The notes below the pieces were generated by a model. The model worked only from the letters and a program-made list of their open reading frames with translations. It did no database searches and was not told the origin of the DNA. Shown here in pieces: positions 1 to 64,000 of a stretch of 64,000 nucleotides of DNA; positions within the stretch are counted from its first letter, which is position 1, and each line of letters starts with the position of its first letter. Where the stretch lies: contig JAGGYW010000001.1 of the NCBI GenBank assembly GCA_021162365.1, positions 2,906-66,905 on the forward strand. The letters are read 5' to 3'. A program made the translations under genes and the position numbers. Source of the DNA: Nanobdellota archaeon (GTDB lineage: Archaea; Nanobdellota; Nanobdellia; CSSed11-243R1).

Positions 1-942
1 CTCGAGTTCCATGGGATTAAGCATTATTCTGTTAAGTTTAGTGGGGGAACAGGATTTCACATAGGTGTTCCATTTGAGTCATTCCCCAAGGAAATAAATG
101 GGCAAGACATACGTTTGCTTTTCCCAGAGGGTGCACGGACAATTGCAGGGTATATTCGAGATATGATAAAGCAACAGCTTGCGGATAGGGTATTGGAGTT
201 TGAGGATATAAAATCAATAATAAAAAGGACAGGCAAGAAGTTTGATGAGCTTGTTGTTGAAGGGGAGTTAGATCCATTTAAGTTAATTGAGATAGATACT
301 GTTGCAATCTCCTCACGCCATCTCTTTAGGATGCCTTATACTTTTAATGAAAAAACATGGTTAGTTTCAATTCCAATACGAAAGGAGGAAATTCTTTCTT
401 TTGACAAAAAGAGGGCAGAATATAAAAATGTTGAAGTTAACCTCGGCTTTTTAGATAAGTTTAAAATAAATGAAGCAAAGCAGTTGTTTATTCAGGCTTT
501 TGACTGGAGGATGAACCAAGAAATTAAAGCAGAGATAAATGAGCTAAAAAAAGATTATGATATACCAAAAGAAGCAATTGGAAAGGAATTCTTCCCTCCG
601 TGCATTAAAAATATTTACAAAGGATTGGAAGATGGAAGAAAAAGAGCTCTTTTCATTTTAATTAACTTCTTAAGAAGCGTTGGTTGGGATTTTGAAGCAA
701 TTAAAAAGGAAGTATTTGAATGGAATAAACACAATCCCGAGCCCCTTCGAGAAAGTTATATAAACTCTCAGCTCAATTGGCATAAAAAGATAAAAGGTTC
801 ATATTTGCCTCCGGGGTGCAAAAATAAAAATTACTATCTTGATATTGGAATATGTAAGCCAGACGAAACTTGCAAGGGCATTAGTAACCCTGTTGTATAT
901 CCTTTCAAAAAAATGAAAAAGATGAGAAGAAATGGCAGATGA
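1..942 (+). CDS. DNA primase, fused PriS-like catalytic domain + PriL C-terminal Fe-S domain (5' end outside window)
   Basis: Frame +1 is open from nt 1, upstream of the tracked ATG at 115. FSGGTGFHIGV and IEIDTVAISSRHLFRMPYTFNEKT resemble AEP primase motifs. Downstream FPPCIKNI..GRKRALFILINFL plus the PPGC..GIC..ETC cysteines resemble the PriL-CTD 4Fe-4S domain. Confidence 0.6.
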   Translation, partial: LEFHGIKHYSVKFSGGTGFHIGVPFESFPKEINGQDIRLLFPEGARTIAGYIRDMIKQQLADRVLEFEDIKSIIKRTGKKFDELVVEGELDPFKLIEIDTVAISSRHLFRMPYTFNEKTWLVSIPIRKEEILSFDKKRAEYKNVEVNLGFLDKFKINEAKQLFIQAFDWRMNQEIKAEINELKKDYDIPKEAIGKEFFPPCIKNIYKGLEDGRKRALFILINFLRSVGWDFEAIKKEVFEWNKHNPEPLRESYINSQLNWHKKIKGSYLPPGCKNKNYYLDIGICKPDETCKGISNPVVYPFKKMKKMRRNGR

Positions 943-1558
943 GATTATATCCTATGAAGAAATAAGGCGTGTCCAGGCTTTGGAGAGAGATAACAAAGCC
1001 TTGCAGGAGATAGATCCAAATTTCTTTAAAAGGGTAGGTGAGTACATAAAAACAAAGGAGAAACTAATTGAAGAAAATAAAGGGAAAGATAATGTTTTTT
1101 CTCAGCAGATTGTGGAGAAAAATGAACATGAGTTAAAAAATGTAAGGAGGATAATTGAGGATATCTGCAGCAGAAGAAGGAGAAAAATAGTTATGCAAGC
1201 ATTAAATAACATTTCTGCTAAAGTCCACAATACAGAAAACATGCTTCCTGAGGAGGAAGAGTTGTATAATTCTACAATTGAGATTGTAAGGAAGTATACA
1301 GATGCATTTATCTCGAAGTTTAGCGCGCCGAAGGAAGAAGTAAGCGAAGTAAATGAAGAAGAAAAAAGTTTAAAAAAGCTTAAATTCATGGATGCCATAC
1401 CCGCTTTTTTGTGGAAAGATGGAACGACCTATGGTCCATATGAAAAAGAAGCTGTTGCAGGATTGCCCGCAGAACTTGGGGAAATCTTAATAAAGGAAGG
1501 AAAGGCTATTGAAGTTAAGGAAAGTGGTGAAAATGAAGATACCAAAGGAAATCAATAG
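932..1558 (+). CDS. GINS complex subunit (Gins51/Sld5-like)
   Basis: N-terminal helical pattern (YEEIRRVQALERDNKALQEIDPNFF..RRIIEDICSRRRRKI) is typical of archaeal GINS. It sits next to primase, as in many archaea, and overlaps the primase stop. Confidence 0.5.
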   Translation: MADEIISYEEIRRVQALERDNKALQEIDPNFFKRVGEYIKTKEKLIEENKGKDNVFSQQIVEKNEHELKNVRRIIEDICSRRRRKIVMQALNNISAKVHNTENMLPEEEELYNSTIEIVRKYTDAFISKFSAPKEEVSEVNEEEKSLKKLKFMDAIPAFLWKDGTTYGPYEKEAVAGLPAELGEILIKEGKAIEVKESGENEDTKGNQ

Positions 1559-1835
1559 ATACTGTCCGTATTGCAAGAAAAAGACAAAGCACAAATTAGT
1601 GCAAGTGAAGTCTGGCAAGAAAAGAGGTAAGTTAACGATAGGTGCAAGAAGGTATGAAAGAAAAATTGAAGGATATACTGGATTTCCAAGACCTAAGCCT
1701 GAAAATTCAAAGAAATGGGGCGTTAAGCTTACAAAAAAGGTTGATTTAAGATACAAATGCACCGAATGTGGAAAGATGCATATTCGCAAGCAAGGATTTA
1801 GAGTTAAAAAATTAGAGATGGTGGGTGCTAAATAA
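1533..1835 (+). CDS. rpl44e: 50S ribosomal protein L44e (eL42)
   Basis: [21 protein letters not shown]...KCTECGK zinc-ribbon signature. The internal ATG at 1533 is preferred over the tracked start at 1509. Confidence 0.85.
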
Positions 1836-2020
1836 TGGAACTCATAAGTTATCCAAAAAGCAGATTTATTAAGGTGAAGTGCAATAAATGCAAGAACGAG
1901 CAAATTATATTCGGAAAGTCAGCTTCTGAGATAAAGTGCCTTGTTTGTGGCAATGTGCTTGCCATTCCAACAGGCGGAAAAACAAAAATCAAAGCAAAAG
2001 TTCTTGAAGTTCTCGAATGA
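1835..2020 (+). CDS. rps27e: 30S ribosomal protein S27e
   Basis: 61 aa with the [11 protein letters not shown]...CLVCG zinc ribbon. Conserved L44e-S27e-aIF2alpha gene order. Confidence 0.85.
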
Positions 2021-2021
2021 C

Positions 2022-2061
2022 TTTTTTTCTTTAGAAAAGAAAAACCTCAACTAAAAAGAAA
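2022..2061 (+). repeat. Py-hairpin + mirror purine module (copy E8)
   Basis: TTTTTCTTT (2024-2032), loop AGA, AAAGAAAAA (2036-2044), spacer CCTCAACT, AAAAAGAAA (2053-2061). The last tract is an exact mirror of the purine arm. The module starts 2 nt after the S27e stop. Confidence 0.75.
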
Positions 2062-2074
2062 CACTTTCTCTCTA

Positions 2075-2111
2075 CCTTCTTTTCCCTCAAGGCTTTTCTT
2101 CTTAAGAAAAG
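2075..2111 (-). repeat. Py-hairpin + mirror purine module (copy E9, opposite orientation)
   Basis: Minus strand reads AAGCC-CTTTTCTT-AAG-AAGAAAAG-CCTTGAG-GGGAAAAGAAGG. It is near-identical to the tRNA-Tyr and tRNA-Pro T-arm introns (22719-22767, 16987-17040). Confidence 0.75.
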
Positions 2112-2131
2112 GCTTGTAAGTGCTCGCAAAA

Positions 2132-2143
2132 CATTTATAATAC
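2132..2143 (+). promoter_or_regulatory. TATA-box candidate for aIF2alpha operon (leaderless spacing)
   Basis: CATTTATAATAC is centred about 27 nt upstream of the ATG at 2164. No Shine-Dalgarno sequence lies in between. Confidence 0.4.
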
Positions 2144-2163
2144 CCTTCTAAATTGATTATCTT

Positions 2164-2958
2164 ATGTATTTCAAGAAAGAAGGAAAGCCGGAAGTGGGAG
2201 AATTAGTGCTTTGCACTGTAAAGAAGATTTTACCGCACGCCGCGTTTGTCATATTAGATGAATATAATAACTTAGAAGCCATGCTTCATGTTTCTGAAAT
2301 TTCTTCAAGGTGGGTTAAAAATATTAAAGACCATATATCTCAGGGAAAGAAAATTGTCTGCAAAGTTCTTGAAGTAAAGCCAAATGGGCACATTGATGTG
2401 TCTTTAAAAAGGGTGACAAGTGCTGAAACAAAAAGGAAGCTAAACGAAATTAAAGCAGAGCAAAGAATGGAGAAGCTTATAGAGGCAATTGCAAGGAAGT
2501 TTAAGGAAGATCCAAAGAAGAGCTTGGAGAAAATTGGAAGTATCATTCTTGAGGAATTTGACACTCTTGCTGACTTCTCGGATGAAATTAAGAGAGAAGG
2601 ACCTGAAATAATTAAAGAGCTTGATTTGCCTAAGAAGTGGAAAGATGAGCTTTACAATCAGATATCAGAACAGCTGAAGGCTCAGATGGTTAAGTTATGC
2701 AGAATAATTGAAGTTAGCTGTCAAGAGGGCGACGCAGTTCTTCGCATAAGAAAAATATTTGAGAAGATGTATGACTTTGCAAAGAAGGAAGGCATTGAAA
2801 TGAAGATTAAGTATATATCCTCCCCTAAATATTCCTTTGAGATATCAGTTAAGAATTATAAATTAGGAGAATCTTTCCTTGAGAAATTGTTTAAAAATAT
2901 GGAAAAATATAGTTCAAAACAAAATGTATTATTTAAAGTTGTAGGTCCGTGCAAATGA
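2164..2958 (+). CDS. eif2a: Translation initiation factor aIF-2 alpha subunit
   Basis: N-terminal S1 domain (GELVLCTVKKILPHAAFVILDEY..LHVSEISSRWVKNI). Length and operon context fit. Confidence 0.85.
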   Translation: MYFKKEGKPEVGELVLCTVKKILPHAAFVILDEYNNLEAMLHVSEISSRWVKNIKDHISQGKKIVCKVLEVKPNGHIDVSLKRVTSAETKRKLNEIKAEQRMEKLIEAIARKFKEDPKKSLEKIGSIILEEFDTLADFSDEIKREGPEIIKELDLPKKWKDELYNQISEQLKAQMVKLCRIIEVSCQEGDAVLRIRKIFEKMYDFAKKEGIEMKIKYISSPKYSFEISVKNYKLGESFLEKLFKNMEKYSSKQNVLFKVVGPCK

Positions 2959-3131
2959 ACAAGATAAAATATTGTCCAAAGTGTAAGGAATATACTTTGG
3001 AGGAAGTTTGTCCGCGTTGCGGAGAAAAGACGGTAAGCCGAATACCACCAAGATACTCTCCTAAGGAAGAAGTCGCAAAGTATAGGCGGAAACTGAGGAG
3101 AGATATTCTGAAAAAAGAGGGGTTATTATGA
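2949..3131 (+). CDS. nop10: H/ACA RNP protein Nop10
   Basis: 60 aa with CPKCKEYTLEEVCPRCG zinc ribbon followed by PPRYSP. Conserved position after aIF2alpha. Confidence 0.85.
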   Translation: MQMNKIKYCPKCKEYTLEEVCPRCGEKTVSRIPPRYSPKEEVAKYRRKLRRDILKKEGLL

Positions 3132-3889
3132 GTGAAGCTTTCATAGTTAAAAAAATTGGAAGGAAACCAAGACTTAAGAAGCCAATTTTAATAGAGGGTC
3201 TTCCAGGCGTTGGAAATGTTGCAAGAATTGTTGTTGATGTTTTAATTGATAAATTAAAGGCTAAGAAGTTCCTTGAAGTTTATTCTTACTACTTTCCTAA
3301 TTCGGTTTTTTTAACTGGCGAGCACAAGCTAGAAATGCCAAAGCTTGAGTTTTATTATGCTAAAAGAAAAAAAGGAAGCGACCTTCTTTTTGTAGTCAGC
3401 GATGTCCAGCCCGGAGATGAATATGCTAGTTATGCTTTCTCAGATAAGATTTTAGAAATTGCAAAATCGCTTGGGGTGAAGGAAATTATAACCCTTGGTG
3501 GGATAACTTCAAAAGTGAATGTAGCTAAGCCAAATGTGTATGGCGCATTTACAGATAAGAAGTATGTTAACAAGCTGAAGAAAATTGGTGTGAGATTTGA
3601 TAGAAAAGGTTCTATTATATTAATTGGTGCAGCAGGGCTTCTTTTGGGGCTCGGTGAGTTAAAGGGAATGAAAGGATTTTCTTTGCTTGCAGAATCATTT
3701 GTTGGCTCAAAGATTGGCATTAATGCAGCTCGTCAGATAATTCTTGTTTTAGCTAAGTATCTTGGCATAAAAATTTCAGAGAAGGAGCTGTCATTTGAAG
3801 TTAATCTACCTCAAATACCCAGAATTGTAAGAAAAAGAACAACAAAAAAGGCAACAAAGCCCCAATTTAACCCAACATATATTGGGTGA
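3128..3889 (+). CDS. PAC2-family proteasome assembly chaperone-like protein
   Basis: PILIEGLPGVGNVARIVVDVLI N-terminus and about 250 aa length are typical of archaeal PAC2/COG1938 proteins. Conserved position after nop10. Confidence 0.6.
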   Translation: MSEAFIVKKIGRKPRLKKPILIEGLPGVGNVARIVVDVLIDKLKAKKFLEVYSYYFPNSVFLTGEHKLEMPKLEFYYAKRKKGSDLLFVVSDVQPGDEYASYAFSDKILEIAKSLGVKEIITLGGITSKVNVAKPNVYGAFTDKKYVNKLKKIGVRFDRKGSIILIGAAGLLLGLGELKGMKGFSLLAESFVGSKIGINAARQIILVLAKYLGIKISEKELSFEVNLPQIPRIVRKRTTKKATKPQFNPTYIG

Positions 3890-4828
3890 TTATCTTCCTC
3901 TTAATGTGGTATCTAATGTAGCAATATCTATGCAATATCCATGGTTTATTTCTGTCCTTAGTTGGTATATCTTTGTGCTTTCTTGGAACGCTGCTGGGTT
4001 TGTCGGTTCAATATTCATTTTTAGGAACAACTCCTTTCCTTGGATGAGTTTTAATAAGTATTTGTATTCTCCAACATTATCCGATGTGATTACTAGTGAT
4101 TTACCATCATCGCTGAGCCAATCGCCAAGCTCGCTTTTACTTAATCCACCGAATTTTGTAATTTCAATATTGTCTCCAATTAATGTTATGTTGATCTTTC
4201 TAATTGTATTTAGCGATAAATTATTTGAATAGTTTATATAATCTACCCATCCAGGCCCCACGTTTTTGATTATAATTTGTCCGCTTAATGTGTTTTCATC
4301 GCTGTCTGGGATTACTCTATCAACTCCGAAATTGTAGGCAATATCTAAGAAGTCGCTTGAAACATAGCGACTTGGTGATGGTGGGACATCGTTATAGTCT
4401 CCTGGTATAAACACTAAATCGGTGTATCCTTTTGAGTTGTAATCAAAGCATATTCTAATTGTTGTTGGGCAGTTTATCCTTTCTCCTTCTCCCATCTCTG
4501 GAGCTCTAACATCCCAACTCATATACCTCTGGTTGTTTGGTAGAATTTCATCAACATATGCATCTTCTGCTTCAAGACAACCAAGAATTCTACCTGTAAC
4601 ATTTTCTATTGGGTTTACACCTGTGTTTTTGATTTTTATTCCTATTTGGGCATTTTGATTAGATACTAAGTTGAGTGTGTTTGTTTTTACTCCATTAACA
4701 AGGATTGTTGCATTTAATGTCCCCACTCCTTGTTCTCCACTCCCTTCTTCTTTTTTACCACCTATACATCCGAAAGTTAAAGCTAATAAAAATAATAAAG
4801 AAAATGCCAACAAAGCTTTTTTATTCAC
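3890..4828 (-). CDS. Secreted lipoprotein-like surface protein (paralog 3 of 3)
   Basis: Signal peptide ends in LALTFGCIGG (lipobox-like). It shares the W.V.APE....I.ICFDY and C-terminal YC.DI motifs with the 4840-5709 protein. Confidence 0.6.
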   Translation of the reverse strand: MNKKALLAFSLLFLLALTFGCIGGKKEEGSGEQGVGTLNATILVNGVKTNTLNLVSNQNAQIGIKIKNTGVNPIENVTGRILGCLEAEDAYVDEILPNNQRYMSWDVRAPEMGEGERINCPTTIRICFDYNSKGYTDLVFIPGDYNDVPPSPSRYVSSDFLDIAYNFGVDRVIPDSDENTLSGQIIIKNVGPGWVDYINYSNNLSLNTIRKINITLIGDNIEITKFGGLSKSELGDWLSDDGKSLVITSDNVGEYKYLLKLIQGKELFLKMNIEPTNPAAFQESTKIYQLRTEINHGYCIDIATLDTTLRGR

Positions 4829-4839
4829 TTTTTACCACC

Positions 4840-5709
4840 TTAGCATCTTTGACCTACGGGGCACACTGTAATTGTTCCCATTGGTATCTCATAGCAGTAT
4901 GTGTAGTTGATTTCCCCGTTTGTTCTTTCTACCTTTATGTCACTTCCATCGTAATCTGTGGTTATCTTTACTGTTGCAGTTAATCCATCTCCAATTGCTA
5001 GTTTGTTTTCTAAGATGTCACAGTTGGTATCTTCTGGCTTTATCGATGTTGTTGTATCATTTCCACATTTTGCATATTTCACTCCCTCTGATGCAACATT
5101 CTCTGCCGGTGGTGTTATTTTTATTTCATTAATCCTTTCTATTCTCCCTTGCCAGTTATTCTGAATATTTAATGATCCTGTGGTGTAACTTGTTCCATCT
5201 TTAAGGAAAATTTTGTCTAGTCCAACTTGCGTTACTTTTATTGGTCCATTTGAATATCCACTTTGCACTTGTATTGCTTCAGTTACTTTATCTTTTGGAA
5301 CTAATGCTGTGTCAAAGTAGAAGTTTGTTACGTAATCAAAGCAGACTTCTATTTTTGGAGACACTGTTTGTTTTAAATCGGTTTCTGGTGCTTCAATTGT
5401 CCAAATGATTGGGTATTCTTGTCCTCTTGTTATAAGAATGCCTGTGTTTTCTTCAGGTGTCCCAAAGCTTGATGGTAAATCTTTTATTACAGCAGATAAA
5501 TCACTCATGTCATTGTCAAATATGTTCTTTAATCTTAATTCAACTGTTATGACTCCTCCCGCAATTACTGTTTTTGGATTTACATTAATTGTATAGCCAT
5601 TTCCCGCAGCAGTTTCGTTTTCTTCGCCACCGCCACCTATACATCCGAAGCTAAATGCTAATGCAAACAATGCAATTAAGACGATTATTCCCTCCTTTTT
5701 CATTTTCAT
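4840..5709 (-). CDS. Secreted lipoprotein-like surface protein (paralog 2 of 3)
   Basis: Signal peptide ends in LAFSFGCIGGGG. It carries the IIWTIEAPE...IEVCFDY and INYTYCYEI motifs, with several paired cysteines. Confidence 0.6.
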   Translation of the reverse strand: MKMKKEGIIVLIALFALAFSFGCIGGGGEENETAAGNGYTINVNPKTVIAGGVITVELRLKNIFDNDMSDLSAVIKDLPSSFGTPEENTGILITRGQEYPIIWTIEAPETDLKQTVSPKIEVCFDYVTNFYFDTALVPKDKVTEAIQVQSGYSNGPIKVTQVGLDKIFLKDGTSYTTGSLNIQNNWQGRIERINEIKITPPAENVASEGVKYAKCGNDTTTSIKPEDTNCDILENKLAIGDGLTATVKITTDYDGSDIKVERTNGEINYTYCYEIPMGTITVCPVGQRC

Positions 5710-5715
5710 TACCTC

Positions 5716-6885
5716 CTATATACCTCTAATTGGATATACAGTAATATAATCTTTTCCAATTGTGAAGTATCTATAAAATGCATAAACTTCGAAAGAGTAC
5801 ATTTTTACAGGGATATTATAATCCCTTAGGAATGTTCTCTCTTGGCCTGTCATCACAAATGGTGCATATATTGAAAATGAGTTCACAAAGTCTGTTCTAT
5901 TTATCTTTTTAATTAGTATGTGGTCAGCATTTTCTTCGAGTTTAGCATATTCTTCATCGCCAAGATTTGATTTTATCCAATCTTTACAGGGTATCTCCTG
6001 CTCTCCCAATTGATTGTCTCCCGTGTTACATATTTCATCAAATTCATCCCATTTGTACCATCCATATACTTTGTAGTTCGGCGTTCCCTCTGGAGCACTT
6101 TCATCCACATTTATTCCACTTTTTGGATATTCAAGTATTACAACAACATCAGAAATTGGGAATCCCTTCCCTTTATTTTCGACAAAGTATTGGGTTGCGA
6201 ATGAGAAATCTCCTTCTGCAGGTCCACCTGGTTGATTGTCAAAGAAATAAATTATTGGTTGTTGTGTTGAGCCAGAGAATCTTAATTCACCTGCAGTATT
6301 TCCTGACTCCCCAGAGATCATGTAATCTTCGCCTGCCTGTTTTCTTTTTATCATTTCACTTTGGGACATGAATACTATATTTTGGCGGAATTTAACTTTA
6401 TAATCATAAGATGTTGAATAGTATATTGGGTGTTTTAATGCGATGTCTGAAATTTCATCTTTGCCTGGGGCTTTCAATCTCCAGAAAACATTTATTTCTT
6501 CACCAGGTATCAATTTTCTAGTCGCGTGCATTCTAACAGGCATATCCTTATCTAGGTCAAGCTGACCAGTACATGTTCTTGGTTCATTTGGTTCTCTTTC
6601 CCCGCCGCATTCAACTATTGCGAATGGTTTAACATTATCAATTGCAATTATTACATTGCTTGCTCCCTCTCCCTCTAAGTTACTTCTTACATCAAGAGAA
6701 ATATATCCTTCTAATCCAGGGTGTAGTTCATCGAACTTCAATTTTCCAACAATGCCAACACCTTCTTCTACTTCCAGTTTTGTTTCATTTGCTGGCTGTG
6801 ACTCGCCTATGCATCCAAAAGTTAGGGCTAGTAAAAACAGCAATGATATAATGAATATTTCTTTTTTCATAATTAACCACCACAC
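5716..6885 (-). CDS. Secreted lipoprotein-like surface protein (paralog 1 of 3)
   Basis: Signal peptide ends in LALTFGCIGE. FWRLKAPGKDE...YYSTSYDY is a diverged form of the shared motif. An alternative start at 6870 (MKKEIF) would remove the overlap with the upstream gene. Confidence 0.55.
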   Translation of the reverse strand: MWWLIMKKEIFIISLLFLLALTFGCIGESQPANETKLEVEEGVGIVGKLKFDELHPGLEGYISLDVRSNLEGEGASNVIIAIDNVKPFAIVECGGEREPNEPRTCTGQLDLDKDMPVRMHATRKLIPGEEINVFWRLKAPGKDEISDIALKHPIYYSTSYDYKVKFRQNIVFMSQSEMIKRKQAGEDYMISGESGNTAGELRFSGSTQQPIIYFFDNQPGGPAEGDFSFATQYFVENKGKGFPISDVVVILEYPKSGINVDESAPEGTPNYKVYGWYKWDEFDEICNTGDNQLGEQEIPCKDWIKSNLGDEEYAKLEENADHILIKKINRTDFVNSFSIYAPFVMTGQERTFLRDYNIPVKMYSFEVYAFYRYFTIGKDYITVYPIRGI

Positions 6886-8276
6886 CCCGCTTGATTTTCA
6901 GTACAAAACGTATTAACTGTAACAGTTGAGGACTGAACCTCATAAGGATATGCTGCAATCGTAGTGATGTAATCTGTAACTACATCTTCATTTGTTGTTA
7001 TTTCTGGTATAGTTAGTGTGCATGTAAACACGTTAAATTCTTGAGTAAGATACGTTGTGCCACATACATGCATTTTTCCCTCTGCAGCCAAATCACATGC
7101 CCAATTTAGTACTGAAATAACATCTGGGAAGTAATCTTCAATGATGAGGCGCATATATCCATCCTCGGCGCACCAGCTATTAACTAGCTCGTCATCACAT
7201 ACTACACATCCAACATCGCTGCTGCAATCTACACTATTTGGATCATCATATTTATCATATCCGGCGGGTATGCAGCTGCCAAAATCTTTTGGAGTAACAA
7301 TGAATAAAATTGGGTCTTTTTTTGCTTTCATTTGCCCATTCCCAACATTCTGCCATCTTAATAGTAGTGCTGCGCTTCCAGAATCATCCAAGATTGGTTG
7401 GGCTCCAATGTCCATATCAATTGTCATGGCGGAGCCATATTTGTATGTGGCTCCCTTTGCTGTTTGTCTGAGTGCATTATTTCTTATCAATAGCAAGCCG
7501 AAATCGCTTTTTATCCTTTCAACTGCAAGGCGAGACGCAGTCGGATAGTATGTCCATGCAGTTGCTCTAACATAAACAGGTGTTTTTGTATTCGGCTTTA
7601 GTTTGTTGTCAATTACGTTATCCTTGATGCAATTAAGATCAACCCATCCGCCCGAGAATACAATTTCCTTTGTGGAGAAAGGTGCAATATTATCTACTTC
7701 TCTATCCAACCCACCTTCAAATTTTATACATCCACTGAAAGGTGGGAGTGAATCAAGATGGATATTCATTTTTTTGATCTTGCTGCTTCCTAGGTTGTTA
7801 ATTGTGACTATGAAGGTAAGTGCTTTTTGATCCATGACAACTGTATCTACACTTCCTCTTATGCTAATTGAAAATGCTTGGTTTGGTGGTGCTTTTGTTT
7901 TTTGTTCGGTTTCTTCATATTGCCCACCCGTTGGACCTATTCCGAATGGATTGGCTAACATGTTACTAAAACTTCTGAAGAGATAATTGTTGAATATGCC
8001 ACTAAATGTTTCGCTAATTCTGTATCCCAATCCTGATGTGGCTTGCCCCCCACCAACATTTATGAACCAAAAGTAAATTAAGAAACCTACAACAGCAATG
8101 ATGCCAATTATGACAAGAATCATGATTATTTTTCCCCAGTTAATTCCTCCGCCACCTATAGAGGGCATACTTGGTTTTTTCCCGCCCCCGGCACCACCCA
8201 TTGCTGCTTCGAGTGCCATTCCTTCGGGTGTGTCGGCGGCTACCGCCTCCAAAAGTTTCTTTTCGTCTTCGACCAA
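6873..8276 (-). CDS. Single-pass membrane protein with Gly-rich cytoplasmic N-terminus and Cys-rich ectodomain
   Basis: The TM segment IIMILVIIGIIAVVGFLIYFWFI follows GGAGGGKKPSMPSIGGGG. The ectodomain is large with many cysteines. Second gene of the five-gene operon. Confidence 0.55.
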   Translation of the reverse strand: MVEDEKKLLEAVAADTPEGMALEAAMGGAGGGKKPSMPSIGGGGINWGKIIMILVIIGIIAVVGFLIYFWFINVGGGQATSGLGYRISETFSGIFNNYLFRSFSNMLANPFGIGPTGGQYEETEQKTKAPPNQAFSISIRGSVDTVVMDQKALTFIVTINNLGSSKIKKMNIHLDSLPPFSGCIKFEGGLDREVDNIAPFSTKEIVFSGGWVDLNCIKDNVIDNKLKPNTKTPVYVRATAWTYYPTASRLAVERIKSDFGLLLIRNNALRQTAKGATYKYGSAMTIDMDIGAQPILDDSGSAALLLRWQNVGNGQMKAKKDPILFIVTPKDFGSCIPAGYDKYDDPNSVDCSSDVGCVVCDDELVNSWCAEDGYMRLIIEDYFPDVISVLNWACDLAAEGKMHVCGTTYLTQEFNVFTCTLTIPEITTNEDVVTDYITTIAAYPYEVQSSTVTVNTFCTENQAGCGG

Positions 8277-8285
8277 TTACCTCAC

Positions 8286-9518
8286 CTATTTAGCTATGAT
8301 TACCAAGCCAGTTACCCTATATCTTCCATTTGGAGAGTCAAGTGTTATTTTATTTCCAAGCTCTTTAAGATAAGTTTTATCAAGAACTGTGTACGACCAC
8401 GCACCCGAGGCAAGGTCGCTGTTCTCAAAGTAGTATAATGGACCATCATCTCCTATTTTTGCATAAATATAACCAGGTTTTATTATCTTGTCTACTCTTA
8501 TTCCAAGAATGATTTCATTCGAAGAAAGATACTCTTTTGGTATGTCAAACGCATATACTTTGTTTGTTGCTGGGGTTGAAACTGCCACAAACTCAAATTT
8601 CACAAAGGTTAGGTTGTAAACTCCACCTTTATCTGCTTCAAAAGTGATTGTGTTATCTCCGACTTTTACTCCGCTTTCATCTAATCTCTCCGTTATAGAG
8701 AAAAGCTCCTTTTCTTCAACTTTTCCCGAGAATATAATTTTTCCATTTAGTTTTACAATTAAGTCCCCGTCTCCAACAACTTTTAGAGGTATGAAAGAAA
8801 TTTTAAGTTCATTTCCTTTAATGTTTGTTTGGCCCAAAGTCACATATTTTTCGTCAACCGTTTGTTTTGGATTGTAATATGCCTGAATTATCTTTACATT
8901 AGCTGCAAGCACATTTGTTGTCCAGAATGCCCCATTATGTGTTAGCTTCAAAGCAATGGGGTTGTTCTCTTTTAGATATACTTTAGGTATGTGGATTGTT
9001 ACCATACCTGTTTTTGTGATGGTATTCTCAAATATTTTTGAGTTATTTAGCATGACAATTAAATTTGGGTTGCCCTCAAGGTAGGTGACATTTATAGAAA
9101 TTGTAACTTCCTTTGTATTTTCAAGATTTAAGTTGTCTGCAGCAAAATATGATGTGCTTCCTTTTAGAATTGATGCTTTGAGTGAAATATCTTTTTCATC
9201 TAATATTTTTTCTTCAACGGGATATGCGACATAGACATCTGGGAGACTAAACGAGAACACAGTTTCGCCAGATGAACGTCCAATTTCACTTATCTCCCCA
9301 CTGCTGAATATTAAGTATGTCCCTTCGCCAAGGGGGGATTCTGTTATCTGTGCAGAAGTTTGGTTTGGTATAGTCACATTTAGGATTCTTGCCTTCTCCT
9401 CTGGATATGCAAGGATTGTATAAATTATGAATAGTGCAGCCATACCAATTAGAATTAATGTAGCTGCATATTGGGCTTTTTTTGCCATTTTGGAGTTTTC
9501 CATGTTATTTTCTAGCAA
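8286..9518 (-). CDS. Membrane-anchored/secreted protein with possible class III (pilin-like) signal peptide
   Basis: N-terminus MAKKAQYAATLILIGMAALFIIY: basic residues, then A|Q, then a hydrophobic stretch. The ectodomain looks beta-rich. First gene of the operon. Alternative start at 9488. Confidence 0.5.
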   Translation of the reverse strand: MLENNMENSKMAKKAQYAATLILIGMAALFIIYTILAYPEEKARILNVTIPNQTSAQITESPLGEGTYLIFSSGEISEIGRSSGETVFSFSLPDVYVAYPVEEKILDEKDISLKASILKGSTSYFAADNLNLENTKEVTISINVTYLEGNPNLIVMLNNSKIFENTITKTGMVTIHIPKVYLKENNPIALKLTHNGAFWTTNVLAANVKIIQAYYNPKQTVDEKYVTLGQTNIKGNELKISFIPLKVVGDGDLIVKLNGKIIFSGKVEEKELFSITERLDESGVKVGDNTITFEADKGGVYNLTFVKFEFVAVSTPATNKVYAFDIPKEYLSSNEIILGIRVDKIIKPGYIYAKIGDDGPLYYFENSDLASGAWSYTVLDKTYLKELGNKITLDSPNGRYRVTGLVIIAK

Positions 9519-9601
9519 ATTGTTAATTAAAAAACTTACTCTATTAATGGATACTAGACAATGCCCTAAAAATAAAATAATATTTCATACTTGTTTCTTT
9601 T

Positions 9602-10630
9602 ATGCATACAGGAGTTGCAAATCTTCCTTTGCATTATGGAAAAGCACCGCGCTGGCTTTTTGATAGAATGACAAAGCTCTCCGGCGAAATTGCAGAAATT
9701 ATAGTTGATGAATACGGGCAGGATGAATTTCTTAGAAGATTGTCAGACCCTTTTTGGTTTCAGGCATTTGGTTGTGTTCTTGGTTTTGACTGGCACTCAA
9801 GCGGATTAACGACGACCGTCCTTGGCGCTTTGAAGGTTTCTCTAAATGAGAAAAATCTTGGTATTCAAGTTGCTGGTGGAAAAGGAGCAACAAGCAGGAA
9901 AACTCCAAATGAAATTGAGAACACACAATTTAACTTATCAACAAAAAAGATTGAAAAGCTCGTGAAAGCAAGTAAGCTTTCTGCAAAAGTTGACAATTCT
10001 CTTATTCAAGATGGATTTCAGCTTTATCATCACAATTTCATTTTCACAGAAAAAGGAAAGTGGACCGTCATCCAACAAGGTATGAACAATTCGTGGGCGC
10101 GTCGCTATCACTGGCTCTCGGAAGATGTAAAAACATTTGTTGAGGAACCACATAGCGCGATAATTTCTGACATGAAAAAAGAAAAGGTGCTAAATTTAAC
10201 TGCAAAGGAAAGCAAGGAAACTCGTCAGGCAACTCTCGATTTGGTTAATAGCAAGGATATCTTAACCCTTCCAAAACGGCACGAGATTTTAAAAAAAGAT
10301 TTATCCCCAAGAGCAATGAAAGTAGTGAACCTCATTTATGAATTTCAGCCTAAAAATTACGAAGAGTTAATTTCAATAAAGGGGGTTGGTCCAAAGACAA
10401 TTCGTGCGCTAACGCTAATAAGTGATTTAATATATGGGACAAAAGCAAGCTGGAGAGACCCCGTCAAGTATTCGTTTGCTCATGGTGGGAAAGATGGAAT
10501 TCCCTATCCTGTTGATAGACCTATTTATGATAAAAACATTCAAATTCTGAAAGATGCAATTGAAAATGCAAAGGTTGGTAAGAAGGAAAAATTGCTTGCA
10601 TTTAAGAGGCTGTCTGCTTTCATTAGATAA
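9602..10630 (+). CDS. DUF763-family protein with C-terminal helix-hairpin-helix
   Basis: LPLHYGKAPRWLFDRM...LSDPFWFQAFGCVLGFDWHSSGLTT is the conserved DUF763 core as I recall it. IKGVGPKTIRAL is an HhH motif. Confidence 0.55.
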   Translation: MHTGVANLPLHYGKAPRWLFDRMTKLSGEIAEIIVDEYGQDEFLRRLSDPFWFQAFGCVLGFDWHSSGLTTTVLGALKVSLNEKNLGIQVAGGKGATSRKTPNEIENTQFNLSTKKIEKLVKASKLSAKVDNSLIQDGFQLYHHNFIFTEKGKWTVIQQGMNNSWARRYHWLSEDVKTFVEEPHSAIISDMKKEKVLNLTAKESKETRQATLDLVNSKDILTLPKRHEILKKDLSPRAMKVVNLIYEFQPKNYEELISIKGVGPKTIRALTLISDLIYGTKASWRDPVKYSFAHGGKDGIPYPVDRPIYDKNIQILKDAIENAKVGKKEKLLAFKRLSAFIR

Positions 10631-10670
10631 AAATATAAGTGAAGTATGTATTATATTCATTGGGGGTATT

Positions 10671-11480
10671 GTGACTGACGTTGCACTTGAAGTATTGGCT
10701 ATATCAGACATACATTACGAGTTTCTACCCTTCTCTCCCAAGAAGACTATTGAAAGGATGGTAACTACCGAACTTCCCGATGTTGTTGTGAACCATGGGG
10801 ACAACTCAGGCAAATATGGGGCAAGGGTTAGACAGCTGATGGGTGATGTTCCTTACTTATCCGTTCTTGGGAATCATGATGCTATTGGACTAGAAATAAA
10901 TTTGCCAAGCAAGCCAAATAAGTTCCTTTTTGGAGAAATGTCTGTTAGGGACAAGAGGGTTGCCAGAAGATATGGCTATGGTGTATTTAATGATAAACAC
11001 TTCTTTTCTCCGATAAAGTTGGACTCAAAGACTTCTGAGTTTCGCATGTATATTTCATCCATTAGAACAGACATAGGTAATGTAGGTATAATCTATAGAC
11101 ATTATCCTTTCTTTTTTGACAAAGGGAGAGATGTCGAAATTGCAGTCCGCACGATTCAGGATTATAACCTTGAAGCACTATATGTTATCTCAGGGCATTT
11201 GCATATGACTTCCTTAAGGATAAAGGGGATTCAAAAGGACATTCGTATAGAAGATACAAAAGTTCCAGTTTGTAGTATCATCCTCCCACCATTTACAAGA
11301 AATGATACAGAATTTTATGCAGCAACGTATAAACTCGAGTTTCTTTATGATGGCTCCCTTAACTTGAGGGAACGCTACATCAAAAGGGGTGTTGTAAGGG
11401 AAAAATCATTTGGAAACATTTTTGGGGAAATCGATTTAGAAACAGAAATAGAAAAGGGTGAGCTTCTTGTCAGAGCTTAA
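10671..11480 (+). CDS. Calcineurin-like metallophosphoesterase
   Basis: ISDIH, HGDN, GNHD and GHLH motifs are in order. A GTG at 10671 preceded by GGGGG is preferred; the tracked ATG at 10554 lies inside the DUF763 gene. Confidence 0.6.
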   Translation: MTDVALEVLAISDIHYEFLPFSPKKTIERMVTTELPDVVVNHGDNSGKYGARVRQLMGDVPYLSVLGNHDAIGLEINLPSKPNKFLFGEMSVRDKRVARRYGYGVFNDKHFFSPIKLDSKTSEFRMYISSIRTDIGNVGIIYRHYPFFFDKGRDVEIAVRTIQDYNLEALYVISGHLHMTSLRIKGIQKDIRIEDTKVPVCSIILPPFTRNDTEFYAATYKLEFLYDGSLNLRERYIKRGVVREKSFGNIFGEIDLETEIEKGELLVRA

Positions 11481-11802
11481 TATAGTTGTTCTAAAAGAAG
11501 AATTTGAAAATTTGCCTAGTGATTTTTACAAAATTATTCTTACTTTAGAAGATATGATCAATATAAACCCAACTTCAAGAACGTACATCTTAGGTAAACC
11601 ATTTGAATTAACGATTGAAGGAAAAAATTTGTATGTGGATCCAGAAAAAAAGGTTTTATCTGTTGGCGATGTTGAGGTTCCTTTGAACGATCCAGTGACA
11701 TACATCCAACTTGTTAATGGAAATGTTCATTGGGACAACTATTCTTCTATTGACACTTTTATCGAAGAGTATGGAATTAGTGGACAAAACCCCAAAGATT
11801 AA
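11458..11802 (+). CDS. Hypothetical protein
   Basis: 114-aa ORF co-directional with its neighbours. No motif recognised. Confidence 0.35.
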   Translation: MSFLSELNIVVLKEEFENLPSDFYKIILTLEDMININPTSRTYILGKPFELTIEGKNLYVDPEKKVLSVGDVEVPLNDPVTYIQLVNGNVHWDNYSSIDTFIEEYGISGQNPKD

Positions 11803-12721
11803 AAATGGAATTTTCTTTTCACATTTTATGTTTTACTACTTTAGTTTATTGAAGGCAAAGAAGAAACTCAAAAGTTTAGAAGAAGAAATCGAAGGGGAAG
11901 TAAAGAAAGTTAATCCCAATTTGTCACATAGCACCACTTTAATTTCGATAGGATTAATTGCTCCAGTCGCACTTTACTACACATTACCACAAGAGGAAAG
12001 AAAACGACTTGAAAACAATTTTGAAGATTATATTCATATGATGGCATATGGGCTTTTCTCAGGCGATTTAGAAGACAGATTAAATGATGAATCAGAAGAC
12101 GAAGATTTAAGGAAATCCATAGAAAAACTAAGGGTTGACTTTTCCAAAAAGGCAAAGAAAATAGCTAAGAAATATGGTATTCTTGACATGTTTAATAATG
12201 CCGAGTCAATTTCAAGAAAGTTTCAGGAGAAAGAGCTTGTGTATTCAAAAAAACTAAAGGATGGGGATTATTCATTTATCTTAGAATTGTTTAAGGAAGA
12301 TGACACTTTAGGGAATCTAACTTACGGAAGGGTTGGTATCCTTTTTGAATTTGGGGTTGACGCAGCATATGAGATATTTCTTAAAGGAACAAAATACAAA
12401 GATTTGAGGGATACACTTAGGAAGTGGGCAGTTTATTTGGCAGCAGCTTTGCAAGAGGGATATGATGATATAAACGATTTCGAAGATGATTTGGAGAATT
12501 ACAAACCAACGCCAATTGTCCTACGAAGTTTCTACCTAAAAGCAATTAGAGGTAGTAATTCAAAAGAGCTTAGCGAGAACGAAATTAACTATGGAATTAT
12601 AAGCACCACATCGCAAGTTGAATTTTACCTTATACAAGTTGAAGATATGAAATTACCTAAGGTATTAAAGATTATAACTAAAAGCGCTGCAAGTAAGATA
12701 AGAAGAGGTATATACGAATGA
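11771..12721 (+). CDS. Hypothetical acidic/helical protein
   Basis: Long ORF whose end overlaps the Hel308 start (ATGA). Start is uncertain (11711, 11771 or 11828). No motif recognised. Confidence 0.4.
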   Translation: MELVDKTPKIKNGIFFSHFMFYYFSLLKAKKKLKSLEEEIEGEVKKVNPNLSHSTTLISIGLIAPVALYYTLPQEERKRLENNFEDYIHMMAYGLFSGDLEDRLNDESEDEDLRKSIEKLRVDFSKKAKKIAKKYGILDMFNNAESISRKFQEKELVYSKKLKDGDYSFILELFKEDDTLGNLTYGRVGILFEFGVDAAYEIFLKGTKYKDLRDTLRKWAVYLAAALQEGYDDINDFEDDLENYKPTPIVLRSFYLKAIRGSNSKELSENEINYGIISTTSQVEFYLIQVEDMKLPKVLKIITKSAASKIRRGIYE

Positions 12722-14823
12722 AGCTCTTAGATATCAAAGATAAAATTCCTAAGGAACTTTATGACAAGTTAAGCATAGAAGAATTTCGCCCGCCGCAAGA
12801 ATTGGCAATTAAGAAAGGGCTTTTGGATGGAAAAAACTTAGTTGTTGCAAGCCCAACGGCATCTGGGAAAACTTTGGTTGCAGAGATTGCAATTGTGAAC
12901 AACATTTTAAAAAAGGGTGGCAAGGCAATTTACCTTACACCATTGAAATCTCTCGCTTCTGAAAAATATAACGAGTTCAAAGAAAAGTATCCATTCCTAA
13001 ATGTAATGCTTTCGATAGGAGATTATGACTCAAGTGATCCATGGCTTCAAAAAGCAGACATAATTGTTTGTTCAAATGAAAAGCTTGATTCTCTCATGAG
13101 ACACAACATCCCTTGGATTCGGGAAGTAAACACAATTGTAATTGACGAAATTCATGTTTTAGACCAGCCAGATAGAGGACCAACTCTTGAAATACTAATC
13201 ACGCGACTTAAAGAGTTTTGCAAGAACGCACAAATAATTGCCCTCTCTGCTACAATTCAAAATGCAAAGGAATTGGCAGAGTGGCTAAACGCAAATCTTG
13301 TAAAAAGCAACTATCGCCCTGTCGAGCTCGAGTATGGTGTTTATCTTGATGGCAAACTTTACTTCGAAGACAAAGTTAAGAATTTGCCGGAAGCAAAAAC
13401 ACCAGAACATCAGATTATCAAAGATACTTTAGATATGAAAAAGCAAATTCTTGTTTTTCTTTCAAGCAGAAGGAACGCAGAAGCAGTTGCAAAAAACGCA
13501 AAATTAGTTGTTGAAAAATACTTAACAAGAGAAGAAAAAGAAAAACTTGAGAAGTTAAGCAATGAAATTTTGCATGTTTTAGAATCTCCGACAAGGCAGT
13601 GTGAAATTTTAAGCGAATGTGTAAAATGTGGAACTGCATTTCATCATGCAGGTCTTGTTGGAAAGCAGCAAAGAATGATTGAAGATGCATTTAAGCAGGG
13701 ATTAATTAAATTGATTTCCGCGACGCCAACACTTTCTTTTGGAGTAAATCTCCCGAGCCACACCGTTCTTGTAAGGGACTTAAAAAGATATTCTCCTGAT
13801 TATGGAAGCAATTGGATTCCTGTTTTGGAAGTTCAGCAGATGTTTGGAAGAGCCGGCCGCCCGAAATTTGATAGAGAAGGTAGAGCTTTGATGATTGCTC
13901 GCTCTGAGATTGAAAAAGATGAAATCTTTGAAAAATATGTCAAGGGTGACCCAGAAGAAATTTATTCCAAGCTTTCAGCAGAGCCGATTTTAAGAATGCA
14001 GGTTTTGGGATTAATTGCAAGCGGTGAAGTTTCAAGCAAGGAAAATCTTTTGAAATTTTTCTCAAAGACATTTTTTGCAAAACAGTATGCTGACTTAGAA
14101 AAAATCGAAGTGAAACTTGACAAAGTAATTGAGTTACTTTTGGGGTATGGTTTTATAACAATTGATAGAAATAAGTTGCTCCCGACGCAAATTGGAAAGA
14201 GAGTTGCGGAATTATACATAGATCCAGAGTCAGCACACTTGCTGATTGAGAAAATAAAGCAGAAAAGAAAAAGCGAAATGTTTTGGCTTCATTCGATTTG
14301 TTCATGTACAGAAATGTTTCCATTGCTAAGGGTTTCTCCAAAAGAATTTACTGACTTGCAAAAAATGTACCTTGACTTTTCAAGTGAGTTAGATGAGCCA
14401 AGCCCGTGGGAATTAGATTACGAAATTTGGATTCGCGCCTTTAAAACCTCTCTCATGCTTTTTGATTGGATAAATGAAAAAACAGAGGCAAGAATTCTTG
14501 AAGAATATAAGGAAACGCCAGGTGTTTTAAGAAATCGACTTTATATTGCTGACTGGCTTCTCTACTCTGCGTATGAGCTTGCAAGAATATTAAAAGCAAA
14601 AGAGTTGCTTCTCCCTCTTAATAAGTTGCGCCTTAGGGTTAAGAATGGAGTTAAAGAAGAACTACTTAATCTTCTTCAGCTTGAAGGTATTGGCAGAGTT
14701 AGAGCAAGAAAACTTTATCGCGCCGGCATAAAGAAGATTTCTGATATTAGAAAGGCACCACAAGAAAAGCTTGCAGGAATCTTAGGTCCAAAAATAGCAA
14801 TAAAAATAAAGAAACAAGTTTAA
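12718..14823 (+). CDS. hel308: Ski2-like DNA helicase Hel308/Hjm
   Basis: Walker A SPTASGKT, DEIH box, SAT and GRAGRP motifs, C-terminal HhH (LEGIGRVRARKL), about 700 aa. Confidence 0.85.
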   Translation: MKLLDIKDKIPKELYDKLSIEEFRPPQELAIKKGLLDGKNLVVASPTASGKTLVAEIAIVNNILKKGGKAIYLTPLKSLASEKYNEFKEKYPFLNVMLSIGDYDSSDPWLQKADIIVCSNEKLDSLMRHNIPWIREVNTIVIDEIHVLDQPDRGPTLEILITRLKEFCKNAQIIALSATIQNAKELAEWLNANLVKSNYRPVELEYGVYLDGKLYFEDKVKNLPEAKTPEHQIIKDTLDMKKQILVFLSSRRNAEAVAKNAKLVVEKYLTREEKEKLEKLSNEILHVLESPTRQCEILSECVKCGTAFHHAGLVGKQQRMIEDAFKQGLIKLISATPTLSFGVNLPSHTVLVRDLKRYSPDYGSNWIPVLEVQQMFGRAGRPKFDREGRALMIARSEIEKDEIFEKYVKGDPEEIYSKLSAEPILRMQVLGLIASGEVSSKENLLKFFSKTFFAKQYADLEKIEVKLDKVIELLLGYGFITIDRNKLLPTQIGKRVAELYIDPESAHLLIEKIKQKRKSEMFWLHSICSCTEMFPLLRVSPKEFTDLQKMYLDFSSELDEPSPWELDYEIWIRAFKTSLMLFDWINEKTEARILEEYKETPGVLRNRLYIADWLLYSAYELARILKAKELLLPLNKLRLRVKNGVKEELLNLLQLEGIGRVRARKLYRAGIKKISDIRKAPQEKLAGILGPKIAIKIKKQV

Positions 14824-16701
14824 CTACCATCTTCCATATAGTTTAACTGCTCTTTCAAATATGTGTTCTTCTGACAATCCATATTTCTTAATTAGCTCTT
14901 CCGGTTTTCCAGATTCTGCAAATGTATCTTTGACGCCCATTTTGAAGAATGGAACATCGTTTGGTAATACATCCCTTACTGCGTCGCCAAGCCCACCAAT
15001 TACACTATGGTCTTCAACAGTTAGAATTGCATCAGTTCTATTTGCTAAATATTGTATTAGTTCTTCATCAATTGGTTTAATGGTTGGCATGTTGGCAACA
15101 TATGCACTGATGTCTTCTTCTATTTCAAGTCTTTTGGCAGCATTTAATGCTCTAAACACCATATCCCCTGTAGCAATAATTGCAATATCTTCTCCTTCTC
15201 GTAGAATTTCTCCCTTTCCAATTTTGAATTCGTAGCTGTTATGATGGATTACTGGCAAGTTGGCCCTATACATCCTTATGTAAACCGGACCATTATGACT
15301 TAATGTAGCTTCAACTGCTTTTGCCATCTCAACTGCATCGCTTGGATTAATCACTGTCATATTTGGCAAGACACGCATTAATGCAATATCTTCAAGTGGG
15401 ATGTGGGATGCACCATCCTCCCCTGTTATTAATCCGCCGTGCGAGCCAGCAATTACAACAGGTAAGTTAGAATATGCAACTGAATTTCTTATTTGGTCAT
15501 ATGTTCTTCCAGTTGCAAAAACTGCAAATGTTGATGCAAATGGTCGCTTACCACATGTAGCAAATCCAGCTGCAGTTCCAATCATGTCTGCTTCTGAAAT
15601 TCCCATGTTAAAGAATCTGTCTGGGTATTTTTCTCCGAATTTCTTTGATTGAGTTGAGCTTGCCAAGTCTGCATCAAGAACAACAATTTCTGGGAATGCA
15701 TCTCCAAGCGCAGCTAATGTTATCCCATATGCAACTCTTGTTTTTACCATACTCCCTCTTTCAAATGTTGGAAGTTCGTATGATTCTCTTTCTGGTTCAG
15801 TCTCTATTGATTTTGGTGGGGTTTTTACCTTTAGTGAAATGGTTGGTTTAATTTTGAGCGATTCCAATACAGCATTTATTTCATTTAGTGCTATTTCTTT
15901 TTGTTCTTCGTTTGGTGCTTTTCCGTGCCATCCGACTTCATTTTCCATGAAGGAAACTCCCTTACCTTTGGTTGTTTGAGCAATTATAATTGTTGGTACA
16001 TCTTTTGTGTTTCTTGCTTCGTCAAATGCTCTAATTAGCTTGTAGAAGTCATGCCCATCTACAACAAGTGTATTCCAACCAAAAGCTTCCCATTTTTCTT
16101 TTACAGGTTTTATATTCATTACCTCGCTTACTTTTCCATCAATTTGCAAGTGATTATAATCTAATATTGCACATAGATTATCAAGTTTGTAATTTCCTGC
16201 AGTCATTGCAGCCTCCCAAACCTGTCCTTCTTGAATTTCTCCATCTCCTAAGAGAACATAAACTCTGTAACCTCTTTTGTCTAATTTTCCGGCAAGTGCA
16301 ATCCCATTTGCAACAGATAGACCTTGTCCAAGAGAACCAGTGGAGATTTCTACATACGGCAGAAACGCAGATGAGGGATGTCCTTGCAATCTGCTTCCTA
16401 TCTTTCTTAAAGTTTTTAGCTCTTCAATTGGAATGAGTCCTGCCTCTGCAAGAACAGCATAAAGCGCTGGAGCCGCATGGCCTTTTGATAGTATAAATCT
16501 ATCTCTATTTAGATTGTTCCTTTCGTATCTCATTACATGGAAATAAAGTGCAGTTATAATATCTGTGGCAGAAAGAGAACCTCCTGGATGACCCGAGCCA
16601 GCTTCATATGTCATCTCAATTATATGTTTTCTTACTTTTGCTGCTGTTAGTTCTAAAGAATTAACTAATTTTTCAAGAGATTCATCTGGAACCAATTTCA
16701 C
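14824..16701 (-). CDS. tkt: Transketolase (N- and C-terminal halves fused in one ORF)
   Basis: SGHPGGSLS and the GDGEIQEG ThDP motif are in the N-half. The C-half is a pyrimidine-binding/transketolase domain. The halves are joined by a linker around [14 protein letters not shown]. Confidence 0.8.
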
Positions 16702-16770
16702 ACCCCCAGGTTTTAAAGTTAGAGTTTGTTTTTAAACTTTATTGTATTTTGTTAACTACATAGTTACGAA

Positions 16771-16784
16771 TAATTTATTAATAT
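16771..16784 (+). promoter_or_regulatory. TATA-box candidate for tRNA-Pro
   Basis: TAATTTATTAATAT is centred about 30 nt upstream of tRNA nucleotide 1 (16808). Confidence 0.4.
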
Positions 16785-16807
16785 CAGTTTTGATAATTCT
16801 TTCGTGT

Positions 16808-17066
16808 GGGGCCGTGGTCTAGAAACCCTTTCTTCCCGAAGAAAGCGTTTACGGAAAGAAGGGAAAGTTGGACAACTTGGTCTAGGATGCGTGCCTGGGG
16901 GCACCCTTTCCGCCTTCTTTAGAAAAGAAGGTAGGTTGCCAAGAAAGGGAAAGAAAGGGTAGTCCGGAACGCACGTGGTCCCGAGTAAGCCTTTTCTTTG
17001 GAAAGAAAAGCCTTAAGGGAAAAGAAACCAGGATGGGCTTCGGGAGTTCAAATCTCGGCGGCCCCA
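16808..17066 (+). tRNA. tRNA-Pro (GGG) with three introns (D-loop, anticodon loop, T-arm 53/54)
   Basis: Acceptor GGGGCCG/CGGCCCC+A. D stem GTCT/GGAT. Anticodon stem CGTGC/GCACG with loop CTGGGG. T arm CCGAG-TTCAAAT-CTCGG. Approximate introns 16823-16878, 16901-16969 and 16986-17046 leave a 73-nt mature tRNA. Confidence 0.8.
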
Positions 17067-17114
17067 CTCCATAAATTTTAAATGCATAGAAAAACTTATT
17101 CTCAAGTGTTTAAA

Positions 17115-17987
17115 ATGAAGGATAAGCTTCCTATCGTAGCAGTAATAATTTTATCTGTTATAGTTATAGCAAGCTATATCTCTCCTATAAGTAACTGGAA
17201 CTCAAAGCAGATTTCTAATATATCTGTGGGTAGTAATTACTGCTTTTCTGTGATTGGGGACATTAATGGGGACTTTCCATTGCTTGAAGATTTTCTTTCT
17301 TCTGCTGCCCCAACAAATAGATTTGTGTTTGTAGATGGGAATTTCATTAATTTGAATTTGGGTGGAGAATACCTACTTCTTTCGCATGTATTAAATAAAA
17401 TTAATATACCAACAATTTTTGTAATTGGTGAAAATGAGGTAAGTGCGGGTAGCAGTTATATGTATCGGTCTGTATTTGGTGCGCCTTATTTCTCATTTAA
17501 GATTGCCGACACTTTGTTTGTTGTTGTGGATAATAGCTTGGGTAGTGTAGATGTTGATCAATACAACTGGCTCAGTAATACCCTAACAAATAATTCAAGG
17601 AGGAAGATAGTAATTATGAATAATCCAATTATTAATCCATGGATGAGCGAATATGAAACACCGGATGGGAAAGTTTTAGATTACTTGTTTAAAGAAAAGA
17701 ATGTTTCACTGGTTGTTTCATCTAATGATGAATTCGCTGTTTTTATGAAGGATGGAGTTAAGTATGTGAATTTGGGTAGTAATGAAAAAAATGTTACATA
17801 TACAAGAGTTTGCGTTGGAGGAAATGGATTGGATGTTTTCATTGGCCATATTGAAAGAAAGGATGGATTTAGAGAATTTATTTATACAAGTTTAATCCCC
17901 GGACTTTTTATAATATGTAAAGCTTTGCTTCTTGCATTAGTGCTTCATTTTTCTGTTAAAATTCTAAGAAGGGAATTTGCAAGGTGA
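17115..17987 (+). CDS. Membrane-anchored metallophosphoesterase-like protein with degenerate active-site motifs
   Basis: Fold-order motifs are present but substituted: VIGDINGD (canonical GDxHG), VDGNF (GDxxDRG), GENE (GNHE/D). Hydrophobic segments at both termini. The tracked start 17082 abuts the tRNA, so ATG 17115 is preferred. Confidence 0.5.
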   Translation: MKDKLPIVAVIILSVIVIASYISPISNWNSKQISNISVGSNYCFSVIGDINGDFPLLEDFLSSAAPTNRFVFVDGNFINLNLGGEYLLLSHVLNKINIPTIFVIGENEVSAGSSYMYRSVFGAPYFSFKIADTLFVVVDNSLGSVDVDQYNWLSNTLTNNSRRKIVIMNNPIINPWMSEYETPDGKVLDYLFKEKNVSLVVSSNDEFAVFMKDGVKYVNLGSNEKNVTYTRVCVGGNGLDVFIGHIERKDGFREFIYTSLIPGLFIICKALLLALVLHFSVKILRREFAR

Positions 17988-17991
17988 TAAA

Positions 17992-18660
17992 ATGAAAATC
18001 ACATATTTGGGACATGCTTCATTTTTAATTGAAAGTGGGAAAAAAATTTTAATTGATCCTTTTTTAAGTGGGAATCCAAAAGCTACAGCTAAGCCATCCG
18101 AAATAGAAGCAGATATAATACTTGTTACGCATGGACATGGAGATCATCTTGGCGACACAGTCGAAATTGTAAAAAACACAGGAGCAAAAGTAGTGGCAAT
18201 TCACGAGATTCAGCAGTTTTTGCTAAAGCAAGGAGTTAATGCAATTGGTATGAATATTGGAGGTAGCATAGAAATAGATGGAATAAAAATTACAATGGTG
18301 CCTGCAATCCATTCCTCTTCTTTTGATGATAAATATATGGGACATCCGGCAGGATTTGTTATTCGTTTTAGTGATGGTATTGTTTATCATGCAGGAGATA
18401 CAGGAATTTTTTGGGATATGAAATTAATACATGAATTATACTCTCCAGATATAGCTATACTCCCAATAGGGGATGTTTACACGATGGGACCAAAGGAAGC
18501 TGCAAAAGCAGTTGAGTTAATTAAGCCAAAAATTGTTATTCCTATGCACTATGGGACTTTTCCAGTTTTGACAGGAACGCCTGAGAAATTCAAAAAGCTT
18601 GTCAGCGATGCAGAGGTTTTAGTTTTTGAGATTGGAGAAACAAAAGAGGTGAAATTATGA
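17992..18660 (+). CDS. Metallo-beta-lactamase fold hydrolase (UPF0173-like)
   Basis: MKITYLGHASFLIE...VTHGHGDHLGD (HxHxDH motif), about 220 aa. Confidence 0.75.
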   Translation: MKITYLGHASFLIESGKKILIDPFLSGNPKATAKPSEIEADIILVTHGHGDHLGDTVEIVKNTGAKVVAIHEIQQFLLKQGVNAIGMNIGGSIEIDGIKITMVPAIHSSSFDDKYMGHPAGFVIRFSDGIVYHAGDTGIFWDMKLIHELYSPDIAILPIGDVYTMGPKEAAKAVELIKPKIVIPMHYGTFPVLTGTPEKFKKLVSDAEVLVFEIGETKEVKL

Positions 18661-18827
18661 ATAAGTTGTTTAAGGTGTGCGCAGATGTTGGAGATGACAT
18701 AATTGATTTTCTTCAGAGAGACAAATGGCATGCACTTTTGATTGGAATTTTATGTTTCATTTCTCCGGTGAATTTAATTATGTGGATAATGATGATTTGT
18801 TCTCTTTATAGAAAGAGAGTTAGGTAA
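18657..18827 (+). CDS. Possible 56-aa small membrane protein (below ORF-track cutoff)
   Basis: The ATG overlaps the upstream stop (ATGA at 18657-18660). It encodes MNKLFKVCADVGDDIIDFLQRDKWHALLIGILCFISPVNLIMWIMMICSLYRKRVR with one clear TM segment. Confidence 0.3.
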   Translation: MNKLFKVCADVGDDIIDFLQRDKWHALLIGILCFISPVNLIMWIMMICSLYRKRVR

Positions 18828-20205
18828 GGCTTTTGAAAAACTCAACAAAAAGCCTTACTCCCCATCCAGTCGCTCCTTTTTTTACATAATCTTTGTCTTC
18901 TTTTGACCAAAATGTTCCTGCCATATCTATATGTGCCCATGGGGTTTTGCCAACAAACTCTTTTAGAAATGCGGCTGCAGTTAATGAGCCAGCTGCCCCT
19001 CCTTCATAACCGATGTTTTTGATATCGGCAATATCACTTTTTATTACCTTGCTATACTCTTTGTAGAGAGGTAAATTCCAGACCCTTTCATTTGTTTTTT
19101 CTCCCGCCTTGAAAATTGATTTAATCAACTCTTCGTTATTTCCCATAAGTCCTGCAACATGATAACCAAGTGCAACTATGCATGCTCCTGTTAAGGTTGC
19201 AATATCTATGATTGCCTTTGGCTTCTTTTTCGATATGAAATAGATTGCATCCGCAAGTGCTAACCTACCTTCTGCATCTGTGTTTATTACTTCAACTGTC
19301 TTTCCAGACATAGAAGTTAGAATGTCGCCCGGCTTCATTGCATTTCCACCCGGCATGTTTTCAACACAAGGTATAACTCCAATTACATTTACAGGGAGCT
19401 TCAACTCTGCAATCGCGTTTATACCGCATGCAACTGCTGCCCCTCCAGCCATATCTCCCTTCATCTCACTCATTTTCTCTGATGGTTTTAATGAAATTCC
19501 TCCAGAGTCAAATGTAACTCCCTTACCAACTAAGGCATGAAATTCCTTGCTCTTCTTGTTCCCCCAATACTCGAGGACAACAAGTTTTGGCTCTTTGCTC
19601 GAGCCCTGCGCAACTCCAAGGAAACAACCCATTCCCATTCTTTCGATTTCTTTTTCGCCATATATCCTAATTTTGATTTTGTTCTTCTTTGATATTTCTT
19701 TTATTTTGCTTGCGAGAGCAGATGGCGTTGCATGATTAGATGGATTATTAACTAAATCTCTTGCGCAACAAACATATTTAGAAATTATTTGTCCTACCTC
19801 CATTCCTTTCTTAAACTTTAGCGGGCTAGTGGTTGCAAATGTAACTTCTTTAATTTCAATATCTTCTTTTTTTGTTTTAAATTTATCAAACTCGTAACTT
19901 GAAAGGATAACTCCTTCCGCAAGGGCTTGTCCGCCTATAACATAGTTGTCTAATTTTGGGACAGCGATTGTGATCTCATCTATTTTTAATTCTTTGGCGA
20001 ACCTTACAGCTTTTGCTCCGGCTTTTCTTAATTCCTCTGGGGAAAAGTCTTTCACAAAAATATCAATTACTCTCTCGGACAGGGATTTACTTTTGTCAAT
20101 ATCTACTTTTTTTGAACTATCTTTTTTAATTAGCACGAGAAGTTTAGCTTTAACTCTTTCTGCTGGGGCATCAACTACTTTTAGCTTCATTTTTTCACTC
20201 CTCAA
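18820..20205 (-). CDS. pepA: Leucyl aminopeptidase (M17 family)
   Basis: NTDAEGRL signature and VGKGVTFDSGG motif. Alternative start at 20190. Confidence 0.85.
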   Translation of the reverse strand: MRSEKMKLKVVDAPAERVKAKLLVLIKKDSSKKVDIDKSKSLSERVIDIFVKDFSPEELRKAGAKAVRFAKELKIDEITIAVPKLDNYVIGGQALAEGVILSSYEFDKFKTKKEDIEIKEVTFATTSPLKFKKGMEVGQIISKYVCCARDLVNNPSNHATPSALASKIKEISKKNKIKIRIYGEKEIERMGMGCFLGVAQGSSKEPKLVVLEYWGNKKSKEFHALVGKGVTFDSGGISLKPSEKMSEMKGDMAGGAAVACGINAIAELKLPVNVIGVIPCVENMPGGNAMKPGDILTSMSGKTVEVINTDAEGRLALADAIYFISKKKPKAIIDIATLTGACIVALGYHVAGLMGNNEELIKSIFKAGEKTNERVWNLPLYKEYSKVIKSDIADIKNIGYEGGAAGSLTAAAFLKEFVGKTPWAHIDMAGTFWSKEDKDYVKKGATGWGVRLFVEFFKSLT

Positions 20206-20413
20206 CTTTTATTGCATGGGTTGGACATTGTTCTTCAGCTTGTTTATTACATCCAACATCTTCAACTTCTTTTTCAAAAATGTTGCTGCTTACTTCTTCA
20301 CTTCCCTTTAAATGTGATTTACCATCTTCACCCATTTCCCAATGCTCTGGACAGAGAGCTGCACAATATCCACATCCAATACATTTTTCCTTGTCATGAA
20401 TAATCTTTGCCAT
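20195..20413 (-). CDS. 4Fe-4S ferredoxin
   Basis: 72 aa with CIGCGYCAALCP plus distal CNKQAEEQCP cysteines. Confidence 0.7.
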   Translation of the reverse strand: MAKIIHDKEKCIGCGYCAALCPEHWEMGEDGKSHLKGSEEVSSNIFEKEVEDVGCNKQAEEQCPTHAIKVEE

Positions 20414-20439
20414 TTCAACTCACCGCTTTTTAGAAAAAG

Positions 20440-21084
20440 TTACTTGTTTAAATATTCATCTATGAGTTTGATTGAATGCTCGCCAGTAATTCCATCCTTC
20501 AACTGTTCTTTGTCTTTTTCTAGAGAGTTTAATAATTCCTTTAAGAATCTCTCTGCCATTTCTGGTGCATACATTTCTAATACCTTTTTTAATGAGCTAA
20601 TTCCATTACATAGAATATAATCCTGACCAAATGTGCTGCCGACATAATATGTTCCTTCGCGAGAAAGAGATATACCTCTTGTGTCGACTGTAAGATTTCC
20701 GCCCCTGTTTCTCATTTCGGGACCGGCTAATGATAATATTATTCCTTTTTTCTTTGAATGTCTTTCAACTTCTAATGTGTCTTCTATTCCTTCTTTTTTG
20801 AAGAAGACAGGTTCTACGAGCGAGCTTGAAGTACTGTTATCTATTCCGATACATAATCCTGATGCGATGTACTCTATTTCTCCCTCCCTTATCCACGTTT
20901 CACCATTGAGGTATTCCTTTTTTCCACCTCTTAATGAAACAACACTTAGATATAGGATGGGTGAAGTTAATTTTACCTTTCCTGGCTTTTCCATTTCTTG
21001 AAGGTATCCACTTATTGCCATATATTCAACTAGTGTGCGAAGTTCACTATATGGTATAACACTTTCTAGCTTCAAGAGAGTCAC
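20440..21084 (-). CDS. Hypothetical protein
   Basis: 214-aa ORF. No motif recognised. Confidence 0.4.
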   Translation of the reverse strand: MTLLKLESVIPYSELRTLVEYMAISGYLQEMEKPGKVKLTSPILYLSVVSLRGGKKEYLNGETWIREGEIEYIASGLCIGIDNSTSSSLVEPVFFKKEGIEDTLEVERHSKKKGIILSLAGPEMRNRGGNLTVDTRGISLSREGTYYVGSTFGQDYILCNGISSLKKVLEMYAPEMAERFLKELLNSLEKDKEQLKDGITGEHSIKLIDEYLNK

Positions 21085-21160
21085 CCCTATAGTAAAGTAA
21101 CAGGGCAGTTAAATATTTTTTCCCAAAGAATTTATAAATCCTATTGAGGTAGAATATACT

Positions 21161-22570
21161 ATGGTATCAAAAAAGTTAATGGTAATTTTAGTTTTTGCAA
21201 TTGCATTTTTTGGCATTTTAAGCACCGCACATGCGGATTTAGGAAATATAAAATATAGTGTAAATGTCATCAATGATAAGGCAAGACCAGGAGAGAAACT
21301 AGAATATAATGTTACATTACGTAATGATGGAACATCGCCCATTAAGCTGAGTTTGAATGTATTATTCACAGGAATTACTGAGGTTAAGCCAAGTGTATTT
21401 ACACTTGATCCAGGTGCTGAGCAACTTGTGCATGTTGCTTTAACCGTAAAATCTGATCAAAAACCAGGCAGAATTTTGATTAAGTTGCTTGTGTTTGACG
21501 ACGCGGGCAATTCTCTTGATCCTCCAATATATTTACAGGGAGAAATACTCGAATCTCCTAAATTGTTTGAGTCTGTAAAAATAAATAAGGTGGAGGTAGA
21601 GCCGAAAGTTTTGGATCCACGAAATCCATTTTCTATTAAGTTTGAAGTTTACAATCCAATAAAAACAGTTGTTGTTCCGTTAGAAGTTACATCTGATATA
21701 GAAGGATTTAGCTATAGAATTGAAAATCAAACTGTAAGTGAGGGAACAAACACAATAACCATTAGCAATTTAACTCTTCCACCAGATGCAGCACCGGGTA
21801 ATCATACTTTTACAGTAAGGTTGTTATTTTTCGGCGGTGTTGTTTCTGAAGGCAGCACTGTTGCAGGCGTAGTTAGTTATTCTAACTGTGTAATTGATGA
21901 ACGCACAGATGTTAGTTTAATTGGGAAAACATATACTGCAAGCGTTAAGAACACCGGAACCGAAGAAGCAAATTGTGTAGTTTCCTCCCAAGTTACAGGC
22001 ATCGAAAAAGCATTGGTTACCTCTATTACGGAAGGTTATGCTTATGAGGATGGGCAATTTGTTTGGAAGTTGAACATTTCCCCTGGCTCAGAAGTAATTG
22101 TTAAATACAACATTAGTTATGTGCCAATTCTTGCGATTCCATTTATTGTAATTGCAGCTGTTGCAGCAATCTGGTACTTAACAAGAAAGGTTACAATCAA
22201 AAAGGAGCTTGTTGATTACAAGAGATATCCTGGGTTCATGGATTTGAAGATACAGCTTAAGGTAAGAAACTTAACTAACAATGAGCTAAGGAATGTGAAA
22301 GTTTCTGATATGCTTCCAGCATTTGTGAAGGAAGTAAGGGACTATGGAACAATTCCTGGCGAGGTTAAGAAGAAAGGCAAGTCAAAGATGGTAGTGTGGG
22401 AAATTGAGAGCATTAAGCCAAGGGAAGAGAGAGTTCTTTCATATAAGATTAGAACTTCTCTGGAAGTTTTAGGTAACATAACCTTTGCACCAGCAAAAGT
22501 GGAGTTCAAGGACATTAATGGAAACAAAGTTGAAGAGTTTTCGAACACACTTTCAATTGAAGTTGAGTAA
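21161..22570 (+). CDS. Secreted surface protein with repeated beta-sandwich (CARDB/COG1361-like) modules and a TM segment
   Basis: Sec-type signal (AFFGILSTAHA). Repeated N.G-type modules (VTLRNDGTSPIKL, ASVKNTGTEEANC). TM segment ILAIPFIVIAAVAAIWYL. The C-terminal domain looks DUF11-like. Confidence 0.55.
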   Translation: MVSKKLMVILVFAIAFFGILSTAHADLGNIKYSVNVINDKARPGEKLEYNVTLRNDGTSPIKLSLNVLFTGITEVKPSVFTLDPGAEQLVHVALTVKSDQKPGRILIKLLVFDDAGNSLDPPIYLQGEILESPKLFESVKINKVEVEPKVLDPRNPFSIKFEVYNPIKTVVVPLEVTSDIEGFSYRIENQTVSEGTNTITISNLTLPPDAAPGNHTFTVRLLFFGGVVSEGSTVAGVVSYSNCVIDERTDVSLIGKTYTASVKNTGTEEANCVVSSQVTGIEKALVTSITEGYAYEDGQFVWKLNISPGSEVIVKYNISYVPILAIPFIVIAAVAAIWYLTRKVTIKKELVDYKRYPGFMDLKIQLKVRNLTNNELRNVKVSDMLPAFVKEVRDYGTIPGEVKKKGKSKMVVWEIESIKPREERVLSYKIRTSLEVLGNITFAPAKVEFKDINGNKVEEFSNTLSIEVE

Positions 22571-22590
22571 TTTCTTCTTTTTTATTTTTG
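22571..22590 (+). terminator. T-rich terminator candidate
   Basis: TTTCTTCTTTTTTATTTTTG lies immediately after the stop at 22570. Archaeal terminators are oligo-T tracts. Confidence 0.35.
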
Positions 22591-22596
22591 TTAAAA

Positions 22597-22609
22597 AACT
22601 TTTTAAAGC
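22597..22609 (+). promoter_or_regulatory. TATA-box candidate for tRNA-Tyr
   Basis: AACTTTTTAAAGC is centred about 30 nt upstream of 22632. Confidence 0.4.
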
Positions 22610-22631
22610 AACAAATTTCTACTTAAATTGT

Positions 22632-22787
22632 CCCGGCGTAGCTCAATGGTAGAGCGCACGGCTGTAGTGGGATGATGGAGAAATCCATCGTTGAAACCGT
22701 GAGGTTGCTGGTTCGACCAAGCCTTTCTTCCCGAAGAAAGCCTTGAGGGAAAGAAGGGGAGAGGCTTCGAGTTTCCGGCCGCCGGGA
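22632..22787 (+). tRNA. tRNA-Tyr (GTA) with two introns (37/38 and T-loop 58/59)
   Basis: Acceptor CCCGGCG/CGCCGGG+A. D arm GCTC-AATGGTA-GAGC. Anticodon stem CACGG/CCGTG with loop CTGTAG. T arm GCTGG-TTCGA..TT-CCGGC. Approximate introns 22668-22695 and 22717-22772. Confidence 0.8.
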
Positions 22788-22795
22788 CTTCAAAA

Positions 22796-22810
22796 GTTTT
22801 TTAAATATAC
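22796..22810 (+). promoter_or_regulatory. TATA-box candidate for tRNA-Asp
   Basis: GTTTTTTAAATATAC is centred about 29 nt upstream of 22832. Confidence 0.4.
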
Positions 22811-22831
22811 TCACCTAATGAAAAAGTTAGT

Positions 22832-23066
22832 GCCCCGATAGTCTAGCGACCTTTTCTCCCGAGAAAAGCTCGACCAAAAGAGGGAGAAAAGAGCGGACAA
22901 TGGCCTAGGATCCCGGTCTGTCGAGCGGCCCTTCTTAGAAAGAAGCGCCGGCGGAAGAAATTCCGGGAGTGCAGTAAGCCGGGGACCCGGGACACCTTTT
23001 CTTTCAAAAAGAAAAGCTGTACCAAAAGAAAGGGAAGGTGCGGGAATTCAAATCCCGGTCGGGGCG
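22832..23066 (+). tRNA. tRNA-Asp (GTC) with three introns (D-loop, anticodon loop, T-arm 53/54)
   Basis: Acceptor GCCCCGA/TCGGGGC+G. D stem GTCT/GGAT. Anticodon stem CCGGT/GCCGG with loop CTGTCG. T arm CCGGG-TTCAAAT-CCCGG. Approximate introns 22848-22901, 22925-22977 and 22992-23046 leave a 73-nt mature tRNA. Confidence 0.8.
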
Positions 23067-23269
23067 CTTTTTCATTTGGTGATTCTTGTGAAGGTTCTCC
23101 AGCCAAGGTTTAGGAAGGGTAAGAAGAAAAGAAAGAAGTTACGTTCAAAGCAGTTAAAAAAGCAGAAGAGCAGAGGTCGTAAAAGAAATAGAAATAGGAA
23201 GAGAAGATAACTTCAACTTAATCTAAATCTATGGAAACTTTAAAATATTCTATATGTTTTGAGTTTGAT

Positions 23270-24511
23270 ATGGATAAAAAAGTTTTAGCCGGAATTGCAC
23301 TTTTATTCTTAGTTGTTTTTGTATTTGGTTGTATTAATCAACCACAACATAACGAGGTAATTAAGCTTAATGATACTGGTTGGACGCAAAGCAGTGTTGC
23401 TTCTATTGCCAAGTCAAATAATGAGTTTGCAATAGATTTGTATTTAAAATATGCGAGTAACTTTAATGATGAAAATGTTTTCTTTTCACCTTATAGTGTT
23501 TCCTCTGCTTTTGCTATGGTTTACGAAGGTGCAGATGGAAAAACAGCAGGAGAAATAAAAGATGTTTTTCATTTTCCTGAGAACAGGAGTGAGTTAAGAG
23601 TCTCATTTGCACACATATATAACATACTTAATTCCGAAAATGAAAATTACACATTAAAAACTGCAAATGCTCTTTGGGCTCAAAAAGATTACCCATTCTC
23701 ACAAGAGTATTTTGACACTATTAAGAACTACTATGGCGGAAAAGTTACAAATGTTGATTTTATTAACAAATCAGAAGAAGCTCGACGGATGATAAATAGT
23801 TGGGTGGAAAGCCAGACGAACGATAAGATAAAAGATTTAATTCCACCTAATGTGTTAACTCCTGACACTCGGCTTGTCTTGACAAATGCAATTTACTTTA
23901 AGGGGAATTGGACCCACCCATTTGATAAAGATTCAACTCATGAAGAAACATTTCAGTCGCCAAAAGGAAATATTAGTGTAGATATGATGTATGTAAAAGC
24001 TGATTTTAATTATTATGAAAATGATGAAGTTCAGGTTTTAGAGTTGCCATACGAAGGGGAAAATCTTTCAATGGTTGTATTTCTTCCAAAAGGAGATTTA
24101 AGCGATTTTGAGAATAATTTGAGCTTGGAGAAAATTGAAAATTTAACTCAACAAATGAGCAAAAAGGAAGTTAGCGTCTACCTTCCAAAGTTTAAGTTTG
24201 AAACAAAATATTTCATGGTAGATGATTTAAAAGAAATGGGGATGCCGACAGCATTTTCTGCAAATGCAGACTTTACCGGGATGTCTAAGAGGGGAGGATT
24301 GTTTATTCAAAATGTGATCCATCAGGCGTATATTGATGTGAATGAAGAGGGAACAGAAGCTGCGGCTGCAACTGGCATAGTTGTTGGTGTAACAGGAATA
24401 ATTGAGCCAACTATTTTTAAGGCGGACCACCCATTCATGTTTGTGATTCTGGAGGAAAATACGGGAGAAATGTTATTTGTTGGAAGAGTTATGTCACCAA
24501 ATTACGAGTAA
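23270..24511 (+). CDS. Serpin (serine protease inhibitor), lipoprotein-type signal peptide
   Basis: FFSPYSVSSAFAMVYEGADGKTAGEI, hinge/RCL EEGTEAAAATGIVVGV and FKADHPFMFVI. The signal peptide ends in FVFGCINQ. Start at MDKKVLAG (23270) is preferred over 23231. Confidence 0.8.
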   Translation: MDKKVLAGIALLFLVVFVFGCINQPQHNEVIKLNDTGWTQSSVASIAKSNNEFAIDLYLKYASNFNDENVFFSPYSVSSAFAMVYEGADGKTAGEIKDVFHFPENRSELRVSFAHIYNILNSENENYTLKTANALWAQKDYPFSQEYFDTIKNYYGGKVTNVDFINKSEEARRMINSWVESQTNDKIKDLIPPNVLTPDTRLVLTNAIYFKGNWTHPFDKDSTHEETFQSPKGNISVDMMYVKADFNYYENDEVQVLELPYEGENLSMVVFLPKGDLSDFENNLSLEKIENLTQQMSKKEVSVYLPKFKFETKYFMVDDLKEMGMPTAFSANADFTGMSKRGGLFIQNVIHQAYIDVNEEGTEAAAATGIVVGVTGIIEPTIFKADHPFMFVILEENTGEMLFVGRVMSPNYE

Positions 24512-24660
24512 AGCGTGTTCTTCTTTTCCGGGCGCGCTTTTGCTTGCAAAAGGGTGCATAGAAAAATATATAAATGAAAAAAAAGCTCACAAAGGTATGT
24601 TTGAGGGCTTTCAGGGACAATTTATGCAGAAATTTCTATCAACTTCTAAAAATTCAGCTT

Positions 24661-24774
24661 GGGCCCGTAGCTCAGCCTGGTCAGAGCGCCTGTTTCAAAT
24701 TCTCTCAGATTCACTTGAGTTTGAAGGTGATGCTTTTAACCAGGAGGTCAGGGGTTCAAATCCCCCCGGGCCCA
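24661..24774 (+). tRNA. tRNA-Lys (TTT) with an intron inside the anticodon stem (about 30/31)
   Basis: Acceptor GGGCCCG/CGGGCCC+A. D arm GCTC-AGCCTGGTCA-GAGC. The 5' anticodon stem CCTG|G is interrupted by about 39 nt (24693-24731). Loop CTTTTAA, 3' stem CCAGG, T loop TTCAAAT. Confidence 0.75.
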
Positions 24775-24812
24775 TACAGTTCGAGTTTCAGTTAAAGTGG
24801 TGAGTCGAAAGT

Positions 24813-25088
24813 ATGGTGACAAAAAAATCAAAAAAGGAGGAAAAGCCGATTGACATATTTAAGAGTAGGCTTGTTCCTGAATGTAGGGTATTGTCTGAGG
24901 ATGAAGAAAAGAAGTTACTTGAGCAATACAATATTTCCAAAAGGCAATTACCACTTATATTTTCCACAGACCCTGTTGTGAAAGCGCTTGGTGCAAAAGT
25001 GGGGAATGTAATTGAATTCACCCGTAAAAGCAAGACAGCTGGTCTGTCGAAGTATTATAGGGTTGTTGTAGGTGGAATCCGTGGATAA
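24813..25088 (+). CDS. rpoH: DNA-directed RNA polymerase subunit H (Rpo5)
   Basis: [30 protein letters not shown]...[21 protein letters not shown]. Sits at the head of the rpo operon. Confidence 0.85.
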
Positions 25089-26580
25089 AGAAACATCACA
25101 ATTTTTGTTGAAGAAGTATTTTGATTATCATTCCTTTACTGACCACAATATAAAATCGTTTAACAAGTTTATCAAATATGGCATGCAAAGAGTTGTGGAT
25201 GAAGTTGGAGAAATTGTTCCAGATATTCTTCCAATCGGGGTTAGAGATTTGAAGATAAAGCTTGGGAAAATATGGGTAGAAAAGCCAATGATTAAAGAAG
25301 CAGATGGCTCAAGAAGAAAGATTTATCCCATGGAAGCAAGGATGAGAAACTTAACTTACGAAGCACCAATCCTTTTGGAGATGAGTATAGTTCAAGGTGG
25401 GGAAGAAAAAGATAAGCAAGTAATACAAATAGGGAGCATTCCTATAATGTTGCGTTCTGATAATTGTTATCTAAGTGGGATGTCCAAAGAAGAATTAATT
25501 GAAGCTGGTGAGGACCCAGAAGATCCAGGTGCATATTTCATAATTAACGGCACCGAAAGGGTTGTTGTTATTGTTGAGGATTTAGTTACAAACAAACTTT
25601 TAGTAGATGTTCAAAAGACAGGTACCTATCCTTATGTTGGTAAAATATTTAGCGAAGATGGACAATATAATATCCCACATACATTAGAAAAGGCAAAAGA
25701 TGGGACAATTTATGTTTCCTTCACAAAGCTTCAAAAGGTGCCATTTGCACTTTTAATGAAAGCATTAGGAATGACAAAGGACAAGGACATCATAGAAGCA
25801 ATATCAACTGAATCTAAATTTTCTTCAGACCTATATATAAATCTATATGAAGCACAGGGAATAAAGAAACCAGAAGATGCCTTAGAGACAATTGGTGGTA
25901 GGTTTATTGGGATTAATATTCCTGAGAAAAGAATTGAAAGGGCAGAAGAAATGATTGATAAATTTTTCTTGCCACATATCGGCCACTCAAGAGAATCAAG
26001 GGTGCTTAAGGCCATGTTTTTGGCGCGAGCTGTTAAGAAACTACTACTTGTTTCATATGGCGAAGTTGAACCAGATGATAAGGACCACTATGCAAACAAA
26101 AGATTGAGATTATGTGGTGATTTATTAGAAAACTTGTTTAGGTTCTCATTTAGAATGCTTATTGGGGATGCAAAGTATAACTTTGAAAGATTAGTAAAGC
26201 GTGGAAGGATCCCAAATCTTCAATCTGTTGTCCGTTCGCAACTTTTGACTTCACGTTTAAGAAGTGCATTGGCAACTGGCGAATGGATAGGAGATAGGCA
26301 TGGAATTTCACAGCACCTTGATAGGTTGAATTATTATGCAACACTTTCGCACATTAGGAGAGTTGTATCTCTTTTGACTGCAAGCAGGGAGAATTTCGAG
26401 GCACGTGACTTGCATCCGACCCACTGGGGCAGGTTATGTACATCTGAAACTCCAGAAGGTGTAAATGTAGGTTTAAGAAAGAATCTTGCTATTACATGTG
26501 AAATTTCAACTGATCCAGAAATGAGTGAGGATGAAATAATATCTAAAATCCAAAAGTTAGGTCTTAAGAGGGTAAGGTAA
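25072..26580 (+). CDS. rpoB2: DNA-directed RNA polymerase subunit B'' (N-terminal half of Rpo2)
   Basis: GTG start overlaps rpoH. Typical N-terminal Rpo2 sequence ([42 protein letters not shown]). Confidence 0.9.
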
Positions 26581-28395
26581 ATGGCAAATGTGTTTTTGAA
26601 TGGAAAGTTTATAGGCACACACGAGAACCCGAAAAAGTTAGTTAGTGAAATCAAAGAGATGCGTAGGGACGGCAGACTACCTTTAGAAACTAATGTTTCT
26701 TACTATGAGGATGAGGACAGCGTTTACATACTTGCTGATAAAGGCAGAGCAAGGAGACCTCTAATTGTAGTTAAAAATGGTAAATCTCTCTTAACAAAAG
26801 AACACATCGAGAAGTTAAAGAAGAACGAAATTACTTGGGATGATTTGGTTAAGGAAGGTGTGATAGAATATCTTGATGCAGAAGAGGAAGAAAATGCATA
26901 CATCGCGGTTGACGAAAAGGATTTAACACCCGAGCATACACATTTGGAGATTTCCCCAACTATTATAATGGGTCCACAGGCAAATATGGTTCCATATGGT
27001 CAAAACTCATTGAGTTATCGTATCACCCTTGGTGCAAAAATGACAAAGCAGGCACTTGGTCTTTATGCAGCTAATCTTCCATTAAGAGCGGACACAGATG
27101 TTTCAATAATTCATTATCCTCAAGTTCCAATTGTTAAAACTCAAATGTATGATTTACTTAAGTTTGAAGACCATCCTGTTGGGCAGAATGTGGTTGTCGC
27201 AATAATGCCCTTTGATGGTTATAACATACATGATGCAGTTGTTATAAACAAAGCAAGCATAGATAGGGGATTGTTTAGAGCTACAACTTATAAACCATAC
27301 AAATGCGAGGAGTTAAGATATCCAGGTGGTCAGACAGATATCATAACCGTGCCAGATAAGGACGTTAAAGGATATAGAACCGAGCACGCATACAGATACT
27401 TAGAGGAAGACGGTATAGTTTATCCTGAAGTTGAAGTGAGCGCAGGAGATGTTTTAGTTGGAAAAGTTTCGCCTCCAAGATTCCTTTCAAGTTTGGAAGA
27501 GCTTAGAGTTGGAACTGAAGCACAAAGGGAAACCTCAACTGCATTAGCTCACGGAGAAAAAGGCATAGTTGAAAGTGTTTTGATTTCGGAAAGTGAGGAA
27601 GGGAACAAGTTTGTAAAAGTAAAAGTGAGAGACGAAAGGATTCCAGAATTAGGTGATAAGTTTGCCTCAAGGCACGGACAGAAAGGAGTAATTGGATTAA
27701 TTGTTCCAGAAGAGGATATGCCATTCACCGAAGAAGGAATTGTTCCTGACATAATTTTCTCACCACATTCAATTCCAACACGTATGACTGTGAGCCACTT
27801 AATTGAAGTGCTTGCTGGTAAGGTTGGCGCACTTGAAGGCAAGTATATTGATGCTACTGCATTCCAGAGTGTGAGTGAGTTTGAATTGAGAAAAATGCTC
27901 AAAGAAGCTGGATTCAGAGAAGACGGCACAGAAGTTATGTACGATGGAAGAACTGGAAAGAGAATGAAGGCGAGAATTTTTGTTGGGAGTCAATATTACT
28001 ACAGATTAAAGCACATGGTTGCTAACAAGATACATGCAAGAAGTAGGGGTCCTGTGCAATTGCTAACAAGGCAGCCGACAGAAGGGCGTGCAAAAGAAGG
28101 AGGACTTAGACTTGGAGAGATGGAGAAGGATTGTTTCATAGGTCACGGTGCCGCATTGCTACTTAAAGAGAGATTTGACTCTGATAGAACAGTTGTGCCT
28201 GTTTGTAAGAAGTGTGGACTTATTGCAATTTATAATAAGTTCAAGAATAAAACAATATGTCCTGTTTGTGGAGAGGACGCACCAGTTGATTTCGTTGAAA
28301 TGGCATATGCATTTAAGTTATTGCTTGATGAATTAAAGTCGATGTGTATATATCCAAAGCTTGATGTAAAACCAAAGTTTGAGGTCGGAAAATGA
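26581..28395 (+). CDS. rpoB1: DNA-directed RNA polymerase subunit B' (C-terminal half of Rpo2)
   Basis: GDKFASRHGQKGV and LRLGEMEKDC motifs, with a C-terminal zinc ribbon CKKCG..CPVCG. Confidence 0.9.
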   Translation: MANVFLNGKFIGTHENPKKLVSEIKEMRRDGRLPLETNVSYYEDEDSVYILADKGRARRPLIVVKNGKSLLTKEHIEKLKKNEITWDDLVKEGVIEYLDAEEEENAYIAVDEKDLTPEHTHLEISPTIIMGPQANMVPYGQNSLSYRITLGAKMTKQALGLYAANLPLRADTDVSIIHYPQVPIVKTQMYDLLKFEDHPVGQNVVVAIMPFDGYNIHDAVVINKASIDRGLFRATTYKPYKCEELRYPGGQTDIITVPDKDVKGYRTEHAYRYLEEDGIVYPEVEVSAGDVLVGKVSPPRFLSSLEELRVGTEAQRETSTALAHGEKGIVESVLISESEEGNKFVKVKVRDERIPELGDKFASRHGQKGVIGLIVPEEDMPFTEEGIVPDIIFSPHSIPTRMTVSHLIEVLAGKVGALEGKYIDATAFQSVSEFELRKMLKEAGFREDGTEVMYDGRTGKRMKARIFVGSQYYYRLKHMVANKIHARSRGPVQLLTRQPTEGRAKEGGLRLGEMEKDCFIGHGAALLLKERFDSDRTVVPVCKKCGLIAIYNKFKNKTICPVCGEDAPVDFVEMAYAFKLLLDELKSMCIYPKLDVKPKFEVGK

Positions 28396-31028
28396 TAATT
28401 GACCAGGAGATAACTAAAATTGTGAAGAATAAAGTAGGTGCAATTGAATTTAGAATGCTATCTCCAAAGCTAATAAAGAAGATGGCAGTAGTTAAAGTAA
28501 TCACACCAGAGCTTTATGATGCAGATGGTTACCCTGTCGATGGTTCGCTCATGGATTTGAAGATGGGAGTCATTGATCCTGGTTTAAGATGTAGAACTTG
28601 TGGTGGAAAGGTAAACGAATGTCCAGGACACTTTGGTTACATCGAACTTGCAAGACCTGTTTTCCACGTTAGGTATATACCTCTAATATACGCTTTCTTA
28701 AGAAGTACATGTTCTGAGTGTGGAAGGTTGCTTCTACCACAAGGCGAGATAGAAAAATGGCTTGAAAAGCTTAGAAAAGCAGAGGGGGATTCTGCAGTAA
28801 GAGCAGGTATCCTTAAAGAAATCCTAAACAAAACAAAGCTAATAAAGAAATGCCCACATTGCGGCGCAAAGCAGGAAAGAGTTAAGCTAGTAAAACCATA
28901 TAATTTCACAGAAGGAAATAAGAAACTTACACCTATAGATGTTCTTGAGAGATTAAAGAAAGTACCTGATACAGATTCTGAATTATTGGGAATCTCACCT
29001 GGCGCAGGTCGCCCAGAGTGGATGGTGCTAACGGTATTACCTGTGCCACCTGTATCTGTTAGACCCTCAATTACTCTTGAATCTGGTGAAAGAAGCGAAG
29101 ATGATTTAACTCACAAACTTAGCGACATAGTTAGAACTAATCAAAGATTGTACGAAAATCTAAGTGCGGGTGCACCAGAAATAATTATTGAAGATTTGTG
29201 GGATCTACTTCAATATCACGTTACTACATTTTTTGCAAACAATATATCCCAAGTTCCACCTGCAAGGCATAGAAGTGGACGTCCACTTAAAACTCTTGCA
29301 GAAAGAATCAAAGGAAAGGAAGGAAGATTTAGGAGAAATCTTGCTGGTAAGCGTGTAAACTTTTCAGCAAGAACTGTTATATCACCTGATTCTCAGTTAG
29401 CAATAGATGAAGTTGGAGTGCCTGAAATAATTGCAAGAGAGCTAACAGTTCCAGAAAGAGTTACCGAATGGAATTTGAAGCAAATGAAGGAGTATGTTAA
29501 AAATGGGCCCGACAAGTATCCAAGTGCTAATTATGTTATAACTCCTGATGGCAAGCGTAAAGTAATCTCAGACGAGACAAGGGATGTTATCTTAGACGAA
29601 TTAGCCCCTGGCTACATTGTGGAAAGGCACCTCAAAGATGGGGACATTGTATTGTTTAACAGACAGCCATCTCTTCACAGAATGAGTATAATGGCTCATA
29701 AGGTTAGGGTGTTGCCATATAAGACATTTAGGCTAAACTTATGTGCTACAATCCCGTACAACGCAGACTTTGATGGGGATGAGATGAATCTTCATGTTCC
29801 CCAGACGGAGGAAGCAAGGGCAGAAGCAGAGCTCCTTGTTGGGGTTAGGCACAACATAGTTACCCCACGTTATGGTTTACCAATTATTGGTGCAATTCAA
29901 GATCAAATAACCGGTATTTACTTATTAACAAAAGATGAAGATAATTTAATATCACAAGAAGATGCTGCACTTTTGCTTGCACAGGTTGGAGTTACAGAAT
30001 TGCCTAAGAAGCCAGCATCAAAGAAAGGCGGCAAAAAGTATTATACTGGAAGGCAGATTTTCTCTATGATTTTGCCTGAGGTTGATTACATAGGAAGATC
30101 AAAAACATGTCCAAAACATCCACATTGTAAGGATCCAAATTGCAAGTATGCTCAAGTCATTATTGAAAAAGGTGTATTAAAACAGGGAGTAATTGATGTA
30201 AATGCAATTGGACCTGAAGCACCAAAAGGTAAGTTAATCCAAGCGGTGATAAATAGATATGGCCATAAAGTTGCTATTGAATTCATCCAAAAGGTTGCAC
30301 TTTTGGGTATTGCTTATTTGCAGATGGTTGGATTTACTACATCTGTAACAGATACTGATTTGCCTGAGGAGGCACTAAGAGAGATTAAAGAAACATTTGA
30401 CTTCGCAGAGAAGAAGATAGATGGATACATCGAAGAGTTCAGGGAAGGCAAGATGCGTGCATATCCAGGTAGAACTGTAAGGGAAACTCTTGAATTTAAG
30501 ATAATTGAAGCAATTAATAGGGCAAGAAATAAGACAGGAAGGATAGTAGAAAGATATCTTAAGCAAGATAACCCAACGTTGATTATGGCACAGTCAGGTT
30601 CAAGAGGTTCATTGTTAAACTTGTCTCTTATGTCTGCATCGGTAGGACAGCTTAGCTTAAGAGGTACCAGGATTAGAAGAGGATATAGAAATAGAACTCT
30701 CCCACACTTTAAGTGGGGTGATGTGGGTCCAGCTGCGGGCGGTTTTGTGAGGCATTCCTATAAAGGCGGATTGACGCCGACAGAATTCTTCTTTAACGCA
30801 ATTACAGGTAGGGACACAATTATGGACACCTCTATGAGAACACCCAAATCCGGTTATCTTCAAAGAAGGCTAATAAATGCACTACAAGACCTAAAGGTAG
30901 AATATGATATGACTGTAAGGGACGCTTCAGGAAGAATAGTTCAATTCATATATGGTGGAGATGGAATTGATGTTGCTAAATCAGATAATGGTAAATTGCT
31001 AATTCCAAAGGAGGAAGTGCTCAAATGA
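28392..31028 (+). CDS. rpoA1: DNA-directed RNA polymerase subunit A' (Rpo1N)
   Basis: Catalytic [12 protein letters not shown] motif and N-terminal zinc motifs ([16 protein letters not shown]). Confidence 0.9.
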
Positions 31029-32146
31029 CATTGCCACAGTCTGTTGAAGAACAATTGAAAGAAATGAAAGAAATGTTTAAGCTTAACAAGACACAGATGG
31101 AAAAACTTAGAAAGATTGCCGAAAAACAATATGAAAAATCTCTAATTGAACCTGGGGAAGCAGTTGGTGTAGTTGCAGCTCAGTCAATAGGTGAACCGGG
31201 TACTCAGCTTACCTTGCGTACAAAGTTGCTTGCAGGAGCTATGGAGATGACAGTCACACAAGGTCTTCCTCGTTTAATAGAAATTTTTGATGCAAGGAGA
31301 GAACCAAGTACTCCAACTATGACTATCTTTTTGAAACCATCATATGCTACAAGCGAAAAGAAAGTTGAAGAGATTGCATTTAAAATCCTTGAAATAAAGC
31401 TTGATGATATTGTTAAGTCCATAGATGTTGATTTGCTAAGGATGAGAGTGGAAGTAGAACTTGATCCAGAGATGCTAAGGAAATACAAACTAAGAGAGAA
31501 AGACATTCAAAGAATTGTTTCTGAGGAATTTAAAGGATATAAAATCACAACCGGATCTTATAAGATTAATATTAAACCAAAAGGAGAAGATGTTGACATA
31601 AAACAAGTTTACAAGCTAAAGGTAAAATTAAAGGCATTGCATGTTGGCGGAATAAAAGGAATAAAACAGGTTTTGCCAATGAAGCAGGGAGATAGATGGG
31701 TAATCAAAACTGCTGGTACAAACCTGAGAGATATTTTGCAACTTCCAGAAGTCGATATTGAAAACACAGTTACAAATGACATTTTTGAAGTGCTTAGTGT
31801 GTTTGGAATTGAGGCTGCAAGGGAGATGATAATTGAAGAAACCCTTAATGTTCTTAGGAATCAAGGTATAGAAGTTGATGTAAGGCACATAATGCTTGTT
31901 GCAGATGTAATGACATATGAGGGGACAATAAAAGGCATAGGGCGTTACGGTGTCAGCGGTGGAAAAGCGTCTGTCTTGGCGCGTGCAAGCTTTGAAGTTC
32001 CACTTAAACACTTATTTAACGCTGCTGTATCTGGCGAGACGGACAGATTAACAAGCGTAGTTGAAAATGTTATGATAAACCAACCTGTGCCAATAGGTAC
32101 AGGAATGGTTAATCTTAAAGTAGAAAAGAAGGAGGATAAGAAATGA
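31025..32146 (+). CDS. rpoA2: DNA-directed RNA polymerase subunit A'' (Rpo1C)
   Basis: [23 protein letters not shown] trigger-loop region. Operon position fits. Confidence 0.9.
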
Positions 32147-32436
32147 CAGAAGTAAATGATTTGCCACAGGAATTTAAAAATGCGCTTGGCACGAAGAAAG
32201 TTATCTTTGGATCAAAAAGTGTGTTAAAGGCGTTGAAGCTAGGAAAGGTAGAGGAAGTTGTCTTTTCTTCAAATGCTCCAGAAAGTTTGATTAAAGATTT
32301 AGAACATTACTCAAAGTTAGCGAGTGTTGAATTGAAAAAGTTTATGGGCGACAGCAAAGAACTTGGAGTAAAGTGTAAACGTGCACACTCTGTTTTAGTG
32401 GCTGCTTTGTTAAAGGGAAGCGAAAATGGCGAATAA
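32143..32436 (+). CDS. rpl30e: 50S ribosomal protein L30e
   Basis: 97 aa with [32 protein letters not shown]. Conserved position after rpoA''. Confidence 0.8.
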
Positions 32437-32851
32437 GATTAAATTGTCCATTGAAGATATTGGACTTATTACTTCCTTTGAAAATTTGACAGGTGCTTCT
32501 GTAAAGGATTGTATAGTTGATAAAGAAAAGGATAAAATTACTTTCATAGTAGCTGAAGGTCAAGCGGGTATAGCAATTGGTAAGGGTGGAATGAACATAA
32601 AACGATTTAGTGAAAAGTTAAAAAAGAAAATAGAGGTTCTGGAATTTTCAAGCGACCCTTTGAAGTTTGTTGCAAATATATTTAGACCAATAAAGCTAAA
32701 GAATGCATATATAGCTGAAAAATCAGATGGCACAAAAGTTCTCTATGTTTCTCCTGTAAGGGATAAGCTTGGTATGATAAAAGCAAAATTGAAAAGCACT
32801 CGCGGGTTAATCAAAAAATATTTTGGGATAGATGAAGTTGTATTACAATAA
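32426..32851 (+). CDS. nusA: Archaeal NusA-like termination factor (two KH domains)
   Basis: 141 aa with AIGKGGMNIKR (GxxG KH motif). Conserved position after L30e. Confidence 0.8.
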   Translation: MANKIKLSIEDIGLITSFENLTGASVKDCIVDKEKDKITFIVAEGQAGIAIGKGGMNIKRFSEKLKKKIEVLEFSSDPLKFVANIFRPIKLKNAYIAEKSDGTKVLYVSPVRDKLGMIKAKLKSTRGLIKKYFGIDEVVLQ

Positions 32852-32867
32852 AAATAAAAAGAAATAA

Positions 32868-35042
32868 TTAATCTGTTTTCAATCCCTTTCTTTCTCTGAT
32901 TTTCTTTACTACCGCATCCTGTAGCGACTTTGACAGTTTCTCAAATCTAGAGTTTACAAGGAACCAGAATGCTCTTCCTTCTGTCTCGCCTCTTAACGAA
33001 TCTGTGAATCCAAACATTTCTGCTACTGGTAGCCTTGCTTTTACGATAATGGATTCTCCCTCTTGTTGCATGTCTATCAATTGACCCCTTCTGCTTTGGA
33101 TGATTTTGCTTATTGAACCCATAAATTGTGCCGGTGAATCTATTCTTATTGTCTGCACTGGCTCGTATAATATTGGGTCCGCTTGTAACATTGCTTGCCT
33201 TATTGCATCTCTCACTGCGGGAATTACCTGTGCAGGTCCTCTGTGAATTGCATCTTCGTGAAGGGTTGCGTCCACTAACCTAACTAAAACTTTCATACAT
33301 GGCTCTTTTGCAACAGGACCTGCTTTCATAACTTCTTCAAATGCATTTATTACCATCTCTATTACTTCGTTTATATGCACAATTCCGTGTGTGTTGTCTA
33401 TTAATATCGAGCCGTTGAATATGTCTCTCACACGTTTTGCATCATCTCTTGTAAATCCTGCTTCCTGTAGTTTCTTGAAAAGTTCTTCATCCTTCTTTCT
33501 TGGCTTGACTTCTGGTATTTCTCCACTTTCAATCATTTCAAATACCTTATCTGGAAGTGGTTCAACTGTTATGAAAAACTTGTTGTGCTTGTTTGGAGAC
33601 TTCCCTTCTACTACAGGTGATTTCTTTGAAACAGATTCTCTGTAAACAACTATTGGAGGGGATGTTTTTATCTCCAACCCCATTTCCCTTCTTAAGTCGT
33701 CTTCAACTATCTCTAAGTGAAGCTCACCTAAACCCGAAACAAGGTGCTCTCCAGTTTCTTCATTAATTTCTACTTTTAGTGTTGGGTCTTCTCTGCTTTT
33801 GTTCCTTAGAGCCTCAATTAATTTGTTTAGGTCTTTTGGATTTTTTGCCTCGAATGCTTTTGTAACAACAGGTTCAAATATGTGTTTAATCTTTTCAAAT
33901 GGCTCAACTCCTTTTATGGATGAAACTGTATCTCCAGAACTTACACCTCTTAATCCGACTACACCAATTATGTTGCCCGCGGGTACTTCTTCAACGGTAT
34001 ATTTGTGTGGTCCTTTCCATATGTAAATCTGCTGTGCTTTTGTTTGGCTTCCATCGCTTAGGTAAACTGTGTCTCCGCGATGCAAAGTTCCAGAATAAAT
34101 TCTTGCTATGGCAATTTCACCTGCATGTGGGTCCATGATTACTTTGGAAATTGCCATCATTAATGGACCCTTTTCATCACATGATAGCAACGCTTTCCCA
34201 ACTTCTGATTCGGGATCACCATGCCATATTGCAGTTACCCTATATTTTTGTGCTTCTACAGGGCTTGGTAAGTGCTTTACAATCATATCAAGGATTGCAA
34301 CATGGACTGGTGCTTTTTTCGCAAATTCCTTTACAGCATCTTCCCCTTTTTGATATGCATCTACAACATCTTTGAATGAGATTCCTGTTTCTTTCATTAT
34401 TGGGAAGGAAAGCGCCCACTTGTCCATAGCGCTTCCAAATACGACACTACCTTCCTGCACGTTTACTTGCCATTTTTCTTTAAATTCTTCAGGAGCTAAA
34501 TCCCGAATTAACTTGTTGACATCTGAAATAATTTTTAGGAATTGCTCCTGCATTTTTTCAGGAGTTAATCTCAATTCGGAAATTAATCTATCTGACTTGT
34601 TTATGAAGAGAACGGGTTTTACTTTTTCTCTTAATGCTTGCCTTAGAACTGTTTCTGTCTGTGGCATAACTCCCTCTGCGGCATCTGCTAAGACAAGAGC
34701 ACCATCAATTGCACGGATTGCCCTTGTTACATCTCCACCAAAGTCGACATGCCCAGGGGTATCAATTAAGTTAATAAGATAATCCTCGCCTTTGTAGGTG
34801 TGGACCATGTTTACATCTGCTGATTGAACTGTGATACCTCTCTCCTGCTCTACTTGTTTAAAGTCAGTTACCATAGCTTGTGTAGCTACCTCGTAAGAAA
34901 TCATGCCTGCCCCAGCAAGCAAGGTATCTGTTGTAGTTGTTTTTCCATGATCTATGTGTGCAATTACACCAATATTTCTAATTCTTTCTTTGTGCCACAT
35001 GGCTTTTTTTACTTTTTCAAGCATTGACTCTTTTTCTGCCAA
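32868..35042 (-). CDS. fusA: Translation elongation factor aEF-2
   Basis: AHIDHGKTT and DTPGHVDF G-domain motifs. Diphthamide-region HEDAIHRG. Confidence 0.9.
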   Translation of the reverse strand: MAEKESMLEKVKKAMWHKERIRNIGVIAHIDHGKTTTTDTLLAGAGMISYEVATQAMVTDFKQVEQERGITVQSADVNMVHTYKGEDYLINLIDTPGHVDFGGDVTRAIRAIDGALVLADAAEGVMPQTETVLRQALREKVKPVLFINKSDRLISELRLTPEKMQEQFLKIISDVNKLIRDLAPEEFKEKWQVNVQEGSVVFGSAMDKWALSFPIMKETGISFKDVVDAYQKGEDAVKEFAKKAPVHVAILDMIVKHLPSPVEAQKYRVTAIWHGDPESEVGKALLSCDEKGPLMMAISKVIMDPHAGEIAIARIYSGTLHRGDTVYLSDGSQTKAQQIYIWKGPHKYTVEEVPAGNIIGVVGLRGVSSGDTVSSIKGVEPFEKIKHIFEPVVTKAFEAKNPKDLNKLIEALRNKSREDPTLKVEINEETGEHLVSGLGELHLEIVEDDLRREMGLEIKTSPPIVVYRESVSKKSPVVEGKSPNKHNKFFITVEPLPDKVFEMIESGEIPEVKPRKKDEELFKKLQEAGFTRDDAKRVRDIFNGSILIDNTHGIVHINEVIEMVINAFEEVMKAGPVAKEPCMKVLVRLVDATLHEDAIHRGPAQVIPAVRDAIRQAMLQADPILYEPVQTIRIDSPAQFMGSISKIIQSRRGQLIDMQQEGESIIVKARLPVAEMFGFTDSLRGETEGRAFWFLVNSRFEKLSKSLQDAVVKKIRERKGLKTD

Positions 35043-35110
35043 AATATCACCCTAATTAGTTTTTAACATTATCAAAGAATCAAAATTAATGCTATTTTTA
35101 AAGATTACTA

Positions 35111-35680
35111 TTAAATGTTGTAGTATTTCAGCAAGCTCAACTTCTGCTTTTTTAAAATGTAATTCCTTACTTTCTCTAATGCTTTTATTATTGAAGGAAT
35201 CATATCCTCCTCGATAGGCATTTTTACCATAAATCTGTTTTTGCCATATACTACAACATCTACCCCAAGTGCTTCTTGGAACACTTTTCTTTCATTCTCT
35301 CTATGCCCATAAGATAAATCAAAGAATAATCCATTTGGATCAATTACTATCTCTGCATCGTTTCTTGTTGGGATTCCCTTCTCTTTTATCTTAGAATGAA
35401 GTTGGTTTGCAGTTTCAACTAGTTCTTGGTGATCGGTAGAAATAATTTCAATTCCCATATTCTCCTCAAAAGGTGTATTTGGAACCAATCTCGTCTCCAA
35501 TCCAACATCTTTGGCTGCTCTTTCAACAGTTGGAACATAACTTGTGCATTTTGGCCTTCCAAATTTATCAAGATATGTTTTGTCTTTTTGAAAGTAAAGT
35601 ATGACTCCAAATTCTTTTGGTTTTGCCATTTCTTCCTTTAGGATCTCATCAATGTTAATTTTCACCTTTTGCACCCCCAC
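35111..35680 (-). CDS. Hypothetical protein
   Basis: 189-aa ORF. No motif recognised. Confidence 0.4.
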   Translation of the reverse strand: MGVQKVKINIDEILKEEMAKPKEFGVILYFQKDKTYLDKFGRPKCTSYVPTVERAAKDVGLETRLVPNTPFEENMGIEIISTDHQELVETANQLHSKIKEKGIPTRNDAEIVIDPNGLFFDLSYGHRENERKVFQEALGVDVVVYGKNRFMVKMPIEEDMIPSIIKALEKVRNYILKKQKLSLLKYYNI

Positions 35681-35776
35681 TTTTCCAAATAATGTTTGTT
35701 TTATAAATCTTTTTCCTTTGCAAGTAGTAATATTTTTACAACAAACTTTTTATTTGAGTAGGTGTAACTTTTTCAC

Positions 35777-37402
35777 ATGGGTGCTCGATTTATTTTCATT
35801 GTTGGTGGAGTTCTTTCTGGACTTGGCAAGGGCATCGTCACTTCATCTATTGGAAAATTACTCCAAAGTTATGGCTACAAAGTTACTGCAATAAAGATTG
35901 ACCCTTACATAAACATAGATGCTGGAACTATGCGCCCGACAGAACATGGGGAAGTTTGGGTCACAGAAGATGGTGGAGAAATAGATCAAGATTTAGGGAA
36001 TTATGAAAGGTTTCTAAATAGAAACTTGCCGAAAAGGAATAACATTACTACTGGTCAAATTTATCTTTCTGTTATTAAAAGAGAAAGAGCACTTGGATAT
36101 AATGGAAAAAATGCGGAAGTTATTCCTGACATAATTAATGAAATAAAAGATAGGATAAGACAGGTAGAAGAAGATAATGACTTTGTGCTTGTTGAAATTG
36201 GAGGTACAACAGGTGATATACAAAATGAAGTTTTTCTTTACGCAGCTCGCGAGTTAGGTAGAGAGAATCCTTCGATTTACATTTTGGTTACATACTTACC
36301 TTTTCTTAAAAATGTTGGTGAATTGAAAACAAAACCGACTCAGCAGGCAGCTGCTTTGTTAAGGGCAACGGGTATTGTTCCTGACTTCATTGTCACCCGT
36401 AGTGATAGACGATTAGATGAGCCAAGAAGAGAAAAAATTTCCAAACAGTGTTTCATAGATAAAGAGGCAGTTATTGAAGACCCGGATTGTGAAACTGTTT
36501 ACGAAGTTCCGCTTTTGTTTAAAGAGCAAAACTTTGGTAAAAAAATTCTTGCTAAGTTTGGTCTTGAGCCGAAGAAGGATGACTTAGGAAATTGGACAAA
36601 ATTAATTGAAAATATGAAAAATGCAGATAAGGTTGTAAAAGTGGGTGTTGTAGGAAAATATGTCGCTTATGGTGATGCGGAACACAAAGATGTTTATATT
36701 TCTGTTTTAGAAGCAATTAAACATGCTGCCGCACATTTAAAGGTTAAACCAATAATTGAGCAAATTCAGTCCACGAGAATTGAAGAAGAGGGTACAAACA
36801 TTTTAAGAAAATATGATGGTATTGTTGTTCCAGGTGGCTTTGGGAAAACAGGAACGGAAGGTATAATTGAAACGATTAAATTCTGTCGTGAAAATAATGT
36901 TCCTTTCCTTGGGCTTTGTTATGGGATGCAGATGGCAGTTATTGAATTTGCGAGGAATGTTTGCGGACTAAAAGGTGCGAATACAACTGAGAATGAGCCA
37001 GATACACCCTGCCCAGTAATTGACTTTATGCCAGAACAAAAGGAACTAATTAAACTAAAACAATATGGGGCCACGATGAGACTTGGTGCTTACCCGGCAG
37101 TTTTGAAAGAGGGCACAAAGGTGAGGGAACTCTACGGCAAAGAGTTTGTTTCAGAAAGGCATAGACATAGGTATGAGGTGAATCCAGAATATATAGAAAC
37201 TTTGGAAGAACACGGCTTGGTTTTCTCTGGAACTTCCCCCAATAAAACTCTCATGGAATTTTTAGAGCTGCCAAATCACAGATTTTTCATTGCAACACAG
37301 GCACACCCAGAATTCCACTCGAGGTTTGAAAAGCCAGCTCCATTGTTTATGGGATTCCTAAAGGCGTGCTTAGAAATGCCTCAACAAAAAACACTAAGTT
37401 AG
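35777..37402 (+). CDS. pyrG: CTP synthase
   Basis: GGVLSGLGKG N-terminus and the GATase GLCYGMQ catalytic Cys region, 541 aa. Confidence 0.9.
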   Translation: MGARFIFIVGGVLSGLGKGIVTSSIGKLLQSYGYKVTAIKIDPYINIDAGTMRPTEHGEVWVTEDGGEIDQDLGNYERFLNRNLPKRNNITTGQIYLSVIKRERALGYNGKNAEVIPDIINEIKDRIRQVEEDNDFVLVEIGGTTGDIQNEVFLYAARELGRENPSIYILVTYLPFLKNVGELKTKPTQQAAALLRATGIVPDFIVTRSDRRLDEPRREKISKQCFIDKEAVIEDPDCETVYEVPLLFKEQNFGKKILAKFGLEPKKDDLGNWTKLIENMKNADKVVKVGVVGKYVAYGDAEHKDVYISVLEAIKHAAAHLKVKPIIEQIQSTRIEEEGTNILRKYDGIVVPGGFGKTGTEGIIETIKFCRENNVPFLGLCYGMQMAVIEFARNVCGLKGANTTENEPDTPCPVIDFMPEQKELIKLKQYGATMRLGAYPAVLKEGTKVRELYGKEFVSERHRHRYEVNPEYIETLEEHGLVFSGTSPNKTLMEFLELPNHRFFIATQAHPEFHSRFEKPAPLFMGFLKACLEMPQQKTLS

Positions 37403-38652
37403 TTTTTAATGAACCCCGCCTTTATTGCTGCTTTTTCTATTTGATGTGGATTCTTTTCTTGCAGTATGGTGTATTTCTCTTTCTTCTTGAATTCCCTTGC
37501 AGAGAGAAGAAGTTCAAGTCCTTGTTTATCTGTTAAACCAAGTTCTTCGGCTGATGTTGCTAGTCCAACTTTTTGGAGCACCCCTTTTATTTTTCCAGGG
37601 ACAAAGAAGGGATTATATCTATTCCAATTTCTGCTGTGGAGTAAAACCATAGTTGGTACTACCACACCAACTTGCTCGCCATGATATGTACTTTTTTCAG
37701 GATATGTTTGATCTAAAACATGGCTAAAATTATGCTCTGCACCAGAAGCCGGCAAAGAACTTCCCGCTATTGACATTATAACAGAGCTTGCCACCTCTGA
37801 AAGTAAAAGTAATCTTAGAAACTTTCTGTCAATTGAATAACTGTTATCATCATAGACATACCCATTTATCCTTCTGGGCAACTTTAGTGTGGCTTGTATT
37901 ATAACATAACTTAACATTTTGCTTGCCTTGCTTAATGTTTCCCCATACTTTACTTTATCCTTAAAGTTTCTGTTTTTGCTTGCGAGTTCCCAATCCTTTG
38001 CTGCAGTATAGTTAGAAATTATGTCTCCAACACCAGACATATTCATTTTGTATGGTGCTTCAGAAATTATGTGGGGTATATCAGCAATTACTGCAATAGG
38101 GAGCTTTGTTTGTATAGTTTTTCTTATTAAGTTGCCTTCGTTATCGTTGACAAGTATGCTTGCTCTGTCAGAAGCAACTCCATCATGCGCGGTACTTGTT
38201 GGGCAACTTATTATCCTTTGGTAGTCTCTCTCCTTTCGTTTTGTTTTTTTGTAAGCCGCTGCTTTTGCAAGGTCAATTGAGGAACCACCACCGAGGCCAA
38301 TGACGCCATCAACTTTGTTTTTGTTTATTAAGTCATTTAGTGCAGCTATTGTTGTATGTGTTGGGGGGGATTCAGGATTGTAGAATATGTAAACTTCAAG
38401 CCCACTCTCTTCCAAATAGTCCTTTACTTTTTCAGCAACGTCTGCGGTAAATCCATTTTTTCTCCCAGTTGCGATATATACTCTGTGCCATCCAAGTCCA
38501 AATGTTGTATCTAAAATTTTCTTCTCAAGAAAATCTTCGTCTTTTGTATACATTCCAATACTTACTCTTGAAGGTAAGTAGACGTCCCTATCTATTCCAC
38601 TCCCACTTCCTTTTAGGATGTCTTCTATTGTTTTCTCTAAGTAGCCGAACAT
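37399..38652 (-). CDS. egsA: sn-Glycerol-1-phosphate dehydrogenase-like (iron-ADH superfamily)
   Basis: GLGGGSSIDLAK, CPTSTAHDGVASDRASI and GVGDIISNYTAAKDWELA resemble conserved EgsA blocks. At 417 aa it is longer than typical EgsA. Confidence 0.6.
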   Translation of the reverse strand: MFGYLEKTIEDILKGSGSGIDRDVYLPSRVSIGMYTKDEDFLEKKILDTTFGLGWHRVYIATGRKNGFTADVAEKVKDYLEESGLEVYIFYNPESPPTHTTIAALNDLINKNKVDGVIGLGGGSSIDLAKAAAYKKTKRKERDYQRIISCPTSTAHDGVASDRASILVNDNEGNLIRKTIQTKLPIAVIADIPHIISEAPYKMNMSGVGDIISNYTAAKDWELASKNRNFKDKVKYGETLSKASKMLSYVIIQATLKLPRRINGYVYDDNSYSIDRKFLRLLLLSEVASSVIMSIAGSSLPASGAEHNFSHVLDQTYPEKSTYHGEQVGVVVPTMVLLHSRNWNRYNPFFVPGKIKGVLQKVGLATSAEELGLTDKQGLELLLSAREFKKKEKYTILQEKNPHQIEKAAIKAGFIKN

Positions 38653-38664
38653 AAAGCACCCAAT

Positions 38665-38693
38665 TGTATAAATCTAAATAGGTGTATAAATCT
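38665..38693 (-). promoter_or_regulatory. Duplicated TATA-like box upstream of egsA
   Basis: TGTATAAATCT occurs twice on the plus strand (38665-38675, 38683-38693). The minus strand reads AGATTTATACA. The proximal copy lies 13-23 nt from the ATG at 38652. Confidence 0.35.
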
Positions 38694-38717
38694 TACTATT
38701 TCATAGTAGCGATAGAA

Positions 38718-38762
38718 TTACCTTGAAGCAGCTGCCTGTCTTTGCACTTTTTCTTTAGAAAA
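38718..38762 (-). pseudogene. Orphan duplicate of the S7 gene 3' end (15 codons incl. stop)
   Basis: Minus strand reads ttt tct aaa gaa aaa gtg caa aga cag gca gct gct tca agg taa (FSKEKVQRQAAASR*). The true S7 end is ISKKTEVERQAAASR* at 38803-38850. Most differences are third-position and synonymous. Confidence 0.65.
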
Positions 38763-38787
38763 GAAAACCTGCACTAAAAGAAAAAGG
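38748..38787 (+). repeat. Py-hairpin + mirror purine module (copy E10)
   Basis: TTTTCTTT (38749-38756), loop AGA, AAAGAAAA (38760-38767), spacer CCTGCACT, AAAAGAAA (38776-38783, exact mirror). The pyrimidine arm is contributed by the S7 3'-end duplicate. Confidence 0.7.
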
Positions 38788-38802
38788 ATTAAATGTATGA
38801 GA

Positions 38803-39399
38803 TTACCTTGACGCTGCAGCTTGTCTTTCTACTTCTGTTTTCTTTGAAATTGCAAATGATTTTGGATCTTCCTTGCTTGCTGCAATTATTTCGTTTGCTA
38901 GCCCTTTCTCAATTGGCACTTTTTTATCGGCAACTGCTTGGAAAGCACCTTGAGTTAACCACCTTAAAGCCAAGTCAACTCTTCTTTGTGGTGAGGTATC
39001 AACTTGCTTTGGGACTCTTATTCCTCCGATTTCAATTACAGTGACCTCATCCCTTGGGGCTGCGTTTTCAACAGCTCTAACAAGAACTTCGACAGGATTT
39101 TGTTTGGTTTGCTTTTCAATTATTTCAAATGTTTTCTTTGTTATGTTGTAAACAGTTTGTGATTTTCCGGTACAGAACTCACTTGTCCTCCAGTGCTTCT
39201 TACCTTTGTGACCAGGGGACATAAGTTTGTTCATGAATCTTTCAACAATGTTAACATTACTTTTAGCAAACCTTGTGCTTGCATGTCTGCCATATGTTTG
39301 TGGGACAAAGAGAGGCTTTAAGTTTATAACACTCTTTAATCCAGGATCTTTGACTTCCACATTCGTATCATACTTCCCGAAAATTTTTATTTCCACCAT
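38803..39399 (-). CDS. rps7: 30S ribosomal protein S7
   Basis: 198 aa with typical archaeal S7 sequence (VERFMNKLM..GKK, VENAAPRDEV, RRVDLALRW). Confidence 0.9.
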   Translation of the reverse strand: MVEIKIFGKYDTNVEVKDPGLKSVINLKPLFVPQTYGRHASTRFAKSNVNIVERFMNKLMSPGHKGKKHWRTSEFCTGKSQTVYNITKKTFEIIEKQTKQNPVEVLVRAVENAAPRDEVTVIEIGGIRVPKQVDTSPQRRVDLALRWLTQGAFQAVADKKVPIEKGLANEIIAASKEDPKSFAISKKTEVERQAAASR

Positions 39400-39408
39400 C
39401 TTATCTCA

Positions 39409-39444
39409 CTTTTCTTTGGTTAATCTTTCTTTTTAAGAAAGATT
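39409..39444 (-). repeat. Py-hairpin + purine tract module (copy E11, imperfect mirror)
   Basis: Plus strand has a 10-bp hairpin AATCTTTCTT-TTT-AAGAAAGATT (39422-39444) overlapping the S12 stop. The minus strand continues TAACC-AAAGAAAAG. Confidence 0.55.
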
Positions 39445-39883
39445 ATCGCATTGGTTTTTCTTTTCTACCTTTTACAAGTTCTTTTATTGAAACACCATTA
39501 ACTTTTATGACTCTAAATTTAACACCTGGCATGTCACCAAACGCTCTTCTTTGCGGAGCACCCATTCTTTCAATTATGACTTCGTTGTGTTCATCTATGA
39601 ATTTAATTGCGCCAGGACCATAGCCAGCATAAGCAGTAACGGTTCTTCCGTTTTTAGCAACCTGCACCTTCACACATTTTCTTAAACCTGAGTGTGGCTG
39701 CTTAACTTCTATCTCCATTTTTTGTAGAACAATTCCTCTTGCTGCAGGAGCACCCTCGAGCGGATCTGTTTTTTTGTAAAGTTTTGTCTTCATCTTTTTC
39801 AAATCTTTTTTTGCGAATAGAAATTTCTTTCTTCGCTGTCTAAGCTTCTTTCCTGCATTAAGTCCTCTTGGTTTATTAGCCAT
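39443..39883 (-). CDS. rps12: 30S ribosomal protein S12
   Basis: KQPHSGLRKCVKVQV..NGRTVTAYAGYGP..MPGVKFRVIKVNGVS. The internal ATG (MANKPRG) gives the usual length of about 147 aa. Confidence 0.9.
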   Translation of the reverse strand: MANKPRGLNAGKKLRQRRKKFLFAKKDLKKMKTKLYKKTDPLEGAPAARGIVLQKMEIEVKQPHSGLRKCVKVQVAKNGRTVTAYAGYGPGAIKFIDEHNEVIIERMGAPQRRAFGDMPGVKFRVIKVNGVSIKELVKGRKEKPMR

Positions 39884-40037
39884 ATCATTTTTCAATTCAA
39901 AACCCTTTATAAATCTTACTAAGAATTTTTGGTTCGAAAACATACTCAAATTGTAGAAATATAGAGTAACTTGTTAATAACCGCAATATTTTTAAAACCC
40001 TATATTTTATTTGCTCTAAAGATATTCAACTGAAAAT

Positions 40038-40045
40038 TAGGAGGT
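40038..40045 (+). promoter_or_regulatory. Shine-Dalgarno-like site for tuf
   Basis: TAGGAGGT lies 8 nt upstream of the ATG at 40054. Confidence 0.5.
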
Positions 40046-40053
40046 TAGGTAAA

Positions 40054-41319
40054 ATGGCAGCAAAACCACACATAAATTTGGTCGTAATTGGTCACGTAGA
40101 CCATGGGAAGTCGACGATTGTAGGAAGATTACTTTATGAAACAGGTACAATCACCGAACAGGATATTGAAAGGTTAAAGAAAGAGGCAGCCGCCTTGGGT
40201 AAAGCCACATTCGAGTTTGCATATGTACTTGATGCAACTCGTGAAGAAAGAACAAGGGGTGTCACAATTGATTTGTCTCACATGAAATTCGAAACCCCAA
40301 AATATTACTTTACAATAATTGATGCACCTGGGCACAGAGACTTCATTAAAAACATGATTACAGGTGCGGCACAAGCAGATGCAGCTGTACTTGTAGTGGC
40401 TGCAAAAGAGGGTATCCAACCACAGACAAAGGAGCACGCATTCCTTGCGAAGGTTCTTGGAATTAAGCAGTTCATCGTTGCAATTAACAAAATGGATACA
40501 GTGGATTACAAAGAGGACGCATACAACCAAGTTAAGGCAGAGCTTGAAAAGTTCTTGAAGACAGCAGGGTTTAAGATAGACGAGATTACATTTGTGCCTG
40601 TGAGTGCATTAGAGGGTGAAAACGTAACAAAGAAGCTTGGAAAGATGCCATGGTGGAAGGGTCCAACATTGCTTGAAGCACTTGATGCACTTAAAGAGCC
40701 AGAAAAGCCAATTGACTTGCCACTTAGATTGCCAATACAAGATGTTTACTCAATTACAGGTATTGGTACAGTGCCTGTAGGAAGAGTTGAGACAGGTGTA
40801 ATGAAAGTTGGTCAGAAAGTTATCTTTGAGCCAGCAAATGTCTCAGGAGAAGTTAAGTCAATCGAAATGCACCATGAACAGATGCAGGAAGCAAAGCCAG
40901 GTGACAACATTGGTTTCAACGTGCGTGGTGTGACAAAAGAACAAATTAAGAGAGGAGATGTTGTTGGTCCAGTTGAAAACCCACCAACAGTTGCAAAAGA
41001 ATTCACAGCACAAATGGTTATCTTACACCACCCAACTGCAATTAGCAAGGGTTACACACCAGTATTGCACGCACACACAACACAAGTACCAGTTAAGTTT
41101 AAGGAATTGAAGCAAAAGCTTGATCCAAGAACAGGTCAAGTAGCACAAGAAAACCCAGACATGCTTAAGACAGGAGATGCAGCAGTTGTTGTGCTTGAAC
41201 CACAGAAGCCATTAGTAATTGAAAAGAGAAGCGAAATTCCAAAGCTTTCAAGCTTTGCAGTTAGAGACATGGGTGAAACAGTTGGTGCTGGCTTCGCAAT
41301 TGACATTGTGAAGCGCTAA
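40054..41319 (+). CDS. tuf: Translation elongation factor aEF-1 alpha
   Basis: [17 protein letters not shown] and NKMD G-domain motifs, 421 aa. Confidence 0.95.
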
Positions 41320-41340
41320 TTTCTTTCTTTACACTTTCTC
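41308..41340 (+). repeat. Direct repeat copy 1 (last 4 tuf codons + 3' flank)
   Basis: GTGAAGCGCTAATTTCTTTCTTTACACTTTCTC. It recurs at 41457-41488 with one indel and two mismatches. Confidence 0.7.
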
Positions 41341-41379
41341 TTTCTTTTCAAGAAAGAGAACCTGTGCTAAGAGAAAGAA
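41336..41379 (+). repeat. Py-hairpin + mirror purine module (copy E12)
   Basis: TTCTCTTTCTT (41336-41346), loop TTC, AAGAAAGAGAA (41350-41360), spacer CCTGTGCT, AAGAGAAAGAA (41369-41379). This is an exact 11-nt mirror with three matched G positions. Confidence 0.8.
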
Positions 41380-41397
41380 TCTTCTCCTTTGGTGCGA

Positions 41398-41450
41398 CTT
41401 TTCTTTTTTGATTTTTCTCTTTGGTAAAGCTTTTTCTTCCTAAGAAAAAG
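41398..41450 (-). repeat. Py-hairpin + purine tracts module (copy E13, opposite orientation, imperfect)
   Basis: Plus-strand hairpin CTTTTTCTT-CCT-AAGAAAAAG (41430-41450). The minus strand continues CTTTACC-AAAGAGAAAAA-TC-AAAAAAGAAAAG. Only the distal tract approximates the mirror. Confidence 0.5.
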
Positions 41451-41456
41451 GTTTTT

Positions 41457-41488
41457 GTGAAGCGCTAATCTTTTCTTTGCACTTTTTC
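41457..41488 (+). repeat. Direct repeat copy 2 (orphan copy of tuf 3' end + flank)
   Basis: GTGAAGCGCTAATCTTTTCTTTGCACTTTTTC lies 149 nt downstream of copy 1. Confidence 0.7.
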
Positions 41489-41524
41489 TAAAATTTTTAA
41501 AATATCCACCATCTATAATTTGCT

Positions 41525-41995
41525 ATGCCTAAAAAGTATCACGCAATTGGGTATGGTGGAACTTTCGGGCCTCTTCATGATGGACATAAGTATGCTATTC
41601 GACATGCCGCCGCTGTCGCGGATGTTGTGCATATTGGAATCACCTCAGATGGTTTAGCAAAGTTTAAGTCACCTAGTGTTCCACCCTTAAATGAAAGGAA
41701 AAAAGCACTTGAGGATTACCTCAGAACTATTGAAGGCAATTTTGTTGTTACTGTTATATATAATCCTTATGGAGAAGCGCCATCTTCGAAAGAATTAGAG
41801 GCAATAATCGCAACGTCAGGTACCCTTGATGCAGTAAGAGAAATAAGTCGCATGAGGAAATTAAACGGTCTTCCTGAATTGAAAGTTGAGAAGTTGGATT
41901 ATTTACTTGCTGAGGATGGAGAAAGAATTTCCTCAACTAGAATAAGGCGTGGCGAAATAACTCCGAGCGGAAAACTTGTTTCTGCAATGCGTTAG
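41525..41995 (+). CDS. coaD: Phosphopantetheine adenylyltransferase (archaeal type cytidylyltransferase fold)
   Basis: GGTFGPLHDGHK nucleotidyltransferase motif and C-terminal ISSTRIRRGE, 156 aa. Confidence 0.65.
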   Translation: MPKKYHAIGYGGTFGPLHDGHKYAIRHAAAVADVVHIGITSDGLAKFKSPSVPPLNERKKALEDYLRTIEGNFVVTVIYNPYGEAPSSKELEAIIATSGTLDAVREISRMRKLNGLPELKVEKLDYLLAEDGERISSTRIRRGEITPSGKLVSAMR

Positions 41996-41997
41996 TA

Positions 41998-42010
41998 ACT
42001 TTTATAAACC
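41998..42010 (+). promoter_or_regulatory. TATA-box candidate for S10 (leaderless spacing)
   Basis: ACTTTTATAAACC is centred about 27 nt upstream of the ATG at 42031. Confidence 0.4.
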
Positions 42011-42030
42011 CCTTTTGATGTGAAAATTGT

Positions 42031-42339
42031 ATGCCAACAGCAAGAATAAGATTAAGCTCTGTAAACCCACAGCAATTGAACAACATAGTTAATCAAATAA
42101 AGGAGATTGCAGAAAAGACTAAAGTTAAGTTTCACGGACCTATTCCTTTTCCGACAAAGAGGTTGAAAATACCAACTCGTACTGCTCCTGATGGCAGGGG
42201 AAGGGAATTATACGAAACATGGGAAATGAGAATTCACAAAAGAGTAATGGACCTAGATATAGACGAAAGGGCGTTAAGATTAATAATGAGAATCCCCATG
42301 CCAAAAGATGTTAATGTTGAGATAGAAATTATCGAGTAA
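42031..42339 (+). CDS. rps10: 30S ribosomal protein S10
   Basis: 102 aa: ARIRLSS...KFHGPIPFPTKRLKIPTRTAPDG.G...YETWEMRIHKR. Confidence 0.9.
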   Translation: MPTARIRLSSVNPQQLNNIVNQIKEIAEKTKVKFHGPIPFPTKRLKIPTRTAPDGRGRELYETWEMRIHKRVMDLDIDERALRLIMRIPMPKDVNVEIEIIE

Positions 42340-42354
42340 CTTTTTCTCTTAGGA

Positions 42355-42651
42355 ATGTATATATATTATCACCTCCTAGAGAGTAATATGCTTGCTTTAG
42401 ATGAAGTGTTACTGCCGGCATCACGAGAATTTCTTAAGAAGATTTGTGATGACTCTGCCCCTGAAGAAGTATTGGATTCTGCAAAAAGATTTCTTAATGC
42501 ATACCTAACCACGATTTATTTCCCACTTCTATACTTCCCCGCGAAGTATGCTATAATTTCTATGAATAAAGGGTGTGACTGGAAGACGGTTGACGCCTGT
42601 AAGCTATTTTTGAGATCTCTTTCTATTTATGAACAGAGAGTGAATACTTAA
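42355..42651 (+). CDS. Hypothetical protein
   Basis: 98-aa ORF. No motif recognised. Confidence 0.3.
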   Translation: MYIYYHLLESNMLALDEVLLPASREFLKKICDDSAPEEVLDSAKRFLNAYLTTIYFPLLYFPAKYAIISMNKGCDWKTVDACKLFLRSLSIYEQRVNT

Positions 42652-42683
42652 ACTATAAAAATTAGAAAGTTTTATAAATAGGG

Positions 42684-42944
42684 GTGGGAAGGCTACCAAA
42701 AGGCTGGAAAAAAGCAGCAGAGAATGAAAGTGTAATTGCATATTCCAAAAAGAATTACATAATCCATATTTGGAAGTATAAAAAGCCAAAGAGGTTTGTC
42801 GTAGAGCCCTTTAGGAAGCTAGCAAATTACAAAAGACGTCTATTTTCCAAGGAATTCAGGACTCTTTCTGCTGCAAAGAAATTTGCATGGAATTTAATGA
42901 AGCAAAAGGAAATACGAGGATATTATCTCAAAGGCAACGATTAA
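42684..42944 (+). CDS. Hypothetical basic protein
   Basis: 86-aa ORF with a GTG start. No motif recognised. Confidence 0.3.
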   Translation: MGRLPKGWKKAAENESVIAYSKKNYIIHIWKYKKPKRFVVEPFRKLANYKRRLFSKEFRTLSAAKKFAWNLMKQKEIRGYYLKGND

Positions 42945-43810
42945 TCTTTCTTTATGTTATTATACCCAAGCACACTAAATGTTAGTATGGATGCTAGATG
43001 TACTCCTATTAAGTTTACCAATGTTAATCCAACAGCTCCAGAAAGTAACATCATGTTGGACATCCCAATCCCAATCCCAATAGTCACTGCGGGAGGTATT
43101 AATGCAACTGCGATTGCAACCCCACTGAATTCACCAAGGTTCCTTGTGGCAACGCTAAGTGCACCTGCAGCACCCGAGAATATTGATATGCCTATATCGA
43201 AAAACGATATTGTGCTTCTTCCTAATAATAGTGGATTTATTTTCATCGTGTTTATTACTTCAGCTATTATCATACCCCAAAATATGGCAAGTAAAATCCC
43301 CCACATTTCAGATGTAATTGTTTTCGAAACTTTCCTAAAGTTGCTTTTTAGCAAGAAGTAACTGCTACCTATTATGGGATATAAAATTGGAGCAATTAAC
43401 ATACCTCCAATTACAACTATTATGTTATTCCCAAGAAGACCAAGTGCAATTATTATAGCAGAAAGGGAGATGAAACCTATATATACCCAATTTAAACTGG
43501 CACCTTTCTTAATATCTGCTTCTATCTCTTCCTCAGAAATAGTTGGCGTTAATTCTTTTTTCCTTCTCGATGGAACAGAAGCTTTTACATCTAAGATTGT
43601 AATTGAATTCTCAAATGATTTTCCAAATCCAGATTTTTCAAACTCTCCAAGAAGGGAGCCTGTTTCTTTATCTGTTGCTAATATCTCAAACTTGTATAGT
43701 CTTTTCCCTGTAGTTATGTAATCATAAGAAACTATCCTTTTCTTCTCTAATATGTCTAAGATTGCTTTCTTTTCGGCATTACTTCGCGCAATTACTTTTA
43801 TTAGTTTCAT
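42941..43810 (-). CDS. DUF389/TIGR00341-like integral membrane protein
   Basis: Soluble N-terminal domain followed by about 6 hydrophobic segments with Gly-rich helices (GAAGALSVATRN, IPPAVTIGIGIG). Confidence 0.45.
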   Translation of the reverse strand: MKLIKVIARSNAEKKAILDILEKKRIVSYDYITTGKRLYKFEILATDKETGSLLGEFEKSGFGKSFENSITILDVKASVPSRRKKELTPTISEEEIEADIKKGASLNWVYIGFISLSAIIIALGLLGNNIIVVIGGMLIAPILYPIIGSSYFLLKSNFRKVSKTITSEMWGILLAIFWGMIIAEVINTMKINPLLLGRSTISFFDIGISIFSGAAGALSVATRNLGEFSGVAIAVALIPPAVTIGIGIGMSNMMLLSGAVGLTLVNLIGVHLASILTFSVLGYNNIKKD

Positions 43811-43877
43811 ACCTCACCATGAAAATTAACGAATACTTTATATTTAAGTTTTTAGTAATTGTATGTGAGGTGAGGAT

Positions 43878-44717
43878 ATGAACAATAAATTATTTTTAAT
43901 TGGGATGTTGGCTATGTTTTTAATCCCAATAGCGTTTGCAGAAACAGACAATGTAACAATATTGCCTGCACCAAACGACACAGAAATTACTTTGCCACCA
44001 GTACAATATACACCAGATAATCCACTTTATGGATTAGAGAGATTCATGGAAAGAGTGAGATTGTGGCTAACCTTTGACGAAGAATCAAAGATTAAATTGC
44101 AGTTAGAGTATGCAGAAAAAAGATTAGCCGAAGCAAAAGTTATGGCAGAGAGGAACAAAACAGATTATGCGGAGAAACTTCTGAAAGAATATGAGTATGA
44201 ATTCAATAAAACTGTGGAGAGAGTAAAAGACAATTATGAGAATTGTGTAGCAGTACAGATGCAGAAGTGCGAGCAGATGGGCATCGAAGAGAAGTGTAGT
44301 GCAATAGGGATTTCAGAAGAAGCATGTGGTAATTTAACAAATGCTTGCCAAACCTATGCGGAAACAAAATGTAGTAAGTGGGCGAACCTAACAGAGATGG
44401 TATCTAATGCTACAATGAAGCACATACATGTTTTGCAGAAAGTTTTAGAGAAAGTTCCTGAGCAGGCAAAGCCAGCAATACAACATGCTATTAAATCATC
44501 ACAGAAAAGCCAAAAAGTGGTAGAAGTAAAAGTAAGAGAAATTATGGAGATTAGAGATGAGTTGAAGGAAAAGTTGAAAATGAAACTAGAAACGCACTTA
44601 AATCAGTCATTACAGAATCAGACAATGATTCAAAACATGACACAACAAATGAGCCATACGCCAAACGATTCAGGATATTTGCCACCACATGAAACACCAC
44701 ATGGAATCGAAAAATAA
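43878..44717 (+). CDS. Secreted helical protein (DUF5667-like N-terminal region)
   Basis: Signal peptide (LIPIAFAETDN). PDNPLYGLERFMERVRLWLTFDEESKIKLQLEYAEKRLAEA resembles DUF5667. Confidence 0.35.
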   Translation: MNNKLFLIGMLAMFLIPIAFAETDNVTILPAPNDTEITLPPVQYTPDNPLYGLERFMERVRLWLTFDEESKIKLQLEYAEKRLAEAKVMAERNKTDYAEKLLKEYEYEFNKTVERVKDNYENCVAVQMQKCEQMGIEEKCSAIGISEEACGNLTNACQTYAETKCSKWANLTEMVSNATMKHIHVLQKVLEKVPEQAKPAIQHAIKSSQKSQKVVEVKVREIMEIRDELKEKLKMKLETHLNQSLQNQTMIQNMTQQMSHTPNDSGYLPPHETPHGIEK

Positions 44718-44730
44718 TCCTTTTTCTTTT

Positions 44731-45945
44731 TTATTCATATCTTAGTGCATCAACTGGATTTAGTCCTGCTGCTTTTTTAGCAGGCAGAATCCCCGCGATA
44801 CTTCCCATCCCAAATGATAGGATAAGTGCCCCAATTATTAAGTCTGCTCCAACATATGTTTTCAGAGGTATAAACATGGAATAAGATGCAAACATCTCAA
44901 CAGCTTTTGCCATACCTATGCCTAACACGATTCCAAATACTCCACCAATTACTCCAATTATCCCAGATTCAATTAAGAAGAGTAGGAGTACATCTTTGTC
45001 TTTTGCACCTATTGCTTTCATAATGCCTATCTCTTTTGTTCTCTCCATAACTGACATATACATTGTGTTCATAACTCCGACTGCTCCAACAATTAGAGAT
45101 ATAGCTCCAATTCCAATTAACACAACTTGTATTGTACCAAATAATTGATTGATTAATCTTAGCAAATCTTCACTTGTCCTAACTTCAAATGTTTCTTCGC
45201 CCTCATCTTGGTTTTTGAAGTCCCTTAGTGCTTTTTCTACATCTTCTTTTACGTTAATTGGGTCATATCCTTTTTGTACCTTTGCAAAAATCATCGTTAC
45301 ACTTTCTTCATCACCGACTATTTTCCTTAACTCTTCTAAAGGAACTATTACGGAGGAATCATCTTGCCTATTTCCAATAGGCTTGTAAATTCCAACAACC
45401 CTAAAAGTGTAATCCCCAATCTCTAATTTACTTCTTAGCTTTATTGGATTCTCGAAAATATCTTCGTCTGCCAACAGATAGCCAACTGTTGCTTTTAATT
45501 TATCACTTTGTTTTAGTTGCCTTCCAACATTTATTTCAAATCCTTGAACTTCTTCGAATAATTTTTCTGTTTTTTCGTCTGTAGGTATACCAAATACTGG
45601 CAGGAATTCTACCTCATCTTTATATTTAACAGGAAGATTCTCCCAAAGAATTGCAGAAACCAGATCGATCCCCTTTGTTTTTTTTATTACATCAACATCT
45701 TTTTCTGTTAGTACAACCGAACTAGAGCGCGGCCCAAATCCACCCATCCCCCTCGGAGTTATGAATAACTTATCTGATCCAAAGAGTTGGAATTGCCTTT
45801 CTACTTCTCTATTTAGTCCTATGCTCAATGATATAAGCGCAACTACTGCTCCGATTCCAATGATAATTCCTACTATAGTTAACCAACTTCTTAGTTTTCT
45901 TTTTCGTAAGTTTACTATTGATAGTTTAAACAAATCTTCAATCAT
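44731..45945 (-). CDS. ABC transporter permease, FtsX/MacB type
   Basis: N-terminal TM, large periplasmic-type domain and a C-terminal FtsX-like three-TM bundle (MKAIGAKDKDVLLLFLIESG). Confidence 0.8.
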   Translation of the reverse strand: MIEDLFKLSIVNLRKRKLRSWLTIVGIIIGIGAVVALISLSIGLNREVERQFQLFGSDKLFITPRGMGGFGPRSSSVVLTEKDVDVIKKTKGIDLVSAILWENLPVKYKDEVEFLPVFGIPTDEKTEKLFEEVQGFEINVGRQLKQSDKLKATVGYLLADEDIFENPIKLRSKLEIGDYTFRVVGIYKPIGNRQDDSSVIVPLEELRKIVGDEESVTMIFAKVQKGYDPINVKEDVEKALRDFKNQDEGEETFEVRTSEDLLRLINQLFGTIQVVLIGIGAISLIVGAVGVMNTMYMSVMERTKEIGIMKAIGAKDKDVLLLFLIESGIIGVIGGVFGIVLGIGMAKAVEMFASYSMFIPLKTYVGADLIIGALILSFGMGSIAGILPAKKAAGLNPVDALRYE

Positions 45946-47131
45946 TTCTCTTCATTAGTTTGGTGTATCCAATATACCCAATAGCAAGTAGAACTACTGC
46001 TGCTATTATCCAGCTTAGATTACTACTTTCTCTCAATCCATATCTACTTATTTCAGATGAAGTGTATAATCTTAAGTTGACATTCTTGGTTTCTTCGTGA
46101 TGTATGTTGTTGCTATCTAAGTAAGATACTTTAGTTTGTAGCGGTATTTGTTTGTCGCTTGTTGGATTTACATATACGCTAAATTCAACTGTGTCCGTAT
46201 CGTCAGAGTCGAGGTCTCCTATGTATACTTTATCGCTTGATAATTTTTCGTAATCTTCAGAGTTAAGTAGTTCAACACTTAGAAATTTTATATCAGATAG
46301 TCCTTCATTTACAATTGTTAACTTAACTGTTCCGCTCTCTCCTGCTTTTAGAATATCACTTTCATCCAAATATATGTCTACATCTGGTTTGTCTCCTACA
46401 ATTATACTAATCAAATCCTCTTTTGTATACTTGGTGCCTGTGTTGTCAGAATATGAAATTGTAACAGGTATTTTGTAAATTCCACTTTTCGTGTCGGATA
46501 GTGGTGCTAGCATAAACGAAATCTTTCCTATATCGCCAGACTCAATTAAATTCATCCTTTTTTCAGTAGTTGAATTTATTGGGGCAAATGGAACGTTCGT
46601 CAAGTCAAGTTTTACATCTATGTTGCTTAGAAATGTATCAGCTAGGTTTTTGAATACAAATGTAAGGTTTGCTGTTTCTCCAGGGGATACCAAATCTGGT
46701 TTTGTATACACTTTCTCTATTGATAATATCGCATCGTGTGTTTGGACAAATATCTTGAATCTCTTTGTTAACCAATCAAAACCACTATATCTGTATGATA
46801 TATCTAGGAAATTGTCTCCTTCGACAGCATTTTCATCGACTTTTATTCTAACTCGGAGGATTTCTTCCCTACCACCAACAATTGTTCCCAAGTTTATGTA
46901 ACTATCCTCGCTTGGATCTAAGCTAAATGGGAATTTCGGTGTGATGTTCACTTCTACATTATCTGCATCTTCTGTCCCCACATTTCTTACCTTTAACCAT
47001 ACATCAACATATTTTCCTGGTTCCGCTGGGTAAGGTTCATATTTTGTTATATTTACAGAAATTCCAGCTGGGGTTGCATGTGCAACACTCACTAAAGTCA
47101 ATACCATTAAAATAAAAATTATTTTTTTCAT
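45938..47131 (-). CDS. Secreted surface protein with CARDB/COG1361-like beta-sandwich repeats and C-terminal TM anchor
   Basis: Signal peptide (LVSVAHATPAG). VRNVGTEDADNVEV and IVNEGLSDIKFLSV modules. C-terminal TM WIIAAVVLLAIGYIGY. Confidence 0.6.
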   Translation of the reverse strand: MKKIIFILMVLTLVSVAHATPAGISVNITKYEPYPAEPGKYVDVWLKVRNVGTEDADNVEVNITPKFPFSLDPSEDSYINLGTIVGGREEILRVRIKVDENAVEGDNFLDISYRYSGFDWLTKRFKIFVQTHDAILSIEKVYTKPDLVSPGETANLTFVFKNLADTFLSNIDVKLDLTNVPFAPINSTTEKRMNLIESGDIGKISFMLAPLSDTKSGIYKIPVTISYSDNTGTKYTKEDLISIIVGDKPDVDIYLDESDILKAGESGTVKLTIVNEGLSDIKFLSVELLNSEDYEKLSSDKVYIGDLDSDDTDTVEFSVYVNPTSDKQIPLQTKVSYLDSNNIHHEETKNVNLRLYTSSEISRYGLRESSNLSWIIAAVVLLAIGYIGYTKLMKRND

Positions 47132-47808
47132 TTTGATACCTCCACCTTTCCATCTTTAATATGAATTAATCTTTTCAAGCCTTTTGCTATATTTAAGTCA
47201 TGCGTTACTATGATAACTGTTTTTCCTTTGTTTTTATTAAAAGAGATTAGGAGGTCCATTATCTCCTTTCCACTTTTCGAGTCTAAGTTACCTGTCGGCT
47301 CGTCTGCGAGAATTATGTCTGGATTATTTGCGAGCGCTCTTGCAATTGCAACCCTCTGTCTTTCTCCACCACTCATCTCGGATGGAAGGTGATTTATTCT
47401 GTGTTTAAGTCCGACTTCACTAAGAAGTTCTTTTGCTCTTGTTACTCTTTCTTCCTTTTTGACATTCTGAAATATCATTGGGAGCTCAACATTCTGGAGT
47501 GCAGTCAACGATGGTATTAGGTTAAATGTTTGGAAGACAAATCCTATCTCTTTTCCTCTCATTTTTGCAAGCTCGCTTCTCGTAAATTTTGTTATGTCCT
47601 TACCTTTTATTTTGACTACACCTCTTGTTGGCACGTCTAATGTACCTATGAGGTGCATACACGTAGATTTGCCCGAACCTGAAGGCCCCACAATTCCAAC
47701 TAATTCACCTCTTTCAATGTTAAACGAAACACCTCTAAGCGCTGGCACATTTACTTCTCCCATCTTATAAATCTTCCACACATCTTTGAATTCAATTAGA
47801 TTTTTCAT
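47128..47808 (-). CDS. ABC transporter ATP-binding protein (MacB/LolD-like)
   Basis: Walker A GPSGSGKST, signature MSGGERQR, Walker B ILADEPT. Start at MKNLIEF is preferred. Confidence 0.9.
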   Translation of the reverse strand: MKNLIEFKDVWKIYKMGEVNVPALRGVSFNIERGELVGIVGPSGSGKSTCMHLIGTLDVPTRGVVKIKGKDITKFTRSELAKMRGKEIGFVFQTFNLIPSLTALQNVELPMIFQNVKKEERVTRAKELLSEVGLKHRINHLPSEMSGGERQRVAIARALANNPDIILADEPTGNLDSKSGKEIMDLLISFNKNKGKTVIIVTHDLNIAKGLKRLIHIKDGKVEVSK

Positions 47809-49099
47809 CTTCGAACTCCACTTCAATCCCAAAGTTTTCTTTTATCAAGTTAAGTATTTCATATTTTATATCATCCACTTTCTCTTCTTTTTCTTCTATT
47901 CTCTTTTTTAATTCAGGTATCTCATTTTCAAGTTTTTTAATCCACTGATTTGATACTTTTAGCGTCTCCTTTAAGTTATCATATTCATTTATGTCTATCT
48001 CCTCGAATTCCCTTGCAAGTCTCTCTTGTTCTGTTTTGATATTCCTTATTGTATCCTTTAAACTAGATAGTTCGATGGGCATTTTGTTTATGTCCTCAAG
48101 GATTCTTGCTTTTGTTTTTTCATCAAACTTTATTTTTTCTTCTTCAATTAGTTTTTTAACTTCAGGTAGGATTTTAATTATCTTTTCTTCACGACCCTCA
48201 AGAATTATTTCTGTTGGGTTTTCGATAAACTCCTTTATTTGTTTTAAATCCTCTTTGCTTAGAAATCCTCCATAAAAATGGATATACTTTTTAATTCCTT
48301 TGATTATAAAATTGAGATTACTTTTTACATCAGATTCCAACTTTAGTTCTTCTTCTACTAATGTTTTTAATTCATTTTCAATTTCTTTTTTCCGCATGAA
48401 TTGACTTGATTTTTCAATTTCTCTTAGTTTTTCTTTTACAAGATTTTGGTTTTTTCTTAAATCTTGTAATTCTTTTTCCTTTTCACTTAGTTTTTCTTTT
48501 GTTTTTTTAATTTGTTCGTTTAGCTCTTTTAATCTGACAATGTTCTCCCTTGCTTCATTTATTGAAGTTAACTTGCTTAGGTTCTCGTTTAGAATTTCAT
48601 CCATCCTTGATAAAATGGTCGCAAGGTTAGCGCCGGTTTCATCAAGCATCCCTCTCTCTTTTTTGAACCCTATTTTAATTAGTTCTCCTTTTTTGCTTAG
48701 GATATCTTTTATTTCCTCGAGTAAGTGGTAGGTTTTATCCCTTAACTCGGAAAATTTGTTCCAGTCAGTTGCTTCAACTTTGGAGCTGTGGTTAAACAAA
48801 TATTCTAATTTATCTGCAACATTGTCTCTTGCACTCATAACTTTTTTCTTCAAGTTTGGATCAATTTCGAAGCCAATTTCCTCGGCTCTGAGTTTGTCTG
48901 CTATCTCTTTTAGATTTTCCCTAATTCTTTCAAAATTTTTGCTGACTTTCTTAGCTTCTGACTCGTGTTTTTCAAAAAGATTCTTTTCAATTTCATCTAT
49001 GAGTTTGCTGACTTCATTTTCTGTAACCTTTTTCTTCTCAGGGACTTCTTTTTTCTTTTTGAAAATCTTGCTTAGGAATTTGAACATAATCTTCCTCAT
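47792..49099 (-). CDS. Coiled-coil protein
   Basis: 435 aa, Lys/Glu-rich with heptad-like sequence throughout. First gene of the ABC cluster. Confidence 0.5.
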   Translation of the reverse strand: MRKIMFKFLSKIFKKKKEVPEKKKVTENEVSKLIDEIEKNLFEKHESEAKKVSKNFERIRENLKEIADKLRAEEIGFEIDPNLKKKVMSARDNVADKLEYLFNHSSKVEATDWNKFSELRDKTYHLLEEIKDILSKKGELIKIGFKKERGMLDETGANLATILSRMDEILNENLSKLTSINEARENIVRLKELNEQIKKTKEKLSEKEKELQDLRKNQNLVKEKLREIEKSSQFMRKKEIENELKTLVEEELKLESDVKSNLNFIIKGIKKYIHFYGGFLSKEDLKQIKEFIENPTEIILEGREEKIIKILPEVKKLIEEEKIKFDEKTKARILEDINKMPIELSSLKDTIRNIKTEQERLAREFEEIDINEYDNLKETLKVSNQWIKKLENEIPELKKRIEEKEEKVDDIKYEILNLIKENFGIEVEFEDEKSN

Positions 49100-49153
49100 G
49101 ATTTTAGGTTTTATTAAACATTCGCAACCTTTTAAAATAATGACTCCCTAGTT

Positions 49154-49873
49154 ATGAAAGGGGTGTTTTGCATGTTGAGTGACAAAAATTTTCCAAAATT
49201 AGTTATGGCTGGAGATTTACCTTTTGAAGAATTATCAAAGAAATTAGATAAAGTTAGAGATGTTCCAGAGATTGAAGCAGTAAAGATTGGTACTCTTACG
49301 ACGGGGGTAAATTATGGCTTGAGAGATGTTGCAAATGAGATAAATGATGCAGGTAAAGCTGTGATTTATGATATGCAAAAAATGGGACAAGATATTATGT
49401 CAGTAACTAAAAAACAAGCTTCTCTTTTTGGATCCGTTGCAGATGCAGTAATTATATATCCAAAATCTGTCGAGCATTGGTTCGCTGCTTATGAGGCGCT
49501 AGAAGACAGCGACACAATGTTAATTTCTGTATTATATATGACAGATGGTTATGATAATTTATCAAATAGGTTGGGTTTAACAGTACTGCTAGCAGAAGAT
49601 GCGAACTCACGTGGTATAAAAATAGAGGGTGTTGTTCTACCAGCAAACATGACAGAAATAACATCCCGTTTCATTAGCTTATTAGAGAAATACAATCAGA
49701 ATCCAATTGTTTTTAGTCCTGGGATAAAGGCACAGGGTGGAAGCGCCTATCAAGCTGCAAAGGCAGGCACAGATGTTGCTATTGTTGGAAGGGCGCTTTA
49801 CAATGCAGATGATATTCAAAAAGCAGCTCTAGAAATATTAAATGAATTAAAAAGAGGTTATTCTGAGAGGTGA
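49154..49873 (+). CDS. pyrF: Orotidine 5'-phosphate decarboxylase-like protein
   Basis: C-terminal IVGRALYNADD and the TIM-barrel-like pattern fit PyrF. The DxKxxD region is atypical (YDMQKMGQDI). Adjacent to pyrE. Confidence 0.5.
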   Translation: MKGVFCMLSDKNFPKLVMAGDLPFEELSKKLDKVRDVPEIEAVKIGTLTTGVNYGLRDVANEINDAGKAVIYDMQKMGQDIMSVTKKQASLFGSVADAVIIYPKSVEHWFAAYEALEDSDTMLISVLYMTDGYDNLSNRLGLTVLLAEDANSRGIKIEGVVLPANMTEITSRFISLLEKYNQNPIVFSPGIKAQGGSAYQAAKAGTDVAIVGRALYNADDIQKAALEILNELKRGYSER

Positions 49874-49878
49874 TAAAA

Positions 49879-50661
49879 ATGGCGAATGTAGATATAGATG
49901 TTGAAGGTATTTGCAAAGCGATGTATAGCGTAGCTGTTCCTGTAAGGAGGGCAGATGGAACATCCGAAGTTAAAGGGATATTCAAAGTTGGAGTATTTCC
50001 ATTAACTTCTGGTAAGCTTTCTCCATTTTATGTGGATACACGAGTTATACCTTCCTCCCCCGGAGAATATTCTTTCATTGTGGGTGAGTTGTTAGATAGA
50101 GTGGAAGGCTTCCTGAATGAAGGCATTACATACATAGTTTCCTCCGAAAGCGCAGGTATTCCATGGGGAGTACCAACTGCATACATGCTTAATACACCAT
50201 TTGGTTTTGTAAGAAAAGATAGGGACGAGTTTGCAGGAGCACTTGAAGAGGGTGCACGTGTACTTGGAGTTGATGATTTAAACACCACACTTAAAACAGT
50301 AGGCCACATACTAAATGTAGTTAGAAAAGAAGGCGGAACTATAGATGATGTAATTGTGGTAATTGATAGGAAAGAGTACAACAAAGAGGCATTGGAGAAA
50401 CTTAAAGTCAACTTACACTCATTGGTTACTATAAACGATTTGGTTGACTATGGTGTTAGTAACGGACACATCAGTGAAGAACAGCTTGCATTAGTGGAAA
50501 CTTACTGGAAGGATCCAATTGGTTTTGCAATAGATGCTATAAATTCTAATGGTAAACTTTTGGTTAATCATCCACGCTGGGGAAGGGTTAAACAATTCTA
50601 CAGCGGAAATCCAAAGGTCTTGGAAGCGATTGCTGAAGCTGAGAAAAAGTATAGGAGCTGA
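49879..50661 (+). CDS. pyrE: Orotate phosphoribosyltransferase-like protein with C-terminal extension
   Basis: FPLTSGKLSPFYVDTR and a PRPP-binding-like VLGVDDLNTTLKT. Confidence 0.6.
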   Translation: MANVDIDVEGICKAMYSVAVPVRRADGTSEVKGIFKVGVFPLTSGKLSPFYVDTRVIPSSPGEYSFIVGELLDRVEGFLNEGITYIVSSESAGIPWGVPTAYMLNTPFGFVRKDRDEFAGALEEGARVLGVDDLNTTLKTVGHILNVVRKEGGTIDDVIVVIDRKEYNKEALEKLKVNLHSLVTINDLVDYGVSNGHISEEQLALVETYWKDPIGFAIDAINSNGKLLVNHPRWGRVKQFYSGNPKVLEAIAEAEKKYRS

Positions 50662-50665
50662 AAAG

Positions 50666-51907
50666 ATGGACTATTCAGATTTTTTTTCGGAGAGGTCGAA
50701 ACTTCTTTCATCTAGTTTTATTAGGGATATCCTTCAGGCTGCAAAGCAACCAGGAGTTATCTCTCTAGCTGGTGGCTTGCCCGATCCTGACACATTTCCA
50801 ATAGAAAAGCTAATGGAAATCCACAATGAAGTTGGAAAGAAAAAGGAAGTATATCAATATGATGTGACATCTGGATACAGGCCATTAAGAGAAGAACTTT
50901 TGAAGTTTTTAGAAAAGAGAGGTATTTCTGCTTCTCTTGATGAATTGGTTGTAACTACCGGATCTCAGCAGGGGCTTTTTTCCTTAGCGTTACTTCTACT
51001 TAACAGAGGAGATGTGGCATATGTGGAACACCCAACTTTTGTTGGTGCATTGATGCCTTTCAAGTTGTTTGGTGCTAAGTCAATGGATATTCTAAACATA
51101 GAAGGCATTCCTATAGATGAGAATGGGATGGATGTAGATGTGTTGGAAGAAAAATTGAGGAAGGTAGAAGAACCTCCAAAGTTTGTTTATACAATTCCCA
51201 CCTTCCAGAATCCAGGAGGTGTCGTAATGTCAATTGATAGAAGAAAGAAGCTTCTTGACTTAGCACATGAATATAACTTTTCGATAGTTGAAGATGATCC
51301 TTATGGTGAGATAAGATTTACTGATGATGTCCCACCATCAATAAAAAGTATGGACAATGAGGGCAGAGTCATCTATCTTGGAACATTTTCAAAAATGCTT
51401 GCCCCAGGATTTAGAGTTGCATTTACGGTTGCTCCAAAAGAGATAACAGAAAAGATTATAGTTTCAAAACAGGCTATGGACTTGCACACAGCTACTTATG
51501 GACAGGCAGTGATAGCAGAATTCATGTCTCGCGGTTTCTTAGAAGAACACATCTCTTTCCTTAGGGAGTTTTACAAGAAGAAGAGAGATGCTTTATTGAA
51601 TGCTATGGATATCTACTTTAACAAAGATGTCGTTAAATGGGTAAAACCAAAAGGGGGGCTATTTACTTGGATAGAAGTTGAAGGATTAAATACTATGATG
51701 ATATCTGGCAGGAGCGCTGTTGAGAAATACAAGGTTGCTATAGTTCCTGGAGCTGCCTTTTATCTTTCAAAAGATGAAGGATTAAATATGGCAAGGGTAA
51801 ATTACAGCTATCCTTCGATAGATGAGCTTCATACAGGTGTTAAGCGATTGGCATATGCAATTGAAATGGAAAGAAGCAGAGGAGACAATTCAAGCGTCAT
51901 GGTTTGA
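50666..51907 (+). CDS. PLP-dependent aminotransferase (class I/II)
   Basis: FIRDIL...ISLAGGLPDP N-terminus and the SFSKMLAPGFRV PLP-lysine motif. Start at MDYSDFF is preferred. Confidence 0.8.
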   Translation: MDYSDFFSERSKLLSSSFIRDILQAAKQPGVISLAGGLPDPDTFPIEKLMEIHNEVGKKKEVYQYDVTSGYRPLREELLKFLEKRGISASLDELVVTTGSQQGLFSLALLLLNRGDVAYVEHPTFVGALMPFKLFGAKSMDILNIEGIPIDENGMDVDVLEEKLRKVEEPPKFVYTIPTFQNPGGVVMSIDRRKKLLDLAHEYNFSIVEDDPYGEIRFTDDVPPSIKSMDNEGRVIYLGTFSKMLAPGFRVAFTVAPKEITEKIIVSKQAMDLHTATYGQAVIAEFMSRGFLEEHISFLREFYKKKRDALLNAMDIYFNKDVVKWVKPKGGLFTWIEVEGLNTMMISGRSAVEKYKVAIVPGAAFYLSKDEGLNMARVNYSYPSIDELHTGVKRLAYAIEMERSRGDNSSVMV

Positions 51908-52661
51908 TATTAAAAACATCACCCGTATTTTTCAAAATTTGTTTTCTTACTTCTTCAACTTCCATCTGTTTTATTTCTGCAATTTTTTCAATTACAAGTG
52001 GAATGTTCCTTGGATCATTTCTTTCTTTTGTTGGTCCAAGATAAGGTGCATCTGTTTCTGTAAGTAACTTTTCTATTGGCAATTCTTTCAAAAGTTTCTG
52101 TCGGGCTTTGTTTATTATAACGTTTGGAGGAATCGAAAAATAGAATCCTTCAGCAGCTCCAAGTTTTGCAAGCTTCCAGCTACCACCAAAGGCATGGAGT
52201 ATTACGGGTACATGCGCCATTTTTGCAAGGAGTACAATTGTTTCTTTTTCTGCCTTCCGCGAGTGCACATTTAAAGGAAGTCGAAGTTTGTTTGCAAGCC
52301 AAATTATTTCTTTAAATCTTTCCACTTCAAGCTGCCTTTTTGCATCGTCTGTTATCCAATAAAAATCTAAGCCGACTTCCCCAATTCCCACTATTTTGTC
52401 TTTGTTGTCTTCTATAAACCTTAGCTCCTCAAAGAATTCTTTGTCACTCATCTCTGCAGCTTGCACGGGGTAAATTCCGAGATTTAAATTTACATTTTTG
52501 TATTTTAGAAGCTTTAGGGACTTTCTGTTGCTCTCAGAAGTTCCGCCACAGTTTATTACAAAAATACCTTTTTCTTCACATTCTTTTAGAATTTTGTCTC
52601 TGTCTTTGTCAAATATTTCCTCACCCATGTGAGAATGAACATCTATGTATTTGATTTTCAT
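51897..52661 (-). CDS. tatD: TatD-family metal-dependent hydrolase/DNase
   Basis: IDVHSHM N-terminus, about 254 aa, with TatD-like His/Asp pattern (HAFGG, ETDAPYL). Confidence 0.75.
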   Translation of the reverse strand: MKIKYIDVHSHMGEEIFDKDRDKILKECEEKGIFVINCGGTSESNRKSLKLLKYKNVNLNLGIYPVQAAEMSDKEFFEELRFIEDNKDKIVGIGEVGLDFYWITDDAKRQLEVERFKEIIWLANKLRLPLNVHSRKAEKETIVLLAKMAHVPVILHAFGGSWKLAKLGAAEGFYFSIPPNVIINKARQKLLKELPIEKLLTETDAPYLGPTKERNDPRNIPLVIEKIAEIKQMEVEEVRKQILKNTGDVFNIKP

Positions 52662-53479
52662 TTTCTTATCACATAAAATATTTCGTTTTTGAAGTTTAAT
52701 ACTTTTACTTCGTAGCCAAGCTTCTCACACAATTTCTTAATCCAGTCGCGGTTTGCTTTTTTCATTTCTTTTTGTCCGATTGTTTTTGTTGAGAAGCTGA
52801 CTACAATCCACTTTGCGGGAATTGACTTTATTAGTAACTCACCAATTTTTCTGCTTTTGATAATTGTAGTGTCAAGGAACTTGAAAAGAAAAGCGACATC
52901 AAATTGCGGAAGTTTTTCAAAGATGTTTTTTTCTTTTATCTTTAATAAGTTCATTACTTTTGCCTTTCCTTTAACTCCCTCCTGCTTGAAGAATTTATTA
53001 ATTAACTTTGCATCTTCTTTTGATATGTCTATTGCTAGATAAGTTACATCTTCCAAATTCATGTATCTTAGAGAGAAAGGATTCATACCACATGCTAAAT
53101 CTAAAATTGACTTTGGTTTTCCAGTAATTTCCCAAATCTTTTTGTAAAGTTGTGGGTAAATATCAAGTCTTTCTTTTGTGGATAAATGGCTTTTTAGAAT
53201 TTCAACATATCTTCCTTCCCTCAAAAAATTTTCTCGTTTTTCGAAGTTTTCTTTTGCGTAAACACCATAAACTTTCCTCAATTCAGCTCGAATTTTCTTT
53301 ATAAACTCTTTATATTTTGTAGAGCGACTTAGCGTCTTTAATTCATGCCCTTCAAAGAAGGCTTTCAGCTTGGTATTGCTTCTGAGATGTTTTTCAACTA
53401 TCCCCTGCACAAACTCATCGCTAATGGTGGATAGCTCTTTCTTCTTCTTTACATCCTTTAAAATCTTATCTAAATACAT
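52658..53479 (-). CDS. SAM-dependent methyltransferase resembling FmrO/Rmt-type 16S rRNA m7G1405 methyltransferases
   Basis: HLSTKERLDIYPQLYKKIW...SILDLACGMNPFSL...YLAIDI...VVSFSTKTIG follows the block order I recall for ArmA/RmtB/Sgm. Confidence 0.5.
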   Translation of the reverse strand: MYLDKILKDVKKKKELSTISDEFVQGIVEKHLRSNTKLKAFFEGHELKTLSRSTKYKEFIKKIRAELRKVYGVYAKENFEKRENFLREGRYVEILKSHLSTKERLDIYPQLYKKIWEITGKPKSILDLACGMNPFSLRYMNLEDVTYLAIDISKEDAKLINKFFKQEGVKGKAKVMNLLKIKEKNIFEKLPQFDVAFLFKFLDTTIIKSRKIGELLIKSIPAKWIVVSFSTKTIGQKEMKKANRDWIKKLCEKLGYEVKVLNFKNEIFYVIRK

Positions 53480-53511
53480 GTTAAATGAAAATAAAACAAA
53501 AAAGAAAAAGA

Positions 53512-53793
53512 TTACTCTTTGCTTAGAACAATCTCAATTGTGGAGATTCTTACTTTCTTTCCGTCTTCGCCCGTGAATTCTTCGGAGCTTATTCTTATGT
53601 CTTTTAGCTTGACATCTTGGATGAATCTGTTTCTTACTACTTCTGCAATGTCTACTGCCCTGCTGATGTACTTTCCTCTTGCCTTTACGGTTACTTCTTT
53701 TGCTCCAGAGTTAAATTGCATTACTACTCCTGTTACATAGTTCATAAATGGCTTCTTACCAACAAAAACAACACTGCCATTTTCTTCAGCCAT
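53512..53793 (-). CDS. albA: Alba DNA/RNA-binding protein
   Basis: [43 protein letters not shown], 93 aa. Confidence 0.85.
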
Positions 53794-53794
53794 T

Positions 53795-53998
53795 TTAATG
53801 CACCTCCGTTTCTTTGCTTTGTTTTACTAAATGAACAATAGCTCCAGCAATCTTATTTCTTAACTGCTTTGATGGTATATCCACTAATTCATCTAACATT
53901 TTTTTATTCTTTTGAAAGTCAGAGGTAAATTTATCAGGATATTGCCTAAGCAATTCCTCTGACTTGCTCTTAATGAATGTAGTTCTTATACGTCCCAT
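53795..53998 (-). CDS. rps17e: 30S ribosomal protein S17e
   Basis: [33 protein letters not shown]. The internal ATG is preferred. Confidence 0.8.
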
Positions 53999-54085
53999 TA
54001 CATTTTCCTTAGTTTTTCCCCTTTTTAAAGCTTTTCTTAGCACCACAGAGTAAGATTATTAAATCATAAATAGCTAAGATTTATC

Positions 54086-54982
54086 ATGGTGTACGGTGAA
54101 ATCATATTGGCAGTTGCTGTAATTCTTGGGTTTGTTATGGCGTATACTCACTTTTCATGGTTTAGAGTGGGTACATATATTCTATTACTCTTGGTGGCAA
54201 TAGGTATTTTCTTTAAGTTTTTTGTCAGAAAATATAACCAAAATGAGAGGGCAATTATATTCCGCATGGGTAAGTTTAATCGTATTGCAGGTCCAGGTTG
54301 GGCTATTGTCATCCCATTCTTTGAAAAAGAATTTGCTAAGGTAGACATCCGAACAAAGATGCTTAGTGTTAATATTCCTGTTGCGTTTACAAAGGATGAT
54401 CTAAGATTGAAATTAAATGGTGTCGTTTACTATAAGATCGTTGATCCAAACAAGGCCTTGCTAAAAATTGATAATTACATGCAGGGGTTAATGGATCTAA
54501 TAACAGCTCAAATTAGAAATCTTATTGCCTCTATGACTATGAGAGAGGTTTTTGGAAGTTTGCCAAAGTTAAATGACATGCTTGCAGATGCAATAAGACA
54601 TGCTACGTGGAAGTGGGGTATTGATGTCCCCATGGTGCAATTGAGAAGTGTCATGCCACCAGAAGAAATTGCAATTGCTATGCAACAGAAGGAAGTTGCA
54701 TCACAATTCATGCAGGCAGAGAAATTCAGAGCAGAGGCACGCAAGCTGGCAATAGAAGCCCTTGGAGACGCAGCAAAGAAGCTGGATGACAGAGCGCTAA
54801 TGTACTTATACATTAAGGCAATTGAAGATATTAGCAAAAGCTCAGGTACGAAGCTCGTATTCCCAGCCCAGTTTATGGATGTTATGAAGGGTGGCTTTGG
54901 TGTAGGAACCGGACTTCGTGCTGCAGGCATTGATGTAAATGATGCCGTTAAAGCTATAAAAGAAAAATTAACATCGGGTTGA
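54086..54982 (+). CDS. SPFH/band-7 (stomatin/prohibitin-like) membrane protein
   Basis: N-terminal TM segments followed by the SPFH core (ERAIIFRMGKFNRIAGPGWAIVIPFFE...DIRT). Confidence 0.8.
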   Translation: MVYGEIILAVAVILGFVMAYTHFSWFRVGTYILLLLVAIGIFFKFFVRKYNQNERAIIFRMGKFNRIAGPGWAIVIPFFEKEFAKVDIRTKMLSVNIPVAFTKDDLRLKLNGVVYYKIVDPNKALLKIDNYMQGLMDLITAQIRNLIASMTMREVFGSLPKLNDMLADAIRHATWKWGIDVPMVQLRSVMPPEEIAIAMQQKEVASQFMQAEKFRAEARKLAIEALGDAAKKLDDRALMYLYIKAIEDISKSSGTKLVFPAQFMDVMKGGFGVGTGLRAAGIDVNDAVKAIKEKLTSG

Positions 54983-56073
54983 TTATGAAAAAGATCCTTT
55001 TTTTACTAATGTTTTTAGTTGTGATCTCTTTAGCAAATGCTAGGTCGCTTGATATATCAATTGATAAAAAGGAATTAGCTGCGAACTCAGAGATAACAAT
55101 TACATATAGTATAAAGTTTGATGAGGTTGAAACATTTAGTTATCAAGTTGGTATAAAGGGAGTTAATCAAACAATTGTGTTATTAGAAAAAAATGTAACT
55201 ACAGATAGCGAGTCTGGCAGCATAACTTGGAATACTCAAAATTATCCTGCAGGTGAATATGAGGCATATGTTTTCATTTCACCTTCTACATATTGGCCTT
55301 CAAGCAAGTTTGAAATCCTTCCTTTCATGGACTTTAATATAAGCGTACAAAAGCTTGAGTTGTTTGTTTATGAGAAAAGTATTACAAAGTCTTTTGAAAT
55401 TAACAATTTGGGCAATGTCCCAATATTTGTTTCCTTATCTCCAAAAGGATTAAAATCGGAATCATCTATCGTCCCACTTACTATGAACATTGGTGTGAAT
55501 GGCTCGGCAAATGTATTGTTTTCTGTAGAAAAGCCGAAGGATAATTATAACGCATCATTAACGGTAGAAGCAAGTTGGGGTAATCTTTCACAAGAAGTAA
55601 ACATCCCCATCTATGTATACAATCCGATAGTTATTATTGAAGCGGAGAATATAACTCTTGAAAAAAGCGACAATTTGCAGGTTGTCACAGGAGTTGTATT
55701 TAACAAAGGTAATGTTCCACGAGATTTGACGTTAACCTTCTACACAGATGGAAAAGATGTCGTAGATAATATTAGAATACCTGCTGGTAAATCGTACTAT
55801 TTGAATTACACTTTCCCATTGGATACAAAAGTCAAAAGTTTAGAGATAGCGTACATCAATAGCAATGGTAAGGAAGAAACAATCATTAAGAATTTTGGGT
55901 TGTTACCTTCCATTCATGGCATTAAATTTAATTTCGACAAAAACACATATTATATCCTTGGGGGCATTATTGTTTTAATTGCAGCAATTTCATTATTCCT
56001 TAAATTTAAAAAGAAGAAAATATCTGAAGAAGGTATTGACTTAGAAAAACTAAATAGACAATTGGGGAGATAA
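54979..56073 (+). CDS. Secreted beta-sandwich surface protein with C-terminal TM anchor
   Basis: Signal peptide (VVISLANARS), INNLGNVPIFVS and FNKGNVPRDLTL modules, C-terminal TM and basic tail. Confidence 0.5.
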   Translation: MIMKKILFLLMFLVVISLANARSLDISIDKKELAANSEITITYSIKFDEVETFSYQVGIKGVNQTIVLLEKNVTTDSESGSITWNTQNYPAGEYEAYVFISPSTYWPSSKFEILPFMDFNISVQKLELFVYEKSITKSFEINNLGNVPIFVSLSPKGLKSESSIVPLTMNIGVNGSANVLFSVEKPKDNYNASLTVEASWGNLSQEVNIPIYVYNPIVIIEAENITLEKSDNLQVVTGVVFNKGNVPRDLTLTFYTDGKDVVDNIRIPAGKSYYLNYTFPLDTKVKSLEIAYINSNGKEETIIKNFGLLPSIHGIKFNFDKNTYYILGGIIVLIAAISLFLKFKKKKISEEGIDLEKLNRQLGR

Positions 56074-56826
56074 ATGGTAGATTGGTACAAAGAGTTTGGG
56101 TACGGGAAGTATAAATTCACTTTGGCAGAAATAAGAGACTTAACTATATCTGCATTAATACTTGGATTTTTATTCTCAATTGCATTGGGAACATTTAAAT
56201 ATGTCTCTCCAATTTCAGCTGTAAAGAATTTTTTGGTCGCACTTGTAATTGTTGCTCCGGCATTAATTTTTCATGAGCTTGCTCACAAGTTTATGGCACA
56301 AAGATATGATTGCAAAGCCGCATATGTGCTTTGGCCTAATGGTGCAATAATGTCATTAATATTAACTCTTATAACGGGTGGTAGAGTTATATTTGCTGCG
56401 CTTGGAGCTGTGATGATAGATACAACTTACTCTACTCGGTTGGGATACAGATTTATAGGATTATCGAGTGAGGAAATAGGTAAAATTTCAGTAGTAGGTC
56501 CATTAACCAATCTTGGATTGGCTTTGCTTGGTTTTTTAATTTACTCCATAAATCCAATAATCATTGGCACATTCATACAAATTAACTTGATAATTGCACT
56601 ATTTAATTTAATTCCATTCCCTCCATTGGATGGAGTAAAAATATTTTCGTGGAGTAGAGTTATTTGGGGTGGAATGATTGCTGCAACAGCTGCTTTGTAT
56701 TTCCTTCCACCAATTATCGGTGTTTTAATGTCGATAATAGTGGCTATTTTAGTAGGCGCGTTAATATTTGTGCTTGCAAGGTTAATCTCCCCATGGAAAC
56801 ATCCAAAGAAAGAACATGTTTTTTAG
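56074..56826 (+). CDS. Site-2 protease family (M50) membrane metalloprotease
   Basis: HELAHKF zinc motif and NLIPFPPLDG second motif, multi-pass. Confidence 0.8.
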   Translation: MVDWYKEFGYGKYKFTLAEIRDLTISALILGFLFSIALGTFKYVSPISAVKNFLVALVIVAPALIFHELAHKFMAQRYDCKAAYVLWPNGAIMSLILTLITGGRVIFAALGAVMIDTTYSTRLGYRFIGLSSEEIGKISVVGPLTNLGLALLGFLIYSINPIIIGTFIQINLIIALFNLIPFPPLDGVKIFSWSRVIWGGMIAATAALYFLPPIIGVLMSIIVAILVGALIFVLARLISPWKHPKKEHVF

Positions 56827-56882
56827 TTACAAAAACATTTAAATAGAAAAAGTTAGTTAAAAAGTTATACGGAGGTAGGAAA

Positions 56883-57149
56883 ATGGTCACAAAAGGCGAA
56901 AGAGTTCAATCTAAGGATATATTAGGTAGAACTGTTGTTAGCAAGGCAGGAAAAAAATTTGGTGAAGTCGGCGACTTGATTTTTGAGGCAAAAACAGGTG
57001 AATTAATATATGTTGTCTTGAAGAATCCAACACCTTATGCAATGAGCTTTGACTTGGAAAGAGATGAGAGGGGCAACATAAAAATTCCATTTTCATCTGT
57101 AGTTGCAGTCGGTGACTATGTCGTTGTAGCAGAAGAAGACATCTTGTAA
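56883..57149 (+). CDS. PRC-barrel domain protein
   Basis: 88 aa: ILGRTVVSKAGKKFGEVGDLIFEAKTGELIYVVL. Confidence 0.6.
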   Translation: MVTKGERVQSKDILGRTVVSKAGKKFGEVGDLIFEAKTGELIYVVLKNPTPYAMSFDLERDERGNIKIPFSSVVAVGDYVVVAEEDIL

Positions 57150-57252
57150 TTCTTTCTTATATTTTTATCTCCTTTCAGGGAAAAAACCCATAATCTTTAT
57201 ATTTATGTTTCACTTCTTAATAATTACTTTAAATTAAAAGGAGGTAAGCTAA

Positions 57253-57747
57253 ATGGCAAAAAATAACGACAACATGTGGATGATTTCTATGACCGTTATA
57301 GCAATTGTTGCCATCGTAGCAGTATTTGGGTTAGTAAGAATGACTGGTTATGCATTTTTAGGTAGCTCCCATGAGTTGCCAGCATACGCAGGTGGAAGCT
57401 ATTGGAGCCAAGGATACAAAACAGAGATACAACTACTAAGGATACAGATGCAAACAGAAAGAGAGTTAAGAAGAGAATACGGCAACGATATTAGTGTTGT
57501 TTGGGTGAAGTTTGTTTACGGTAATAAAGCAATGTTAGGTGGAATAGTTTTGAACGCAGACGGCACATATAACTCAGGCGCATCAGTTGCGTTGGGTCAA
57601 ATACTTGAAGGTAAAGTGATGTCAGCACCAGGATTTGAAAACACAGAGGTTATGGTTGCAACACCTGATGCGGCGTTTAAGGCATTGGTAGCAGGCGGCG
57701 CATCAGAACCATTTGGAATTGGATCTGGTGGAGTAAATATACAGTAA
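57253..57747 (+). CDS. Hypothetical membrane-anchored protein
   Basis: N-terminal TM (MISMTVIAIVAIVAVFGLV). AGGAGGT-like site at 57240-57246. Confidence 0.45.
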   Translation: MAKNNDNMWMISMTVIAIVAIVAVFGLVRMTGYAFLGSSHELPAYAGGSYWSQGYKTEIQLLRIQMQTERELRREYGNDISVVWVKFVYGNKAMLGGIVLNADGTYNSGASVALGQILEGKVMSAPGFENTEVMVATPDAAFKALVAGGASEPFGIGSGGVNIQ

Positions 57748-57750
57748 GCC

Positions 57751-57769
57751 TCTTCTTTTTTCTTTTTTT
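57751..57769 (+). terminator. T-rich terminator candidate
   Basis: TCTTCTTTTTTCTTTTTTT lies directly after the stop at 57747. Confidence 0.35.
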
Positions 57770-57806
57770 AGTAAATTTTATAACTTCATGGAAGTAACTA
57801 TTTCTT

Positions 57807-60338
57807 ATGATTGAAAGGGGTGAATTTCAAGCTCTTGCTGAGATGCTTGACAAACTGGGAAGCGAGCCAATGTTTCTAGAGTTAACTGGTTCAAGAGGAA
57901 CAGGTAAAACTACAACTGTTATGGAGATTGGTGATTATCTAATTCGAGAGGGTTATGTTGTTATTCCGGTTTCCCCATCCGGGGAAAATGCTTTAATGGA
58001 TTCCTTTAGCGATGGTGCATTAGAGGAATTGGTCCAATCGAGTTTTGAGATAAAAAACATTATGCTCATTAATGGAAGGAATAACTTACTCATGGTTGGT
58101 AAGGAAGTTTCCAAAAGTGCGGACAGTGACATTGTTGCGTCTATGCTTGGTGCGGTTGAAAATTTTGTTAAGGATACCTTTGGGAGTGATGAAGAGAACA
58201 CACCAGAGGAGGTAAGCAACATAGTCAGTTTTGGTGATAACACAGTTGTCATGTATTCTGTAAAAGATTTTGGAACTCTCACAGTGTTACTTCAAGGTAA
58301 AATTCCAGACATAATTACATTAAGAATGAAGAATGTTATGGATAGAATAAAACATGAATATTATAACATAATTGTCAACTGGAATGGTAGGGGAAGTGAA
58401 GAGCTAGAGAGAGTTGTTGATTTATTTTCGCCAATCGAAAAACTTTCCGAAAAGAAGGAGTTTAGCAGCTTAGTAGAAGAAGAGTATTACTTTGCTAATA
58501 GATTTTTCAGGAAGTTACAGGAGAAGTTAGATGAAGGGGCTAAAATCGCGATTTTAGTTGATAATTATGACTTACTTGATAAAAGCTCACAAAATATAAT
58601 TGCCGCACTTCCGAGCATTGTTAAGAGCGGCAATCTTGCTGTTGTGGCAGCCACAAGTTCTTCAATGAATTTAAGGAGATATGCTACTCTGAAGCTTGGC
58701 AATTTTAGCTATGAAGATGTTAAGAAGTTAATTAATTCAAAATTTGCGTTAAAGAAGCCAAAAGAAGAATTAATAAAGTATATTTACGAGCAAACAAAGG
58801 GAAATCCACTTCTTGTCAATGAAAATCTAGATATTTTGCTTGAGAGCAATTTTGACTTTTGGGGAAATAATCGACCCTCTCTAATAACTGATTTCAATGA
58901 ACTAGCAAAGTATAAGCTATCAAAACTAAATGAGGATGAAAAGAAGTTTCTTTCATATCTTTCATTATTTGGTGAGGTCGGTATAAAATTAGATTATGTG
59001 GAGGACAAACAGTTACTTTATTCTCTTAGCGAGAAGGGATATCTTGTTGTTGACAGGAGTATTTCATTCAAATATATGGAGATGGAGGACTTGCTTCGCC
59101 AGGAAGTGAGTGACGAAGACCTTTTGATTGCTGCGGATAAACTTGAAGAAGATGGAAAGTATAAAAATGCACTTTCCTTAAGGATTGAGTATCTTAAGAA
59201 GACAGAAGATAATTCTCAAAAGGAAAAAATATTGTCGGGGCTTTCGAGTTGGGTTTCTGGGATGAAAGAAGGTATTCTCCCTTTGGAAAATCCATTCCCA
59301 CTTATAGAAGAGCTAGTTGATATTCCAGGGTTTAAAGACTCACCAGAATTTCTTAAGATAATTGATGATGGATTATTCTCTCTGACAAATAGTGGGAGTT
59401 TAGATGAGCAGGAAAGAATTATTTCAGAAGTTATTGATTTTGCGGAGTCGGTTGGCTCGGATGATGTATACGCTCGTGCCAGTTATATGTATATACGTAT
59501 AAAATACAAGAAAAGGAAATTTAATGAGGCCCTCTCGTTAATAGATGAAACGCTTAAGAAGTGGAAAGAGAAGGATATATCTGAAGAAAGGTATGTCCGT
59601 TTAAAGAATACCAAACTTGCTGTAAAAAAGGAGCTCGGAAAGACAAACAAGGATGTTAAACTATTGAGGGAAGTAGTAGATGAGGTTAATACTTTAATTT
59701 CTGAAAAGGATATAAACTCTATTTCTGAAGAATGGAAAGACATTATCTTGGAACTTTATAGGATTGGGCTATCTGTATATTCTAACATTGAGGCTATACA
59801 CCGTGATAAGAGTTTAGAAAATGAGGATATCTTCGATGAAACTTATAGAAAAGGGAAGGAAGCATTTTTCAAAAGATACGAAGAACTTCTTAGACATGCG
59901 GAAAGTAGCTTTGTAAAAGTTTCTATGTTACGATTGTTCTCTATTTATAATTTAAACATAGGTGATATTGGGAGAGCATACGAATTGATAAATGAAGCAA
60001 AGAAATATTTAACTCCAAATAACCTTAGCGAAGCATTTATGTCCGCAATTCTCGTATCCTATTTGACTTGGGTTAATGGACATCCAGAAGAGACTGTTGA
60101 CATATACAACAAGTGGTATCCAGCAATGCTTGCTTTTGGGTATTCCGAAACAGACTACCTAAAGGGGAATTATCTGGTTGCACAGGAAATTTTGCTAAAA
60201 GAGGAGGAGAGAAGCTTCATTAAAACTGCTGTTGATGGCGCACGTAGGAGTTTAGTAGATGATATGAAAACAGTTATTGAGAAGTATAGCGATGTATACA
60301 AATTCATAGGGCTTAATTCGGATAAGTCCCTTGATTAA
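57807..60338 (+). CDS. STAND/AAA_16-like P-loop ATPase with Roadblock/LC7-like insert and C-terminal helical repeats
   Basis: Walker A GSRGTGKTT and Walker B-like IAILVDNYDLLD about 220 aa later. In between, SDIVASMLGAVENFVKDTFG...NTVVMYSVKDFGTLTVLLQG resembles Roadblock/LC7. TKGNPLLVNE motif, then a long alpha-helical tail. Confidence 0.55.
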   Translation: MIERGEFQALAEMLDKLGSEPMFLELTGSRGTGKTTTVMEIGDYLIREGYVVIPVSPSGENALMDSFSDGALEELVQSSFEIKNIMLINGRNNLLMVGKEVSKSADSDIVASMLGAVENFVKDTFGSDEENTPEEVSNIVSFGDNTVVMYSVKDFGTLTVLLQGKIPDIITLRMKNVMDRIKHEYYNIIVNWNGRGSEELERVVDLFSPIEKLSEKKEFSSLVEEEYYFANRFFRKLQEKLDEGAKIAILVDNYDLLDKSSQNIIAALPSIVKSGNLAVVAATSSSMNLRRYATLKLGNFSYEDVKKLINSKFALKKPKEELIKYIYEQTKGNPLLVNENLDILLESNFDFWGNNRPSLITDFNELAKYKLSKLNEDEKKFLSYLSLFGEVGIKLDYVEDKQLLYSLSEKGYLVVDRSISFKYMEMEDLLRQEVSDEDLLIAADKLEEDGKYKNALSLRIEYLKKTEDNSQKEKILSGLSSWVSGMKEGILPLENPFPLIEELVDIPGFKDSPEFLKIIDDGLFSLTNSGSLDEQERIISEVIDFAESVGSDDVYARASYMYIRIKYKKRKFNEALSLIDETLKKWKEKDISEERYVRLKNTKLAVKKELGKTNKDVKLLREVVDEVNTLISEKDINSISEEWKDIILELYRIGLSVYSNIEAIHRDKSLENEDIFDETYRKGKEAFFKRYEELLRHAESSFVKVSMLRLFSIYNLNIGDIGRAYELINEAKKYLTPNNLSEAFMSAILVSYLTWVNGHPEETVDIYNKWYPAMLAFGYSETDYLKGNYLVAQEILLKEEERSFIKTAVDGARRSLVDDMKTVIEKYSDVYKFIGLNSDKSLD

Positions 60339-60343
60339 AAAAA

Positions 60344-60529
60344 TCAATCAGTGTCAATTTCTAAATCTTGTTCTAGTCTGTATCTCCCTTGTGCGCCTTC
60401 CTCGTATTCAATGCAATCATCACAAAGCAATCTCTCTTTGTCACCACAGTTTTCGCAAAATCTTGCACCGCATGCTTTGCATTTATATGTTACTTTGACT
60501 TTCTTCCCACAGAGTTCACATACTGGCAT
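60344..60529 (-). CDS. Zinc-ribbon protein
   Basis: 61 aa with CELCG..CKACG..CENCG..CDDC cysteine pairs. Confidence 0.5.
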   Translation of the reverse strand: MPVCELCGKKVKVTYKCKACGARFCENCGDKERLLCDDCIEYEEGAQGRYRLEQDLEIDTD

Positions 60530-60587
60530 CTATATCACCAAATTGTAATCCTATTTAGTTATATACAGGATTTTATAAGCTTTTCTT

Positions 60588-61283
60588 TTAGAGGATTTTA
60601 AGTAGATCAGAAAACTTTCTTAAGGTATAGTCGGGTTTTACATCAACAACCTTCGGCTTCTTTCTGTCAAAGCCAACAACATGTTCTTTAACCTCTCCAT
60701 ACTTTGCAATGGCTGCTTTTATACCCAGTTTTTTTGCACCTATTATATCTTTTTCGATGGAGTCTCCAACCATCAACACTTCCTCTGGGTTTAACTTAAG
60801 AATTTTTAGCGCGAGTTTGAAGGGTAATTTGCTTGGCTTTTTTTCTGTGTCCTCTGCTGAAATTACAATATCAAAAAAGTGTTGGAGCTTTGCATCACAG
60901 AGGCGAGTCCAAATTTGGAGTTTTGGAGCATCGCTTATTATGCCAAGTTTGTATCCTTTTCTAATTAGTTCAATTAGCGTAGGGAGAACATCTGGATACG
61001 GATCAAGATGTGCACTTTTTATTTTTCTGTAAGCACTTATTCCTGCAGCGAGAATTTTATAGTCCACTTTTCCAATAAGTTCTTTTAACAAGTCGTCAAA
61101 TACATGCTGGTACTCAACACCCTTTTCTCTGTAGATTCTGTCGATTACCTTTATTATCTTGCTTCTCGGCATTTTTAGTCCTGCGTCAATCATTGCTGCT
61201 ACGGATGCCTCTATTGCCATTTGCTTCAATTTTCTCAAATCAATTAGTGTATTGTCCAAGTCAAAGAGAATGGCTTTTATCAT
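60588..61283 (-). CDS. HAD-superfamily hydrolase
   Basis: ILFDLDNTL motif I, ISDAP motif II and VGDSIEKDI motif IV. Confidence 0.8.
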   Translation of the reverse strand: MIKAILFDLDNTLIDLRKLKQMAIEASVAAMIDAGLKMPRSKIIKVIDRIYREKGVEYQHVFDDLLKELIGKVDYKILAAGISAYRKIKSAHLDPYPDVLPTLIELIRKGYKLGIISDAPKLQIWTRLCDAKLQHFFDIVISAEDTEKKPSKLPFKLALKILKLNPEEVLMVGDSIEKDIIGAKKLGIKAAIAKYGEVKEHVVGFDRKKPKVVDVKPDYTLRKFSDLLKIL

Positions 61284-61355
61284 AATTATATCTACTTTGT
61301 TTTGTATTTATATTTGTTGGCAAATTTTAAATAGTGTCAACTGTTTAGTAATTAC

Positions 61356-62084
61356 ATGCTTGAAGACTTAGTCGAAGGAATCAAAAATTCACATCTCTAT
61401 CTTAGGGGTAGGGAGAGTATAAATCAAAGGATAGAGAAAGAACTCTCACAAGCAGATTCCTATGAAGCAGTTCAAGAGATTGGGAAAAAATATATCAACG
61501 GAATTAGAACCGGCGCAAAGCTAACGTTTTGGGGATTAACTGCTCCATTTAGTGCTTACTTTCTTGCAGGAACACCACTCCCCTATGTTGGTAGACTTGC
61601 TTATCTTCCCCATGCAGATAAAGCAGGACATGCTGCAGTGGGAATGGGTATTGGGTGGATTGTAGGTAAACTTCATTCAAAGTTAGATGACTACTTTCAC
61701 TTTTGGGAGGATGTTGACGATGCTGCTGAAAGAAGAAACAAAAACACTCTCTTGAGATTTGGCCTGGAATTTGTAGCTAATATTTCTGCAGGTGTTGGCA
61801 AAGAAGTTTATGATAAATTTCATGGGGGTGTCGCAAGCTTGGCAGATGCCATTGCCACAATAGGTGTTGGGCAATTAATCAATGGCATTCTTGAGTATAC
61901 CCGTGCTGGAAAATACGAAATTATAATAAATCAGATGAGAAAGAGACTTCGCGAGCTTGGACTTGATGATGATGGCAATGCTCTTCCAGTAGAAAAAGAA
62001 TACAAACCAATTAAGATTACTATTTCTAAAGCTCATAAAGTTAGGAAAGCGATTTATGATGGGAATTTATCTCAGCTTAGTTAG
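61356..62084 (+). CDS. Hypothetical membrane-associated protein
   Basis: 242-aa ORF with hydrophobic segments. No motif recognised. Confidence 0.4.
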   Translation: MLEDLVEGIKNSHLYLRGRESINQRIEKELSQADSYEAVQEIGKKYINGIRTGAKLTFWGLTAPFSAYFLAGTPLPYVGRLAYLPHADKAGHAAVGMGIGWIVGKLHSKLDDYFHFWEDVDDAAERRNKNTLLRFGLEFVANISAGVGKEVYDKFHGGVASLADAIATIGVGQLINGILEYTRAGKYEIIINQMRKRLRELGLDDDGNALPVEKEYKPIKITISKAHKVRKAIYDGNLSQLS

Positions 62085-62326
62085 TTTGATTTTTGAGCTT
62101 CCATCATTGCTATAAATGCAGGTAATCTAACACCAAGCCATTCAAGAACCTTTATAGCAAGAGTTATTTGCTCTGTTGTTTCCCATTTTCCTTCTTTCTT
62201 CTCAACTCTCTCAAGGCGTATGCTATTTGGCCACACTGTTACTTTTATTCCTTTTCCCTCACCTAGGTTTATATAATCAGATCTAATTGGATTTACCATT
62301 TTTATCACCAAAATTAACAGAAACAC
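62081..62326 (-). CDS. Hypothetical small protein
   Basis: 72-81 aa with likely start MVNPIRS at 62299. No confident motif. Confidence 0.35.
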   Translation of the reverse strand: MFLLILVIKMVNPIRSDYINLGEGKGIKVTVWPNSIRLERVEKKEGKWETTEQITLAIKVLEWLGVRLPAFIAMMEAQKSN

Positions 62327-62365
62327 TTATAATTTATATCTTTGTATGTTTGTCCGGTGTTTTAA

Positions 62366-62830
62366 ATGATGTTTTATCTTATGGGCTTGGCGGACATATT
62401 CGTTGCTGGGATGTTAATAACTAACTTTAAACCTACATTCCTTCTTGCATTTTCAATTCTCTTTTTGCTTGTAAAAGGCATTCTTAGCTTTAGTGGGAGA
62501 CCAAATGTATTCTTATACATCTTTGGAGGGGTTGACTTAATTGCAGTTCTAATGCTCCTTACAAATATTTCTCTTGGATATTTTGGCTTAATAATTTTAG
62601 TAATTATGGTTTTCAAGGGATTCATAAGCTTCTGGAAGCTCAAGTTTATTAGGGATCTCACATTAGCTATGGTGTATATCCCATACCTTTTGGCTGTAAG
62701 GGGAAGAATTGATGCAAAATGGAAAGAAAAAGTTGTCAACTATCTTTGGTTTGGGAGAGGACAAATAGACGAAAAAGAGCCATATATAATAAGATACCCC
62801 ATTTTTGAAAGTTATATTTCCTTGCATTAA
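62366..62830 (+). CDS. Hypothetical integral membrane protein
   Basis: 154 aa with about four hydrophobic helices. Confidence 0.45.
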   Translation: MMFYLMGLADIFVAGMLITNFKPTFLLAFSILFLLVKGILSFSGRPNVFLYIFGGVDLIAVLMLLTNISLGYFGLIILVIMVFKGFISFWKLKFIRDLTLAMVYIPYLLAVRGRIDAKWKEKVVNYLWFGRGQIDEKEPYIIRYPIFESYISLH

Positions 62831-64000
62831 ATTTCTTTTGCTTTTGGAGGAATAGCAGTTGGCGTTTCCCCACCATGCCACGAGAATCTTGGTCTCATTT
62901 GCACGGAATATAATCTTTCTTGATTTTGATCAAGTATTAATGCACATCCCTTTACTCTTGGAAGCTGATCTAATGCTTGTGACAATGTTTGTGTCATAAA
63001 CGACTGCATAATAGTATTAAGTGCTTCAATATCCATTTTTGAAGTTACTCTGTGTGAAATTACAATGTCACATTGCGATAAAACATCTGTGTTCATTTTT
63101 CCAGGCTGTTGTGTTGCAACTACAAGAGATATTCCGGGTTGTCTTCCTTCTCTTATAAGTTGTAAGAGTGGACCTGTTGCGAGGGTTGATCCCTTTAATG
63201 GAAGAAATTCGTGGACTTCGTCTATGAATATCCAAACCATTGGAACTTTCTTTTTCTTTATCTCTCTTTTTCTAAAGTATGCAAGACCTTTTTCTATTTC
63301 TTCTTTTTCCTCAAGCCTACTTGCCATTTCTCTTTCTTCAAGAATCTTTTTTGCAAAAAGCGCAATGACAAGCGAACGGATTGAAAACGCACCGTAAACA
63401 TGAGTGTATACTGAAATGTCAAGAACAGAAGCAACGCCACCTTGAACTATTTTATCTAGGGGTGTTCCCTCTCTTGCAAATAAACCCCACTCCTTTATTG
63501 ATTCAAATCTGGAGATTACAGATGATTTTGTTTTTTTGTCCGCCTCTTCATCATTTTGCACTTCTTCAATTATGTCATTAATATCATATAATTCTCCTGT
63601 TTTTCTTAGGCGAGTTATTACTCTGCTTATCAATACCCCTTCTTCATCTGTTGGTTTTATTCCAAGTGTTAGGCACCATTCGAGAGGACCTATATCTGAG
63701 GTAGTTAGATAGAATTTTTCATCTACAGGTATCCCCTTTTCCTGAAGTTCTTTAAACTTTCCACCAGGCACAAAAAGTTTTACATTCTCCAAACCTTTTG
63801 GTTCCAATCCCCATTTATGTAACAGTGCTTCATCTCTGTAGTTTGGAAATTTCATAGTCCAGAATATGCCCATTGTATCTAAAAAGAGCATAGCTATATT
63901 TTGAGAAATTTCTTTCGGAAGAAATGCAATTACACTTTCTGCAATTTGTGCCATTGTATATGATTTACCCTCTCCACGTTTACCACAAACAAGTATAACA
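62827..64000 (-). CDS. HerA/FtsK-like (DUF87) P-loop ATPase, N-terminus outside window
   Basis: The frame stays open upstream of the tracked ATG to the window edge and encodes Walker A CGKRGEGKSYT. Walker B VWIFIDEVHEF and VVATQQPGKMNTDVLSQCDIVISHRV are present. Confidence 0.65.
   Translation of the reverse strand, partial: VILVCGKRGEGKSYTMAQIAESVIAFLPKEISQNIAMLFLDTMGIFWTMKFPNYRDEALLHKWGLEPKGLENVKLFVPGGKFKELQEKGIPVDEKFYLTTSDIGPLEWCLTLGIKPTDEEGVLISRVITRLRKTGELYDINDIIEEVQNDEEADKKTKSSVISRFESIKEWGLFAREGTPLDKIVQGGVASVLDISVYTHVYGAFSIRSLVIALFAKKILEEREMASRLEEKEEIEKGLAYFRKREIKKKKVPMVWIFIDEVHEFLPLKGSTLATGPLLQLIREGRQPGISLVVATQQPGKMNTDVLSQCDIVISHRVTSKMDIEALNTIMQSFMTQTLSQALDQLPRVKGCALILDQNQERLYSVQMRPRFSWHGGETPTAIPPKAKEI

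Follow-up and report, generated by a model that had tools for sequence, protein, structure and literature searches.

The spacer between the genes for ribosomal protein S27e and aIF2 alpha in this Nanobdellota archaeon carries a short module, at positions 2075-2115 of the window (the whole 64,000-nt stretch analyzed here), that resembles introns of tRNA genes in the same window, which raises the question of what kind of element occurs both between protein genes and within tRNA genes. The three strings on which the initial annotation had based its claim of close homology are all present in the sequence as written, and by both alignment and BLAST the minus strand at 2115-2075 is a true homolog of the cores of the tRNA-Tyr T-loop intron (22719-22757) and the tRNA-Pro T-arm intron (16987-17027). 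More specifically, MAFFT aligned the three copies over ~46 nt, including a 5' CAAGCC and a 3' GG-AGAG, and global identity of the intergenic copy was 46/60 to the Tyr intron and 43/63 to the Pro intron; the module bounds were set at 2075-2115, base 2116 being a C ahead of AAGCC, and the Tyr copy likewise reads CAAGCC. Across the 64 kb, exact matches to the 13-mer GCCTTRAGGGAAA are confined to these three sites. With the intergenic copy as BLAST query against the window, the Pro intron matched with 23/24 identities (E = 2.9e-6, 40.1 bits) and the Tyr intron with 16/16 (32.2 bits), compared with a mean of 23.9 and a maximum of 32.2 bits for the top matches of 200 shuffled queries. A fourth close copy, missed in the initial annotation, lies in the D-loop intron of tRNA-Pro (16825-16863), which shows 45/60 identity to the Tyr T-loop intron.

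Table 1. Positions of the modules and neighboring features within the window
Feature	Positions	Strand	Remarks
Ribosomal protein S27e gene	1835-2020	plus	PF01667, E = 3.3e-23; upstream flank
Partner module	2021-2061	plus	Tail-to-tail with 2075-2115; begins 1 nt past S27e stop codon; Y arm (C)TTTTTTTCTTT, loop AGA, Pu1 AAAGAAAAA, spacer CCTCAACT, Pu2 AAAAAGAAA
Module under study	2075-2115	minus	Intergenic, S27e-aIF2alpha spacer
 Flank AAGCC	2115-2111	minus	
 Y arm TTTTCTT	2110-2104	minus	
 Loop AAG	2103-2101	minus	
 Pu1 AAGAAAA	2100-2094	minus	
 Turn GCCTTGAGGG	2093-2084	minus	
 Pu2 AAAAGAAGG	2083-2075	minus	
TATA box TTTATAAT	2134-2141	plus	18 nt from 2075-2115 module; A-rich BRE-like GCAAAAC ahead
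aIF2 alpha gene	2164-2958	plus	PF07541, PF00575; downstream flank
tRNA-Pro gene	16808-17066	plus	Three introns: D-loop, anticodon, T-arm
 D-loop intron, module core	16825-16863	plus	GCGTTTACGG turn
 Anticodon intron	~16905-16960	plus	Variant module
 T-arm intron	~16986-17046	plus	AAGCC module 16987-17027
tRNA-Tyr(GUA) gene	22632-22787	plus	Two introns: canonical 37/38; 59/60 T-loop intron 22718-22773
tRNA-Asp(GUC) gene	22832-23066	plus	Three introns, Y-R-R' module in each
 tRNA-Asp intron modules	22851-22882, 22931-22959, 22996-23031		Turns of CTCGACC, CGCCGGCG, and CTGTACC types
GCAC-class intergenic module	38749-38783	plus	Downstream of S7 gene
S12-S7 intercistronic module	39400-39443	minus	Fills spacer; co-oriented with S12 and S7
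Inverted module pair	41336-41451	both	Downstream of EF-1alpha; plus member 41336-41379 (mirror 11/11), minus member 41451-41400

The three-way compensatory indel described in the initial annotation is real: across the Tyr, intergenic, and Pro copies all three arms change length together, with the pyrimidine (Y) arm reading TTTCTT / TTTTCTT / TTTTCTTT, the first purine arm (Pu1) AAGAAA / AAGAAAA / AAAGAAAA, and the second (Pu2) AAAGAA / AAAAGAA / AAAAGAAA, respectively. The arms of 2075-2115 (CTTTTCTT / AAGAAAAG / GAAAAGAA) give a mirror match of 8/8 and so satisfy the arm order of a class II intrastrand triplex. Size criteria for that class are a stem of 6-15 nt and loops of 1-6 nt (ITxF) or 0-10 nt (Hoyne et al.). 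The stem (7-8 nt) and loop 1 (3 nt) of the module fall within these limits, whereas loop 2, at 8 nt (10 nt if taken as GCCTTGAGGG), exceeds the ITxF range and meets only that of Hoyne et al.; it is effectively shorter, however, because it is self-paired (CC/GG). Folding with ViennaRNA, which considers only Watson-Crick and GU pairs and leaves triplexes outside its model, returned a Y:Pu1 hairpin with an unpaired Pu2 tail on both strands, and the folding z-scores were unremarkable, being uninformative at such low complexity.

Scanning for the family pattern (AAGCC, Y arm, loop, R arm, GCCTTRAGGG, mirror R arm) revealed that the module belongs to a much larger set. In its exact form, AAGCCTTT-N6-18-AAGCCTTRAGGGAAA, the pattern was found at 75 genome loci and 74 metagenome loci (~150), nearly all of them in Nanoarchaeia/Woesearchaeota, Aenigmatarchaeota, Micrarchaeota, or Altiarchaeota (DPANN), with zero copies in the viral contigs scanned. 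The window itself holds ~13 modules, compared with ~1 in shuffles; about nine more of like design, elsewhere in the window, had not been noticed at first. Among 127 unique copies representing 18 arm types (arms of 4-11 nt), Pu2 mirrors Pu1 in 109 of 122 copies (permutations: mean 49, maximum 61), and asymmetric arms, which are the informative ones, are exact mirrors in 37/41 cases and direct copies in 0/41. Pu2 run length follows arm length across the family, the ends of the Pu1-Pu2 turn co-vary (CC..GG, CCC..GGG, CG..CG), making the turn a co-varying mini-hairpin, and at Y:Pu1 mismatches Pu2 tracks Pu1 in six of seven. This arm covariation strongly supports, family-wide, the three-strand structural constraint that had been proposed. 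The mismatches are T.G in 5/7, with Pu2 also G in 4/7; seven informative cases leave the wobble test (T.G versus C.A) underpowered to distinguish RNA from DNA. A K-turn reading of GCC-UUGA-GGG was rejected, its obligatory G being A in half of the copies (GCCTTAAGGG). We put at roughly 60% the probability of our preferred explanation, namely that 2075-2115 is one intergenic copy among many in a family of 30-47-nt repeats that is found across DPANN and has a class II intrastrand triplex design. The kinship claimed with the two introns holds as homology, but descent from them is not required of one member of a large repeat family. Literature searches on the motif strings, and on tRNA introns combined with triplexes or DPANN, found no description of the family.

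About a quarter of the copies lie within tRNA genes, the rest being intergenic and often in inverted pairs, which bears out for the whole family the claim that the same short sequence exists as a tRNA intron and as an intergenic insert. The tRNA-borne copies are all in sense orientation and form the cores of BHB introns; at least 22 of them, at D-loop, anticodon, and T-loop positions, yield a sense-strand tRNA upon excision. ARAGORN reported 0 tRNAs in the window and Rfam only 1 above its gathering score; manual parsing, along with ARAGORN runs on intron-excised sequence, was needed to define the tRNA genes. Excision restores the tRNA around the Tyr, Pro, and Asp copies, as is required of an intron. 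After excision ARAGORN calls tRNA-Tyr, and in the MFE structure the 59/60 intron, whose core (22719-22757) is an AAGCC module, displays the T-stem, a UUU bulge, exon UUCGA paired with intron UCGAG, a CCA bulge, and the inner helix AGCC/GGCU, i.e., a BHB motif. A downstream GGCTT was unsupported as a general mark of tRNA-borne copies (5/36 versus 9/91 others). Outside tRNAs the prevailing forms have short T4 arms, in contrast to the long arms of intronic copies; T-run length did not differ between intronic and other copies.

Intergenic copies are located 0-35 nt past stop codons or just ahead of start codons, the neighboring genes being S27e, S12, S7, EF-1alpha, uL16-like, and S11-like; 22 are co-oriented and 11 anti-oriented with flanking genes (p = 0.08, not significant), and 2075-2115 is antisense to both S27e and aIF2alpha. 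Its spacer measures 143 nt and holds two modules plus a promoter. The other module (plus strand, 2021-2061), also overlooked at first, has a Pu2 that mirrors Pu1 exactly (9/9) and opens with a T7 run on the plus strand directly past the stop codon. We take the TATA box and the BRE-like GCAAAAC to be the aIF2alpha promoter, the motif of which, aaaacatttataata, is kept in relatives L001, L003, L082, and L085; a same-species contig, L002, is identical to the window over the 88 bases covered here. The BHB motif that the initial annotation had suggested seeking around the intergenic copy is absent at 2075-2115: neither a GGCTT or GGCTTCGNG closing strand nor BHB closure was present in the fold or the alignment, alignment with the Tyr and Pro introns showed no tRNA-like sequence on either side, and an Rfam search of 2075-2115 gave no match, tRNA included, at E<=1. 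Thus, without tRNA exons and without BHB closure, 2075-2115 is a copy of an intergenic repeat, not a BHB tRNA intron. A bacterial-type terminator was likewise rejected, as no terminator-like site was found at 2075-2115, where plus-strand runs reach T4 at most, short of the oligo-T run of 5 or more that defines the archaeal type.

Orthologous loci differ in their occupants. Across relatives, the S27e-aIF2alpha spacer ranges from 67 to 377 nt, with no recognizable AAGCC/GCCTTRAGGG module in either L001 or L084, another module class in opposite orientation in L003, a disrupted minus-strand AAGCC element in L082, and module pairs in tandem triplicate in L085. The EF-1alpha 3' locus, compared with L160, L161, and L162, is an empty site in L162 and in L161 bears an inverted module between perfect 28-nt direct repeats. 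Likewise, at Tyr 59/60 the window and L004 have an AAGCC-type intron where L006 has a GCACC-type one, and between L004 and the window the D-loop introns of tRNA-Pro and tRNA-Asp have changed places, the Asp-D intron of the window matching Pro-D of L004 at 52/58 positions but its Asp-D at only 36/62. Copies fixed at identical positions in all relatives would have refuted mobility; relatives instead differ at the S27e-aIF2alpha spacer, tRNA-Tyr, and tRNA-Pro/tRNA-Asp, and these empty and filled sites, inversions, and intron swaps amount to a high rearrangement rate where modules are present. The EF-1alpha 3' end is duplicated on either side of the 41336-41451 pair (41306-41334 and 41454-41481), and ~31 nt of the S7 3' end are imperfectly duplicated around the 38749-38783 module (38719-38749 and 38803-38833). 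Flanking direct repeats of at least 11 nt accompany 12/85 copies versus 3/400 control positions; the duplications vary between 13 and 30 nt, some take in part of the module, and ~85% of copies lack a recognizable one. Target-site duplication was rejected as a general model, as the 41306/41454 and 38719/38803 repeats include the GCAC flank of the module and L085 carries three tandem units of gene end plus module pair; tandem duplication tied to the module is a better fit for those cases. A MITE was also rejected, there being no terminal inverted repeats and the flanking repeats being long and variable (13-30 nt). The mobility of an intron-like mini-element, as initially argued, is therefore supported by locus polymorphism and flanking duplications but remains inferred rather than demonstrated, with no mobilizing enzyme identified.

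The design itself is already known, namely as the class II intrastrand triplex, for which there is bacterial precedent (PMC4666352). The bacterial repeats of this class, BoxC, PIT, and TMECO (Hoyne & Maher 2000; Holder et al. 2015, PMC4666352), are intergenic, without strand bias, and often in inverted pairs; they form DNA triplexes in vitro, and the loci they mark show more rearrangement from strain to strain (PMC4666352). The DPANN modules meet the class II traits, being multi-copy, intergenic, on either strand, in inverted pairs, and at unstable loci. Shared with BoxC/PIT/TMECO are the Y arm, purine arm, and reverse-Hoogsteen mirror purine arm, with a pyrimidine-motif design on the complement; the ~37-45-nt size and multi-copy, intergenic occurrence in both orientations with no linked transposase; forward/reverse pairs (5 pairs, or 10/23 copies, in E. 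coli; 2021-2116 and 41336-41451 in the window); and unusual rearrangement of occupied loci among close relatives. In contrast to the bacterial repeats, which are G/C-rich and come from proteobacteria or cyanobacteria, those of DPANN archaea are A/T-rich (A.A-T, with a single G.G-C) and have a longer, self-paired turn as second loop; a quarter of them are tRNA introns, and PMC4666352 mentions neither tRNA nor intron. Moreover, stems are conserved and loops vary in TMECO, whereas DPANN arms vary (4-11 nt, at least 18 types) around constant AAGCC and GCCTTRAGGG.

The transposing BHB tRNA introns of Thermoproteales (Fujishima et al. 2010, as summarized in PMC4033280) are, as far as that summary describes them, alike in having similar sequences across tRNAs and positions, multi-intron tRNA genes, D-loop, 59/60, and T-arm sites, and content that varies between relatives; the corresponding criterion, similar introns in different tRNAs and positions that differ between relatives, is met here. 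Within the same limit, the DPANN introns differ in lineage, sequence family, defined three-arm design, and the abundance of their family outside tRNA genes, which makes it a candidate intron source. REP/BIME/REPIN sequences are also short extragenic hairpin repeats in transcribed operon spacers, in either orientation and in inverted doublets; REPs, however, are two-arm palindromes with a conserved GTAG, mobilized by RAYT, whereas the DPANN modules add a mirror-symmetric third arm. A preprint reports a REP-associated tyrosine transposase in one Pacearchaeales genome, which is a lead only. H-DNA shares the homopurine/homopyrimidine mirror repeat (Pu1-spacer-Pu2) and the triad rules but needs only a mirror repeat in duplex DNA; the DPANN modules add a same-strand pyrimidine arm, and one strand alone can therefore supply all three strands.

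How the family came to occupy both kinds of site can be answered only tentatively. A more novel reading, to which we give less than even odds, is that the modules are an active, structure-defined DPANN mini-element that is inserted or copied into tRNA genes and, rescued by BHB splicing, gives rise to de novo introns. In the preferred explanation given above, a pyrimidine arm is followed, 5' to 3' in class II order, by a 2-4-nt loop, a Watson-Crick complementary purine arm, a short self-paired turn (GCC-UURA-GGG in the 2075-2115 subfamily), and a mirror-image second purine arm; because Pu2 mirrors Pu1, it could lie antiparallel on Pu1 in A.A-T and G.G-C triads, and the complementary strand has the matching pyrimidine-motif design. 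The constraint is inferred to act mainly on single-stranded DNA, as with the bacterial BoxC/PIT/TMECO repeats. An unidentified DNA-level process, for which insertion with long staggered cuts or templated insertion plus slippage at a stalled fork are candidates, would spread or copy the repeats to new sites, often leaving 13-30-nt target duplications. Copies landing in tRNA genes may survive as spliced-out introns because their own hairpin would provide the BHB inner helix, allowing the splicing endonuclease to remove them; intergenic copies such as 2075-2115 would merely be tolerated in spacers by stop codons and promoters. What was observed directly is the family with its fixed and variable segments, the covariation of its three arms, its occurrence both in tRNA introns and between genes, and the high rearrangement rate at occupied loci; mobility and triplex formation are inferred, not shown. 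Counting against the preferred explanation, no transposase, integrase, or reverse transcriptase was linked to the repeats, the E. coli motif forms a single-strand triplex in vitro but none is detectable in vivo (PMC4666352), and the second loop (8-10 nt) exceeds the 1-6 nt of the ITxF search. Furthermore, the all-sense tRNA copies and the 2:1 co-orientation of intergenic ones hint at an RNA-level or transcription-linked constraint, and the 15 nucleotides constant across phyla point less to a purely selfish repeat than to a conserved function or trans-acting partner. A bolder variant, in which the tRNA sense bias reflects a 7-10-triad purine-motif triplex formed in RNA, is not excluded.

The modules might instead be RNA-level cis elements (protein-binding sites, RNA triple helices, or hairpins) kept by function rather than mobility, ending, insulating, or stabilizing highly expressed transcripts and, within introns, aiding pre-tRNA folding or recognition. 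We regard this as unlikely, though deserving serious attention. Constant motifs are indeed kept across DPANN phyla, yet occupancy of orthologous spacers is not conserved; intergenic copies do lie 0-35 nt past stops or just before starts and tRNA copies are all sense, but 2075-2115 is antisense to both neighbors and the overall orientation merely 22:11. The T.G mismatches (5/7, with Pu2 also G in 4/7) would be wobble pairs in sense RNA, in a sample too small to decide. The plus module at 2021-2061 begins with an archaeal-terminator-like T7 after the stop; however, 2075-2115 has no hairpin-plus-U-run terminator, T-run length is alike in intronic and other copies, and bacterial PIT elements are without promoter or terminator activity (PMC4666352). 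RNA reportedly does not form long purine-motif triplexes (PMC4666352, citing Semerad & Maher 1994; PMC7583470).

That the intergenic copies are retro-transposed tRNA introns, generated by reverse-splicing into transcripts, reverse transcription, and genome recombination (an RNA route sometimes invoked for Thermoproteales intron transposition), appears improbable. Such a route would explain why several tRNAs, at several positions, share their intron sequences with spacers of highly transcribed operons, and would account for variable-length flanking duplications and an A-rich 3' arm that recall target-primed events, as well as for the CAAGCC and GG-AGAG that the intergenic copy shares with the Tyr intron outside the core; it sits poorly with the lack of the introns' 3' closing part (GGCTTCGNG) in intergenic copies, one third of which, 2075-2115 included, are antisense to local transcription. 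T4-arm forms outside tRNAs versus long intronic arms also argue against simple intron copying, and no reverse transcriptase was seen at the loci examined, in what was not a systematic search. Very little speaks for 2075-2115 being the last remnant of a decayed, intron-bearing minus-strand tRNA gene: within the window it is most closely related to tRNA introns, but it has no tRNA-like flanks and no tRNA match at E<=1, the spacer is just 143 nt and also houses the other module and the promoter, and ~90 more family members likewise lie outside tRNA genes. Chance likeness of low-complexity purine/pyrimidine runs, compatible with the unremarkable folding z-scores and with an ungapped Tyr match that merely equals the top shuffled-query match (32.2 bits), can practically be dismissed and was already refuted by the 13-mer, family-scan, mirror-arm, and shuffle tests, in that non-repetitive AAGCC and GCCTTGAGGG are common to the copies, the Pro match (40.1 bits) exceeds all 200 shuffles, exact 13-mers are confined to three sites, and the shared AAGCC and GCCTTRAGGG flanks, whose absence had been set beforehand as refuting homology, recur at ~150 loci in several DPANN phyla.

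The origin of archaeal tRNA introns at non-canonical positions is an open question, and in Thermoproteales intron 'transposition' has been inferred without a source or mechanism. Here, the same sharply defined repeats occur between genes and as D-loop, anticodon, and T-loop intron cores in several DPANN phyla, connecting tRNA intron gain with a family of intergenic repeats that is itself unstable; with filled and empty sites, inversions, and intron swaps among close relatives, the intron-origin question thereby becomes testable. The multi-intron tRNA genes described here are missed by ARAGORN and mostly by Rfam, which may explain 'missing' tRNAs in Nanobdellota surveys. Covariation over 18 arm types is apparently unusually clear comparative evidence for a three-stranded fold, and intrastrand-triplex repeats, detailed only in bacteria so far, are extended to archaea. 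If the RNA triplex variant is true, these modules would provide the first extended R.R-Y triple helix to occur naturally in RNA; if the modules are elements that give rise to de novo introns, archaeal tRNA intron gain would for the first time have an identified source population.

The element in the spacer between the S27e and aIF2alpha genes (minus strand 2115-2075) had been proposed in the initial annotation to be a close homolog of two tRNA introns, set apart from them by a three-way compensatory indel. All three strings behind that proposal occur in the sequence exactly as quoted, and the indel is real, i.e., the intergenic copy has one more T in the pyrimidine arm and one more A in each of the two purine arms. 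The module proper occupies 2075-2115, base 2116 being the C that precedes AAGCC (the Tyr copy likewise reads CAAGCC), and a MAFFT alignment of the three copies spans CAAGCC (5') to GG-AGAG (3'). Across the 64 kb scanned, the 13-mer GCCTTRAGGGAAA has zero-mismatch matches at these three copies only. BLAST searches of the window with the intergenic copy gave 23/24 identities for the Pro intron (40.1 bits, E = 2.9e-6) and 16/16 for the Tyr intron (32.2 bits), relative to a mean of 23.9 and a maximum of 32.2 bits for the best matches of 200 shuffled queries; global identities were 46/60 (Tyr) and 43/63 (Pro). At the level of sequence, these data show that the 2075-2115 copy and the tRNA introns are homologous, and the original interpretation was essentially right.

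The relatives of aIF2alpha place the window (GC content ~36%) in a DPANN archaeon, within the Nanoarchaeota/Nanobdellota, and the context of the aIF2alpha-proximal TATA box, aaaacatttataata, is kept in relatives. Neither an intron nor a tRNA relic is an acceptable description of the 2075-2115 copy: no tRNA exon resemblance was seen in its flanks in the MAFFT alignment, Rfam returned no tRNA match even at E<=1, GGCTTCGNG (the strand closing the Tyr and Pro introns) is lacking, and for either strand the predicted fold is a simple hairpin plus an unpaired tail. It is instead an intergenic member of a repeat family. No bacterial-type terminator was found at 2075-2115.

Repeat and hairpin scans revealed this module to be one of many in the window (~13, versus ~1 in block-shuffled sequence). 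Read 5' to 3', a pyrimidine arm (Y) is followed by a loop of 2-4 nt, a purine arm complementary to Y (Pu1), a turn of 6-10 nt, and a further purine arm, Pu2, which mirrors Pu1 and is neither its reverse complement nor a direct copy. Of the eight tRNA introns in the window, seven have cores of this design, the Pro anticodon intron in a looser form; only the Tyr 37/38 intron has no module. The six intergenic modules adjoin the S27e, S12, S7, and EF-1alpha genes and include two tail-to-tail inverted pairs (2021-2116 and 41336-41451). Beyond module 38749-38783 lies an imperfect ~31-nt pseudo-copy (...VQRQAAASR-stop, 38803-38833) of the S7 3' end (...VERQAAASR-stop, 38719-38749). Separately, 3890-7000 holds tandem paralogous minus-strand genes with a common N-terminal signal/lipobox-like segment (...FGCIGG), corresponding to DNA repeat family D2.

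Features of the window and states of orthologous loci in relatives (L-numbers; identities for the S27e-aIF2alpha spacer are those of aIF2alpha)
Feature	Source	Position	Strand	Identity	Description
S27e gene (ribosomal protein)	window	1835-2020			one border of module spacer
aIF2alpha gene	window	2164-2958			other border of module spacer
TATA box	window	2134-2141			TTTATAAT
Intergenic module	window	2021-2061	+
Intergenic module	window	2115-2075	-
Intergenic module	window	38749-38783	+
Intergenic module	window	39443-39400	-
Intergenic module	window	41336-41379	+
Intergenic module	window	41451-41400	-
tRNA-Pro gene	window	16808-17066			three introns
tRNA-Tyr gene	window	22632-22787			two introns
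tRNA-Asp gene	window	22832-23066			three introns
S27e-aIF2alpha spacer	L002			99%	contig has only last 86 nt before aIF2alpha start; overlap identical to window, hence minus-strand module present
S27e-aIF2alpha spacer	L001			79%	85 nt; AAGCC/GCCTTRAGGG module not recognisable
S27e-aIF2alpha spacer	L003		+	74%	partly on contig; GCAC-class module abuts TATA box
S27e-aIF2alpha spacer	L083	830-1412		74%	large; PemK toxin/VapB-like antitoxin gene pair inserted
S27e-aIF2alpha spacer	L082		-, +	73%	231 nt; minus-strand AAGCC...AAGCCTTAAGGGAAAA element with 50-nt insert at hairpin position, and plus-strand module
S27e-aIF2alpha spacer	L084			67%	67 nt; module absent
S27e-aIF2alpha spacer	L085			63%	377 nt; 3 tandem units of S27e 3' end plus module pair
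EF-1alpha downstream	L160		-	95%	minus-strand module only
EF-1alpha downstream	L161	~1575-1700		94%	perfect 28-nt direct repeat TTGTGAAGCGCTGATTTCTTTCTTTTTT around 63-nt insert
EF-1alpha downstream	L162	~4185-4260		89%	empty site
EF-1alpha downstream	window		+, -		gene end, plus module, minus module, second gene-end copy

Beyond the window, scanning for exact matches to the constant parts (AAGCCTTT-N6-18-AAGCCTTRAGGGAAA) gave 75 stretches in species-representative genomes (nearly all Nanoarchaeia/Woesearchaeota, Aenigmatarchaeota, Micrarchaeota or Altiarchaeota) and 74 in metagenomes; viral contigs gave no match. The pattern sets just the three initial positions per arm and so leaves the others free to vary. 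Arms of 18 types, ranging between TTTT and TTTCTTTCTT, occur among the 127 unique copies. In 109/122 copies, Pu2 opens with an exact mirror image of Pu1 (mean 49, maximum 61 upon permutation of Pu2 among copies), and among the 41 copies with asymmetric arms, 37 carried the exact mirror and none a direct copy. The purine run of Pu2 follows the arm in length; the turn is a mini-hairpin with co-varying ends (CC-TTAA-GG, CCC-TC-GGG, CG-TGCA-CG, CG-TTGA-CG, and others); and where Y and Pu1 mismatch (seven copies), Pu2 matches Pu1, not Y, in six. Mirror, length, turn, and mismatch covariation are together the signature of Pu2 lying antiparallel along Pu1 of a Y:Pu1 duplex (A.A-T and G.G-C triads). 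The three-strand structural constraint suggested previously is thus well supported as an inference from sequence, and the comparisons show a large DPANN family in which the flank and the turn are constant and the three arms co-vary.

Three matches lay on bacteria-binned contigs (L048, L051, and L081, labelled Anaerotignaceae, Thermodesulfatator, and Acutalibacteraceae, respectively). An intron-bearing tRNA with a D-loop module suggests that L051 is a mis-binned archaeal contig, and L048 and L081, having degenerate arms, may be chance matches. In Aenigmatarchaeota AUK155 (L055 3002-3206; L044 6906-7110; L036 44-85), tandem arrays repeat every 82 nt, each period pairing an AAGCC...AAGCCTTAAGGGAAA unit, whose hairpin loop has a 12-nt insert, with a 41-nt hairpin unit ending AGCTCAGT; they have no obvious CRISPR character. 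Woesearchaeota CAZSRE (L035 ~3200-3300, L025 ~900-1000, L033 ~2900-2990) carry 2-4 short T4-arm modules of differing turn classes (GCCTTGAGGG, GCGTTAACGG, GCGTTGACGG) consecutively, right behind stop codons, recalling bacterial BIME clusters.

The S27e-aIF2alpha spacer differs widely among relatives and is a general insertion hot spot. At L085 (1113-1505), each of the ~3 units consists of the S27e 3' end TTCTCAAGTAA, a plus-strand module, and a minus-strand module, an N run leaving the copy number uncertain. Downstream of EF-1alpha, the last ~14 nt of the window gene and its T-rich tail are duplicated around the module pair (41306-41334 and 41454-41481), and the CCTGTGCT module within the L161 insert has the opposite orientation to the window. 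Direct repeats of 11 nt or more flanked 12 of the first 85 family members examined, compared with 3/400 control positions; they measure 30 nt at L032, 24 nt at L072, and 21 nt at L020, where the repeat is identical to the downstream ORF start, and at L014 two modules are surrounded by three occurrences of AAAATGGCA(TCAT). As some of these repeats take in the module's own flank and others form tandem arrays (L085), module-associated tandem duplication must operate besides, or in place of, target-site duplication. At L020 (5700-5790), the more upstream of the two copies of the 21-nt gene start forms, together with the module, a 24-codon ORF whose TGA overlaps the real gene's ATG (ATGA), and the spacing of the module's G-rich end is that of a Shine-Dalgarno sequence. 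Our data show high turnover at occupied loci; as for the mobility claimed initially, this turnover at orthologous loci is what stands, and copying to new sites is only inferred.

When modules were excised with 0-49 nt of 3' sequence and ARAGORN was run across the junction, a sense-strand tRNA was obtained for 22 copies, at D-loop, anticodon-loop, and T-loop positions of many isotypes. A T-loop heuristic assigned sense tRNA context to 36/136 copies, with a few apparent antisense cases left unresolved. Arms are long in intronic copies (median 8 nt), and short T4 forms predominate among the others. The majority are intergenic, often 0-35 nt from a stop codon or shortly before a start codon; relative to same-direction flanking genes, 22 were co-oriented versus 11 anti-oriented (p = 0.08), the 2075-2115 copy being among the anti-oriented minority. 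The modules have a double location: they form the cores of tRNA introns, there on the sense strand, and they lie between genes in both orientations, often in pairs.

The minimum-energy fold of the Tyr T-loop intron is a bulge-helix-bulge (BHB): T-stem, 3-nt bulge, exon UUCGA/intron UCGAG, 3-nt bulge, and inner helix AGCC/GGCU, which puts the intron at 59/60 (22718-22773). AAGCC is therefore the first strand of the inner helix, immediately 3' of the 5' splice site. The 59/60 intron is of the AAGCC type in the window and L004 and of the GCACC type in L006, and the L004 Pro T-arm intron has compensatory inner-helix changes (AGCC/GGCT to GACC/GGTC). The D-loop intron of the window tRNA-Asp is closer to that of L004 tRNA-Pro (52/58) than to that of L004 tRNA-Asp (36/62), and tRNA-Pro of L006 has one additional T-loop intron. 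The module-free canonical Tyr 37/38 intron, tgggATGATGGagaaatccatcgtTGAa (22667-22694), contains a box C-like AUGAUG and a UGA and is kept in L004 and L006.

No Rfam family matches the module, and a full-text literature search found no published description of this motif or of triplex-type tRNA introns. The design itself corresponds to the intrastrand triplex motifs defined by Hoyne and Maher (2000) and Holder et al. (2015; PMC4666352), of which class II has a 5' pyrimidine domain, a purine domain, and a 3' reverse-Hoogsteen domain, the complementary strand being of the pyrimidine-motif class. The E. coli BoxC/PIT/TMECO repeat (CCCTCNCCC-N3-6-GGGNGAGGG-N3-GGGNGAGGG) is intergenic without strand bias, forms 5 forward/reverse pairs among 23 copies, lacks promoter or terminator activity and a linked transposase, and marks loci rearranged more between strains; its DNA triplex forms in vitro and is undetected in vivo (PMC4666352). 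Its comparative features are all paralleled in the archaeal modules, the archaeal triplex itself being inferred; tRNAs or introns are not mentioned in PMC4666352. Large-scale BHB intron transposition inferred for Thermoproteales tRNAs (Fujishima et al. 2010, as cited in PMC4033280) is a second precedent for the present introns. We classify the modules as an archaeal, A/T-rich, intron-forming variant of intrastrand-triplex repeats, new as a variant and known in design.

We infer that an intramolecular triplex would be what constrains the arms, with single-stranded DNA opened up by replication or transcription as its most plausible setting, and that the repeats would be copied to new sites through an unidentified DNA-level process; insertion at long staggered breaks and templated insertion and slippage at structure-stalled forks are both candidates. 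The main tension with this DNA-level reading comes from the strict sense orientation of tRNA copies, apart from the unresolved cases, combined with the conservation of AAGCC and GCCUURAGGG across phyla; on these grounds a role in RNA, or a binding partner that is itself conserved, remains a live alternative. According to PMC4666352, which cites Semerad and Maher, purine-motif triplexes do not form with RNA, and a review of RNA triple helices reports A.A-U and G.G-C triples in natural RNAs as isolated only. Under the DNA-level reading, insertions in tRNA genes may persist because the module hairpin provides the BHB inner helix, so that a broad-specificity splicing endonuclease could remove the insert.

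Only one tRNA of the window exceeded the Rfam gathering score, and ARAGORN reported none, because the tRNA genes there are multi-intron; the Pro, Tyr, and Asp genes were all missed by ARAGORN and score under the Rfam gathering score. Such multi-intron genes could explain tRNAs called 'missing' in surveys of Nanobdellota genomes.

Follow-up and report, generated by a model that had tools for sequence, protein, structure and literature searches.

The order pyrimidine tract, loop, complementary purine tract, loop and mirror image of the purine tract is known as the class II intrastrand triplex motif (Hoyne/Maher 2000; Holder et al. 2015, PMC4666352). It is exemplified by the E. coli BoxC/PIT/TMECO element, CCCTCNCCC-N3-6-GGGNGAGGG-N3-GGGNGAGGG, and motifs of this class are known multi-copy DNA repeats, which adopt a triplex fold as DNA in vitro and have been linked to loci that underwent rearrangement (PMC4666352). 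The archaeal modules considered here, found in a 64 kb window (the whole stretch of DNA analysed), share the class II tract order with the E. coli elements but are A/T-rich. The statement of an earlier, sequence-only reading that no element with this architecture had been described was therefore wrong, the PIT elements and E. coli BoxC/TMECO being precedents (PMC4666352). What is new with respect to the bacterial DNA repeats is the architecture in archaea, inside introns and with evolutionary support from covariation. As judged from its tracts, the module is a lineage-specific 30-45 nt homopyrimidine/homopurine repeat unit with class II intrastrand triplex motif symmetry. Our preferred, still tentative interpretation (probability approximately 45%) is that of a proliferating repeat, selected for its structure, that would fold as single-stranded DNA and would survive in tRNA genes thanks to its removal by splicing.

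The module family in the window

The window was scanned for a pyrimidine arm (Py) of at least 6 nt, a loop of 2-6 nt, a Watson-Crick purine arm (Pu1) and a third tract (Pu2) that is the exact mirror of Pu1. The scan returned 13 modules (table 1), matching the earlier count of about 13, with every copy then listed found in its place. From 5' to 3', the layout is Py arm, 2-3 nt loop, complementary Pu1, 8-nt spacer (exactly 8 nt in 11 of the 13) and Pu2 mirroring Pu1. Seven modules lie in bulge-helix-bulge (BHB) introns of tRNA-Pro, tRNA-Tyr and tRNA-Asp genes and six are intergenic, adjoining the S27e, S12, S7 and EF-1alpha genes. Among three copies previously thought to fit less well, that at 16913-16946 has the core TTCTTT/AAAGAA/AAGAAA, with the end GG paired to CC, that at 39441-39412(-) reads TTTCTT/AAGAAA/AAAGAA, and that at 41450-41415(-) contains one defective triple.

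Table 1. Intron-bearing tRNA genes and modules of the window; modules are given as Py / loop / Pu1 / spacer / Pu2.
Feature	Position	Strand	Description
tRNA-Pro(GGG) gene	16808..17066	+	three BHB introns: 16823-16875 (D-loop), 16901-16969 (37/38), 16986-17046 (53/54)
Module, Pro intron 1	16828..16861	+	CTTTCTTC / cc / GAAGAAAG / cgtttacg / GAAAGAAG
Module, Pro intron 2, imperfect ends	16913..16946	+	CCTTCTTT / aga / AAAGAAGG / taggttg / ccAAGAAA; terminal GG pairs CC, no G*G
Module, Pro intron 3	16991..17027	+	CTTTTCTTT / gg / AAAGAAAAG / ccttaagg / GAAAAGAAA
tRNA-Tyr(GUA) gene	22632..22787	+	intron 1 22666-22693 without module; intron 2 22718-22773 in T-loop
Module, Tyr intron 2	22723..22756	+	CTTTCTTC / cc / GAAGAAAG / ccttgagg / GAAAGAAG
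tRNA-Asp(GUC) gene	22832..23066	+	three BHB introns: 22847-22900 (D-loop), 22924-22976 (37/38), 22992-23046 (53/54)
Module, Asp intron 1	22851..22882	+	CTTTTCTC / cc / GAGAAAAG / ctcgac / cAAAAGAG, then fourth tract GGAGAAAAGAG
Module, Asp intron 2	22931..22959	+	CTTCTT / aga / AAGAAG / cgccggcg / GAAGAA
Module, Asp intron 3	22996..23031	+	CTTTTCTTT / caa / AAAGAAAAG / ctgtac / cAAAAGAAA
Module directly 3' of S27e-like gene stop	2024..2061	+	TTTTTCTTT / aga / AAAGAAAAA / cctcaact / AAAAAGAAA
Module upstream of eIF2alpha	2077..2111	-	CTTTTCTT / aag / AAGAAAAG / ccttgagg / GAAAAGAA
Module downstream of S7 gene (S7 on minus strand)	38749..38783	+	TTTTCTTT / aga / AAAGAAAA / cctgcact / AAAAGAAA
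Module between S12 and S7 genes	39412..39441	-	(C)TTTCTT / aaa / AAGAAA(G) / attaac / (c)AAAGAA
Module directly after EF-1alpha stop	41336..41379	+	TTCTCTTTCTT / ttc / AAGAAAGAGAA / cctgtgct / AAGAGAAAGAA
Module with one defective triple	41415..41450	-	CTTTTTCTT / agg / AAGAAAAAG / ctttac / cAAAGAGAA

Mirror matches might be expected to arise trivially in A-rich purine runs, and the tracts are indeed A-rich with 1-3 G, many of them so nearly self-mirror that mirror and shifted direct repeat differ at only 0-2 positions. However, the shuffle control proposed with the sequence-only reading places the mirrors far above chance: 100 dinucleotide shuffles contained on average 0.13 modules (maximum 2), against the 13 observed, and the background in unrelated archaeal and metagenome loci (1.97 Mb), that is, in unrelated AT-rich DPANN DNA, is 0.39 modules per 64 kb. 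When a direct repeat replaced the mirror in the same scan, no match was found at spacer 8, versus 11 mirrors, and the reverse tract order (class I) gave only two six-nt chance matches in all lineage loci scanned. An ascertainment-free set was obtained from perfect Py/Pu hairpins with arms of 7 nt or more (n=40, window plus relatives). An exact mirror tract lies 8 nt downstream in 18 of them, and approximately 12 more carry one if the match may end in a terminal G...C closing pair, for a total of about 30/40. The constancy of the 8-nt spacer and the coordinated indels and substitutions of orthologs (see below) also speak against a low-complexity artefact, a hardly credible explanation that these controls refute. 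The family is thus confirmed as real and beyond chance.

Intron copies and tRNA genes

ARAGORN and Rfam missed the intron-bearing tRNA-Pro, tRNA-Tyr and tRNA-Asp genes. In-silico splicing yields clean cloverleaves (77 nt for tRNA-Pro), and the earlier assignment of seven copies to tRNA introns proved correct, removal of the inserts at BHB sites giving canonical tRNA-Pro(GGG), tRNA-Asp(GUC) and tRNA-Tyr(GUA). By manual reading, the Tyr T-loop intron has a canonical hBHBh' structure, with H formed by UUCG/CGAG, bulges ACC and UUU, and h' formed by AAGCC/GGCUU. Intronic and intergenic copies share subfamilies: one of these, with an AAGCC flank and a CCTTRAGG spacer, comprises Pro intron 3, the Tyr intron and the intergenic copy at 2111(-), which aligns with them.

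Orthologous tRNAs vary in the presence and position of their introns. The tRNA-Pro orthologs of L162 and L167 differ from the window in intron positions, and T-arm introns of tRNA-Asp are absent in L171, at 53/54 in the window and L172, at 59/60 in L166 and at both sites in L169, while the module of Asp intron 2 is kept in L166, L169 and L171. The D-loop intron of the window tRNA-Asp is nearly identical to that of the L167 tRNA-Pro. The unit is, in other words, the core of BHB introns that come, go and shift between tRNA genes.

Covariation and turnover among relatives

Approximately six related genomes contribute about 25 further modules. The modules catalogued comprise 37 different sequences and about 20 tract alleles, and no more than five copies have one defect. 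The family is present in L002 and L004 (93-95% EF-1alpha identity) and in the syntenic loci L162 and L166-L173; it was not found in approximately 75 more distant DPANN loci, and a scan of 2.9 million viral contigs with two exact allele patterns gave no match. It is lineage-specific and confined to one thermal-vent DPANN clade.

The earlier remark that G positions vary between copies yet match in all three tracts is borne out by both orthologous and paralogous copies in the relatives, which change coordinately. In the Tyr T-loop intron orthologs of L169 and L166 (CTTTCTTT/AAAGAAAG/GAAAGAAA) one triple differs from that of the window (C.G*G <-> T.A*A). The Asp D-loop introns of L169 and L171, and likewise the Pro 37/38 introns of L162 and L167, differ by a one-triple indel that runs across all three tracts. 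The L004 ortholog of the module 3' of S7, TTTTTCTT/AAGAAAAA/AAAAAGAA, has the same spacer as the window copy, but its G is at another position in each of the three tracts. Since the tracts drift fast and yet all three stay matched, it is the three-way pairing itself that selection preserves. The symmetry is exactly that needed by a fold-back third strand, in line with the sequence-only reading, and its being under selection, and not due to chance, is supported by these coordinated changes and by the lack of a direct-repeat alternative.

Across the genomes of the clade, the unit also multiplies and its copies turn over. L167 and L168 contain a 225-nt cluster of four to five modules where the otherwise identical strain L166 has approximately 90 unrelated nt. 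The 41336 copy shares its allele and spacer with copies of L166 (-11347) and L167 (4907) whose sites are not orthologous to its own, and L004 lacks a module after EF-1alpha. The S12-S7 module is present in L004 as a different allele, TTTCTCTTT/AAAGAGAAA/AAAGAGAAA, and missing in L002, L006 and L010, where S12 and S7 abut.

RNA structures of the intron copies

The Py-Pu1 hairpin, as RNA, contributes only -2.5 to -6.7 kcal/mol at 37 C, a stability entirely lost at 75 C, and it is outside the minimum-energy fold in five of the seven window introns. G.U pairs are nearly absent from Py-Pu1: the copies with a single defect include one T.G opposition, and the exact-match catalogue excludes such pairs by construction. 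Because the hairpin is weak, absent from those five folds and nearly without G.U pairs, RNA secondary structure alone is insufficient to explain the strict conservation of Py-Pu1.

Short purine*purine-pyrimidine triples are found in the tRNA core, and a triple helix in the pre-tRNA or in the excised (circular) intron, with Pu2 in the major groove of the Py-Pu1 hairpin (A*A-U, G*G-C), might compact or stabilize the intron or mark it for splicing or decay. Indeed, the first RNA base triples were those of tRNA-Phe (PMC7583470). This arrangement would be consistent with the avoidance of G.U pairs and with the single orientation, corresponding to the purine motif in the RNA sense, of all approximately 25 intron copies (window and relatives, nine intron sites). 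By manual reading, several introns also have a 5-9 nt linker from Pu2 to the 3' strand of h' (GGGAGA in the window Tyr intron, CTCAGGGTG in L166, CCAGGATG in Pro 53/54), long enough for the strand to come back down from a stack of 8 triples. However, purine-motif triplexes with RNA strands are excluded or contested (PMC4666352; PMC7583470), and other introns (L172 Asp 53/54, L162 Pro T-loop, L166 Asp D-loop) have a linker of only 0-2 nt, with Py closed directly onto Pu2 by h'. A linker this short between the Py 5' end and the Pu2 3' end appears sterically incompatible with a fold-back (manual reading). By also considering that minimum-energy folds pair Py with Pu2 or the fourth tract in the five introns mentioned, and that intergenic copies lie in either direction with respect to transcription, the pre-tRNA triple helix implied by the sequence-only reading is doubtful. 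As to the uniform orientation of the intron copies, it could point to a role at the RNA level, but descent of entire introns from a common ancestor accounts for it just as well.

The same folds might instead reflect a bistable RNA, in which Py alternates between two partners, Pu1 in a short hairpin and Pu2 plus flanking sequence in a long helix extending h', so that the third tract would serve a Watson-Crick/G.U switch with no triplex. In several introns RNAfold does choose Pu2, or a fourth purine tract, as the partner of Py (e.g. CACCUUUUCUUUC/GAAAGGGAAGGUG), CC...GG flanks extend helices of the Py-Pu2 type, and the fourth tract of Asp intron 1, GGAGAAAAGAG, is a direct downstream copy of Pu1. 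Such a switch is nevertheless improbable: it would be served best by a Pu1 repeated directly, yet no direct repeats occur at spacer 8; each asymmetric G costs one C.A mismatch in Py-Pu2; the coordinated changes preserve the mirror and not the direct register; and the symmetry is common to intergenic copies of either orientation.

Intergenic copies

Module copies adjoin the most heavily transcribed genes, namely those of ribosomal proteins, EF-1alpha and tRNAs. In the window and relatives, intergenic copies directly follow the S27e, S12, S7, EF-1alpha, serpin and tRNA-Pro genes; within the window, those at 2024..2061 (+) and 2077..2111 (-) are tail-to-tail. Proximity to strongly expressed genes might also be expected of modules that serve the host in termination or mRNA stability.

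Accordingly, intergenic copies could be bidirectional oligo-T terminators or 3'-end/intercistronic stabilizers, with the intron copies as by-products. Transcribed the other way round, a module would give RNA with the tract order U-rich / U-rich / A-rich, potentially able to fold into a U*A-U triple helix comparable to the MALAT1/PAN stability elements. RNA triplexes of the pyrimidine motif are well documented (PMC7583470). The position directly behind genes, the T5-T7 runs often present in intergenic Py tracts (at most T4 in intron copies, with one exception) and the U-U-A orientation of the S7 3' copy in both the window and L004 agree with such a function. Orientation behind one gene is, however, not kept, the S7 copy of L002 being inverted and the overall split being approximately 7 to 6; close relatives gain and lose copies; internal T runs would terminate transcription ahead of the A-rich tract; and the intron copies are left unexplained. 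We consider this alternative unlikely.

A proposed structure-selected DNA repeat

In the interpretation that we prefer, a repeat selected as DNA, Py and Pu1 of one strand would form Watson-Crick pairs and Pu2 would turn back after 8 nt to lie in antiparallel register on Pu1 (A*A-T, G*G-C), with an equivalent T*A-T / C+*G-C arrangement for the complementary strand. The folded form would most likely be single-stranded DNA exposed during transcription, replication or recombination and, by analogy with what has been proposed for bacterial BoxC/TMECO, folded modules may promote local rearrangement or copying. Copies in tRNA genes would persist because the BHB motif around them allows their excision from the RNA by the splicing endonuclease. 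Counting against the DNA-repeat interpretation, A-rich purine-motif DNA triplexes are generally the weakest kind, the T*A-T form (here, of the other strand) being more stable. The window encodes no transposase, integrase, reverse transcriptase or HUH nuclease, and neither terminal inverted repeats nor fixed target duplications were found for the modules. Conservation is stronger in the spacers (CCTTGAGG, CCTGCAC) than in the tracts, which may hint at a site recognized by a protein.

The modules and their frequency

Each module consists of a pyrimidine tract (Py), a short loop (loop 1), a purine tract (Pu1) that is the Watson-Crick partner of Py, a spacer (loop 2) and a second purine tract (Pu2) that is the mirror image of Pu1. 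Tract triplets are written below as Py/Pu1/Pu2 and base triples as Py.Pu1*Pu2 (C.G*G and T.A*A). An exact scan of the window returned 13 modules, lying where the sequence-only reading had placed them and reading as it described, with pyrimidine arms of 6-11 nt and a loop 1 of 2-3 nt. Pu2 was an exact mirror of Pu1 in 11 of the 13 copies, and the spacer measured exactly 8 nt in 11 of them. The scan of relatives that the same reading had called for was also carried out, and modules were found in the close relatives. Window and relatives together gave 37 distinct module sequences, with the same ranges of arm (6-11 nt) and loop (2-3 nt) and an exact Watson-Crick Pu1. They make up approximately 20 co-varying tract alleles, 70-85% A/T in their tracts. 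The 8-nt spacer was present in 30 of the 37, loop 2 being of 6 nt in a subtype of the form G-CTNNAC-C and otherwise of 8 nt, and a single defective triple was found in five copies only.

A chance origin of the modules is excluded. The proposed control of 100 dinucleotide shuffles of the window yielded a mean of 0.13 and a maximum of 2 modules, to be compared with the 13 observed, and the background rate in 1.97 Mb of unrelated archaeal and metagenomic loci was 0.39 per 64 kb. When a direct repeat was substituted for the mirror tract at the same 8-nt spacing, the exact scan gave no match, and the direct-repeat reading of the third tract was rejected. The reverse tract order (class I, as opposed to the Py-Pu-mirror Pu order of class II) was rejected as well, being found at chance level with just two 6-nt matches. 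As an unbiased set, every perfect Py/Pu hairpin whose arms measure 7 nt or more was taken from the window and from its relatives, 40 in all. An exact mirror tract lay 8 nt downstream in 18 of them, and approximately 12 more have one if the terminal G of Pu1 is taken to be closed by C, as in the G-CTNNAC-C subtype, bringing the total to 30 of 40. Some hairpins are flanked by a third tract on both sides (Py2'-spacer-Py-loop-Pu1-spacer-Pu2), so that each strand carries a class II module and one hairpin is common to both.

The EF-1alpha encoded in the window is 93-95% identical to that of hydrothermal-site metagenome-assembled genomes labelled Nanobdellati or Nanoarchaeota. Among loci from related genomes (designated by L numbers), the close relatives L002 and L004 carry modules of different tract sequence. 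Syntenic loci from approximately four further genomes (L162, L166-L169, L171-L173) were found by means of homologues of the neighbouring transketolase and serpin and contain many additional modules. Essentially no modules were present in approximately 75 more distant DPANN loci (1.1 Mb). A metagenome scan with the transketolase neighbour returned only relatives of at most 65% identity, which had no modules and served as additional background, and two exact allele patterns had no match in 2.9 million viral contigs.

Table. Coordinates of modules, tRNA genes, intron junctions and other features
Feature	Sequence	Position	Strand	Description
Module	window	2024	+	directly after S27e-like gene; tail-to-tail with 2111
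Module	window	2111	-	tail-to-tail partner of 2024
Module	window	38749	+	after S7 gene
Module	window	39441	-	between S12 and S7 genes
Modules	window	41336, 41450	+, -	after EF-1alpha
Double-flanked hairpin	window	41320-41380
Double-flanked hairpin	L166	11262-11320	both
tRNA-Pro(GGG)	window	16808-17066		three introns
tRNA-Tyr(GUA)	window	22632-22787		two introns
tRNA-Asp(GUC)	window	22832-23066		three introns
Tyr anticodon-loop intron	window	22666-22693		no module
tRNA with unrelated intron	window	24661-24774		no module
Tyr T-loop intron, BHB	window			central helix H = UUCG/CGAG, follows T stem; bulges ACC, UUU; inner helix AAGCC/GGCUU
Pro and Asp 53/54 introns, BHB	window			H = CCCG/CGGG; bulges AGU/AGU and GGA/AAU
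D-loop introns, BHB				H = GUCU/GGAC
T-loop intron, BHB	L162			H = UUCA/UGAA; bulges AAC, AUU
Hypervariable segment	L166	4930-5180		after tRNA-Pro
Hypervariable segment	L167	4810-5200		after tRNA-Pro
Hypervariable segment	L168	1-395		after tRNA-Pro
EF-1alpha gene-end repeats	window	41308-41334, 41457-41482		bracket two modules
S7 gene-end repeats	window	38795-38824, 38717-38746	-	pseudo-copy past the module
Lys/Arg-rich ORF	window	23076-23210	+	tRNA-Asp to serpin interval
Lys/Arg-rich ORF	L169	439-561		tRNA-Asp to serpin interval
Hairpin with GC-rich insert	L162	~165-85	-	3' of tRNA-Pro
Hairpin with GC-rich insert	L002	8661-8745		3' of S7 gene

Three-way covariation

That the three tracts co-vary, as had been read from the window, is borne out by orthologous copies, in which substitutions, shifts and insertions or deletions are coordinated across all of them. 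In the Tyr T-loop intron, the flanks (CCAAGCC) and the spacer (CCTTGAGG) are identical in three genomes, and the module is CTTTCTTC/GAAGAAAG/GAAAGAAG in the window but CTTTCTTT/AAAGAAAG/GAAAGAAA in L169. Comparison of the tRNA-Asp D-loop introns of L169 and L171 revealed the deletion of one T.A*A triple from all three tracts, and a one-triple deletion likewise distinguishes the tRNA-Pro 37/38 introns of L162 and L167. In the module 3' of the S7 gene, the G of each of the three tracts is displaced by a single position in L004 relative to the window, with the spacer CCTGCAC unchanged. The Py-Pu1 pairing is kept strictly Watson-Crick, G.U pairs being almost absent.

We know of no template-copying process that produces mirror repeats, and a symmetric protein would recognize direct or inverted repeats rather than mirror repeats. 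From the tract sequences, the sole scheme that fits perfectly would combine Watson-Crick Py.Pu1 pairing with antiparallel purine-purine Pu1*Pu2 pairing or, on the other strand, T*A-T and C+*G-C triples. The three-tract matching is very probably real and under selection. Earlier evidence for natural intrastrand triplex motifs consisted of over-representation and of the in vitro folding of one conserved sequence. The approximately 20 alleles with coordinated three-tract changes add comparative evidence, of the covariation type, for selection on a three-stranded pairing scheme in a living lineage.

Alternative hairpin formation was also considered as the primary cause of the mirror symmetry and was rejected, since every asymmetric G would introduce a C.A mismatch and the purpose would be better fulfilled by a direct repeat. 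Alternative pairing does occur in the RNA folds. A bistable RNA is ranked below a structure formed by single-stranded DNA and is, in our estimate, very unlikely.

The tRNA genes and their introns

The inserts in the tRNA-Pro, tRNA-Tyr and tRNA-Asp genes were taken as introns of the bulge-helix-bulge (BHB) type and removed in silico by cutting after the second nucleotide of each 3-nt bulge. ARAGORN then recognized the spliced sequences as canonical cloverleaves of tRNA-Pro(GGG), tRNA-Asp(GUC) and tRNA-Tyr(GUA), the T-loop of the last measuring 7 nt with such a cut. The textbook motif, a 4-bp helix with a 3-nt bulge on either side, can be read at the exon-intron junctions. On this reading the inserts are BHB tRNA introns, the excision of which is predicted. 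Seven of the eight introns of the three genes carry a module, in agreement with the seven intronic copies initially counted. No splicing endonuclease gene was found among the window ORFs. The repeats TTCGA and CGGGA, examined as possible target-site duplications in the introns, were rejected as such, the palindromic BHB central helices accounting for them.

Applied to the window itself, ARAGORN found no tRNA, and the Rfam scan found one ordinary tRNA (24661-24774) and no other known RNA family. All three multi-intron genes (16808-17066 and 22632-23066) were missed by both ARAGORN and the Rfam tRNA model at its gathering threshold, and tRNAs are likely to be under-counted in the annotation of genomes of this clade. 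The G+C content of the spliced tRNAs is 64-69%, from which we presume a thermophilic host; that of the window is approximately 36%.

Two introns in the window have no module. One of them, in the anticodon loop of tRNA-Tyr, reads as a perfectly paired 9-bp hairpin capped by GAAA. It is kept in L166 and L171, and its reading as a C/D-box element was rejected in favour of the plain hairpin. The tRNA at 24661 contains the ninth intron of the window, of approximately 40 nt and unrelated to the others.

Intergenic copies and turnover

Six window modules lie outside tRNA genes, with mixed orientation relative to transcription. Runs of T5-T7 are found in intergenic modules (2024, 38749 and 41450(-) in the window, and in L002, L004 and L167), and intron modules contain T4 at most, with one exception in L171. 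Such runs after genes are compatible with, without being specific to, the archaeal oligo-T terminator (at least five T on the non-template strand). A role of the modules as elements of host transcripts is ranked below the single-stranded DNA reading and seems to us quite unlikely.

Subfamilies are common to intronic and intergenic copies. The allele TTCTCTTTCTT/AAGAAAGAGAA/AAGAGAAAGAA, with the spacer CCTG(T/C)GCT, follows EF-1alpha in the window and the serpin gene in L166, and a copy with one defective triple and the spacer CATGGGCT lies after tRNA-Pro in L167. Near-identical introns also occur in different tRNA genes and positions: the window tRNA-Asp and the L167 tRNA-Pro have D-loop introns of almost the same sequence, and the AAGCC/CCTTRAGG subfamily is found in both Tyr 58/59 and Pro 53/54 introns. 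Presence and absence vary between close relatives. The T arm of tRNA-Asp has no intron in L171, one at 53/54 in the window and L172, one at 59/60 in L166 and both in L169, and tRNA-Pro introns are found at 15/16, 37/38 and 53/54 in the window vs 37/38 and 59/60 in L162. The segment after tRNA-Pro is hypervariable, with 225 nt containing 4-5 modules in L167 and L168 as opposed to approximately 90 unrelated nt in L166, between flanks that are 100% identical. The module between the S12 and S7 genes is missing in L002, L006 and L010, in which S12 directly adjoins S7.

The spread of small tRNA introns in archaea has yet to be explained (PMC4090602). The intron core described here is a repeat unit that is also found outside introns and turns over between strains, which makes the module a concrete candidate for the mobile entity in this spread and provides a sequence handle on it. 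No transposase, integrase, reverse transcriptase or HUH nuclease domains were detected in the approximately 55 window ORFs, and neither terminal inverted repeats (beyond the internal hairpin) nor regular target duplications were found at the modules. Classification as a MITE or an IS-derived element was rejected on account of the lack of terminal inverted repeats, the irregular duplications and the lack of a transposase among these ORFs.

The end of the EF-1alpha gene (its final 10-20 coding bases together with the stop codon and a T-rich tail; GTGAAGCGCTAA...CAC) is repeated approximately 150 nt downstream, the duplication bracketing two modules, and the end of the S7 gene is also repeated, as an approximately 85% identical pseudo-copy. 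Flanking duplications of this kind are irregular, being 26-30 nt gene-end copies at the EF-1alpha and S7 genes only. They could be the footprint of module insertion.

Comparison with known systems

The sequence-only reading had held that no element of this architecture was described. This does not stand, the class II intrastrand triplex motif (5' pyrimidine tract, purine tract and reverse-Hoogsteen purine tract) having been found in bacterial genomes by Hoyne/Maher 2000 (PMC4666352). A homopyrimidine tract, its Watson-Crick homopurine complement and a third purine tract in mirror register (A*A-T, G*G-C) are all present here, and by its sequence the architecture is thus a known one, that of class II as in the PIT/BoxC/TMECO elements. 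The E. coli BoxC/PIT/TMECO repeat adopts a triplex fold as DNA in vitro and is a mark of loci that have been rearranged (Holder et al. 2015; PMC4666352). Its tract order and symmetry are identical to those of the modules, with stems of 8-9 triplets, and like them it is multi-copy, mainly intergenic, very uneven between close relatives, tied to rearranged loci and endowed with a pyrimidine-motif counterpart on the complementary strand. However, TMECO is bacterial and G/C-rich, with a second loop of 3 nt, and has a single conserved consensus (CCCTCNCCC-N3-6-GGGNGAGGG-N3-GGGNGAGGG; PMC4666352), so that covariation cannot be used as evidence there. No occurrence in introns is reported for it, whereas half of the window copies lie in tRNA introns of a DPANN archaeal host. 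Membership of the E. coli BoxC/TMECO sequence family was rejected, the A/T-rich tracts (e.g. that of the window Tyr T-loop module) being unlike the consensus although the structural class is the same. Published loop limits are 1-6 nt for ITxF and 0-10 nt for Hoyne et al. (PMC4666352). Loop 1 (2-3 nt) falls within both, and loop 2 (8 nt, or 6 nt in the G-CTNNAC-C subtype) falls within the latter, the 8-nt form exceeding the ITxF limit. With a second loop outside such finder limits, similar families may be overlooked elsewhere.

As regards the introns, the closest parallel is the 'transposition' of Thermoproteales tRNA introns, a process of unexplained mechanism that is presumed to take place on DNA (Fujishima et al. 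2010, as reviewed in PMC4090602). Those BHB introns likewise occur several to a tRNA, in non-canonical places (D-loop, 53/54, 58-60), are near-identical in different tRNA genes and are gained or lost between close relatives. They belong to another phylum, and the core of the introns described here is instead a defined repeat unit that also occurs in intergenic DNA. In the literature searched, we found no report of three-tract symmetry in Thermoproteales introns, nor any linking triplex motifs with tRNA introns or archaea.

With H-DNA the modules share the purine mirror repeat (Pu1-spacer-Pu2) and the triplet code. H-DNA needs just two tracts and a supercoiled duplex, whereas the modules add a third, inverted tract on the same strand, which could fold on itself when single-stranded; their arms are short (6-11 bp). 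Bacterial REP/BIME elements and MITEs are likewise short structured repeats at gene 3' ends or between cistrons, single, in inverted pairs or in clusters, and strain-variable. Unlike them, the modules have a three-tract structure rather than a simple palindrome, and the window showed neither terminal inverted repeats nor a fixed target duplication, a RAYT or a transposase. The U-rich/U-rich/A-rich order of the PAN ENE and MALAT1/MEN-beta elements, which could give U*A-U and C+*G-C triples, is found only in copies transcribed antisense to the class II order, such as the one downstream of S7 in both the window and L004, and in no intron copy, the latter having the other orientation. Furthermore, the linkers here are far shorter, and transcript ends at the A-rich tract are unsupported.

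DNA or RNA

The reading we consider most likely, with a probability of approximately 0.45, is that the structure is formed by single-stranded DNA and that the introns are tolerated insertions. The uniform orientation of the intron copies is uninformative in this respect because whole introns are inherited as units, and the choice between DNA and RNA cannot be made from it.

An RNA triplex is ranked lower and appears unlikely. Every intron copy presents the purine motif in the RNA sense, a motif that cannot form in RNA according to Holder et al. (PMC4666352) and is contested according to a 2020 review (PMC7583470). In introns of L172, L162 and L166 the inner BHB helix connects Py, at its 5' end, with the 3' terminus of Pu2 through a linker of 0-2 nt, so that a fold-back third strand could not coexist with it. 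Other introns have linkers of 5-9 nt, and the feature is therefore not consistent. Calculated RNA energies favour pairing of Py with Pu2 or with a fourth tract in five of seven introns, and by secondary-structure energies the Py-Pu1 hairpin amounts to just -2.5 to -6.7 kcal/mol at 37 C and to nothing at 75 C. Of the triple helix predicted at the outset, the three-tract symmetry and the covariation are upheld, and its RNA form in the pre-tRNA is opposed by linkers, energies and literature.

A more specific proposal is that the intron copies, whether in the pre-tRNA or in the circular intron after its excision, adopt a purine-motif triple helix made of RNA throughout, with an uninterrupted run of 6-11 A*A-U and G*G-C triples, and that this fold is maintained by selection. 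It is rated as rather improbable. Such a fold would be kept, for example, to stabilize, mark or mobilize the intron. If the proposal is true, this would be the first contiguous RNA triplex known from nature of a kind whose formation model studies deny, and the so far unexplained spread of tRNA introns in archaea would be linked to a defined structure.

Additional observations

The interval from tRNA-Asp to the serpin gene contains an ORF of 40-44 aa for an extremely Lys/Arg-rich peptide (…KVLQPRFRKGKKKRKKLRSKQLKKQKSRGRKRNRNRKRR), kept in every syntenic relative inspected, the product of which could be a small ribosomal-type protein. In L162 and L002, a module-like pyrimidine hairpin encloses, in place of the spacer, a conserved GC-rich insert of approximately 45 nt (CAGAG[C/T]GACTT..GTGCCGA.ACAAAG.CTCGT). 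No counterpart was noticed in the window, and from its sequence this hairpin could be a small structured RNA.

Follow-up and report, generated by a model that had tools for sequence, protein, structure and literature searches.

The genome of M. jannaschii holds few introns, and these lie at canonical positions. In Thermoproteales, multi-intron tRNA genes have been described, with introns at 53/54, 56/57 and 59/60 and with near-identical introns across positions and tRNAs (review PMC4090602). For DPANN archaea, Kaneta et al. 2018 (PMC5829648) report that in Woesearchaeota, Pacearchaeota and other lineages of the group alpha4-type EndAs go along with a higher number of disrupted tRNA genes, and that tRNA sets are incompletely predicted in the lineages with this enzyme type. 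The same paper ties the association between alpha4 enzymes and disrupted tRNA genes to the L3 (Nanoarchaea/ARMAN-2) loop, and states that only loop-bearing EndA forms cut relaxed motifs efficiently, the alpha4-type being reported as strict. In N. equitans, residues 90-98 form a Lys/Arg-rich loop that holds the catalytic His (PMC3488258). A similar intron burden with repeated gains was described for Asgard archaea (bioRxiv 10.64898/2026.10.13.758758). A literature search for a tRNA-intron burst in Nanoarchaeia found no paper beyond Kaneta 2018 (PMC5829648).

Here we analyzed two adjacent tRNA genes in a window of 64,000 nucleotides (the whole stretch of DNA studied; contig C6, positions 2906-66905) from a 0.72 Mb assembly with 36% G+C and 91% completeness. 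The genes, tRNA-Tyr(GTA) (22632-22787, two introns and three exons) and tRNA-Asp(GTC) (22832-23066, three introns and four exons), both lie on the plus strand and are very probably single functional genes of a DPANN (Nanoarchaeia) archaeon. The layout of several introns per tRNA gene is already known, and it abounds both here and in closely related genomes. Less ordinary are an alpha4 EndA without the loops that we compared (CSL, ASL and that of N. equitans; L3 aside) and a cassette that fills the introns. As in Thermoproteales, a tRNA gene carries up to three BHB/HBh' introns (Sugahara 2007/2008 and Fujishima 2010, as reviewed in PMC4090602), the non-canonical sites include 53/54, 56/57 and 59/60, and recent gain is evident from close relatives (both in PMC4090602); near-identical introns at differing positions and in differing tRNA genes, the mark of transposed introns in Fujishima 2010, were found as well. 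Unlike in Thermoproteales, the lineage is DPANN and not Crenarchaeota, its single alpha-type EndA has no crenarchaeal loop, the main non-canonical site is 15/16, and the introns share as their core a defined module of hairpin and mirror purines, which is found outside introns as well. As in Asgard archaea, genes have about 2 introns each, many D-arm introns are missed by standard callers, gains are repeated and lineage-specific, and introns sit at BHB-compatible sites; in contrast to Asgard archaea, a recognisable repeat family fills most introns. Unlike M. jannaschii, this archaeon carries some 56 introns or more, of which roughly one in three is without an outer helix.

All five inserts that the original prediction had placed in the two genes were found at this locus, and its reading of them as real multi-intron tRNA genes was borne out when the exons were joined, since ARAGORN folded the products into a 73-nt tRNA-Tyr(gta) and a 73/74-nt tRNA-Asp(gtc), both complete cloverleaves. 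On the unspliced window ARAGORN in default mode found no tRNA, and Rfam reported one, at 24661-24774; in the whole genome the Rfam tRNA model gave a sub-threshold partial match for Tyr (28.4 bits) and no match for Asp. The Tyr exons cover positions 1-37 (22632-22667), 38-59 (22696-22717, from the cloverleaf of the joined exons and the parser census) and 60-73 (22774-22787), CCA not being encoded. The first Tyr intron is, as predicted, a 28-nt insert at 37/38 (22668-22695) with its own GATGGA/TCCATC hairpin (22674-22689), and it has a relaxed motif. The second, at 59/60 in the T loop (22718-22773, 56 nt), has a strict hBHBh' motif and contains the module of pyrimidine hairpin and mirror purine tract. 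The Asp exons cover positions 1-15 (22832-22846), 16-37 (22901-22923), 38-53 (22977-22991) and 54-73 (23047-23066), and the introns between them lie where they had been proposed, in the D loop, in the anticodon loop and at 53/54: 15/16 (22847-22900, 54 nt, HBh'-type motif), 37/38 (22924-22976, 53 nt, strict BHB motif) and 53/54 (22992-23046, 55 nt, HBh'-type motif). The predicted mature Tyr reads ...GGTTCGAC|TCCGG... at the junction, and the predicted mature Asp reads ...GTCTAG|TGGCC... and ...CCGGG|TTCAAAT....

Promoter-like A/T-rich elements of the TTTTTAAA type were read at about -27 of each gene and are kept within the genus. That of Tyr, AAC-TTTTTAAA-G (22597-22609, plus strand), lies about 25-30 nt upstream, with a AAAACTTTT(T)AAA element at equal distance in the relatives G001 and G002; that of Asp, TTTTTTAAATATA (22797-22809, plus strand), lies about 27 nt upstream, with a similar element upstream of Asp in G002. 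In G003 and G039, Tyr and Asp abut and no promoter-like element was seen between them. Both elements may act as promoters.

The junctions were scored by a BHB scan of all position pairs for a 4-bp central helix, 3-nt bulges cut after the second base, and helices on the outer and inner side. For any one fixed junction, a fully paired (4/4) central helix has a chance of about 2%, (6/16)^4; four of the five junctions had one and the fifth had 3/4, therefore chance pairing is excluded. Local MFE folds contained the central helix for four of the five introns. For Tyr 59/60 (4/4, outer helix of 5 bp from the T stem, inner helix of 12 bp) and Asp 15/16 (GTCT/GGAC, 4/4, outer helix 0 bp, inner helix present) it was seen directly in the MFE fold. 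Asp 37/38 (4/4, outer helix 7 bp, inner helix present) and Asp 53/54 (4/4, outer helix only 2 bp, inner helix 12 bp) had both bulges unpaired in their folds, as 3-nt bulges in the former. Tyr 37/38 has a 3/4 central helix (one Watson-Crick pair, two G-U pairs and one mismatch), an outer helix of 5 bp from the anticodon stem and its own hairpin as inner helix; it is a relaxed case because the MFE fold loses the central helix and lengthens the hairpin of the intron to 9 bp instead. The spliced Asp is colinear, with zero indels over the three junctions, with the Asp of G039 of the same class, where Tyr is followed after a 3-nt spacer by a fully intronless 73-nt Asp, and all three Asp junctions are thus confirmed independently of the splicing motif. 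The splicing of Tyr and Asp, its exact cut sites and its order are deduced here from sequence.

A comparison of intron positions across the tRNA genes of the genome, proposed along with the original prediction, was made for 31 confidently parsed genes. ARAGORN in intron mode on excised sequences was too permissive, with hundreds of conflicting calls, so a strict cloverleaf parser of our own was used, anchored on the T arm and acceptor stem and allowing at most one intron per arm; solutions with a score under 12.3, most of which had four 'introns', were dropped as chained chance matches. Three genes had no intron, seven had one, 14 had two and seven had three, giving 56 introns in about 28 of the 31 genes, a census that is incomplete because about 10 more tRNA genes (e.g. 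Leu, Asn, Cys, Met) were unparsed or uncertain. The introns clustered at 37/38 (25), 15/16 (10), 59/60 (7) and 53/54 (6), followed by 14/15 (2), 56/57 (2) and four further positions with one each; these counts are not motif-free, since at non-canonical junctions only solutions with a BHB-like helix were accepted by the parser. About 20 introns, roughly a third, had no outer helix.

tRNA-Pro(GGG) (16808-17066, plus strand) was used as comparison gene on the basis of the BHB scan, the census and the relatives. Its introns lie at 15/16 (16823-16875), 37/38 (16901-16969) and 53/54 (16986-17046), so that Pro and Asp do share three intron positions, and the GTCTAG...GGACAA context noticed earlier was indeed found in both. 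The meaning given to these two likenesses was not supported as stated. GGAC and the D-stem strand GTCT together form the 4-bp central helix, with AA as the 3' bulge, hence Pro and Asp share this context because the splicing motif requires it, and the 15/16 introns of Glu-TTC, Glu-CTC and Val-CAC end in the same way. Likewise 15/16, 37/38 and 53/54 are hot spots of the genome (10, 25 and 6 introns in the 31 genes), and since about 1.6 genes with all three together are expected from the position frequencies and two (Pro-GGG and Asp) were observed, the common layout needs no special link between them.

What the introns share is a module in which a pyrimidine arm, a short loop and the arm's purine partner are followed, beyond a spacer, by another purine tract, the mirror image of the first one. 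It lies inside nearly all introns, the canonical ones included; among the five introns of Tyr and Asp only Tyr 37/38 has none. A strict pattern search found 89 modules in the genome and 0 in the shuffled genome, and at least 43 of the 89 fell within the 0.4% of the sequence that is occupied by the 31 confident tRNA genes; others stand immediately 3' of intronless tRNA genes. When the 56 introns were compared, the nearest relative was at the same position for 12, against 14.0 ± 3.6 with shuffled labels (P = 0.75); the cores form one repeat family, and their similarity does not depend on position. Near-identical cores (local-alignment scores 88-91) were found in Pro 37/38, Gly-GCC 13/14 and Gly-CCC 15/16; for Pro 15/16 the best-matching cores are those of Val-GAC 37/38 and Tyr 59/60, and in this comparison the Pro and Asp introns were not mutual nearest relatives at 15/16, 37/38 or 53/54.

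These relationships bear on the proposal that introns gained or spread between tRNA genes in a position-specific way, with whole introns copied at the same site as the main route and the Pro and Asp introns as homologous pairs. Single same-site copies do exist. The 15/16 introns of Asp and Glu-TTC are identical over their first 42 nt, the 15/16 intron of Pro in G002 has an Asp-type core including the GAGC(A/G)GACAA end, and Gln-TTG and Gln-CTG carry one identical 66-nt intron at 59/60. Against this, the Pro and Asp introns have their closest matches in other genes and, for the most part, elsewhere in the tRNA, there is no surplus of same-position neighbours, identical cores occur at 13/14, 15/16 and 37/38, and in sister genomes cores are replaced at a fixed site while the exons remain unchanged. 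The Glu-TTC 15/16 intron is a chimera, of which the first 42 nt match the Asp intron and the last 12 nt the Glu-CTC intron. Position-specific spread as the main route is therefore unlikely. The part of the proposal that stands is movement between genes, mostly regardless of position; the moving unit is mostly the core cassette, and same-site copying of whole introns is the minority case.

Relatives support such an exchange of cores. In four genomes of the family, the mature Tyr and Asp sequences are 88-100% identical (93-100% for Tyr in the exon comparison), while the introns are 51-93% identical or replaced. A 37/38 intron of 13-30 nt is present in Tyr of all relatives inspected (G001, G002, G003, G056, G039, G024 and G007) and thus occurs throughout the class. 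The Tyr 59/60 intron is restricted to the genus, being present in G001 and G002 and absent in G003, G056, G039, G024 and G007, and its core in G001 differs, resembling the Asp 53/54 core of the present genome. The Asp 15/16 intron is found here and in G001-G003, all three with different cores, and G039 has none; the core in G003 shares 96% identity with that of Pro 37/38 in the present genome. The Asp 37/38 intron is 91% identical to its counterpart in G002. The Asp 53/54 intron occurs here and in G001, where it is 88 nt long; Asp of G002 carries instead a 65-nt T-loop intron with an unrelated core, and Asp of G003 and G039 has no T-arm intron. For the G002 intron the parser gave 56/57, which was rejected as inspection and BHB geometry favor 59/60; its 'loop position 7' for the D-loop intron of G002 Pro was rejected on the same grounds in favor of 15/16. 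The Pro(GGG) exons are identical in the present genome, G002 and G003. The T-arm introns accordingly seem young and confined to the genus or family.

The enzyme expected to cut these introns was sought in the genome. A single EndA-family ORF was found (C21:110870-111400, 176 aa), with matches to both PF01974 and PF02778 (102 and 80 bits); its N-terminal domain covers residues 7-71 and its catalytic domain residues 82-168. Among enzymes of known structure, those of M. kandleri and M. jannaschii are closest to it in sequence; the latter, 1a79, the archetypal strict alpha4 enzyme, gave the best full-length match, with 136.5 bits over residues 9-176 versus 5-171 and one 1-residue indel. Like 1a79, it has two domains and a DxEGD-type loop near the C terminus. 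When aligned with 1a79 and 5x89, Y112, H122 and K153 fall on the positions of the triad, the catalytic triad of 5x89 being named in PMC5829648. The enzyme is alpha4-like, and from the colinearity with 1a79 it would be a homotetramer.

The original prediction had proposed a check of the EndA type, since broad-specificity forms accompany non-canonical introns in other archaea; the EndA of this genome is none of the known broad-specificity forms that were compared. The comparison covered three loops, namely CSL, ASL and the N. equitans Lys-rich loop. Desulfurococcales and Sulfolobales alpha subunits have an 11-residue insert, KPxGVxKPK..., after the GFYG motif, which in the alignment with crenarchaeal alpha subunits is a gap in this EndA and in all Nanoarchaeia relatives. 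The Lys/Arg-rich His-loop extension of N. equitans is absent: the loop reads GTTPGQEH and is six residues shorter than in 3iey_A, so that the stretch from the catalytic Tyr to His has the M. jannaschii length and contains no Lys or Arg (TTPGQE). A three-unit epsilon architecture with ASL does not fit either, since the protein has 176 aa versus 395 aa for 4fz2 and matches only the alpha unit of the latter, residues 129-288. There is thus a tension between an EndA without the three compared loops and about 20 introns without an outer helix.

The enzyme architecture does not explain the burst of introns in family f1, to which this genome belongs, because f1 EndAs have no insert and the size found in sister families, and an insert is present in G016, with seven residues exactly at the crenarchaeal loop site. 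A search for EndA substitutions unique to the intron-rich genomes revealed no insert; apart from a catalytic loop that is less basic, no convincing difference emerged. As a proxy only for tRNA disruption, the Rfam tRNA count (E ≤ 1e-6) was 10 in this genome, 8-13 in G001-G003, G005 and G006, 29 in G004 (also f1), 5 in G016 and 32-43 in most other families. That the burst is lineage-specific is suggested by the f1 counts of 8-13 versus 32-43 in most sister families with an EndA of the same size.

A second EndA subunit or another enzyme might handle the relaxed introns and lie in the missing 9% of the assembly or be too divergent for detection; a completeness of 91% leaves room for it, and the strictness of alpha4 enzymes described in PMC5829648 would call for it. 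However, a profile search of six-frame ORFs gave one EndA match (E = 1e-86) with the next at E = 0.08, and among 25 related genomes searched, 22 of the 24 with a match had exactly one EndA, of 173-203 aa (one open frame 243 aa), including the equally intron-rich G001-G003. We consider such an additional enzyme quite improbable, and the single alpha4-like EndA is taken as the candidate for all five introns.

The T-loop insert of Tyr had been predicted with a size of 56 nt, which is right, and with a T-loop site at 58/59, of which the loop stands and the exact position does not. Both the 58/59 and the 59/60 register excise 56 nt and leave a 7-nt T loop, and TTCGATT, the loop that results from 58/59, is the loop seen in G056 and G007, whose Tyr T arms have no intron. 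The 58/59 register reaches at best a central helix of 3/4, an outer helix of 6 bp and an inner helix of 1 bp, versus 4/4, 5 bp and 12 bp for 59/60. Applied to G001 and G002, it also leads to other loops; with 59/60 the loop is TTCGACT in each of the three genomes despite differing intron ends. The intron was assigned to 59/60 because this is the sole register with a perfect hBHBh' and a constant loop in three genomes, and 58/59 is highly unlikely. A 59/60 junction is the T-arm twin of 37/38, with a 5-bp stem, four loop bases for the central helix and two for the bulge, and since the geometries mirror each other all 59/60 introns of the genome score the strict motif.

The genome yielded a single gene each for Tyr(GTA) and Asp(GTC), and RtcB is likewise encoded by one gene (C19:17274-18575, 584 bits). 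Although the module is also found in intergenic stretches and directly 3' of tRNA genes that have no intron, and therefore can exist outside introns, it is extremely unlikely that Tyr and Asp are decaying pseudogenes into which a repeat element inserted and was never removed, because they are sole copies with exons conserved while introns vary, promoter-like elements precede them, both EndA and RtcB are encoded, the end of each insert is complementary to its own exon context, and about 28 of 31 tRNA genes are interrupted in the same genome, which would be lethal if unspliced.

As a whole, the earlier interpretation of the locus is partly supported, and the data are very probably best explained by functional genes with BHB introns that are cut by EndA, joined by RtcB, and subject to a young and position-free swapping of cores. 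Tyr and Asp would each be transcribed from their own A/T-rich promoter into precursors with two or three introns. The 3' end of each intron pairs with four exon bases just upstream of the 5' splice site, as the sequence and, for four of the five introns, the folds show; this places both cut sites in 3-nt bulges, and the module hairpin within the intron serves as inner helix. At 37/38 and 59/60 the outer helix is provided by the anticodon stem or by the T stem, which completes a strict motif, and the introns at 15/16 and 53/54, with no outer helix, have the relaxed HBh' motif. From the gene content, the 176-aa alpha4-like EndA is expected to cut at the bulges and RtcB to ligate the exons. The introns are probably young and unstable in evolution, their cores being putative copies of a short tRNA-associated repeat (pyrimidine hairpin and mirror purine tract) swapped among introns at any position, the small number of sites compatible with splicing being retained. 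For family f1 we tentatively propose, as a reading somewhat more likely to fail than to hold, that an alpha4 EndA without a known specificity loop (L3 aside) routinely processes HBh' introns at 15/16 and 53/54, and that the burst was driven by the mobile cassette and not by a change in the enzyme. The cassette of pyrimidine hairpin and mirror purine tract would seed and overwrite introns at the few sites that allow a 4-bp exon-intron helix.

The locus offers a clean and datable case of intron turnover, in which exons remain constant between sister genomes and cores are replaced. Of the roughly 40 tRNA genes of the genome, standard tools found about 10, and in the window 0-1; as they miss most tRNA genes, genomes of the family look tRNA-poor without intron-aware parsing. 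The many relaxed-motif introns alongside an EndA without the loops held responsible for relaxed cleavage (L3 aside) also make that rule testable in vitro.

In the source genome, the intron at 15/16 of tRNA-Glu-TTC (G000 C2:26401-26576) is a chimera: over the first 42 nt it matches the 15/16 intron of tRNA-Asp(GTC) (window 22847-22900) exactly, and over the last 12 nt it is the same as the Glu-CTC intron. This structure suggests that recombination has taken place within introns. Gln-TTG (C20:6090-6331) and Gln-CTG (C21:136383-136521) of the same genome share a 66-nt intron at 59/60 that is identical in the two genes.

Introns of the T arm were also found in relatives. The tRNA-Pro(GGG) gene of the sister genome G001 (locus L102, G001:C10, about 1560-1830 in the record) carries two introns in one T arm, at 53/54 and 59/60, and lacks a D-loop intron; its exons are not the same as the Pro exons of G000. 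In genus g4, tRNA-Asn(GTT) (loci L023 and L024, G005:C17 and G006:C102) is interrupted in the T loop by an A-rich intron, roughly 24 nt long, which does not contain the module, i.e. the pyrimidine hairpin with its mirror purine tract.

Within the window, tRNA-Tyr(GTA) (22632-22787) and tRNA-Asp (22832-23066) lie 44 nt apart, and the spacer between them holds a separate promoter-like TTTTTTAAATATA, an arrangement that belongs to the genus of G000; in other genera (L022, G003:C3; L026, G039:C6) the two genes abut with a gap of 1–3 nt and are presumably co-transcribed. The only tRNA detected by Rfam within the window was at 24661-24774 (49.4 bits), called by ARAGORN as Leu(CAA) with a 22-nt intron, and our intron-aware cloverleaf parser gave no resolved tRNA structure for it.

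G016 belongs to the same class as G000 but to a different family, and only 5 of its tRNA genes are recognisable to Rfam. In its single splicing endonuclease (EndA; locus L118, G016:C13:9540-10640), 7 residues (GQQQGVK region) are inserted exactly at the site of the crenarchaeal specificity loop, an insert that may have been gained convergently.

Outside the window, copies of the module were located directly 3′ of the intronless Ala-CGC, Pro-TGG and Arg-GCG genes and of the Trp gene of G000 (C9:28443-28477, C16:2897-2931, C9:48196-48230 and C21:108120-108148), so the module is tied to tRNA genes even as a non-intron.
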